Part shown: positions 1 through 64,000 of the stretch, piece after piece
Position numbering within the stretch: the first letter of the stretch is position 1
Layout of the letters: the number at the start of each line of letters is the position of its first letter
Assembly: GCA_964016885.1 (NCBI GenBank)
Contig: OZ024743.1
Coordinates: forward strand, 18,786,001-18,850,000
DNA length: 64,000 nt
Direction of reading: 5' to 3'
Source: Eledone cirrhosa
Lineage: Eukaryota
Made by a program: the position numbers and the translations under genes
Notes under the pieces: generated by a model
Database searches by the model: none
Told to the model about the DNA's origin: nothing
Seen by the model: only the letters and a program-made list of their open reading frames with translations

Positions 1-29
1 TTGGTATACCTGTCTACTATTTGTCTAAT

Positions 30-785
30 CTAATTTCGAGCTATGGTGAACTGTGTCTCTGTCTCGTCATCTATTTGTTGTGGTAACCTCGTAGGATAGA
101 TATTACCCATATTATATGTTTTGTCAGCTGGGTTGAAAAATGGTTTCTCTAAGGGGTTGTCATTATATCTATCGTCATAGTTGTGTGTGTTGCTATTATT
201 GTTATCATGGTGGTTGTTGTTGTTTCTATCATTAGCATTATTATTATTGTTATGATTGCTAGATGTATTGTTGTTTACTTCCCCGTTATTGTTGTTGTTA
301 CTGTTATTTCTACCATTGTGGTTGTTACTTTTATTATGTTTCTTGTTTTTGTTGTGTCTATCATTGATGTTGCCACATGTACTATTTCCATTATTACCAC
401 TGTGGTTATTGTTGTTGTTGTTCGTATTGTTACCGTTATTACTACTGTGGTTGCTGCTGCTGTGTCTGTGGTTAATGTTTCTATTATTATTATTATTATT
501 GTGGTTGTTGTTGTTCTGTCTATCGTTAGTATTTTTACCATTATTACTATTTCTCACTTTCCTGCTATTGTTATTGTCATGGCTGTTATTTCTATACTCA
601 GAGTTATTGTTTATATTACAACTACCGTTATTATTGTTGTTGTTATTGTTGTTGTTGTTTACCTTTGCATTCCAACGTATTTTTGTGAAAGACTTTTCCA
701 GCTCCGTTTTGCACTCCATAGGGTTAATCTTGTTTGTAGATGGCAAATTTTGGTGGTAGCTGCAGGATTTGTTATTCTTGTTCAC
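30..785 (-). pseudogene. Probable N-terminal part of a Naiad-like PLE ORF, inverted relative to the downstream RT/EN fragment, with an in-frame (AAC/AAT)n poly-Asn expansion
   Basis: Complex flanks ELEKSFTKIRW and PFFNPADKTYNMGNIYPTRLP enclose the Asn-rich tract. It abuts the + strand PLE fragment at ~790. Family assignment is inference. Confidence 0.5.
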
Positions 786-790
786 TGATT

Positions 791-2240
791 AAATTCTCCA
801 CTCACACTATGCTAAACCCATGGCCTCCAAATACCTGATACTCAAAAACTCAGCAATGTCCAGTAGTGCTAAGTTAAATATTCTGATCGCAGATTTGGTA
901 CGAGTGATGAAGAATGTGTCCCGCATGTGCGACCCAACAGAAATGGAAAGATACATCCAACACTTCATCAACCGCATGCAGTTCTCTGGCTACAACCAAA
1001 GAGACAGAGTTAGAGTATACGAAGGAGCCATGGAGAAGTATAAGACCCTCAAAGAACTGGACATGAAAGGAATTTGCCCATTATACAGGAGCAAATCATG
1101 GAATAGCTTAGATAGGGCTAGACATAAGATAGGGAAAGCCACCTCACGGTACGACAACCAGAGATACCAGAGTGTCATGTTTGTGGACGCTACCCCCGGA
1201 GGGAAATTAGCTAACCTGTGTAGAAAGGCCCTGATAAAGACCCACTTAAAAATTAAGGTGGTAGAAAAGCCAGGAACCACCATAAAATCCCTGATCAGCA
1301 AAACCTACCCTTTTAAGAAAACCCACTGTACCAATAGGAAGTGTATCATATGTAAGGTAAACCCCCGGATAAACTGTAAAACTAGAAACGTAGTCTATAG
1401 CATAAGATGTAGAGAGTCTACTTGCAGAAACATGACAACAACATACATAGGTGAGACAGCTTGTCGCATAGGTGAAAGGATAGACCAACACTGGGGGGAA
1501 CTAAAAGGACGAAAAAACGGGTCAAAAAACGGGTCAGTACTATACGAACATGCAAGACAACAACATGACGGTAACATAGACAACATAGAAATTAGAATAA
1601 TATCTAAACATAGAAATGACCCAGCAGATAGGCAAATCAGAGAGGCCAGTGAAATAGAAATTAGAAGGCCAAGACTAAACAGAAAGAATGAATGGAATAA
1701 CAACAACACCAAACAAACAACACTGACCTAAGAGAAGTATAAATAAGTAAATGAAATAAAATAAAATAAATAAATAAATAAATAATATAAATACACAAAC
1801 ACAATAACGACAAGCACGTAAACACACACTAGTCACCCATCACACAGCAAATAAAACACTATACACACACGCAAACGCATGCGCAAAGAAGACAAAATCA
1901 AATAAACAAACAAGCAAATAAATAAATAAATATATAGACAGACTGAATGAAAATGGCGTAGACATATAATACAACAGAAGCAAACGATAACACCACTGAC
2001 GATTTTGCAGATGTGCAACGAAAGATTTATGATAAACTATATATATGTGTTTGTGTCTATATTGTATCTGTATTATTTTTGACCGTCGGTCAGTCAATGG
2101 CAACATTGAGGACCGAGTAAGTTAGACTACCGACATAAAGACACAGAAGCGAGAAGCGAAAACCAACCAAACAGTGAGTGTGTTCTGTTATTAATTCTGG
2201 CAATATTACACAAATATGACCCTCCCCAAGTATAACAATA
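791..2240 (+). mobile_element. Penelope-like element family A (Naiad-like), 5'-truncated: RT C-terminus, GIY-YIG endonuclease and 3' pLTR
   Basis: Near-identical to 36811-38080. Ends ...CCCTCCCCAAGTATAACAAT directly into (TA)n. HHR-like core CTGACGA...GAAA at 1996-2023. Confidence 0.9.
820..1731 (+). CDS. PLE RT thumb/linker and GIY-YIG endonuclease (partial ORF, 303 aa)
   Basis: HYAKPMAS thumb region, FVDATPGG, Cys linker CTNRKCIIC, VYSIRC...YIGETA, RIDQH, REASEI...LN. Confidence 0.9.
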   Translation: MASKYLILKNSAMSSSAKLNILIADLVRVMKNVSRMCDPTEMERYIQHFINRMQFSGYNQRDRVRVYEGAMEKYKTLKELDMKGICPLYRSKSWNSLDRARHKIGKATSRYDNQRYQSVMFVDATPGGKLANLCRKALIKTHLKIKVVEKPGTTIKSLISKTYPFKKTHCTNRKCIICKVNPRINCKTRNVVYSIRCRESTCRNMTTTYIGETACRIGERIDQHWGELKGRKNGSKNGSVLYEHARQQHDGNIDNIEIRIISKHRNDPADRQIREASEIEIRRPRLNRKNEWNNNNTKQTTLT

Positions 2241-2247
2241 TATATAT

Positions 2248-2330
<83 letters not shown>

Positions 2331-2535
2331 GATATATATCGAAACAGAATACATCTTTAGTCTGTCCGGGTGATGAAATGGTTATTGATATGGTATGTAT
2401 GAGAAATCTTGTAAGAAATCTTGTAACAACCAATATGATTCAGGTTGAATGATATATAACATTTGTGGTGTAATTTACCCTCTTAATTTTAGACACGGGT
2501 TTACTGTGTTTACTTCTACACATATTAATATATAT

Positions 2536-2756
2536 TTATATCTGTATTTTTAACCGTTGGTCAGTCAATGTTAAACATTGATTGCCAAATAAATTAACTA
2601 TGGAGATATAAAATATACATAAGCTAAAACCTACCAAATAGTGAGTGTGTTCTGTTATTATTTTTGCCAATATTATTAGAACAGTATGACCCTCCCCAAG
2701 TATAATAATATTTGTTTCGACACACGATTGCATATAAAAACCCCTTGCAAAACAAA
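2536..2756 (+). mobile_element. Diverged family A pLTR 3' fragment including the ~45 nt tail
   Basis: Similar to 2062-2240 and 37910-38121 (tail ATTTGTTTCGACACACGATT). Confidence 0.8.
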
Positions 2757-3114
2757 TATATATATATATATGTGTGTGTTTGTGTGTATGTGTGTGTGTG
2801 AGAGAGAGAGAGAGAAAGCGATATGTTTATGAACAAACATTTGAAAGCCTCTAGCTATGAGTTTTCGAGACTGAGGCGAAAACATGTATTTTTGACTCCT
2901 ATGTACTAGGGTAGATTGAACTTATTTGCATATAGAGATGTCGGTGGCTCGGCCAGAAAAGACAATATATCGTTAGATAAATAAAATACTCATACTTTTG
3001 CGTATACAGTTATGTGTCAGCGAACATCTGTATGTGTGGTTACCCACAATTGAGTCCGGAACTCACACACACAGACACACTTCTTCCGGTTCCGTATAAC
3101 CATGAAGATCCGCT

Positions 3115-4135
3115 AATTATCAAAGTTAAGTACTCCACCTGTTTGCTGAAAATCATGAATGTTTCATTCTTATAGAATTCTAGTAATAATCAGGAACCAG
3201 CAACCACTCTGTATAATCAGTTCCTGATTATTACTAGAATTCTATAAGAATCAAACATTCATGATTGTCTGCAAACAGGTCGAGTACTTAGCTTTGATAA
3301 TTACCAAAAAGTACGAAACAGAGCTCTGTCAGCTTTATCTGTTTGCTGAAAATTTAAAGTAAGTGAGACTGTCACTACTCTAAAACAATAGCGTAAGGTC
3401 TTCGAAATGATTATAATTTAGCATACAGTGTATTGCAAAATACACTATATATACATTCATATATATATATCGCTATTTCAGAGCAGCAATTCTAATTTTC
3501 AATTTCTACTTGACCGGCAACCGCTCTGAATAATCAGTTCCTGATTATTACTAGAATTCTATAAGAATCAAACATTCATGATTTTCAGGAAACAGGTGGA
3601 GTATTTGGCTTTGATAAGTACCAAAAAGTAGGAAACAGAGCTATGTCAGCTTTATCTCGCCTGTTTGCTGAAAATTTAAAATAAGTGAGACTGTCACTCT
3701 CTAAAACAATGGCGTAATGTTTTCGAAATGCTTTTAATTAAGCATACAGTGTATTGCAAAATACACTATATATACATTCATATATATATTGCTATTTCAG
3801 AGCAACAATTCTAATTTTCAATTTCTGCTTGACCGGCAACCACTCTGTATAATCAGTTCCTGATTATTATTAGTATTCTATAAGAATCAAACATTCATGA
3901 TTTAGAGCAAGCAGGTGGGAGTGCTTAGCTTTGATAAGTAGCAAAAAGTACGAAACAGAGCTCTGTCAGCTTTATCTCCCATGTTTGCTAAACATTTAAA
4001 GTAAGTGAGACTGTCAACACTCTAAAACAATAGCGTAAGGTCTTCGCAATGCTTTTAATTAAGCATAAAATCTATTGCAAAATACACTATATATACATTC
4101 ATATATATATCGCTATTTCAGAGCAAAAATTCTAA
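3115..4135 (+). mobile_element. Retrozyme-like tandem array: about three ~318-nt non-coding monomers, each with a hammerhead, preceded by an inverted ~83-nt piece (3115-3197)
   Basis: Predicted cleavage sites after 3330, 3647 and 3967 (periods 317 and 320). No long ORF. Ends in (TA)n. Confidence 0.85.
3290..3334 (+). ncRNA. Type I hammerhead ribozyme, U3:A8 variant (further copies at 3607-3651 and 3927-3971)
   Basis: AGCT-TTGATAA-[consensus GTAC caaaaa GTAC]-GAAA-CAGAGCTCTG-TC^AGCT. Palindromic stem III, GUC triplet, stem I extended by CAGCAAACAGG / CCTGTTTGCTG-type pairing. Confidence 0.85.
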
Positions 4136-4158
4136 TATATATATATATATATATATAT

Positions 4159-4895
4159 CGACCAATCTCTTCACGGATTACACATATGTGAACCTTGATC
4201 CAGAGAATCCACCGCATCCACCGGATTTTACTCAGCATTCCACCACATATTTTTACGGAATTACCTTTATGACTCACCCCACACAAACACCCAACAAAAT
4301 TTGTTTTCCCACACGCCACCTACATCCACAACACGCATAAACACCACACACACACGTGCGTACCACCACATATTTACACATTCAGCCTCCGGAATCCTCT
4401 GCCCCCAACCCTCTATCCACACACGCACACACACTCCGACCTACACCCAACCGCACACACACCTCTTCCTGAACACGCCACCCCGTTCTTCCCCCAACCC
4501 TTGCTTTCACATACACACACACACACGTACACCTACACACACACACCATCTTCAGTCCTCCCCGCTCAGACACCCTGTCTCCCTCTCCCCACTCCACCCG
4601 CCACCAGCCATACACGTCCCACACCCTTCCACCACCTGTTTCACCCCATTTTAATTTTATTTTGATCATGCCTTTATTTTTAATTTTATTTGTACCGTTT
4701 CCTCTCACCCCCTTTTTGCTATATGTCTCTCCACCACTCCCCTACACACCCTTTGAACTCTATTCCCACACACTTTTCACCTGAAGAAGGGCTTATGCCC
4801 GAAACGTCATTCCCCACCACCACCCCACTCTCAATACCGGAAAATTAATAAACCTTTGTTTGTACTGCTTCTCTGCTTTGTTCCCGTTCAATTTT

Positions 4896-4900
<5 letters not shown>
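4159..4900 (+). mobile_element. PLE 3' UTR/pLTR fragment with minimal HHR motif (4781-4808) and AATAAA (4847)
   Basis: CTGAAGA-A-GGGC-TTAT-GCCC-GAAA-CGTC, then a poly(A) signal. Flanked by (TA)n on both sides. Confidence 0.65.
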
Positions 4901-9656
<4,756 letters not shown>

Positions 9657-9716
9657 ATAACAATAACAATAATAATAATAATAATAATACAATGTGGAGA
9701 GGAAGCACACGAGTTA

Positions 9717-9765
<49 letters not shown>

Positions 9766-9767
9766 TA

Positions 9768-11574
9768 TGAAAGCAGGGAGAAAGAGACGATTATTAGGAA
9801 GAAAACTTTTTGTTTTCCTTTTTTGTTTTTCTCTCTCTTTTTTCTGGGTTAGAAAATGATTAAAACGAAATGTTTTACTTTGTGTGAAGTGTTAAGGTAT
9901 TAGTTGATTTATTTATTATTTAACAATGGCATTTATATATTTAATTATTGTCTATTACCGGTTTCAGCATTTGTATGCATTATCAAATGATAGTGAAATG
10001 TATTAGTGTGTGTCGCACATGTTATAAAGAAGGCGCAGAAAGAATAACGCTATTTACAAACAAGGTTTATGAAGTGAAAAGAAAAAAAAAAGGAAAATAT
10101 ACGTGCATAATGTCGACATAAAAAGTCAATATGGAAGAAAAAATAATGTTATTTACAAGCATAGTCATTGAAGTTAAGCAGATCAAAAGCAAGGGTGCTT
10201 AGTTGATCCATGATTCCGTGATGGAGGCAAATGGTGGACTGAGGTTTTTGATATGATTTCCCTTTTTAGAGAGTTAATATGCAGGGGGGTAGCAATTCTT
10301 GCTGGATGCTATTTAATTTATTTAAGAAAAATGATTAGGTAGGGTGTGAGGGAGTTAACTCTTGTAAATGTTTGATTGTTTGTTGCAGTTTTAGATTGGT
10401 CCGATGTTTAGAGCATTAAGTAGGGGTTGGATTTATTAATGAAATATGTTTCCTTATTGGTACGTTGGATGAAAATGCGTTGTCTAGAAATTTGTAAATG
10501 GGGAAAATTTTAAAGTTTGGATGTTGGTTGTGAGCACAATTGGCGATTTGTTCAATAAATGCAATGTTTCTGTATTCCTGTATTTTAATTTAATTTGTAT
10601 TTATGGACAGTCATACGTTGGGGGAGGCTGTTCTCTGCCTGTCCTATGTAGTGCTCTTGACAACCTTAGCAGGTCAAAACATAGATAAGGTTTTCAGATG
10701 CAAATGTAAAGTTGTGTTTAAATGTGAAACGCTGTCCTTGTTTAAAATGGAATGTTGGACCTTCTAATAGATTTATGCATATGCCAAAATTGGGCCTTCC
10801 GAATTTTGTTACTGTAGGGTTCATTGTCAGGGTTTGTTGGATTTTGGCTTGTGTGAGGATGTTTTGTATGGATTTAGGTTGTCTTTTGCTCTTTATGATG
10901 TTGTGTTTTGGGAGGATGTTGTTCATTCTTGGGTCTCTTTTTAGTAATGGAATGTTCTGGAGGATGGTATCGAATGCCTCATTGTTGAGGCGGTTGGGTG
11001 TGTTGGCTATGGTAGAGTTTTTAGTTGCGGTTCATTCCTGGGTTTGGGGTGTCTGAGTTCCTGGATGTCTAATTTTTAGGGCATATTGGAATCCATTGGT
11101 GATTAGGGATGGTAGGTAATTTCTGCTGATAAGTGTGTTTTTTTAATTCTTCTAGTCGTATGTAGCATGTGTATTTATCTGAATCTATTGTGCAGATCAT
11201 ACTGGCTAGGTTATAAGGAATTGCTATTTTGGTGTGTCTAGGGAGGCACGAGTTGAATGGAAGGTTTGTTTGTAAATAACATTAATCTTTCTGTACCTTC
11301 TGTTTAACATGTGCGACACCAGACTAATACATTTCACTATCATTTGATAATGCATAACATGCTGACACTTGTAATAGACAATAATTAAATATATAAATAG
11401 ATACATAAATGCCATTGTTAAATAATAAATAAATCAACTAATACCTTAATACTTCACATAATGTAAAACATTTCGTTTTAATCATTTTCTAACCCAGAAA
11501 AAAGAGAGAGAGAAACAAAAAAGGAAAACCATATATTTTTCCTCTAAATAATCGTCTCTTCCTCCCTGCTTTCA
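9768..11574 (-). mobile_element. Neptune-like PLE (family D), decayed, with ~300-bp inverted pLTR arms (9768-10066 / 11266-11574)
   Basis: Minus-strand SKRQPKSIQNILT...NLIYVLTC followed by a YIG remnant. Termini TGAAAGCAGGGAG / CTCCCTGCTTTCA in (TA)n. HHR motif TTGATAA..GAAACCGGTA at 9952-9993 (-). Confidence 0.8.
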
Positions 11575-11578
11575 TATA

Positions 11579-11706
<128 letters not shown>

Positions 11707-13535
11707 ATAATAATAAAAAGAAGTCTCGGCATGTATAACATATATATATATATAAATATATAAAACAATAGAGCAAATATTTATTAAAATAACAGATTTA
11801 TATATATATATATAAAATTAAAATATTACATTTAGGTATAAAATTCAAACTTCTTAGTGATGCAAAGTGTAAGACTATGGCATATGTTCACTCTAGATGT
11901 TTAATGTTACTGTAGCACTATAGAAAATATATTATATTAAGAGGCAACTCATTATAGGGAAGTGTTAAGATAGTGCTAGACGTTATTATTCCCCACCGTT
12001 AATTATGTAAAAGGTGCAAAGAAAGATTAGAGTGTGTCAAATTATTTACTGCTATGAAGAGATAACTTCAGATGGTGAAGTCATATATCTTCAATATAAC
12101 TGTTATATGCCCCAGCAAGATTCATGTTCACAAGCTGCAAGTAGCTGATTTCAAATTGTTCAGAATATGCAATAATAGTCGTTAGTTACTAACTGATCTT
12201 TTAAGGAAGATAGGAGATTTTGTGCAAAGGAGACACGTCTGTAATTAAGTGTTGATTCTATTTCACTATAATTAGTAGATCATAATTGAAAAAATTATCC
12301 GTTCATAGCTTCATAATTACGTGATTATTGTAGGCTTTTACATAACAATAAGTATAAATCATAGTTAGACTCATTATGTCATTTGCTTTCAAGGCGTTAG
12401 ACATATCCAAACTCGTAAGAAAGTCAGTAAGTGACAAATAATATTCGCATATCCATGAACATTGTATTTAACAAAACCTGAACATGAAAATGCAAAGTCA
12501 GTTTTGGATAAATATAGTTAGTGCCTGAAATATCTCATACAACTAGCCTAAGTACTCTAAATTCCAAAACATACCATTAAGGAAAAAAACATCTGCTCAG
12601 TTGTTATTTTATTAAGAGCTACGATGTGTCTGCATTTAAGACATGCTTTCTCAAACAGTTTATAAAGCAATTAATAGTACTTGACTTTAAATAAACTTTC
12701 TTCAATAAAATATCAATTAAATAATTAAGAAAAAAACATTCTAGTTAAATTGTAACTATCGCCAGTATTAATTTCTAAAATACAAATAGTACCACATTTA
12801 TTGGCGGCAGATTTGTTGATAAAATATATCTGAGAATAAATTCCCTTAAAGAACATGTCACATCTTTCTATTTAGTCCATTACGCATAAATGAAAAAATG
12901 AAAATTATGCGGCACTTAACCGATACAAAAATAGCAAAATAAAAATGTCATCAATTACATACAACCTCGCATATACCGGGTGAGTGAAGTTATTGAGAAA
13001 GGAGATATACCTCTTTAAGGTACTTAATTTATCGACAGCAACGTCTGGGACCCCGGGATCAAATTTAGTTAAAACGTTAAAATATATACGCAAATGTAAG
13101 CAGTGAGTTTTCTAATATTTTACTTCATATTTTTATAAAATCAAAAGAAGTGAAGTAGGAATAAAGGCCAATCTCGCTATCTTCAATTCGGTATTTGTGC
13201 TGACACTTAACGATGTTAGTGAATCTTGAGTAATAACACAAAGAATAACATCGTAAGAACAAGAGGCCGAAATGTAGTTCCTCCAAAAGGTATTTGCATT
13301 AACGTTATTTGTACGTAGCACAGATATCAGAAAGTCACTCCAGGTAGAGCCGCTACTTCTCCAAATTGAGAGATCACAGCTCAGATAACATGAGCATGCA
13401 CTTAGAATGTCTCAGGAAAGAATCGTAGGCCAGATTTTGCGGGGAATAAGAACCAGACGCAGACACATGAGTAAAGCCCAAACAAACAAACAATTCGCCC
13501 TCACACACACAGTGACAGACAGACACAGGCGCGCG

Positions 13536-13575
<40 letters not shown>

Positions 13576-13586
13576 AACACACACAC

Positions 13587-13618
<32 letters not shown>

Positions 13619-13629
13619 ATACACACACA

Positions 13630-13686
<57 letters not shown>

Positions 13687-14237
13687 TAATAAAAACAATG
13701 AAATAAAATATATATATATAAGATATTTGACAACTCCGAAAACGCGTCTTCCAGAGTTCCATCAGCTGTCGACATTTTACACTTGCTCCTACTGCTACTC
13801 CCATTGTAATATAGTATTGATTTCGTCGTCGTTATTTCCCAATTCATTTCCTTCTTTCTTCGAATAGACATCTGTAGATCCTTGCGCGCTTGAGTGCGAT
13901 GATATATTGAGAAATGTCAGTAATATTTGCAATAATAAATCCAACTGATGTTAAAAGTATTACATAGATATTCAATTGTTATTTTGTTTGAGCATTAAGA
14001 TTTTATACAGTTATTGATATTTGTTGAATATATTTAACCCAAATAGATTTTATTTTATCGCACGGAACGTAATAGTAAAGTGACTATGACAAAAAACGAA
14101 CATACAGCTTATATTTTGTAAGTATATCATGGTTTCGTTGAAACAATGTTGCTTTTAATAACTACATACAATATAACAGAAATGTGATGATGCTACTTTT
14201 TCTCTCTCACACGCACACTCCTCCCCTCTCTCTCTAG

Positions 14238-14295
<58 letters not shown>

Positions 14296-14301
<6 letters not shown>

Positions 14302-14640
14302 GTGAGGTTTTTTTTACAAATTGAAAAATAACCGAGGTGTCCTACACGAGTGAAAGTATAAAGAAAAAGAGATGAAATCCAAATTGCAACTGGAGTCTTA
14401 TTATTTTTTTAAATATATATATTTATTTGGTTCCTTTACCGGTTTCGCAGTTCTTCTGCTTTTCAAAAGTAGAGTTGAGATGGAGGGTCTGTTGTTTTTC
14501 TCACATCTGGTTGGTCGATGAATGTTACTTGTTTTATATGGAAAAAGTGGCTCGAAATGCCAGGTTTTTCGAGAAGTAATTTGATTGGTTGGTCAATAAT
14601 TATAATACATTTCGCGCCAGTTCGCGTTACATTAGTTCTT
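14296..14640 (-). mobile_element. PLE pLTR fragment with minimal HHR (14434-14469, U3:A8 variant)
   Basis: Minus strand CTT-TTGAAAA-GCAG-aagaa-CTGC-GAAA-CCGG-TA^AAG followed by AATAAA. Abuts (TA)n. Confidence 0.6.
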
Positions 14641-14903
14641 CAAATAAGAGGATTGGGGGGGGGGGGGGGAGATATATATACATATATGCTTGTATATATA
14701 CATATGTATGTGACTATGGATATATGTATCGATATATCTGTTTGTATATGTAAATATCCATTGTATAACGTTGGATGCAAAAATAATATTTATAAACATA
14801 ATGCAAGAGAGGAATATTTCCAATAACTACAAAGGACGAATGCATACACACACGCACACACACTCTCTCTCTCTATCTATCTCTATATCACTCTATCTCT
14901 CTC

Positions 14904-14934
<31 letters not shown>

Positions 14935-14952
14935 GCACGCACACATACACAG

Positions 14953-14983
<31 letters not shown>

Positions 14984-15637
14984 TGTATGTATATGTATAT
15001 AATTTTCCACCCTGTGTGTTTATACTACACCGCTAATTAACATGTGCAAGCATATATCGATCTAGCAAAATTTGTGCGCCGAACGTTTACATATGTTAGT
15101 CTCCGGGGGCAGTTAAATGTATTATATAGAAGATACTTCAGTAACCACACTTATATTCTGAATTTTGCTGAAAAGATGGAGAATTTCTATGGATAATCAG
15201 CGTGGTTTTATAAAATAAAATAATGTATAATATAAACAAATATAATATAACATAAAGTTAAACGAACAACAAAATCTTTTCTAAAGCAGAGTAGTGTAAC
15301 ATACCTAATTGAAGTCACGCCTAGTTTATCTAATTAGCAAATCGATACATTTGACTAGGGAATCACTTACGTTCCTACACATTTTCTATTCTTTAAAAAG
15401 ATATTTATATTATATCTATTTAAAAGGTGGTAGAAGTGAATATATGGTGGGAAACTTAATTAAGCAATATGAAGTATCGCGGAATAATAAAAATATCAAA
15501 AATATTTTATTATAATTATAGTTGTTATTATTATTTCCCGCCACCACCACCACTACTACTACTATTACTACTACCACTACTACCGCTGCTACTGATAATA
15601 ATAACAATAATAATAATAATAACAACAACAACAACAG

Positions 15638-16530
15638 CAAAGAGAAAGAACTGTGGTATAAGGCAAATCAGTGTGGATCATTGTATAATGAGTGAAAGGA
15701 GCACGCTTGAATATCTTTGGTAAGAAGTAATGTGTTCTTGCAATGTGCAGCAGAAGATATAGTTACAAATACTGTTAAAATAGTTGAAAAGGTAGAATTT
15801 AACCAAATGAACAGAAGAGAAAAAAATGAAGATATTGTAGGAATGAGAATGCATGGTCATCTTCAGAGAAATACACAGGATACCAAGAATAGAACACTAT
15901 GGACATGGCATAAGGAAGGCGTTTGAAACATATAACATATTATTGAAAGCATTATAGTTGTACCACAAGACCAAATTCTTGTTTACATTTCGGTGAAATA
16001 TAACCTCTACAAACCTTCTGACACCCAGAAATGCAGGCTCTGTGGAAAGAATGTGGCAAATGTAGCCCACCTGGTAACTAGATGTGAGAGCCTTGTGCAA
16101 ACAGAATACAAGAGCCGCCATGATAAAATATCTATCTATTAACTCATTGGCTTCTGTGTCATAAATACCGATATATAGCCATAGGATTGGTATGGGCATG
16201 TGCCTTGTAAATTAATGCTAGAGGATAGAAAAGGAAGAATATTCTGGGATTATGGTTTTCAAACTGATAGAATAATTGAGCATTGTCGATTGGACATTTT
16301 CGTCTTACACATTAAAGATAAATACAATCAGATCATCGTTGTGGCCATACAAAATGACATGAATATTGTGAGCAAATTCAATTAAATTATTGCCTAGGAC
16401 TGTGAATTGAAAGTGGAGCTAACAAGACTATTTGAAATACAAAAGGGTAATGTGAAATTTATAGTTAGAGTGACTGAGAATACGATACAGGATGTGCCTT
16501 TGCTAGGTACCTGAAAAATTGGGCGAAAGT
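15638..16530 (+). pseudogene. Decayed 3' portion of an R4/Dong-like LINE
   Basis: Fragments ISVDHCI, MHGHL, CRLCG..VAHLV..C, SRHD, IFWDYGFQTDRIIEHCRLDI parallel the C-terminus of the 6189 ORF. Preceded by (TAA/CAA)n. Confidence 0.75.
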
Positions 16531-17720
16531 ACTATCTGTCCGAGATCTTTGTTACGACTTGTCAGGTGACTGAATACACCAGTGCATTGTCCATCTGCTC
16601 TACGTTTCTGAGTAATTAAAATAAATATAACAATTTCATTATTGGCCGCAAGTGCCAACATATACTGGACAAAGACTCGGAGCATTCGGAGTTTACAAAC
16701 AGCTCCATTACGTAAAGTTATAACAACCAAATATATAACAAAGAAACTTCTCTAAATGGAGTGTCTCACGAAGTGTGACTCGGCACCACGACCCTTCCTA
16801 AACCACCCTACTCTTCAAGAGTAGCATAGGAGGGCACCCGTCACATCTCCAAAATATCCAGACTATAGGTGTATGGTTAAAATAGGCCAATTCTCGGAGT
16901 CCCTCGTCGCTACATTCACCCACGTTTTACGAAATAAACTAAAGGGCAGCAGCGAACAACCCACCCTTACTTTCCCTTCCAAGTGGAACTTAAAAAAGTC
17001 TCAGTCTGCCTTCAGTACTTTAGGCTACTTCCACCATAAAACACTCCTTCGCTTTTAGTACTCTATATAACACTTGATTGAAAATTCCACTGAACGAAAG
17101 GCCCGACTGGTAGAGTGCAGTGAGCAGCTGGCAACATGCAAGATGCCAGCCGCACATTCTCGTTTATGCTTGATCCTCTAATGCAGCTGAGTCTAATTGA
17201 CGAGCCGTGGAAATTCTTGTTTCACAAATGGTCACCTTATATATTCGCCGTTTAGGTCTAACTGGAGACGCCCCTAGTCTCTTTGGCAAGTTAATGAGGA
17301 ATAGGTGTTCCAATTTGGCAATTTCTGAACGGGGCAAGGAACAACAGCTCACTGATAATTGATGACGGAAGCGTTATACACGTTTACTACGTCTAACCGA
17401 CCTTTCAGGCATTTCCTCTCGGTCCATATTTTTGTGAGAACAGTCATTCTTTTCGTTACCTCTACCCAGTTGTTATCGACCTGTAGGTCGGGACTTAACC
17501 AGAAACCAAGCAACTCCATCTGTCCACCTATGCATTGCCCGACGACGCAGTTGAATGATATTTATTGAACATTCCAGGAGCCGGGCTGCAAACCCACCTA
17601 CTTTTCCGGGTTGATCATTGTTCTAGTTTATCACTGCACTGAGCAGTTATCGACTATCTTGATTTCTGAAAATTCTGACAAATTCACGATGATATTCTGT
17701 GCATATGAGGTCGATGATCA
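16520..17720 (-). pseudogene. Highly decayed L1/Tx1-like ORF2 RT relic
   Basis: Hand-translated minus-strand remnants SYAQNII (YADD position), MINPEK*VGLQPGSW, MELLGFWLSPDLQVDNNW. Confidence 0.5.
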
Positions 17721-17955
17721 AGACGATACAAAAGTCAATGCTTCGCATATATCACCTCTCTCCATTGAATTTCTCTATTAACCTCAAACCTAGATTAATG
17801 GTGATCTCCGTATTAGGTGAATATGTAAACGCCACGATACACATATCAATATCATACTCAAATAATTTCAATCAGCTTATGTAACTACCATGAATGTTAG
17901 GTAAAAGTTTAACAGATATTTTCTTAAAGATAAAAATGGATCAAGAAATGCAGAC

Positions 17956-18113
<158 letters not shown>

Positions 18114-18115
18114 AT

Positions 18116-18338
18116 AGTAATAATAATAAATGTGATGACTAAATTCCAAAGAGGGCTCGATAAGTATAAGTATATCTCAAATATATAAGAGCCCTACAGC
18201 AAATATTTATTAAAATAATAGATTAAAGTTTAAGCAAAAAATTCGCTGTTTCACCCTTAACGGGACTATCTGGAGGTCCCGTTAAGGGTGAAAGCAGCGT
18301 TTCCTTGCTTAAGCTTTAATCTGTAATTTGAATAAATG
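18116..18338. mobile_element. Short hairpin pLTR-like element with tail (family pieces also near 11703, 19875-19990, 40885-41000 and 62528-62630)
   Basis: Inverted arms ...TTTCACCCTTAACGGGAC / GTCCCGTTAAGGGTGAAAG... with a degenerate HHR core. TAGTAATAATAATAAA head is shared with 11702 and 62528. Confidence 0.6.
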
Positions 18339-18545
18339 TATGTATATATAAATGGAAGAGAATGAAACGAAATTTCATTTCTCACGCTTAGTACGGCACT
18401 TACTTAAATGTAAGTATGTATGTATGTATACGTACATACATATATGTATATGAACTCACTCGATATGCAAATTAGGCTGCTCAGCCGTTAATATGCATAA
18501 GGAAAGTATATACTTTCAGACGTTCAACCATCTGGCAGGAAGGTA

Positions 18546-18590
18546 TACGATGCTGACGATAGCTTATAAGCTTGAAACTAGTACATCGTA
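18546..18590 (+). ncRNA. Minimal type I hammerhead ribozyme
   Basis: TACGATG-CTGACGA-T-AGC ttataa GCT-T-GAAA-CTAG-TA^CATCGTA: 7-bp stem I, palindromic ACTAGT stem III. Confidence 0.85.
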
Positions 18591-18820
18591 CCTGTGTCAG
18601 TGTTGAACAAAAAGGTGACGTGGTTGCCTAAACACTGTACGGCGTAATTCGTGCTGTTTGTTTGTTTACAAAGAAACAAACCGACCATTATAATAAATGT
18701 TCGCTAAACCGATACGTGCATATATATATATGTTTGCATGTGTGTATATATATACATACTACTGTACGTCTGTATGTCTGTATACATATATGTATGCACC
18801 TATACATACATACTTACATT

Positions 18821-20435
<1,615 letters not shown>

Positions 20436-22347
20436 TTATAATAACAAAAAAATACATTTAATAACATCCATTTTAAAACGGCAAAAAGTATTATGTAGAG
20501 CAATATGTTGGTGGAAATCTAATAGAATATCGGTTATAGAAACACTTGAAATATTCTGAAATTTCAATTTTGAAACCCTTGTGTCGTTAACCACAAAATT
20601 CAACACTGTTGAGGATGGCTTTGCTTTTTATCGTACAAATAATTAGCTTTCAAATACTGAGGTTCGAGTGCTATGTGCTACATGAAATGAACGTGGCTCA
20701 CCACGTTAAATAATCAAATAATCAAGACTGTTTCTCTATTGATAAATATTAAACACAACTAGCAATAATTTATTTCATGAGAATTAATGATACATATTAT
20801 TAAAAAACGTTTAGCTGATCGTGTTATCAAGAGAATAGATGACAAGAGGCGTAAACACGAGTTGATAACGTATGCGCTTTTGATTAAGCATCATTACACA
20901 AACACTAATTCTCCCATTTACTGATTCGAAGGAAAAATATATAAATAGTATTTGACATTGATATTTCAGCACAGCTATGTTTGATATATTGCCTGCGGGA
21001 AAAATTCTAGTTATAAACACAATAAGTGATTAAATAATATAAAACAAAAAAAAGCATTCAAAATATAGTTTTCTTTTATGTTGAAATCAATATGTTGCCT
21101 TGTTTATTCTTTTGATAAATATTATACATATACTTCTGTATGACCTAGAATGAAGGTTCTCAACGGGGGGCATATGCCCCCCCCCCCCCGGTGAGCATCA
21201 GGGGGGCGTTATGCAGTAAGGGGGTTTGAAACTTTGAGGGCGCTAGAAGACCCTTTAGTTTGGTAAGTTTGATAAGCTATAGTTGTGCGTCTCTTAGAGT
21301 GTTAGTGATATGAATGAAGAAAACGAAGAAAATAAATAAAAGAAGCTTGTCAACGAATTCCCTAGGGAGATAAAAGAAAATCAAAAGAAATCAAAGAGTA
21401 TGAAAGTAAGGACTCCTTCAACGAAAATGACAAGAAGAAGAAGAAATGGTGGTGAACATACACACACACATATATACACATACATACACACACACACATA
21501 TATACACGCACAGGCCGGCATCACTGTTTGATGAGGTTGAGAACCTGGTCAGTTTCAGCCAGTAGTGTGGTATTTAATCTCCCTAGGTAATAAAATCTGG
21601 CAACAAAAATGTTCTCCTTACCGAAAAAAGACGACATAGATCATATCAATATCCTTACACAATTAAATATTAATGTATGTATATATGTATTTATAATAAT
21701 AATAAAAATAAAAATAAAAATAATACATATATTATTTACAGTATAAAATGATAAAGAAATGAGTAAAAGTAAACATATAAAATATAATATACTATATAAA
21801 TATATAATTAATAATCTCCGGTCAATGTGCACAAACAGTAGAAATATTACAATAACACTATAATAACAATATTATAATATATTGGCATATAGCTTAACAA
21901 ATCATATAAAGTTACACATAGGGGGTGAGAAAAAATATCATACAGAACTAAATTGTGTTGAAAAGATTGTGCTGGAAAAATATCTATACCGTTGTAAGAA
22001 AATAGACGGAGGTCAAGTTTTTATACAATTGGTATAAATAAGTATTATCTAAACATTACAAAAATTATAAAAATATAAACATATTACAGAATTTACAAAA
22101 TTTAACATAAGGGTACATCAATATCAAATAATGAACATAGTATAATATACATAATTACATGGTTGGTAGACAGACATTTGCATTGTACTATATGTGTAAT
22201 ATGGTTTAAAATGTTATTCACTTCCTTAGCAATTTTTACTTGATAATGTTTACTTGATAATTTTCCTATGATTTAATGTATGTATACTCCATATTCTTCT
22301 GACCTTTTGGCTTGTATTGGCCGATAGCGCTTCTTATAGCTTTACTT

Positions 22348-22385
22348 GCCCTGATGAGTCCTTAGTAGGACGAAACATTGTTGGC
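22348..22385 (+). ncRNA. Minimal hammerhead ribozyme at the end of a PLE-like 3' region
   Basis: GCC-CTGATGA-GTCC ttagta GGAC-GAAA-CATTG-TT^GGC, then AATAAA at 22387. Confidence 0.8.
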
Positions 22386-22445
22386 TAATAAATACTTTTG
22401 ATGTATTGAAGGCTTCTTTGGTTTATTTCTTAATATATATATATA

Positions 22446-23021
22446 TTGGAATAAATGCTCTGAAATAGCGATATATATGTGAATATAGACATAGAATATT
22501 CGAAAATACTCTGTATGTTTATAATAAACATTTTGAAGACCTAATCGCTATAGAATAGAATACGTCACGTATTACAATTAGATTCTCGATAAAAGCAAGG
22601 GAAGTAATCTACGCGTTTCATTCTTATTAGAAATCTTCAGGACCACATATCCAGTGCTTTTATCGAGAATGACACAGCTAGAGACTTATAGAATACTTAG
22701 CTGTGTACAGGAACTGGTTTGAAAGAGCGGTTGCCGGTCCGGCAGAAATTAGAAATTGGAATAAATGCTCTGAAATAGCGATATATATGTGAATATAGAC
22801 ATAGAATATTCGAAAATACTCTGTATGTTTATAATAAACATTTTGAAGACCTAATCGCTATAGAATAGAATACGTCACGTATTACAATTAGATTCTCGAT
22901 AAAAGCAAGGGAAGTAATCTACGCGTCTTCAAAATGTTTATTATAAACATACAGAGTATTTTCGAATATTCTATGTCTATATTCACATATATATCGCTAT
23001 TTCAGAGCATTTATTCCAATT
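22446..23021 (-). mobile_element. Retrozyme-like subfamily 2: about 1.5 tandem 310-nt monomers (minus) plus an inverted terminal piece (22927-23021)
   Basis: Period 310 (22446/22756). Homologous to the 3115 family (GACCGGCAACCGCTCT, CGCTATTTCAGAGCA, GGTCTTC.AAATG). Confidence 0.85.
22582..22670 (-). ncRNA. Type I hammerhead with extended, bulged stem I
   Basis: Minus strand ATTCTCGATAAAAGCA...GGTC-CTGAAGA-T-TTC taataa GAA-T-GAAA-CGCG-TA^GATT...TGCTTTTATCGAGAAT (16-bp distal stem). Confidence 0.85.
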
Positions 23022-23023
23022 CC

Positions 23024-24000
23024 ACTCGGGCCCCTCCCTGTGAAGATGCCTCTCCAGGAAACCCGAAAATCTACTGACGCATGCTCCCTCAGAGACTGCC
23101 CGATACGCCCTGCGAACTGTTGCCTACGTAGGTAGCACAATTCGACCTTTGGACATCCGGATCAAGGAACACACTAAAAGCAGGGCCTCGTCTTTCCGGA
23201 AACACATAGACAAATGCGGAAACAAAGACGGAAGGCCCATTGTCACAATTCTAGCGACTGAAAGAAACGTTGGCACGTTACGTATCAACGAAGCGCTTTT
23301 TATCAAACAACTGCAACCGCAAGTAAACAACCGATCAGAGAGAATCGAAATGAGATGGCTGGTTTAAGTTAACAAGCGATGCAACACACAACACACGCAC
23401 ACACGCATACGAGACAATTACACACACGCACACACAAACAGTAGCATTCCACCATACGAACATACTACACTGCCAATACAGAGGAACAAGGCAACAACAC
23501 ACGCACACACACACATACTCAAGCGAGACAACAACACACGCACACACACACACAGTAACATTTAACAAACAGGCAGAGAATGGACTGACAGCTAGCGCCA
23601 TCCCACTCCCTCATTCGGCCGCTGACCTCTGCACGGCCGACCCCATTTCACGCGCACGCGCGCTCTGCCGAATACTTCAGATATTCAAAACAACAAACAG
23701 CGAAGGACGCGTTCCGGACTTGTCCGACAGACAACCTATTCCCCCACCCCGGAAAAAAACCCAGTTGATGGATGTGAATCCGAAAAAGGGACTATTAAAT
23801 CTCTCCCAAGGTAACTCTCTCTTGTGTTGTTATTTGTATTTCATCCTTTATACTCTTCCCTTCATTCTACACATCTCACACATCTTATACACACCACGCA
23901 TCTCAACGTACACCCACTTACATCTCTCTCTCCACCACCGGACCTTGTTACCCAGAGATTTACCCATTTGCATTGTCGAGGCTTCCAAACGACTTAAATA
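23024..24000 (+). mobile_element. PLE fragment: GIY-YIG C-terminus (to 23367) plus 3' UTR with degenerate HHR (~23762-23785)
   Basis: YVGSTIRPLDIRIKEH...RINEALFIKQLQPQVN. Confidence 0.75.
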
Positions 24001-25579
24001 TATTTACCTATTTTTATTTATTTTTATTAGGTTTGTTTTGATTCTGATAGCTTCTCATAATTTTCATAAGTCTACCCTTTCAATATTTTGATTGAAATAT
24101 ACGTAGGATAAATTTCTATACTAAATATATGAAACATATTATTTTAACTTAAGATACTCTATAGTGTTTTAAAGATATTTAATGTTTTGATATTTCTAGA
24201 ATTCGTTTGTCCTTTTGACTATAGTGATATAATTTTATTTCCAAAATATAATCCTTTGGTATTTTAAATTTATATTGTTATAATTATATTTCCAAAGTAT
24301 AATCCTTTAGTAATATATTGATATTTGATTATCTCTATACAAATGTGTATGTGTGTATTAACATGCATATAAAAGTGTTATATGTTTTTTTATCATTGTA
24401 TATCTGTCTGTATGTGTACATGAGCGATGCGGGTCTAGCAATTGGTGAAAACGCACGCATATATTTATTTATACATATGTATGTGTATATATATATATGT
24501 ATATGTATGTGTGTGGATGAGAGTTATGTGTGTGTATGCCTACCCACGCAGTTTTGATTGCAGATATACATAATTTTAACAGAATGTTAAATGCATGAAT
24601 GATAATCGTATATATGAAGGCATGAATGTTAATCGTATATATTTATGTATATATACTGTGAACCTTTTATAACACAAGGAATGTATAGCAGTGATTAAGA
24701 GAAATCATTTGCGTTTTGTATGTCTATATCGTTGACTTGGGTCGATATGATTTCTATTTTTCAGGACGTGCGTATATATATATATATATATATATTTGAG
24801 TGTATTTACCGTAAGATAGTGGTTTCTCTAGCAAATTTTAGTATATTGATCTCAAGTTTTAAACTAAACATATAATCATTATTAAACGCTGTTTAATTTC
24901 TCATATTATATATTTATGTCCCATTTATGAATATTAATATTTATGTTTTTATTATTCATTTCATATAAATTGTTAACTCAACTTAATATGACATGACGTA
25001 AACTTTTCATTATCTCCCCCTCTCTCTATATATTATTTCTCTCTCTTGAGTCTTTCTATCTGTCTGATTACTTGATATCTCTCTGTTACTTTCCTCTGTT
25101 TTTCTTATTTCTTCCTTTTTTCTTTTTTCTTTCTTTCCTCCTGTCTTTATTTATCTCTTTCTTTTTTCTCCATGCATTTCTCTCTTCCGATATTTCTCCA
25201 CGTTTTTTCTTTTTCTTTTTTCTCTCTCTCCGTCTTTTTTCTTTCACTCCGTCTTTTTCTAATTGCCCTTAACACTAAGACTTATTAAAATAATATAAAC
25301 AATTCACTATCCAGATGGCTTCCAAAAATAATGGTTGTATTTTAAAAGGGTACGTCAAAGCTTATTTGTAAAACTGTTATATATTGTATTTTGTCTGATG
25401 AAGGCATACCATAATTTAATTTGGAATCCCTGAAATATGTATAATGAAATAAATATGGTTTTATAAATATAATTTCCATTTATTAATATCGTATATCTAC
25501 TCCAAATACTTGTCGAGTGCTTTATATCAGTTATAAAAATATTTACTTGTTGTATCCCAACAATTTTAAATAGAACTTT

Positions 25580-25638
<59 letters not shown>

Positions 25639-25969
25639 GGAAAAAATGAAACGAAATTTCATTTCCCATTCTTAGTACGGCTGTTACTTAAATCTAAGTA
25701 TGTACACGTACATACATATATGCATACAGACGAACAGTAGTATGTATATATATATACATACGTGCACACATATATATATATGTACGTATGGATTCACCTA
25801 ACATTATATATATATATATATATATGAATCTACATGCATACATACATATATATATATATATATAAATCTACATACATACATACATATATAATACATTTAC
25901 GTATGTATATAGCTAGTCATTTATACATTTGTATATATATACATGCATTTATATTTAAGTGTGTAATGT

Positions 25970-26003
<34 letters not shown>

Positions 26004-26065
26004 CGTGTGTGTGTAATATATTTACTACACACACACACACATGTATATATATATATATATATATG

Positions 26066-26310
26066 CAGTGTGATAAGAAGCTTGTTTCCCAACCACATAT
26101 TTCCGGATTCAGTCCCACTGGCCGGGCCGACCAAAGCCCTGTGAGTGGATTTGATAGATCGAAACTAAAAGAAGCCCCTCGTATATATGTATATATGTCT
26201 GTGTATGTCTTTGCGTGTGTGTTTCCCTCCCACCAATGCCTGTTGGTTTGTTGACGTCCCCATAACTTACCAAGGTGATGCTCCAGCATAGCGTAGTCCA
26301 GAACCAGAAA
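26066..26310 (+). mobile_element. tRNA-derived SINE, internally deleted
   Basis: AAGAAGCTTG.TTCCCAACCAC...GGATTCAGTCCCACTG head and CCGACCAAAGCC.TGTGAGTGGATTTG body, matching an octopus SINE as I recall it. Confidence 0.6.
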
Positions 26311-26574
26311 AAAAGTAAAATATGTGTGTGTGTGTGTGTAGAAGCTGGTTCTCAAACTCAAGGACACAAAAGGGCTATTACGTCCTGGAGGAGAGGCACG
26401 GGGCGCCAAACGTGGTGGTGAGTCAACAATTTCACTAGTTATAATGCGATATGAAATATTGGTTCTACAACTGGCCACAGATAGAGTAGTTCGAGGGCCG
26501 CATGTGTGAGCCCCCAAACACACACACATTTCTTACTCTCTCTGTCCCTCCCTCATTCTCTCTTCATTTATATA

Positions 26575-26676
<102 letters not shown>

Positions 26677-26716
26677 CGAGCGTGTCTATGTGTGTTTTTG
26701 TGTGTCTGTGTATCTA

Positions 26717-26750
<34 letters not shown>

Positions 26751-27150
26751 TAAGGGATACAAATACTACTTTCTCACTCTCCCAAGCTTCATTCGTTGTT
26801 AAGTATTTTATTTTTCTACGAGGTATTTTATTTTGCAAGGTACTATTTTAACCCTGAGTTTGTGATTTCAGAGAAAGGTAAGAAATTCTTCATATTTTAC
26901 GTCTTTTGTATTTTGACTTTACAGTTTGAATTGTAGAATTGTTTAACCAATCAAAATATTACAGTGAAATATAGAATTTAAAAAAAAAGCTTTTTCGACT
27001 GAAATCAAGTCTTTGAGAACATTCACGTCTATTTTTCAAAAATATATAATTTGAAATAGTTTGCTTTTGTTTTGGATTGAAACTTTTTTTGTATTTATTT
27101 CGTACGGGTATTTTTTAAAGATCTTTTTAAAGATTCTAACATAACTTGAT

Positions 27151-28177
27151 TTGGCCCATTACGTGCACTGCGGCATTCATATTTCTCAACTTATTGTAAC
27201 TGAGTCTGTACAACAAGCTTCACTTATCAAAAATGTTCTAGGTTGCGTGAATGAATTGCGGAAACTATATCGTACATCAGGGAAATTTAAGCAAGCGTAT
27301 TTATCACAACATGATGAAGAAAATGAAGTATCGTCACCACGCTCCTTAACACCTGTGTACCCTACTCGATGGCTAACACGACTTTCTGCAGTCAAAGCCC
27401 TTCTAGACAATTATTCAGATGTCCCTATTTCTTTACAAGAGGCAACAAATGAGTTTGGCACCAACATTGCATCCAGAGCAATGTTATTCTTACGTGTCAC
27501 TCTCCGGGCCAATGTGTTCTTGGATTTCACGTTGTAGTTCCATTACTTCAATTCATTGAAGGATTTAACAAATATTTCCAAAGTACCACCTTCAATCTAG
27601 GTAGCATGTTGCATAGTGTCAAACTGGTGCAGGAGGAGCTAAAAAAATCTACGCAGTGAAGAAAAATTTCAGGAGCTGTTCAATACAGCAGAAAAAATAA
27701 TTTATCAACTCGATATTTCTCCTTTGGAGCTACCCAGGCAATGAAAAGTTCCTAAAATATACCAGGAATGGAAATTTTTGTGCTGAAGTGATAATACAGT
27801 ATCCAGAGCTTGATGAATTTTCTTTAAGGAACGAAATACTTTTTTATAGAAATCATCATAGTGGATCATATCTCGAGGATCATCGTAAAATATTCGGTGA
27901 AATGCAACCAGAAGTCCGTCGCATGTTTCTAAATGATGTACGATTGTTCAGGCGACTTGTAATGTTTCCAACCAGTTCTTGTGAAGCTGAAAGATCTTTT
28001 AGCGCTCTGCAGAGACTCGAAATTTGGTTGCGATCGACCATGACTTAGCAAAGGTTGAATCATATTCTAATATGAGACGTTCATAAAGATGTTTTGAAAA
28101 ATATTAGTTGTGAAGAAGTTGCTAAATTATTTATTGACAGCAATGATGCGAGATATGATACATTTGGAAACTTCTAA
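27151..28177 (+). pseudogene. hAT (Tip100/ZMYM1-like) transposase C-terminal remnant
   Basis: YVHCGIH, PTRWLTR, PTSSCEAERSFSALQRL..WLRSTM dimerisation motif. Stops and frameshifts. Possible right TIR ...GGCCCCTG near 28433. Confidence 0.8.
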
Positions 28178-29171
28178 AAGACAATAAATTTACTTTATAT
28201 GATTTTTATTCCAACGTCTATCTTTTATTTTTTGTTTATTTGATATAATAAATACGTTTTAAGCTTATTTCTTTTTTATATCTGAACTTCATTTGAATAT
28301 ATAAAATTTAATTAGCGTAAAGAAATATTTACTTATGTGATAGAGTTCAGGAAAGACACCATAAGTAATACTAAAATGTTCCAACAAATGTTGATTTGTC
28401 CCCCTCACATTTTTAAGGCAAACGAGGCCCCTGGAAAAGAGAAACATTATTCACTGACCTGTTGATCACCGTGATCGGCTTGACCTCGATACTTCAGCTC
28501 ATTCTTACTAACATTCGGTTTGCTTGACCCCATCATATCTTCATTGCATTTCCACATCATTTATTCTATAACTAGGTTGTTGCTATTCCTATATAAACTG
28601 ACTGTTTATACTACGATCAAGTCTTGTTATAGCCTTGGGTTTAAGGAAATGCTTTTGTAGTCTTCAACAGTCATCCATTATAATTGCAGCACCATTACAA
28701 GAATATCACAGTGATGCATTAAGTTAAGGGCGATAATTTGAGTAACTCTGACTAATAAGTAATGTCTTAACATAGTATTATCGCGTCTTATCACTACGTG
28801 CCTAATTGATGAATTCCATTTCAAAATAGCACATTACTACTCATTCTTGCATTAAGTTCTCTTGAACTCGTTGCCTCGTTGATCCTTTATTGAGTCTGCC
28901 ACCTTAATTCCCTGAAGCTAAGTTATTACTATTCCTACATGAAAGACTGGTTAATCTTCATATATAACTTGTCTCGACTTGGTTAATTAATGACAGTATT
29001 TGTCTTTTTCATTGCAGTTTTGTTTATTACAAAGTGTTATTCCAGAACATTACTTGAAAGTTTATCATACTGGAACAGGACTCATTATAGTAAGTTCCTC
29101 ATACACAATTGTATAGGCTTATATAGGCAAATCTTTGCGTAACTTTACCAAACACATTCGCTAAACAGAAA

Positions 29172-30948
29172 ATGGCCTCAGCAATGAGGAAAAAATGCAG
29201 GCAGTACAGCGTTGATTACTTACGGTTCGGATTCATCCCATCGCCGTCGAACCACCTGTCACCCATGTGTTTAATTTGCAAGGAGTCCTTTCCGAATGAG
29301 GCCATTAAGCCATCGCGTTTGAGTAGACACCTGGAAGTGAGGCACCCCGATAAGAGATATAAAGATTTAGCATACTTTCAGTCTCTTAGGGACCAATTCC
29401 AGAAAACAACACTAATTTCTTCTGCCTTTTCAAAAGTTTAAGCTTCAAATGATGATGGACTTGTTGCATCTTACAATATTGCCAACATAATCGCAAAGTG
29501 TGGCAAGCCCCATTCCTTGTTGAAACATTGGTAGCCCCTGTCATCTCAGAAGTTCTTTCAACAGTACTACGTCAGAACCCGTTAAAGATCTTGAAATGTA
29601 TTCCGTTGAGTAACGACTCAATAAGGAGACGCATCGACGAAATGGCGGAAATGTTGAACAAAAATTATGCAACATCTTGAAATCGACACAATTTGCTTTG
29701 CAACTTGATGAAAGCACACTTTCCAGGAATCAGTCCTTACTACTGGGATACGTGCGATTTTTCCACCAAAACGAAATGCTCGAGGAGCTTCTCTTCACTC
29801 TGAATCTAGCCACAGATACTAAAGGTGCCAGGATCTTTGAATCTGTCAAGGGATACATCGACGAAAAAGAGATACCTCTTAACAATATTGTATCATGTGC
29901 TACGGACGGCGCAAGAGCAATGGTCGGCCAACATGAGGGTTTCGGCTCTCTTCTGAAGAGGGAAAATCCATCTGTATTTTCTGTTCATTGTGTCATTCAT
30001 CGACAACACTTGCTTGCGAAGAAACTCAGCGAGCCGCTGAGCAAGTCTTTGCAGGTAGCCATTGATGCTATCAATTATATCAAATGCCATGCCCTCAATG
30101 AACGAGTTCTCCGACAACTGTGCGAAGATAATGACGAAGAATTCGTCGAGTTGCTGCTTCATACTGAGGTGAGGTGGCTTTCAAAGGGCAAGTGCCTTAC
30201 TCGCTTTGAACTGTTCGACTCTATCATTGAGTTTCTTCGAGGACGCAACACAGAACTATATTAAAAAAACCTGGATGTGAGGCAAGAATGCGCCAACCTC
30301 GCCGACAACTTTGACAAATCCAATAGCCTCATTATGGCTTTGCAGGGGGAGAAGATCACCTTGTTTAAAGCAAGGAATGCTGTGAAAATATTCCTGGCCA
30401 AATTGAAAGTCATCGAAAGGAATCTTTGTCGACGGGAATTCTATAATTTTCCTAGTGTCGCCAATGTTCAAAACATTGTGAACGATGACCAACTGCAAAT
30501 TTATACCGCGCACTTCCGTGCACTACAAGTCAATATGAGAGAACGGTTTGTCGACCTTTTGCAGATGGACATCCCAATGTAGATAGCAGATCCCTTCATA
30601 GCCAACGTCGACGATTTCGACGTTAAATTTCAGGAAGAATGAATTGAACTTCTGACAGATGACATTATCAAAATAAAATTTTCCAAAATAGGTGAACCCC
30701 TTTTCTGGATGCAAGAGGATATTCAGCATCGATTTCCATTCCTACATGCAGAGGCTAAGAGATTTGCGTTGCCTTTTCCTAGCTCATACTTAGTCGAGAG
30801 GGGGTTTGGCGTTGTATCCAGACTGCATAGTAAGGCTCGCAACCGCTACAATGTGATTGCACGTGGAGATCTCCGGCTACAGCTCACGAAAATCCAGCCT
30901 GACGTCAAAGAGTTAGCTAAACTCCATGAAGATCAAGGGTCCCATTGA
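29172..30948 (+). pseudogene. Buster/Charlie (ZBED5/SCAND3-like) hAT transposase, broken into about five ORF pieces
   Basis: BED finger (RQYSVDYLRFGF..PMCLIC..KPSRLSRHL..H), FALQLDEST, ATDGA, HCVIHRQHL, HTEVRWLSKG, FPSSYLVERGF. Confidence 0.92.
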
Positions 30949-32540
30949 TACGAGGTCAAAGTAAGTCGATTTTTTATTTGTAGTTGCAGTCTGACTGGAC
31001 TGGAAACCATCTACCACAATTCACTTACTCATTTGTTGTATATATTCTACCGTTTACTAATGAATATACCCTCTTAGCTGGTCATGAAAACCCTCTTGCG
31101 TGGTCTCTAAGCTCACAACGCGGAGGAGACATCAAGTTAGATATCAACATTTGTTTCCTTAAAGGGAAAATTGGAAAGCTTTGAAATAATATAATTGCCA
31201 CTTTCTTCCAGATAAGAGCACTCTTTGGATAGACAGAGTTGCTCTTGTATAAATGTTCAAAATAGCTGGTATCGTCTGGTGGGAATATAACAAATTCAAC
31301 TGGTCCTTATTCATAAAAAAAGAACATTCATGTTCCTTTTTTGAAATTTATATACTTCCTTTCAAGGAATGTATTTATACTTTCAACTGCCTGCAATGGT
31401 ATCTTTGGAATATCGTTAATCAATTTGTTAGTAATCTACTGATATCAAAATCAGTTGTATATTGAAAAATGGAAAAAAGGATAGAGGGCGTTTCGTGATT
31501 TCAAAGGGGAAAAGGGGCGTTTGGCCGAAATGCGTTGAGAACCTTTGACATAGAATATATTAATTACAACCAAATTATTCATTCTTTAATGAAATGTTAA
31601 ACATGAGGAAAGTTAGATATATTACCATTTTCTTTCTGATTAGATAGTAATATGAATAGTACACCGATCTAATAACAAAACTTAATTTATTGTTATTCTC
31701 AAAACTTCGGCTTATTTTGTATTTATTTCGTACGGGTATTTTTTAAAGATCTTTTTAAAGATTCTACAATTCAACAAATTACACTCTTATGTTTAACAGT
31801 TCGGCTTATCGTGGAAGAGCTTATTATATGTCGAGTTGATCGTCTACGGAGTGATACTTCGCTAATGAACAACAAATCAATTACTATGTACGAAATATCC
31901 GCAATTAATTTATCCCCCGCTATATCTAGTGAAGATATATGTGGAATGTAAATAAGGTAAGTAACAATGTAGTAGAAATGATTGGACATATACACATGCT
32001 AGGTGGAAACGTTTTAATATAAGCCTTGTTTGTTTGTATTAAAATAACATTCAACTCGGGCATCCAAGATGATTACTTAATTCGGATTCATGAAAGGGCT
32101 GTCTATAATGTGCGTTCGGTATAAGTATATTTCACAATCAGGACATCATTAGGATCGGGGGAATAGAAACAGTAAGACATGCATGCAAAATTATAATGAT
32201 AAAACTGAACAATGAAAGCCATATCTATACACACAATAAATCATAATTATTTTGAGTGGGCTAAAACCTATGGCTGATGCGATCTGCTAAATTGATACGT
32301 AGTCGATGGATAATTGACGTCGATGCGACCTTTCCAAATTGTTTAATAACTTGCTTATGCTATTCATATATTCCCACATATTCAAAGGAAAGACATGCAT
32401 CCATATAGACAGTGTTTGTATAGAGATGCCATATTAAACATGGATTAATTATATACATTTTCATCCACTTCAAAATGAATATACAATATAAATATTGAAT
32501 TATACGGGCATATATTAAGAACATTATTACTTTCATACAA

Positions 32541-32725
32541 GGTCGGTGGATTGGCAGTATCGGTAGAGGATCGGACGCCATGCTTTCCAGCATAGTTACG
32601 TCCCTTTACGGTCTGAGTTAAAATTCCGCCAAGGTTAACTTTGCCTTTCATCCTTACGTGGTCGATACAATAAAGTACCAGTTATGTACTGGGTAATTGA
32701 TGGCCTTGTGCCAAAAGTGGAAACA
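32541..32725 (+). mobile_element. tRNA-derived SINE (octopus-type) with 14-bp TSD
   Basis: TGGCAGTATCGG A-box, GAGTTAAAATTCC B-box-like, CTTTGCCTTTCATCC core. TSD ATTATTACTTTCAT at 32523 and 32726. Other copies at 61964 and 47795-47915 (-). Confidence 0.8.
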
Positions 32726-34079
32726 ATTATTACTTTCATTCCGTAAGGTTTTTGTGAGATCCAACTGATTTACATGGACGGATTATTAGTTGGTATAACT
32801 GGTACTTATTTTGTGAGTTCAGACATGGTATAATCCGAGAGGTAGTTGAGATTAGAATGAAAAAGGAGAAATTAGGAAATAGAGCTTTGTTATCTTAGCT
32901 CAATATCTGCAGATTCTGCACCCAGCTGATATAGCCTATGTATATTTCAACATCTAAACTTATATAAGGCATTATTTGACTTCTTATAAATATACAGAAG
33001 CAAATCATATGAATTCGTAGTCGTACGTATAAGCGTATACGTACTTGAAAGTACATGAGAGCAGGAGTCCTATTCCAATATTAGTAGGTGAAATTTTCTA
33101 AATAAGATTCTATAGTTATCTTAGCAATTTTAATTTTCAGTGGGTTATATGTTTTTCAAAAGTATTTAAATTAGTAGGTTAATTACATAGTTTAAATTCC
33201 AAAGAATGTCAACTAATCACTGCACTTATTTGCAAAATATATATCATGGATTATCTGTAATAATTTGAATTAGTTTACTGTAACTCCGCTACGTACTTTA
33301 TGAATTGATATCACTTTATAATTAGACAGAGAAGCTGTACACTTCCTACAAGTATCGTATTTGATGCAAATTAATATATTGATGCATTTAAAGAATTGTT
33401 AAAACACATTTTTCATTAGAGAGTAATGCCATTCGAAGGCATGATATATGGATATTCCTGACATTATTTTCTCGTCTCCCTTTGAATAGTGTAAATGCAT
33501 TATCTTTGACGTATATTGTTGGATAGGATATAGAAATTTTAGTTAGGAAAATGTGCTAAATTACACTTCTCTTTTGTGTTAACGGGAAACTCATAATAAC
33601 ATCAATAGGAGTAGTAATTTATCCAAAACCAAAAATAGGGTGAAAACTGAAGATGATTGTAAATGAATATAAATGGAAGGATTCTTGAAAGTCATAAATT
33701 ATTTAATAAAATGTATTCTAGTTTAAAAAAATAGTAAATCAGTCGTCCAATATAGTTCTTGAATAGATTGCCAAGAATATCTAGGTACATTTAATTTTTA
33801 GTTCTATTAAATAATTAAATATTGCATACACACGGAGAAACATGTCACACGCGTACAAACATGCTAACATATATACACACACTCACACATTTATATATAG
33901 TCACAAAGATAAACGCATTATCAGACACACACATATAGATATACATGCACATACATACTTGCATACATACATGTATATATATATATATATTTATATTTAT
34001 ATAGAGAGAGAGATAGACATATATATATATATGTATAATATAAGATCAAAATATATGTTGATTTAAAACTGCACTATCC

Positions 34080-34305
34080 ACAAGTGTTTTTTAGCCTTCA
34101 TATCATGTTCTCCTGTTTTATCTGATGAAAACACAAATATTATTGCATGATGATGTTTGTTTTTGAAATGCGCATAATAAAATACATGGAACTCCTTTAA
34201 CCATCTTTTGATCTTATATTATGTATACTCCAGTCCTACAAACTGTAGAGTGCTTCTTATCCGATATCTGCATTGCTTTATTGTACTACAATAAAACTCA
34301 CCTCC
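34080..34305 (+). mobile_element. pLTR-like repeat with HHR at 34114-34184 (second copy 61811-62238, HHR 61844-61914)
   Basis: TTTTAT-CTGATGA-[long AT-rich stem II]-GAAA-TGCGCA-TA^ATAAAA. Ends in (TA)n. Confidence 0.8.
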
Positions 34306-34308
34306 TAC

Positions 34309-38121
<3,813 letters not shown>

Positions 38122-38169
38122 TATATATATATATAAATAAATATATATATACATATATATATATACAAT

Positions 38170-38513
38170 GGAGGCACATGGATTAGTGGTTAGAGCATTG
38201 GCCTTGCAATCGAAAGGTTGTGAGTTCAATTCTCAGACCGGGTGATGTGTTGTTTCCTTGAGCAAGACACTTTATTTCACATTGCTCCAGTTTACTCAGC
38301 TGTAGAAATGAGATGATAGGGACTGGGGTCGCTATCATTCCACTGCAAAGTGGTCGTGGAGGTGCCACGGCAAAAAAGCACCCAGCACTCACTGTAAATG
38401 AGGTTGGTGTTAGGAAGGGCATCCGGCTGTAGAAATCAAACCAGCATCAGTTCCCGTCCCACCCTTGCAAGCAGGGAAAAGCGGACGTAAAATGAAATGA
38501 AATGAATGATGAT
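38170..38513 (+). mobile_element. tRNA-derived SINE
   Basis: A-box TGGATTAGTGG, B-box GAGTTCAATTC, core TCCTTGAGCAAGACAC, tail (TGAAA)n(TGA)n. Confidence 0.8.
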
Positions 38514-39630
38514 ACAGTATTTACGTATCGAGAGAGAGTAAAAAAAAGGTGAGGATAGGTGATACATAGTTATTTTCAAGTAGCGTATGCCAAAGGTGCT
38601 CGATACTAGTGCCGGCAGTATTAAATATTCGAAGTGTTAATATTTAGTGGGCTAGAGAGTTAGCAGAGCGTTAGCACGTGGGAAAGTAAGAAATCGGGGA
38701 ATAGACCGTTAAAACATGTTTATTTAAAACGGCACCTACGTACATTTCGCCCAGTTGGGATTCTCAAGGGCATAAATAATCAAAAGTGTTCCTTACATTG
38801 CTCGAAAATAGTTTTTGGGGTTAAATCCACGTCAAAGTTCATTGCTTGCAAAAATAGATTGTTTTGATTTTGCAGCAGAACCTGTGTAATATTTGTGCAA
38901 TCATACAAAACTTACATGAATTAAATAAAGAAATCCAATAAAAGAATATGTTGTTATTTTTTCATTTAAATCGTATGATCTTACATAAATCTATATCACT
39001 TCAACTAGGCCAAAATGTGATGCAATGAATATAACATTTTTATTATTATTTAAGACGGCGTTGCTTTGTATTATAACAGAAGTACATTTCGTAAATTTGC
39101 GTACCCTTCATTCATATATAAATTATTGTGTTTTTTTTTAACTAAATGGAAATAATATGAACGACTCTAAAAAGTCACATGCATGAAATTTGCCTAGACA
39201 TTTTAAGTTATATTTCTACTGTGCCCAGCGTTTACTATTGTAACTTATTCAATGAGTTGTTAAATGAGTGAACATGGGTTGACAGTCGAATGAAGGTTAG
39301 GAACGATCTGCAAAATTGTAAGACAGTCGATTCATACAATAAATATAACTTTAAATTGAAGTAATTTTTGAACTCTTAACATTCATTGAACATCACCAAA
39401 TGTTAATTTTCCTTTCTGTCTCCTTACACTGATAGACTACAGTAAAGATGCATCCGGAGGTTTGGCTGAATTGTTGTAGCCTTGGACGTGATGCTTTATG
39501 GTATTTGGATTGAATCGTTTCATCCTGATTAAACATCGTGAATATTTGCAGTTCAACATTATATACACATGTATTCTTTTAGGAATCAGAGCCACACACT
39601 CCCCGCTTTAGCCGAAAATTATCGAAGCTG

Positions 39631-39787
39631 GATTCTTATAGAATTCCAGTAATAATCAGGAGCTAATTATAAAGAGCGGTTGCCTGTACAGCATAAATTA
39701 GGTATTAGGATTCATTAAACATACGGTATATTGCCAAATATACTATACATACATTCATGTATACACCGCTATTTCAGTGCACCAATC

Positions 39788-39792
<5 letters not shown>
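39631..39792. mobile_element. Retrozyme-like subfamily 3 fragment, inverted arrangement
   Basis: Minus part GATTCTTATAGAATTCCAGTAATAATCAGG..GAGCGGTTGCC, then plus part ...CGCTATTTCAGTGCACCAATCCTAAT into (TA)n. Confidence 0.7.
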
Positions 39793-39850
<58 letters not shown>

Positions 39851-39864
39851 CTATATATACATAC

Positions 39865-39996
<132 letters not shown>

Positions 39997-40818
39997 TAGT
40001 TAAGCAAAACAAGACCACAAATTTCACAAGGAAGACATTATTAAAAGATTGTCAACATATTTTAATTTGATGTAAGGAATGTAGAGAATAATAATAATAA
40101 TAGTAATAATAATACTGTCAATTTACAATTGTTTCGCTACTCCATATAATATTTATGGATCAGATGACTATATATCATTATTGATCTGGTTCAGTTGAAA
40201 ATAATTAACATATTTAAAAACAGACCGGCTCTTCGGAACTTCAAAGGAATATAAATTAAAATAAGGAGAGAATGTTACATAATGTAATGTTCCATATATT
40301 GGTGTTTCACTATGGTGTCCTGGCTGTATCAGTTTTCAGCCATAATCAAGCAGTTTTCATCTGTCGAGGCTGCATTGTTTGGGATCTGACTATGAGTAAC
40401 AAGCATGGGTAACTGCATATTGCATATTGAGCACAAGCCTTTAGGCTTCGGCTTCTAACTAATCCACCAATCTCTCCTCTCCTATCTCTTCTCCTATCTC
40501 CATCTCTCTCTTTAAGATTGGTTACTCTTGAACTGTGTATATATATATATATATATATGGAAAGTTATATTTAAATTGTTGGGTTAACAACGAGTAAATA
40601 TTTATAACTGATATAAAAGCACTCAACAAGTATTTGGAGTATCAAATCAACTTCCCAAATGCAAGTCGATTGAAAGGTATGTCGTATCTATTTATTTATA
40701 AGACTGTTTATATTGTATTTTGTCTGAAGAAGGCATAACATATTGTTAATATGATATCCCTGAAATATATATAATGAAATAAATATGGTTTTATAAATAT
40801 AGTTTCCATTTATTTAAT

Positions 40819-40890
<72 letters not shown>

Positions 40891-41041
40891 AAAATAACAG
40901 ATTAAAGTTTAAGCAAATAACCGCTCCTTTCACTCTTAACGGGATCTTCTGAAACTAACAAAGTCAATCTGTGAACGCAGAAGTGAATATATAAAAAACG
41001 TTGCAACCGGAGGAAGACAGGAAGACGATACTTTGATGCGT

Positions 41042-41312
41042 GGAAACGTTCCCTGGCAAAGAACGGGAAAAAACGAATATAATACGTCATTATTTGGAGC
41101 GGTGAAAAACAATTACACGCAAAGACAAAACCACGTTTACGGTATAAAAGAAGTAGTAGACTAATATTCTCTTAGGTGGTTCATAGAAACGTTCTCTGGC
41201 AATGAACGGAAAATACGAAGATAATACGTCATATGTGGAGCGTGGAGAACAATTGCACGTAAATACAAAACCACATAAATGGTATAACTGAAGTCGTAGA
41301 TTAAAATTCTAA
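41042..41312 (+). repeat. Imperfect ~145-bp tandem duplication
   Basis: GAAACGTTC.CTGGCAA.GAACGG...GTAGA.TAA.ATTCT at ~41043 and ~41187. Confidence 0.75.
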
Positions 41313-41530
41313 CTAGCAAACCGAATGATTCTCGGCTTCAGAGTTAAGAATAAAGTAAATAAAATACAGAGGTAACAGAAATTAAATAAATACATACACA
41401 CAACCATATACGTACATACACAAGCATACGCGAAAACACTCGCCATAGGTATACAAATACACGCACATATAAATATGTGTGTATGTGTGTGCGTGTATAC
41501 AAATAATTAAGTAAATAATTAAATAAATAT

Positions 41531-41728
41531 ATAACGAAGGAAATGTGTTAAGGAACAAGATGGACCATAACGCACCAAAGTACTCAATACTTAGGGTAGT
41601 AGAGTGGGTAATAGGAAAACGTAAGACCGCGATGGAAGAGCTCAAGCCGTTTCGACAGCTAATTCTGTACTCAAAATTAGCCGTCGAAACGGCTTGAGCT
41701 CTGCCATCGGTGTCATACTTGTTCCTAT
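41531..41728. mobile_element. Small diverged family B hairpin insertion with tail on the left
   Basis: GAGCTCAAGCCGTTTCGAC.GCTAATT / AATTAGCCGTCGAAACGGCTTGAGCTC palindrome. Tail matches 44941-45020 in reverse. Confidence 0.8.
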
Positions 41729-41748
41729 ATATATATATATATATATAT

Positions 41749-44700
41749 ATAGGAACCAGTAAGACCCCGACAGCTGAGCTCAAGCCGTTTCGACGGCTAA
41801 TTCTGGACTAAATGAAAATTTATCCTGGTATTTAAATAGCCGATCTTCTCAAGGGGTACTTCCATATATGGTCAAAGTGATTGTCAAAAATCAGTAGTAA
41901 TTCTGTGGTTGCAAATTAGTAGGGGAGATGGTGGCTAAACCTACCAGTAGGAGAAAGAGGGGAGGGGGTGGAGTAGACCCAATCAAGCGTTGGTAGTGCC
42001 AGCTACAGCTGGGCATGAGGTCAAAGAAGATACAGGGGAGGGGGAGGAAGTCGGAACGGTAGGTAGAACAATGGGGGGTAGAAATAGGAAAGAAAAAAAT
42101 ACTGAGAGTGAAGAAAAGCAAATAAGTGTAAAGAAAAAAGTAAAGTAAATTAAATTCTACGACCTAGGTGTCAGGCTATTGTTAGGCTAGAATAAAATAA
42201 AGAAAGAAAGAAAGAAGTAAATAAATAAATAAATAAATAACGAAATAAGTAAAAGAACTAGGTGGGACGGGATAGGCAAGGACCCTTTTAAGAGGTATAA
42301 GTACGTAAATGATACGGTGACGGGTCAACAAAAGGGGCCAAAATACTAAAGAGACTACCACGAAATAAACAATAAAGGTTTCCATCCCGGGCCAGCAACG
42401 ACCCAGTGCAGCAAAGTGAACTTGTACGAGATAATAATTCTGAGTCCCGAGAAAAATATATACTAATGCTAACTCTAAAAGATCTAAAACAAGCTACATG
42501 AAAGTTCGTACGAAATAAAGGTAGAATACGGAGAAATGAATTCAGAATCCACCCCGCCCAGAAGAAAAGCGAAGCAAGAAATACTGAAAGAGCTACTATG
42601 CTTCAATCACCTTACCGCTACTTACTGCCGCCTTGGACTTCGCCGAAACACTCGTGCCCATCACCGACCAGGAAAGAAAAATCATCCTCCACGCCAGGAA
42701 GACAGTCTTACTCTTTGACGACTCTAAATGGATAAAAAGAGCTCCCGACTCACCCTTCGACGTCAGCATGGGCGCCACGGATTCGGCGGAGGTCACTGAT
42801 CTTATAGGATTATTCCTAATAGCCAAACTCACTGATATGTTTCCTGCATTCGGTGGTGGATTGTACCGTGATAATGGGCTCCTTACCCTTAAAGGGTACA
42901 ACCCCAGTTGTACAGATCGGGTCCGGAAACAATTAATCAGATTCTTCCGCGACTGGGGATTTAAAATAACCCTACAAACGTCCGTGACCCGAGTAAACTT
43001 CCTGAACGTGACCCTCGACCTCGAAAACGACCTGTACTACCCATACAGGAAACCTAATGACAATCTGCACTACATCCACCGCCGATCAAACCATCCTAGG
43101 AACATCACAAACAACCTGGTCAAAAACATCTCCCTCCGCATATCCCGTTTGTCAGCTAATGAGCGGATATTCGATGAACATGCGCCTTATTACAACCAGG
43201 CCCTCAAGCGGAGTGGTTTCCGGGAGGAAATATCCTACTGTCCAGCTCCCATTAGCGGAACCAGCAGGAGACACCGCCGCTCACGCAATGTAACATGGTT
43301 CAATCCTTCCCACAACGCAGAGGTGACTACTCCCATCGGGAAACTATTCTTTAGGCTCATTGAAAAACACTTCACATTACAACACCGCTACCACAACATA
43401 ATTAACAAAAATACCATCAAACTCTCTTACACCACTACACCAAACTTCGCACAAAACATCGTCTCCTCTAACAACAAAAAACTCAACCCCGATGGCAGAA
43501 ATAACCTAAATAGCAGTGGAGAACCGACCAGGAGGTGTAACTGCCCGGATAGATCTATTTGCCCACTCGACAATAGATGCAGAGACCGTAATGTGATCTA
43601 CCAGTGCAACGTGAGGACGGATACCTCCAACAAAGCCTATATAGGACTTACCGCATGTGACTTCAAGACCCGGCTATACCAACATAGACATACCTTCCGA
43701 AACCCGGCCCGGCGTCACGCCACTACACTTTCGGGCCACATATGGGACCTCAAGGACAACAACATCACCTATGATCTCACTTGGAGATTACTGTCCAGAG
43801 CCAATTCTTACACGGGAGGACGCCGTCCGTGCAATTTATGCTCGGAGGAAACTTTACAAATACTGTTTTCGACGGACCAACTCCTAAACAAGAAAGATGA
43901 ACTGGTTACTGCATGTAAACATAGATTGCGTAGGACTTACCTCGCCCTCAAACCCCATAATGACCCGGGGGGGGGGTAGACTAGGGCTATAACACCCCAC
44001 TTGCCGATTTTGCAATGGGTAACCCCTGCTTGCCAAGGAAGACGTAAGATCTTCTTTGTATTCTTTTATCGCTTCCTTTATTTCCTTCCCCCCTATCTCC
44101 CTTGTCCTTCTACCCCAGCTCTTCTCCTTTGTCGGCGGCTTTTCACGCCCACCCGAGGCTGCCCTTTGGCCCCATGTAGCCTTAGTACCCCCACCACCCC
44201 CTCCACTAGTCTATGATAGATTTGGCGGACTCCGCCCTTTATAGCAGTTGGCTTAGACCCCGGATACTTGCCCCCTTTTTCCGACCGCTCCCACTATTCT
44301 CTGTGCCCTCTATATTTCTTAGTGGCACTTATGCCTTATTTTTTTCGTTTCAGTATTTCTTGCTTCGCTTTTCTTCGCTTTTCTTGCTTCGCTTTTCTTG
44401 CTTCGCTTTTCTTCTTTCTCGTCCCACCTAGTTCTTTTACTTATTTCGTTATTTATTTATTTATTTATTTATTTACTTCTTTCTTTCTTTATTTTATTCT
44501 AGCCTAACAATAGCCTGAGACCTAGGTCGTAGAATTTAATTTACTTTACTTTTTTCTTTACACTTATTTGCTTTTCTTCACTCTCAGTATTTTTTTCTTT
44601 CCTATTTCTACCCCCCATTGTTCTACCTACCGTTCCGACTTCCTCCCCCTCCCCTGTATCTTCTTTGACCTCATGCCCAGCTGTAGCTGGCACTACCAAC

Positions 44701-45020
44701 GCTTGATTGGGTCTACTCCACCCCCTCCCCTCTTTCTCCTACTGGCAGGTTTAGCCACCATCTCCCCTACTAATTTGCAACCACAGAATTACTACTGATT
44801 TTTGACAATCACTTTGACCATATATGGAATTACCCCTTGAGAAGATCGGCTATTTAAATACCAGGATAAATTTTCATTTAGTCCAGAATTAGCCGTCGAA
44901 ACGGCTTGAGCTCAGCTGTCGGGGTCTTACTGGTTCCTATTACCCACTCTACTACCTCAAGTATTGAGTACTTTGGTGCGTTATGGTCCACCTGGTTCCT
45001 TACCACATTTCCTTCGTTAT
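41749..45020 (+). mobile_element. Hydra-like PLE (family B) with ~520-bp inverted pLTR arms (41749-42269 / 44420-44940) and a ~80-nt right tail
   Basis: Near-identical arms, (TA)n on both sides. HHR-like TTGAGAA...GAAACGGCTT at 44837-44907. Confidence 0.9.
42633..43979 (+). CDS. PLE RT (partial) plus GIY-YIG endonuclease, 448 aa; catalytic motif reads YRDN, so probably inactive
   Basis: FDVSMGA.DSAE..DLIG, LYRDNGL, VNFLNVTL, PYRKPN, SNHP, WFNP, CNC...CPL...C, VIYQC...YIGLT, CNLCSEE. Confidence 0.9.
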   Translation: MDFAETLVPITDQERKIILHARKTVLLFDDSKWIKRAPDSPFDVSMGATDSAEVTDLIGLFLIAKLTDMFPAFGGGLYRDNGLLTLKGYNPSCTDRVRKQLIRFFRDWGFKITLQTSVTRVNFLNVTLDLENDLYYPYRKPNDNLHYIHRRSNHPRNITNNLVKNISLRISRLSANERIFDEHAPYYNQALKRSGFREEISYCPAPISGTSRRHRRSRNVTWFNPSHNAEVTTPIGKLFFRLIEKHFTLQHRYHNIINKNTIKLSYTTTPNFAQNIVSSNNKKLNPDGRNNLNSSGEPTRRCNCPDRSICPLDNRCRDRNVIYQCNVRTDTSNKAYIGLTACDFKTRLYQHRHTFRNPARRHATTLSGHIWDLKDNNITYDLTWRLLSRANSYTGGRRPCNLCSEETLQILFSTDQLLNKKDELVTACKHRLRRTYLALKPHNDPGGG

Positions 45021-47169
45021 ATATATATATATATATATATATCCAGAGAGTGTTACGAGAACCTGAGCACTCGATAATTAGTTACACGTCAATAGCGAGG
45101 TGTAGAGCTATACAGAGTGTAATATAACAATACAAAAACATCATTACAACAGCAAAAGTCTGACGTGCGTTTGATTCCAGTGTCGGGCCAGACCGACACT
45201 GATATGTCGTGTTTATTGGAAATTGAAAGAAAAATGTATATTCTAATCTCTCCTATGCCACTATAAGCTGTTTTCTTTTAGATGCGGCGAATGTTAAAGT
45301 ATATTGACATAAGGATTTCGGTGGCATCATTAAAATAGTTCGAAGACCTTATTTCCGAGAAACCCCATTTAAAAATGGACCTCACATCAAAAAAGAACAT
45401 TACGACACAGTTACTTCATCTCAATTGGATTTACTTTCTTTAATATCATACCAAATATATCAAGACAAACGAAAATCCTATGAAATTCAATTTATCTATG
45501 AACACATACCCTCAGGAAATTCTGGATATACCACCAGCAATTAAATTATTTGCTGGAGTTGGTCTTGTAAAGAAACTGAGAAATGCAATATAATATGTCA
45601 TCGTCATGTGAGGATTTCAAAATATATATGGCTTGGCCTACGAGGTGTGATCCACATTGGCCGAAACATATCAAAGTGATCAAATGTATCAAATAAATGA
45701 AATGTACAATCAACGTATAATTTACATTAACTATTTGACTTCTGAAAGTAGTACCAGTCGTTCCATAAACTTAAACACATCTAGATAATGTTGGAGAGGT
45801 GTCAAAAATATTAATGCATGAAGTAGTCAAATGGTTAATATAAATATTCTCAACTTTCACATTATGTCATGATTATTTTTCGTTATTTTTGACTGGAGCT
45901 GTATGATGGCAAAATTCACTTTTGAACGGTACATATACTGGAAAGAATAGCAGTTTGTGATAGAGTGACAGTCACTTCAGGCATTTCTGTGAAACATAGA
46001 TTCCTGTAAATGTTATATTTCACACGCCTTAGTGAGCAGATGAAAAGCCTGATCAAAGACCATGGATTTAAATTTCGAAAGTCTGAACATCCTCCGAACT
46101 TGTTTGGGGAAATTAAGAGCTTCGACGTTGGATTAGCAGCCTCATTCTAAAAGATTTGATAGATGTATCAGCTCTTTAAACATGTATACCACACACCTAA
46201 AATGAAATCTCCGAATGTACACATTCTCACCGACAATCACTATTACACAAATATATTCTTGCTATGTGTGTGGCTAGAGCGATTTTGTTGTGGGTGAAGT
46301 AGATTTATTTCTGTAAATGTTGTGGTGTGATGTATGTGGTTCAGTAATGTTTGTTGTTAATGTTTATTGCTGTGTGGGGTGTCTTTTTGTAGTATTATCT
46401 GTGGTTGTTGTGGAGGCGAGGTTGAATGTGTTCGGGATGTTTGTTAAAACTGGATGTTCAGTTGGGATTCGTTATGTTGCTGGTGGTGGCATTATCAGTG
46501 GCGATGGGGGCGAGGATGGTACAGAAGAGCTTGATGTTGTCCTATGTTTGTGATGTATTGCAAGGGGAATTTGTGTCTGGCCGATTTTTCAAGTTGTATT
46601 TATTTATTTATTCAATAGTTTGACATTGCTACCCATGTCCATGTTTACTCTTCATGTCTGTGTGTGCCAGGTCAGGGAGGAACATGTATTTCAGACGGGT
46701 TTTACTGCAGGCGTTCGTGTTGCGCCTGGGTGAAAGATGTTGTTGGATCTCCTAGTGATGTCGTTGTTGCTATGTTTGACCTTTTAGAGCTTCCTAGTTA
46801 CATGGTTACCCTACAACGTCCTGCGTTTTCTGTCGCAATGGGTGGAGATGTTAGGTTGATGCTGTGACCCCCCTACTCATTAGCATTTGCTTAGCCTACC
46901 TTATTTCATTTTCTTTGATAGTTATTGTGTCTGTAATTTTCGCTGATAAAGAAACAACTGATTTCGAGGGATCTTCCTGTATTGGGAGGGTACACACACT
47001 GGTCTTCATTTATATTGTTACTGTTGTTGTCGTTGTTGTTGCCGTTACTGCTCCTCTAATTGCTGTCATTCGTATTGTCCAATATTGAAAGAAAGACTAT
47101 TCATAAACCATGTTCTGTTTATAGATGAAATGTGTCTGTTTTGGAAGTTCAAAAACCTGATAGATTCTA

Positions 47170-47690
47170 TGGGTAAAACAGATATATAGCAGTGATATTG
47201 GTATGCAATTTGGGATATCAAAATGCTCGGTTCTCCATAGGATAAAGTAGAAGAAAGCTACAACTAATGGTTGATGGTTGCTTTAGGGAGAAACCATAGG
47301 AGAACCGAAGAGTGTTGATACGAGGATTTGAGGATTTATAAATGTATGTATTTTTACATAAATAAAAGACAAGTTTAGAGTGTTATATCTAAAAAGAGGA
47401 AGATGATTTTAAAATCGAAGACGAATGCAAGAAAACTAGTCATTTCAGTAAGGAGGTTGAACAAAACACTAAGTACTCCGAATTGAAAGTGTAGATGACA
47501 TGACGGTTCGCGATTCCAGACGGTAATATGAAAACGATACCAGTTGTGATCGAGTCTTTACGATCAATCATTTTCAATCTCCGAGACTTATCAAAGTGTT
47601 TGGCAATACTATGCGAATTTGATTCCATACAAAATTCAGCTTTGCGAGGTACTGCGCACATTTTAACGACATTATTATTGTACCCAAAGT
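47170..47690 (+). pseudogene. Internally deleted R4/Dong-like relic
   Basis: SSDIGMQFGISKC (cf. SSDICMQFGIGKC), IPVVIESL (cf. IPIVIGAL), IQNSALRGTAHIL (cf. LQKACLLGTARTL). Confidence 0.65.
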
Positions 47691-50600
47691 AGAAACAATT
47701 ATTATCTGTCTGAGATCCTTGTTGAGACATGAGAGATGAATAAATACTCCGATAATTTGTTCTATCTACACAACCCGAGGAAAGGAATAATATTGTTTCT
47801 ACTTTTGGCACAAGGCCAGCAATTACACAGTGCATTACTGGTACTTTATTTTATCCACCCCCTAATGATGAAAGGCAAAGTTAATATTGTTTCTATGATT
47901 CTGAAATCAAAATCATTTAAGGTAATGATTTCCGAAATTGTTATCAATATTCCTCTTCTCTCACTCACGAGTTTTATTCGAGTGTCTATATAAATACACG
48001 TATCATAAAGATTCCAGTGGGAATAATAACTCACATCAATAATTACATTTTTCCTTACAATTAAGACCATGATTTTAATTCTAAATTTGTCTCATATCCC
48101 GAGCGTGCTACATTATTTGTATTTGTAATGACTTATCTTAGAATAGTATTTAATGTTTCGAGGTGTGCCCCTACTTATATAAATGAATTATTACAATTAC
48201 AGTATCGCATATGTAGATGAAGTACCAGGGAGATAAACTAGAGTGAAGATTGCATTAGTTTCCAGTAACCATGTCAACAGTATACGAATCTGTCGGTAGA
48301 TATTGCAGTGGCAATAACCAATGCAATATTGCGGCATATGTGGCAAATGAGGATTGTAACAATAATCATACCAAAAGTTATTTTCCTACAAATCATTAGT
48401 AAATATAAAAACGATTACAATTACAAATTATCTCATACTGCCGAAGGACTAGTTAATTACTACCTACATTTCTTCGTAACCAAGATAATAATTAATTTTA
48501 TGTTTCTATCTTCTACAGAATTGAAATAACTAATCCGACTATATATTTCACCTAGTAATTCGCGGATGTATACACACAGCTGCTAAGATATTTTGTTTTT
48601 ATTTCCTTACCATCCTGCACTTGGTGTTACTGATACACATTATTTTCGAAAACTAGCATTTTTTCTCTCTAGTAATTCTTAAATTGGAAAAAAAACAACA
48701 TTATCTTGGGAAATATAAGGGAAAAATACACTTCAGATGTAAATTACTCAGGAGATTCTGTTCTATAATTAATTTTGTTATATATTTAAGTTTCACGTTT
48801 GAAAAAGAATATCATTTTCCCTGTCGTGTTTCCTTCTTTATATTGTGCGTGTTTTACTCACTTGAGCTTCAACGCCTTTCTACGCAATGTTCCTGCATTT
48901 TCTTCGTAGTTTCCTGTTATATTTCGTGTATTTCTCTCTCGTGAAATTTGGACTATTACTAAATTATTTATATATGTTAAAATAATGTTCAATAGGAATG
49001 TCAACATTTTTCTTGGCAGAACACTTCGAATGAATGTATACGGAAACGAAAGTAATCTTGCAGCCGAAAATATTGAGTAAGCATAATGTAAATTCTCATA
49101 ACGAATGTTGTTGTTTTTTAATCCAAATTATGTTTAAGAGATATTCTCCTCATCATCTCCATGCCAGTCACTGTCAATGACACCAAACCGATTCCCTTAC
49201 TAATAAGTTTAAGTATAACATATTTTAGAAAAGCAGATCTCTTCACGGTATACATTTGTTAACGAATTTTATACTGCCATTTTTTTTATCTGGTTCAAAA
49301 CTCTTACATTTTGGTGTAAAAACATGTGACTACGTATTTAATAAAATGTTGCAATAAAATTCATGTGATTTGCACATGTCTACTGAAATAATGTTAATGA
49401 CTCTTCAGAAGATAGAACGAAATATCAAATATTACCCTTCTGACCAGCAGCAGCTTTATTTTTCTAGATTGTATAAAACAACATTGACATTGATATCAGC
49501 AAAGGGAACTGAGTATATTTCAATGGAATTTAAATGATAGGTTCGGTCATAAGCATATCAACGTTGAGATACAGTAGCTTAAACGCGCCAACAAACAAGG
49601 CATGCAGTAGCACGTTCAACACCGCGGGTATGTAAGTGGAGAGAATAAACACTTTATCAACAGACACACCTACACCCACTTAACACACATCCATGAACTC
49701 AGGCTGTGAGAGTGCACATCCATTCGTAGATTATTGTGCCAGGGCAGAGGAATAAGTATGTACCACAAATCCCAAATCTGACCAGGCTCTACATCTTGTG
49801 AACAATTTTACTATATTTACCTTCTTGCAGATTCTACAAAACCCAAAATTAATTTTTCAAATCGTTTCCCAAACCCTTTAGCTTCCCTACCCATTCCTGT
49901 TGCCCTAGCCCAAGGCATAATCAGTTCACAGTTTACAATAATCAAAGTTCTATATTTTAAGTATTGTATTTACAACTATATTTCTTTGATTCTGCTATTG
50001 CCTTTGCTATCCGTCATTTATCATGTATATACGTCAATTACCTTTAACTTGCTAGCATGTTAATTTACATTGCGAATAGGAATCAGCTTTATAGTGTAGA
50101 GGTCGTTACAATGTCTCGTTTTCTAACGATTTTCTATTTCTAAACGTTACCAAATAGCATTTCACACTTTGATAGTTTTACTATTTCATACTATTTTATA
50201 CATTATCATCATCAGCCTACATCCTAACAACACTGCTTTCTCTAGTTCCATTATTTGCATTATATCCACTAAATATCACATTTTCTACATTAATTGATAA
50301 GTACTCACCTAACAATTCAAGTTATTTCTTATTTATTTTGTTGTTCGAAAACACCTATTACTCATTATCATCATCTTAAACAACAAAGCTATCCACCATA
50401 AACATCACAAACTACAATAAGTAGCATTATTAGATGAAATGTATATAACCATTGAAACGTTCCATTTTATTCAATACATCCACTATAATCGCTATCATCA
50501 TCGCACTTTTAACAATCCTTCTAACCCAGCCTCTCCATCTGTCTTCTTTTGGTCGCATATATATATAAATAGAGATATATATATATATATATATATGCGT

Positions 50601-51807
50601 GTGTTTATGTGTGTATGTGTGTGTGTGTGTATTTGTGTAGGTACGCGTATATGTGTGTATGTATATGTGTGTGCGCATGCATGTGTCTGAATATACCATT
50701 CGGGGAAAATTCTGACAATTTTTCATAAGCGACTTTTATATGTATTATATCATAAACAGCATTTTATGCAAAGATAGAACTTTTGAATTTCTGAAGGATT
50801 ATGAGATTCATAGAAAGTGTAGGAATAGAAAGACATATAGATTATCAGTAGAGGTGGTTGCGAGATTTCACTTAGAACATCAAACAAAGACAACTTACGG
50901 ACGGAAGACAATGTGGTCAGTTGTAGCCTTGAGGGCTCGAAGCTTATATGTGCCTTTGTGTACTGTATGGAAAAAAACACTTGTTGGATTAATCTGAATG
51001 TAAATATAAGAAGAATTAAATAAAAGCCAAACACAAACACGACCACAAAATGCAGTCCGTTCAAAGAAGTACTTAAACCAAATACTTCCTGATGGCTATG
51101 TCGCCACTCGGTCGAATGAGGGGATATGGTGTCGTCAAAAGTAAATCCCCCGAAATAATTTGCAAATGTGTGTGTATTTTTCAGAGCAACTATGGATATC
51201 TTCCTTATACATCCACATACATAAATACATACATAAATACATACATAAATACAAATATGGATGCATACCTACATATATACATATATGCAGCTATTCATAT
51301 ATGAAGGCTCCATCTCACTTTCAATATTCCCCAACCTTGATTCATTCTTCTGCTGTGGGTGGCATAAGCGTAATGTTTTGGCTTTCCAAAAGATTTACAT
51401 TTATTTTTTCATACGTAGCAGTGAGATAAATCCTTTTTGAGCTACGACAAGCCATACTCATGCAACCTTCGAGTGGTTATGATGCATGTACTTCAAACAG
51501 TTGTCAATGGAAACATGTCTTGCACTAATCACATCCCAGGCCATGAACAACGGTTACATGATCATCATCGGTTGCCATCGGTAGCCAACAACATCATCAG
51601 TTGCCATCGAATTATAGGAGTCTTCCGGCTCCTAGAATGATACTCTAACAAGGATTAGCTGTCTCTCAGTTCCGGTGGTTAAAGCACGTGGCCCAACAAA
51701 ATACCGAATAATTCCATGTCCTCTCGTACACACGCACGCAAACACACACACCTACAGAGAGAGAGCGAGAGAGAGAGAGAGACACACACACACACGTGTA
51801 TATATGT

Positions 51808-53532
<1,725 letters not shown>

Positions 53533-53683
53533 AACACACATATATATACACACATACTCACATATATAGAAATATATTTCTGTTTTCCTATGATAAAATT
53601 CTATTAACATTCTCTACTGTTTTATTATTTTCCCATTCTATATCAACTCGTGTGTCGCGCTTCTCAACATTCCAAATATATAT

Positions 53684-54653
53684 TTAATACATTAACAGAG
53701 AAAGCTTTAAGCGATACCCCGACCGTCTCCCATCACGCTCAACAAACATTAGGATATAGCTGAGTATAATCCCAATTATATGGATCGGGTGCTAACTATA
53801 TTGTATTTTGTGGATAGCCGGTTGTATTATTTTATATGAGAAATAATTAAATAAATCTCTATTTTATATGAGGCATAATTAAATAAATTTCCATATGATC
53901 GTTTCGTTCTAAGTTTTCTACAAATTGGGAAAGTAATGTCGAGGTTATGTAGAAGCTTGCATATAGTCCATAGGTATACATACAAGTGGGCACTTATAAT
54001 TCATCAGTGGATGCCCAGCCAATATCAATATAAAAAACCACATTGATATTAATATTCACCGATGGTCCCCGTCCGTGCTAGAATAACCCCCAAAATTTGA
54101 AAGTCCAACAGTCCTTCAAAAGAAAATTTCACAGTGTACCCAAACGGGAAGTGGAGGTAATCGTAAAACATGAAATAATATATACATAGGTCATTGAACC
54201 CTGTTATGAATTCTAACCACGCGTGAAGAACTCAATCGGATATTCGAAAAGATAAATATATATAAGTATTATTTATACACATATAGAGGTATTTTCTCAA
54301 GCAAAAAAAGCAGACATGAGATACAGGAAAGAAACAATCAATATTTCATATAAAGAATAAATAAAGAAAGTCATACCTAAATAACTGGAATGTTCGTATC
54401 TGGTCATCCAAGAGTATAATACTTAATACATTAACAGAGAAAGCTTACAGCGATACTCAGACCGACTCCCATCTCACTCAACAAACATTAGGATATACCT
54501 GAGTATAATCCCAATTATATGTTTGGGGTGCTAAACTATATTGTATTTTGTGGATAGCCGGTTGTATTATTTTATATGAGACATAATTAAATAAATCTCT
54601 CTTTCCATACGATCGTTTCGTTATAAGTTTTCTACAAATTGGGAGAATAATGT
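53684..54653 (+). repeat. Direct repeat pair of ~230-255 bp (53684-53939, 54423-54653), possibly tandem pLTRs
   Basis: TTAATACATTAACAGAGAAAGCTT...TTTTCTACAAATTGGGA occurs twice, 739 bp apart. Confidence 0.8.
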
Positions 54654-55570
54654 TAGTGTATGTATTTATTTATATATGTATATTTATTTATACTTTTCTT
54701 AGGTCAGTATTGTTTGTTTGGGTTTGTTGTTATTCAATTAATTTTTTCTGTTTAGCATTGGCCTTCTAAGTTCTATTTCGACCGCCTCTCTGATATGACC
54801 ACCTGCTGGGTCATTTCTATGTTTAGATATTATGCTAATTTCTATGTTGTCTATGTTACCGTCGTGTTGTTGTCTGGCATGGTCGTATAGTACCGAACCG
54901 TTTTTTCGTCCTTTGAGTTCCCCCCAGTGTTGGTCTATATTTTCACCTATGCTACGAGCTGTCTCGCCTATGTATGTTGTCATGTTTCTGCTAGTACCCT
55001 CTGTACATCTTATGCTATAGAATACGTTTCTAGTTTTACAGTTTATCCGGGGGTTTAAAACAATACTGACTAAGAGAAGAATAAATAAATAAATAAATAC
55101 ATACACAAGCACATTAAAAACAAACACATATAAACACACACTAGTAAACTAAGATAGAATACAATAACCAATACACATTCACCCAAACACGAACACACAT
55201 CAAACAGTATGCACACACGCAAACGCATGCGCAGAGAAGACAACAAATATTTAAATAAACAAATAAATAAACAGACTAATTAAAGATGGCGTAGGCATAC
55301 AATACAACGGGAGGAAACATAATAGCACCACTGACGATGTTGCAGATGTGCAACCAAAGAAATTTTGTTAGACTTTATATATGTGTTTGTGTCTATATTA
55401 TATCTGTATTTTTGACCGTTGGTCAGTAAATGGTAACGTTGAGGACCGAATAAATTAAATTAACCGATATAAAAGAGACAGAACCGAAAACCAACCAAAT
55501 AGTCAGTGTGTTTTGTTATTAATTCTGGCAATATTATTACACAAATATTACCCTCCCCAAGTATAACAAT
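54654..55570. mobile_element. Older family A PLE, inverted: minus GIY-YIG fragment (to ~55055) plus pLTR on the plus strand
   Basis: NPRINCKTRNVFYSIRC...YIGETA on minus. Ends CCCTCCCCAAGTATAACAAT(TA)n. Confidence 0.85.
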
Positions 55571-55571
55571 A

Positions 55572-55648
<77 letters not shown>

Positions 55649-55793
55649 AGGTTTGATGGACCCATCATATTTATCAATGCCAGAACCGGTTGTATCTTAG
55701 CGTACTCCATGGGCGATGTAAGATACATACCCAGAGTATACACAAAGTTATTTGCTTCAACAAAACACACGTAAAACGGGTGCCTATAAGGTT

Positions 55794-55903
55794 CCCGGAC
55801 TCCAGTTTCTGCTGCACTAATGCAGCAGTAAGGTGCACTACACCATCTGTCTGCATATATTATGCAGCAATGCACAATTGTATTATGCGGCTTCATCAGC
55901 GGG
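55794..55903 (-). ncRNA. Hammerhead with long stem II insertion, inside a ~260-bp (TA)n-flanked element (55646-55910)
   Basis: Minus strand CCCG-CTGATGA-[~83 nt]-GAAA-CTGGAG-TC^CGGG. Confidence 0.7.
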
Positions 55904-55920
55904 TATCCCCCTCTCTCTCC

Positions 55921-55962
<42 letters not shown>

Positions 55963-57355
55963 GGAGAGAGAGGGAGAGGGAGAGGGAGAGAGAGAGAGAG
56001 AAGTTAAAAAGTAAGTGTCCTTTATTAATAGAACCGTTATACATATTTCAATGACGATCAATATCTTGATTAAAATGTAACGTTTCCCAGGCAATTTTGT
56101 GTGGAAGGATGTGAACTAAAAAAATATGTACGCGACTGCAACTGCACGGATCAAAACACCCGAAGCCCTGTGAATGTAACTGACTCTCTATAACTCGCCC
56201 TCACTCAGACATTTACCATGGATTTTTCCTTGCAGTTCCTTTCATTCACTCTTTACAATTCTTTTTTTTCATTTATATATATGACTGACTCTCTATAACT
56301 CGCCCCCTCTCAGACATTTATCAGGGATTTTTCCTGCATTTCTTCTCGTTCATTCTCTCTACAATTCTTTTTTACATTTTTCTTTACCTTTATATATACA
56401 TGTGTGTGTATTTCTTTCCTTTATTTCCTTTTTTCGCTTTTATTCTCTTTATGATATCATTTTTCTCGTTCATCCTTACTCATTTGTAGCTTTTCTTACA
56501 TTTTTCCTTAAATCATCTATGTATTATTTGTCTACACTGGATTGGCCGTGATACCAATTATTCGATTATTTAATGTTTACATTCGATTCATTAGATACTT
56601 TAAATAATGTCTGTCATTCTCGACAAGAGGCCACTTTCTTCCATGGGGTGTCAGGACAAGTTAATATCCAGCTCTGAACCCAATCCCTAATAATAATATA
56701 TACTTTGCCAGTAGAGATTTTTTCTTCGCATGTTAACGTCTGAATTCTAGAATTTATTCTTGGTTTGCAGGTTGTGAAACCTTTAATGTATTCTAAAAGT
56801 TATATTAACCATAGTAGTAGGTAACTGTATCGATTTTAGGTTGATGGTATGTATATTATCACGCCATAAATGGGCAGCGGGTACGAACGCACTATATTTT
56901 GAAAGCTAGCATTAAATAGATTTCGGCTGGTCTGAACTTCAACTGACCGTACAGAGCTGTCGGCCGAGGGGGTGGGAGACTGATAAATAGAGAGAACACA
57001 TAAGGTTGGTGGTATTCTTGATTGTAGTCGAGTGCTCAGCCACCCCCTCCCCCTGTAACTAAGGACGGCTGCCGGTGGGTCCTGAAAATTAGAAGGGAGT
57101 GGGCACTCCAAGCTATAACACATTATTTAGCCGCTCCTTTCCACGCAATATTCACTCGGAAACTTTTAATCAAATTTTGCTCTTTGAAGTAATCACAAAA
57201 TCGATCGTCATTGACATATGTATAACGGCTCAATTAATAAAGAAACCTAACTTCTTCAACTTAGCAGTTTCCTCTTTATTAATGTTCTCCGCTATCCTTG
57301 TTTTAGAAAGTAATATGACGTTGAGTGCTAGATGTGAATTGCATCCTTGTATAGG

Positions 57356-57392
<37 letters not shown>

Positions 57393-57396
<4 letters not shown>

Positions 57397-57624
57397 GTGT
57401 GGGATGCTTAAAGTGTCCGTAAGCGGTATGCCGTTTGAGCACTCGATGCTCTTACAGAGCAGAGTGTGATATCACATAAGAAACGGAGAATCAGTGGTGT
57501 GACGAATAAGATTTATTAGACATCATTGTATCGATCGTGCCTCGAGTTGGTCGCCAGAGAAGCGATTGTATTATGTCTAATACATCTTATTCGTCGCACC
57601 ACTTATTCCACGTTTCTTATGTGA
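57393..57624. mobile_element. Fold-back mini-element (57472-57624) plus tail, related to 18887-19180
   Basis: TCACATAAGAAACG / CGTTTCTTATGTGA arms. Shared tail motif TTGAGCACTC.ATGCTC. Confidence 0.7.
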
Positions 57625-58320
57625 CACATATATATACATATATATATATATACAAATATATATAGAGAGAGAAATATATATATATACAGCGTTCTTACCC
57701 GCTGCCCATTTATGGCGTGATAATATACATACCATCAACATACCATTCAAAAACTGTGATAATTATTGCTATTTTGCTGAACTCCTTTGTAGAGTTTTTT
57801 TTCAGAACGTATTTGACTGCTATTTCTTGTAAATAAACATTCACTTCCATCCTGACGTCACTAGCCCCGTTTTTTCCTCATGTGCTTTTTCATAAATACA
57901 CATGAAGGCGAACTAGCCAGTTTTAGAATTCCCTTTTTCGGATTATATTACTGTGAGAGCCCTGGTTTTCTGTTGAGCTCTGCTGATGATTGAAATTCCA
58001 ACCGTGCCCATCTCCACTGAAAGTTTTCATGAAATAGTCTTTTAAGACTATACAGAGCATTTGATGTTATTCCAAATTGAAGGATAAGTGTTTCAAACTT
58101 TATTTTATCATGAGTTAAAGGTCTATAGATTTTCGCTGGATTTTACTAAATTCTGTGGATGAATTTATATCCTGATTCTCTTTTGAGATGAGTTTGAGTT
58201 ATTTTTCCTAAATCTTTCGTTAACTACTTTTCCCATCTTGACGTTATAGTCGCATATATGTTATAGAATGCCGTTAGCTTCTTGCTAAAACAATCTCTAT
58301 ACCTCTCATATATATATATT

Positions 58321-60604
58321 AGTAGATTTGTATTCCAATGTTACTAAGTAGTTGCATTGGATGGAGTCAACCGTCGTCAGAGATTGCTCAACGTATAATA
58401 AAGTGTGTTTTAAAATCTGGAGAAAATATGGAGAAGAAGTTTATGAAATGGAAATGCGGGTATACATAATTTATTAGGTAACAATTGTTTCTATAGTGTA
58501 TGGGTTACCTCTACCTCGCTATTTGAATAATATAAAAATATTATCATAAACCGAAGGTACACTGTAAGCAAACACACCATGTCGTCAGACCTTTGTATTG
58601 GAATGATATGAAAATATGTTATACACTAGATAAAAGATAAAGAGGGAGGTAGGAAGAGAAGGGGAAGAGGGAGGTGAGTAAGGTGGAGGGAGTCTTAGGA
58701 TTTAAGACTGTCAGACTAGTAGAGATTGTAAGGGGAGAATGTTTTGGCAGCAGTTAGCTTAATGAGGCGTGTTAGGGTTGGCGGGGGAAGTAAATTCTTC
58801 TAGTGGTGTTGTTCGGACAAAATTTAGTTAAAGGGGTCAAAGTGGTACATTGTCACAGACAAGTTATTGGGGCTATTATAGTAGCAGGTTATTTCTAAAG
58901 GGGTCCAGAAAACAGTGTTTAGTACTATTATTATAGAAAGCCATATCTTGTGTATAAACATATAAAACAGAAATTTGCAAACGGTGGTAAAAAAGGTAAC
59001 ATTATATGCATTTAAAAAAAGAAAAAGTCGTTTTCAAACGATGGTTACAGTATAGAGAACGTTCAATTTTGCTGTTCAAAAGTTTGTTTACCGACGTTAA
59101 AATGCAGTATATCTCCAAATTGCATAACTTGCAGAATCTATGATTTTGCTTATATGCAGGCGCAGCTGTAATAATTTGCCAATCAAGGGAGAATGCTTGA
59201 TTGTTCCTCCGGAGCTGCCAGGCTTTATCGGCGAGGGTTGTTACGGAGCGCATTTTCCCGTGCCTGATCGAAGATCGATGTTGGTATAGGCACTGGTTAT
59301 TCAGTACATATGGTATAACCCCGTGTACAATTCTTCTATTAGCACTAAGATTATCTCACAATTCTATACACTAATCAATAAACACTTTACAACTTCACAT
59401 AAATACTATAAAATCTTTAACTCGCGCACCATTAGACTCTCATACTCCACTGCACCGAACATAAAACAACTAATTAAAAAACTCAACTCAGCAATACTGA
59501 ATAAGTACATCCCTAATGACTCAGCGCACCAGCATAGCATCATACAACGCACTAACACGCAACTACAACCCCACCAAACTATCCAGGATTCTACTGCAAA
59601 ACATAAAAATAATTGTAACTGCACCAAACCAGGTACGTGCCCACTGAATAACCAGTGCCTAGCACGCAATATTGTCTACCGATGTACAATAAATTCCGGA
59701 ACCAACAAATGGTATTACGTCGGATGTATCGCAACTTCTTTCAAGGCTCGCCTATACCAACATCGATCTTCGATCAGGCACGAGAAAATGCACGCCGTAA
59801 CAACCCTCTCCGATAAAGCCTGGCAGCTCCGGAGGAACAATCAATCATTCTCCCTTGATTGGCAAATTATTACCTGCGCCTGCATATAAGCAAAATCATA
59901 GATTCTGCAAGTTATGCAATTTGGAGATATACTGCATTTTAACGTCGGTAAACAAACTTTTGAACAGCAAAATTGAACGTTCTCTATACTGTAACCATCG
60001 TTTGAAAACGACTTTTTCTTTTTTTAAATGCATATAATGTTACCTTTTTTACCACCGTTTGCCTATTTCTGTTTTATATGTTTATACACAAGATATGGCT
60101 TTCTATAATAATAGTACTAAACACTGTTTTCTGGACCCCTTTAGAAATAACCTGCTACTATAATAGCCCCTATAACTTGTCTGTGACAATGTACCACTTT
60201 GACCCCTTTAACTAAATTTTGTCCGAACAACACCACTAGAAGAATTTACTTCCCCCGCCAATCCTAACACGCCTCATTAAGCTAACTGCTGCCAAAACAT
60301 TCTCCCCTTACAATCTCTACTAGTCTGACAGTCTTAAATCCTAAGACTCCCTCCACCTTACTCATCTCCCTCTTCCCCTTCTCTTCCTACCTCCCTCTTT
60401 ATCTTTTATCTAGTGTATAACATATTTTCATATCATTCCAATACAAAGGTCTGACGACATGGTGTGTTTGCTTACAGTGTACCTTCGGTTTATGATAATA
60501 TTTTTATATTATTCAAATAGCGAGGTATAGGTAACCCGTACACTATAGAAACAATTGTTACCTAATAAATTCTGTATACCCGCATTTCCATTTCATAAAC
60601 TTCT

Positions 60605-60609
<5 letters not shown>
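58321..60609. mobile_element. Hydra-like PLE (family C) inverted insertion: minus arm ~58432-59290, plus arm ~59291-60609, left tail 58321-58431
   Basis: ~860-bp near-identical arms. Plus ORF 59323-60037 (frameshifted) has RLSYSTAPN, CNC..CPL...C, IVYRC..YVG, CKLCNLE. Confidence 0.9.
60447..60563 (+). ncRNA. Hammerhead with ~90-nt stem II (mirror copy 58476-58592, minus)
   Basis: AGGT-CTGACGA-C-ATGGTGTG...TACACTAT-A-GAAA-CAATTG-TT^ACCT-AATAAA. Confidence 0.8.
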
Positions 60610-60642
<33 letters not shown>

Positions 60643-61963
60643 GTCCTTAAAAGACAAAAATATTAACTACAAAATTTCCTGGAGGAAGGTTTGCAACGCC
60701 CTTCCTTACCGGAACTCTTCCCTATACAGAACATGTAATCTCTGCATTGCCGAGAAATTTACCAGTATCTCTAATTTTAATTCTACAATAAATAGATGTA
60801 ATGATTTATATTCGCTCTGCTTGCATAAATCCCATAGAACTTTCCATAAAGTATACAGCTAAAATCTCACTGCCTAATTAGTTTAAAATCTTCTTTACTC
60901 AAACGCTTTTATATCTTTTACAAATATACCCATCTTTCCACCCAATTTCAGTATATTATATTATACAATTTACTCATTCTATTTCGTTAGCGGTCCCCTA
61001 TTGTTCTTTTTTTTTAATCCTTTTTTCCGTTTTTTTTTTCTTTTTAATTTCTAATCTTTAATCTGTAACGTTTACTTCTCAATTACTTCTTAATTCATAT
61101 TATAACTCACTATAGCATTTTCCTTATTTTCTTGGCCATACAAACTTTATTGTTAATATATACTAATATTACCATTAGTAAATTTTGTAAACATATATTT
61201 TTGTTGACGTTATATATTTTTTCTTTCTTAAATTTTCTTCTTTATCCTCTCCTTCCGTGCTCGTTTTAAACCTATTATTTACTTTTTCCTATTACAGTAC
61301 ATAGAAACAAACTTAGACCCTAACTAATTCCTCTAAGTTCATAATTCATTTAATCTCTTCTTCATTCACCTTATCTCCTTAATATTTGTATTTTAATAAT
61401 ACATATAAAAAGATTCCTTTTCGCACATACTATTAAACCCTTAAATATATAAACCTTAAATAAATACTATTCTTAATTCCTTTTTTATAATCATAAACAT
61501 CACCATTCATAAACCTCATTAACTTTTAATTTCAATTTTTTTTTTAAATTATGTATTATCTTACAACGTTTTTTATTAATTTCTCTCTGTGAGACAGTGT
61601 TTCTCAGTATTAAAGGTTATCTCTCTCTCTCTCTCTCTCACTCATTTCTCCTCCTCTCTCATTCGTCCTTCTTATACTCCTCCCTTGTCATCCTTTATTT
61701 TCTTTCTTCCTCTTCCTTACCTTTTCGTTCCCCCTTCCTTCTTTTTTTCCCAATCTCAAATATCCATCTTATTTTATTTTTCATATGTAGATTTAACACT
61801 TCACTGCTCGCAAGTGTTTTTTAGGCTTCATATCATGTCTCCCTATTTTATCTGATGAGAACGCAAATATCATGCCATGATGATATTTGTTTTTGAAATG
61901 CGCATAATAAAATATATGGAACTCTTTTAACCATCTTTTGATCTTATATTATTTATACTCCAG

Positions 61964-62152
61964 CAATAGGGCGGTGGATTGGCAGTATCGGTAGAGGGTT
62001 GGACGCCATGCTTTCTAGCATAGTTTCGTCCCTTTACGGTTTGAGTTCAAATCCCGCCGAGGTTAACTTTGCCTTTCATCCTTACGGGGTCGATAAAAAA
62101 GTACCAGTAATGTACTGGGTAATTGCTGGCCTTGTGCCTAAAGTAGAAACAT
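61964..62152 (+). mobile_element. tRNA-derived SINE with 15-bp TSD, inserted in the pLTR-like repeat
   Basis: TSD TTATTTATACTCCAG at 61949 and 62153. B-box GAGTTCAAATCC. Empty site visible at ~34219-34233. Confidence 0.85.
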
Positions 62153-62239
62153 TTATTTATACTCCAGTCCTATAAATTGTTGAGTGCTACTTATCCGATA
62201 TTTGCATTGCTTTATTCTGCTACAATAAAACTCACCTCC

Positions 62240-62398
<159 letters not shown>

Positions 62399-62491
62399 TT
62401 GTATATTTGTATATATATATATACTGCATATATATATATAACAGCCGTACAAAGAGTGAGAAATGAAATATTTCGTTTCATTTTTTGCATT

Positions 62492-62527
<36 letters not shown>

Positions 62528-62865
62528 TAGTAATAATAATAAATGTGAAGACTAAAATCCAAAGAGGGCTCGATAAGGATAAATATATATCAAATATATG
62601 AGAACCTTAGAGCAAATATTTATTAATCTGTTATAATATATATATATATATATGTATATATTAAAAATATATATTGAGTTAGGAACTCAAAATAGTCACA
62701 TACAACAAAATAGCTCTAACAAAGAGATATTTCTGAGCTGTATATTATAATAGAATATAAAAGAAAAGCGAACACAGACATATATGTGTTCAAATCGGAA
62801 GGGACCTTATTCGCTAAGGTGAAAAGTATACTAACTATAGACAATTGGGTTCGCTTGTCTCAATG

Positions 62866-62906
62866 ATCAGCTGAGGATCCGCTAAGGTGAAACAATTGTT
62901 CTCGGT
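62866..62906 (+). ncRNA. Minimal hammerhead motif
   Basis: AG-CTGAGGA-T-CC gctaa GG-T-GAAA-CAATTG-TT^CT. Weak stems I and II. Confidence 0.55.
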
Positions 62907-62964
62907 ATGGTGAACTAACTGTTGTGGAACCACTTCTATATACATGTGTGTGTGTGTGTGTGTG

Positions 62965-63000
<36 letters not shown>

Positions 63001-63003
<3 letters not shown>

Positions 63004-63816
63004 TATGAAGAGAGAAGAAACATTTAGATATAATTAGTAATAGAATGTATCATACCTAAACTGCTCCTAGATTCCTCGACTACGAAGTTTCGTGGCATAA
63101 ACAAAAACAATACATCATAAAGATATAGAGTCCTTGCGAGGTCTGCCGACTTATCAAGAGGATACCTCATTTTACTAGATTCAAGAACTCGTCCACACGA
63201 CGTGAGAAAGAATCCCAAAAGGCGGAGGGGAGATAGTCACGCGATATAACGGTCGAGAAACAGAGCTAAGCCTCTTATAACCCCGAAGAAAATACCACGG
63301 AGGCGGAGGGGGTATTTATATCGAAGCCGTAGAAGAGGTGGTGAAGGAGGCGAGAAGTATGAGTAATGGCAGCTTTCCAGCAGTAACCACACTTCAAAGA
63401 TTACTCAACCAGAGGGAGTTATTAACAATATATGTTTCTCAACCGTTATATCGCGTGACTAACTCCCCTCCGCCTTTTGGGATTCTTTCTCACGTCGTGT
63501 GGACGCGTTCTTGAAGCTAGTAAACTGAGGTATCCTCTTGATAAGTCGGCAGACCTCGCAAGGACTCTATATCTTTATGATGCATTGTTTTTGTTTATGC
63601 CACGAAACTACGTAGTCGAGGAATCTAGGAGCAGTTTAGGTATGATACATTTTATTACTAATTATATCTAAATGTTTCTTCTCTCTTCATAATGTATTTT
63701 TTACTCTGATACTGGTTCAGTCTAGTTCAACCGGATTGGTCTGTCCCAGTCATTCATTGAGCAACATCGGTGAGGATGGCACCCTTAACTCACGGTTGGG
63801 TGTGGATGCATTCATG
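63001..63816. mobile_element. Non-coding inverted pLTR element: 262-bp arms (63001-63262 / 63433-63694) plus ~120-nt right tail
   Basis: Mirror arms, (TA)n flanks, one HHR in each arm. Confidence 0.85.
63533..63622 (+). ncRNA. Hammerhead, U3:A8 variant with extended stem II (mirror copy 63073-63162, minus)
   Basis: TCCTC-TTGATAA-GTCGGCA...TGCCAC-GAAA-CTACGTAG-TC^GAGGA. Palindromic stem III, GUC triplet. Confidence 0.85.
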
Positions 63817-63853
63817 TATATGTGTGTGTCCGCATGTATCTGTGTGTTTCTAA

Positions 63854-63980
<127 letters not shown>

Positions 63981-64000
63981 GCATATCTACACACAATGCA

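Follow-up and report, generated by a model that had tools for sequence, protein, structure and literature searches.

A non-LTR retrozyme family of Eledone cirrhosa with Penelope-type insertion ends and an RNA fold probably kept by compensatory change

Metazoan non-LTR retrozymes, described from coral, mussel and axolotl, consist of tandem non-coding units of 150-450 nt with a GC content below 50%, each unit bearing one type I hammerhead with a weak palindromic helix III (PMC7229834). In the accessible text of that source, the RNAs of the three animals are processed by their hammerheads, ligated by a host ligase and found as circles, and several families can share a genome. A 2020 review stated that animal retrozymes show no motif revealing the retrotransposon that mobilises them (accessible text of PMC7761336), and a 2026 preprint still calls the mobilisation mechanism open (accessible text of bioRxiv 10.64898/2026.07.22.740005). 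The latter derives Xenopus retrozymes from the pseudo-LTRs (pLTRs) of Penelope-like elements (PLEs) and proposes a PLE helper. As far as the accessible portions of the PLE literature go, PLEs have a tail at one end, an inverted 5'-truncated arm and microsatellite targets (PMC8557442), and they have non-autonomous derivatives, MRC1 among them, with multiple copies arranged head to tail (PMC8557442, PMC11167929). A PLE protein in purified form is able to cut both strands and to extend them, starting at two internal sites whose interval corresponds to the tail; for these in vitro start sites the accessible text reports no strand difference (PMC11167929).

We analysed 64,000 nt of contig OZ024743.1 of E. 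cirrhosa (GCA_964016885.1, positions 18,786,001 to 18,850,000; hereafter the window). Three of its loci, named A, B and C after their lineages, are members of a single family of non-LTR retrozymes in which we distinguish at least six lineages (Table 1). The family resembles the coral, mussel and axolotl elements in its tandem, non-coding units of low GC content (32-39%), its single type I hammerhead per unit and its weak palindromic helix III, and the U-U at the base of helix II also occurs in axolotl HHR_Amex2 (PMC7229834). Arrays reach ~30 units. The hammerhead core is present in 27 of 30 units examined, in which the longest stop-free stretch is 40-71 codons and there is no protein-coding frame. 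No LTR layout was seen in the mapped insertions, and an Rfam scan at gathering score returned no hits. Circles and cleavage, experimental in PMC7229834, are here predicted from sequence; conversely, the main text of that paper is silent on head-to-head arrays, (TA)n targets, a tail and covariation between lineages, all of which are described below.

Table 1. Coordinates of retrozyme and Penelope-like features in the window (position 1 is its first letter)
Feature	Position	Strand	Remark
Lineage-A insertion, main arm	22445..22931	minus	~1.57 units of 310 nt
Lineage-A inverted second arm	22925..23021	plus	97 nt; head-to-head with main arm, 7-nt overlap
Lineage-A type I hammerhead	22604..22646	minus	sequence and predicted fold
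Lineage-A hammerhead stem I	22646-22641 with 22609-22604	minus	
Lineage-A hammerhead core CTGAAGA	22640-22634	minus	followed by stem II
Lineage-A hammerhead GAAA	22619-22616	minus	followed by ACGCGT; triplet GUA ends at 22610
Lineage-A hammerhead predicted cut	between 22610 and 22609	minus	
Lineage-A hammerhead stem III			palindromic, 2 bp; predicted to need a dimer
Lineage-A distal stem I	22582..22670	minus	22670-22655 pairs with 22597-22582
Lineage-A hairpin	22954..22971	plus	7 bp and 4-nt loop; inside inverted arm
Lineage-A hairpin, sense-arm copies	22821-22804 and 22511-22494	minus	
Lineage-A main arm, tail	22445..22470	minus	26 nt, between two fixed 3' end points
Lineage-A second arm, tail	22995..23021	plus	no (TA)n past its end
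Target tract at end of lineage-A main arm	22433..22445		short (TA)n
Lineage-B insertion, inverted arm	3112..3197	minus	
Lineage-B main arm	3196..4136	plus	2.9 units, ~90% alike; tail end into (TA)n
Lineage-B U3:A8 cores TTGATAA	3294, 3611, 3931	plus	
Lineage-C fragment, inverted arm	39585..39712	minus	ends within ribozyme core
Lineage-C fragment, short arm	39711..39792	plus	GCCA hairpin; tail end into long (TA)n
Neptune-type element, head-to-head copy	34987..38123		tail-less left end, tailed right end, both in (TA)n; candidate helper family, separate from the retrozyme

The original prediction compared these three loci by their ribozymes, distal stems and one hairpin, and re-reading the sequence found each of its strings in place. 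The lineage-A ribozyme reads CTGAAGA/ACGCGT/GUA on the minus strand as claimed, with the qualification that A cores come in two common forms, CTGAAGA and CTGATGA (the latter in 21 of 54 A loci). At locus B the TTGATAA cores are accompanied by ACAGAGCTCTGT/GUC, save for the second (3611), which has GCTATGTC instead, and the distal stem I strings are as quoted. All three hairpins exist (folding energies -2.3 kcal/mol for A, sense copy 22821-22804; -5.7 for B; -3.8 for C), but the one quoted for lineage A reads so on the plus strand, in the inverted arm, and the G of GAGTATT is not the state of the lineage: this variant is rare (2 of 54 A loci have it fixed), and the family reads GAATATT. Nor does an appeal to common stable tetraloops hold across the family. 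The loops are TTCG (A), GCAA (B), GCCA (C) and ATCA (D); GCAA is a GNRA loop, the last two are neither UUCG nor GNRA, and TTCG in lineage A is closed by U-A, not C-G. A stable UUCG tetraloop (cUUCGg) needs a C-G closing pair. The locus at 39631, previously used as a comparison unit, is in fact a truncated lineage-C copy with two arms and no full unit; it keeps the first 5 ribozyme core bases only and has no complete ribozyme. The lineage-A insertion has one complete ribozyme only. Beside it, a minimal hammerhead followed by AATAAA (22351-22433, plus strand) lies tail to tail with the insertion at the shared short TA tract; similar minimal motifs occur at 4781 (plus) and 38767 (minus).

Across the 3.0-Gb genome there are 14,987 exact matches to a 21-nt motif of the A ribozyme, spaced 310 nt where they are consecutive in arrays, and 26,029 to a 14-nt motif common to all lineages; a retrozyme copy was present in 4 of 60 evenly spaced 10-kb stretches. 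From 420 loci, which are mostly best matches to chosen queries and not a random sample, 241 distinct full units cluster into A (80), A' (38), B (37), E (27), C (32) and D (24), with three singles. The majority units of the six lineages are 310, 312, 315, 317, 318 and 319 nt long; the monomer length first given as 310-320 nt holds for lineage A (310) and needs slight widening for B (317-321), for an overall range of 310-321 nt. Identity between lineages ranges from 61 to 96% (majority A/A' versus B, 61-62%; A versus A', 96%), and within-lineage distance is 1.3% in A and A', 5% in B and E, 9.5% in C and 12% in D. In a tree of 33 natural units, D, C, E and B form a ladder and A/A' sits on a long branch. 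A suspected seventh lineage (a 311-nt array) turned out to be an A variant with one extra base. Every unit of an array of ~15 units near C1 1.24 Mb has one extra base just past the predicted cut. Internal Pol III boxes were considered and dropped, since the units contain T runs. Four of six listed sequencing runs, all contigs of unknown library type, were compared with the A unit; one gave 494 contigs and three a single 340-nt contig wrapping the unit, and as such contigs are also expected from tandem DNA, we draw nothing from them about expression or circles. Three runs filed under other organism codes each contained one clean A-unit contig at low depth, for which contamination, related species or transfer could each account.

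The ends of the insertions carry a tail, a feature described as unique to PLEs. Among the 42 lineage-A loci first mapped, 31 are head-to-head, with fixed ends that run into (TA)n. In 26 of these, one arm stops near unit position 309, within an AT run inside the unit, and its partner near position 25; of the rest, four have one other or cut-off end and one, the insertion in the window, has two tail ends, the single such exception. Exact junctions number 1026 with and 1222 without the tail genome-wide. Pairing was assessed in the first 222 Mb of C1 with 79 tail ends (those of 100 listed tail junctions lying within the span of the other list) and 100 listed tail-less ends: all 55 pairs of outward-facing neighbours within 20 kb comprised one of each. 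Lineages B, C and D share the same two end points, 26 nt apart, and the region between them contains the most conserved motif of the whole family. Copies of these lineages, for which the boundaries are loose, comprised 30 with a tail and a tail-less end, 8 with two tails, 1 tail-less twice and 21 with another end. Most central junctions, where the arms meet, show an overlap, and the longest lie at the element's own inverted repeats: overlaps of 12-48 nt were seen in 11 of 44 distinct junctions, mostly on these repeats and three on the distal stem, in a set that lists one junction twice and in which 12 of 50 loci were chosen for having both end types. Target-site duplications are unreadable in (TA)n. 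The two arms use different start sites, and this junction evidence is stronger than the structural point with which the comparison began. Within the literature available to us, no report of such end structures for animal retrozymes was found.

The genome also contains a young family of Neptune-type PLEs, with ORFs of ~1200 aa, a YVDD motif and copies 97-99% identical. They are called Neptune-type on the basis of a CX4CX2C linker before a C-terminal YIGET motif; this linker is the criterion for the Neptune clade and is shared by Nematis (accessible text of PMC8557442). Pfam searches of PLE fragments gave a weak RVT_1 match only. All 8 bipolar copies with both ends in (TA)n have one tail each, and a ninth has one tail and another arm that runs on. 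More copies lie in the window at 793-2236, 2688 and 54738-55570. The Neptune-type tail is the start of the element's own ORF, so that the element, of unit length ~4.1 kb, is circularly permuted. An uninterrupted 1141-aa reverse transcriptase frame at 6156-9581 (plus; RVT_1, zf-RVT) belongs to an unrelated non-LTR element.

The retrozyme has in common with Neptune-type PLEs and their non-autonomous derivatives the inverted 5'-truncated arm, the tail at one end, the microsatellite target and the hammerhead (accessible text of PMC8557442 and PMC11167929). In contrast to these PLEs, it has no ORF and both of its arms can be many units long. Its tail is 26 nt, against the 30-40 nt that the published PLE accounts available to us give and ~46-60 nt in the local Neptune-type element. 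Whereas MRC1-type elements generally have 3' similarity to an autonomous element, as far as those accounts go, none was detectable between the retrozyme and the Neptune-type element tested: a retrozyme profile had no hit in one full Neptune unit, and in the 750 nt past 31 PLE ORF ends, a search covering some of the genome's PLE families, the only weak hit was to another small ribozyme repeat. The Xenopus retrozymes are of the same class. There the case for a PLE helper is made from co-occurrence and from homology to pLTRs (24 of 57 families), whereas here it is made from junction anatomy, and no pLTR homology was found; the accessible text of that preprint makes no mention of a tail, covariation or compensatory change (bioRxiv 10.64898/2026.07.22.740005). 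The most probable helper is a Neptune-type element of recent age, and the family with copies in the window is a candidate for it.

Sequence variants within arrays bear on the template. In 54 lineage-A loci (~364 units; two of the loci cover one array), 18 distinct variants are fixed in all covered units, usually on both arms, 4 are partial and 66 occur in single units (0.0006 per base). The 18 loci of lineage A' have 4 fixed, 43 single and 11 partial variants, with 8 of the partial ones in one ambiguous locus. The arrays read through 318 cut sites, and in the mapped arrays neither arm starts nor indels are concentrated at the predicted cut; arm starts within 3 nt of it number 0 of 90 against 2.0 expected, a count that is weak by itself. 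Since variants are mostly either array-fixed or confined to single units and no arm starts at the cut, the template is probably a monomeric, and probably circular, RNA. At one locus, a single case, a variant occupies alternate units (2 of 4) on both arms, a pattern that a dimeric circle would allow. Array-fixed A>G changes were found at 7 strongly paired A-U positions and T>C changes at none (one site polarised with A' as outgroup); changes confined to one unit comprised 11 A>G and 15 T>C, and two G>A changes also fell at paired sites. We rejected this excess as a sign of A-to-I editing, since tolerance of G-U predicts the same and the sample (72 loci) is too small to separate the two; the literature yielded nothing specific on such editing in retrozymes. 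That editing of the structured RNA may feed a rewriting of helices by the lineages, from A-U through G-U to G-C, seems to us an unlikely extension.

The ribozyme had been said to change as a whole between subfamilies. Its core letters UGA, A9, GAAAC and GU in fact stay, and lineages C, D and E bridge A and B; these intermediates rule out replacement of the ribozyme by recombination. Read from the aligned sequences, the ribozyme is one that diverged stepwise in place and was not replaced. The 3:8 core pair is intact in 30 of 30 rows (20 CG, 10 UA), being C:G in A, A', C and E and U:A in B and D. As B and D are rejected as one clade (AU p 2e-113), this distribution implies at least two double changes between C:G and U:A. 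Cells of the hammerhead stems are paired in 90.6% (stem I), 81.5% (stem II) and 96.6% (stem III). The same core covariation is known from the U3-A8 hammerheads of Schistosoma PLEs (accessible text of PMC4209133), there in minimal PLE ribozymes; here U3-A8 stands in full ribozymes and was switched at least twice within one family. On the opposite strand no stem-bearing ribozyme was found in 30 of 30 units, with antisense matches only in B and E and lacking stem II.

When the structure of one lineage-A copy was projected onto an alignment of 30 units made from sequence only (five from each of six lineages), 94.6% of 1641 cells were paired. Covariation was seen in 18 of 55 pairs, which had changed on both sides, compared with 2-5 pairs (34-43% paired) in slid-partner controls; 8 of 500 shuffles reached 18, and kinship of the units inflates such counts. 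The distal stem I (13 pairs) was paired in 97.4% of cells across the six lineages with 7 pairs double-changed, stem I had 5 of 6 and the tetraloop hairpin 2 of 6 such pairs, and the two helices framing the tail showed almost no variation. An unguided consensus fold gave 19 of 48 pairs double-changed. When pairs from A were tested in B, 15 double Watson-Crick changes were found among 41 changed pairs against 4.6 +/- 2.0 expected, and 11 of 12 cross-lineage directions reached p <= 0.05. A stricter test, restricted to pairs with both sides changed, gave 13 of 16 from B to A (7.2 expected, p 0.003) and 13 of 17 from A to C (7.8 expected, p 0.009); over the 12 directions, four fell below 0.05, one was at 0.055 and seven, mainly from the old lineages C and D, were not significant. 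Six related lineages provide few independent events for covariation. Circular folds of 8 representative units were branched and more stable than those of 30 shuffles each (z -4.2 to -6.3), and antisense folds were about as stable (z -2.5 to -6.2). The excess of G-U over A-C was weak (27:13 recurrent, 102:86 rare variants, Fisher p 0.16; 8:9 in D), and strand asymmetry was dropped as proof of selection on the sense RNA.

Together, the covariation and the consensus folds support the proposed long-term selection on RNA structure, including at the non-helical 3:8 core pair, where repair of DNA palindromes cannot explain the covariation. The claim that the subfamilies keep the fold stands for its skeleton but not for its details: in consensus folds made independently, A and B have 36 of 73/64 pairs in common and A and C 21 of 73/43, and in place of two lineage-A hairpins B-E form different local ones.

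Other small hammerhead repeats were also noticed. A second family (18465-18820, plus; core at 18553) ends in (TA)n, has ATGCAAAT ~88 nt upstream of its core and includes one copy that matches the retrozyme profile at E 5e-4, so that it may be a remote relative. The promoters of newt satellite 2 contain an octamer. A third family has a 467-nt tandem spacing, a palindromic CTAG stem III, the ATGCAAAT octamer upstream and inverted copies beside it. A fourth small element at 14466 (minus) has a U3:A8 core, head-to-head copies and end points ~60 nt apart that run into (TA)n.

We consider it probable that these elements are non-LTR retrozymes whose fold is kept by compensatory change, and that a PLE reverse transcriptase/endonuclease likely inserted them by copying a monomeric, probably circular RNA. 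Tandem transcripts would be cut by their hammerheads, as dimers in lineage A, and the cut monomers ligated into circles. A PLE enzyme would then nick both strands of a TA tract and start one cDNA at each of the two sites; each cDNA would be extended around the circle, across the ligated cut site, and microhomology, often at the element's own helices, would serve to join them. Every new lineage would pass through this RNA step, at which the fold would be selected. Of nine predicted Xenopus retrozyme dimers, eight gave no cleavage in vitro, according to the accessible text of the preprint (bioRxiv 10.64898/2026.07.22.740005). More tentatively, as a real possibility rather than an expectation, an enzyme of Penelope type, acting as a dimer, may bind a single 310-nt RNA circle that has no sequence in common with the enzyme's own RNA, begin a cDNA at each end of the 26-nt single-stranded tail between the two conserved helices, one per target strand, and copy the circle repeatedly in each of the two reactions, building a head-to-head satellite of up to ~30 units in one event. 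The same PLE-type insertion could instead use linear RNA, either a multimer from read-through or a cleaved monomer with end-to-end jumps, without circles and with arrays that may grow by unequal crossover. The purified PLE protein did use unprocessed RNA and had no need of the hammerhead (accessible text of PMC11167929), the growth of retrozyme arrays by unequal crossover, in the manner of satellites, has been discussed (accessible text of bioRxiv 10.64898/2026.07.22.740005), and in one long array 6 of 26 units have a variant, lying in neighbouring pairs as expected of a later duplication. However, rare variants fixed in all units on both arms need a one-unit bottleneck, neither arm starts nor indels pile up at the cut site, and the ribozyme core is held by covariation, all of which make a linear template rather improbable.

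Two further readings concern the RNA structure itself. The paired changes might stem from DNA or cDNA template switching between inverted repeats, or be kept for the joining of cDNAs rather than for RNA folding; the long junction overlaps on the element's own repeats and distal stem, the equal stability of antisense folds and the weak G-U bias all agree with this. We nevertheless find it very unlikely, because covariation extends to the 3:8 pair and the short stems I and II, none of which is a palindrome arm, G-U pairs are retained as the state of whole lineages, and strongly paired A-U sites show array-fixed A>G changes at 7 positions and no T>C. The original prediction had pointed to a viroid-like replicon lineage, multiplying from RNA to RNA with genomic copies as by-products. 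A small, structured, probably circular RNA with a hammerhead would suit such a replicon, and it has been considered that retrozymes might replicate from RNA to RNA (accessible text of PMC7761336), yet the fold is branched, no unit has an opposite-strand ribozyme, young arrays differ by ~1%, the lineages form a ladder of rising age as in SINEs, and the ends are typical of a retroelement (55 of 55 end pairs). With thousands of retro-inserted DNA copies, replication that bypasses DNA is not needed, and we regard a viroid-like replicon as extremely improbable.

The retrozyme class is already known and a PLE origin has been argued for it (bioRxiv 10.64898/2026.07.22.740005), and covariation alone is what any retroelement with an RNA stage would show; the junction evidence is the part worth following. 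Within the family, nature has provided a series of mutants of a single ribozyme, in which a double change of the core recurs. The family's junctions carry the PLE tail and indicate that arrays were made at insertion from a single unit, and the exact start sites, together with a named candidate enzyme, are at hand for a direct biochemical test.
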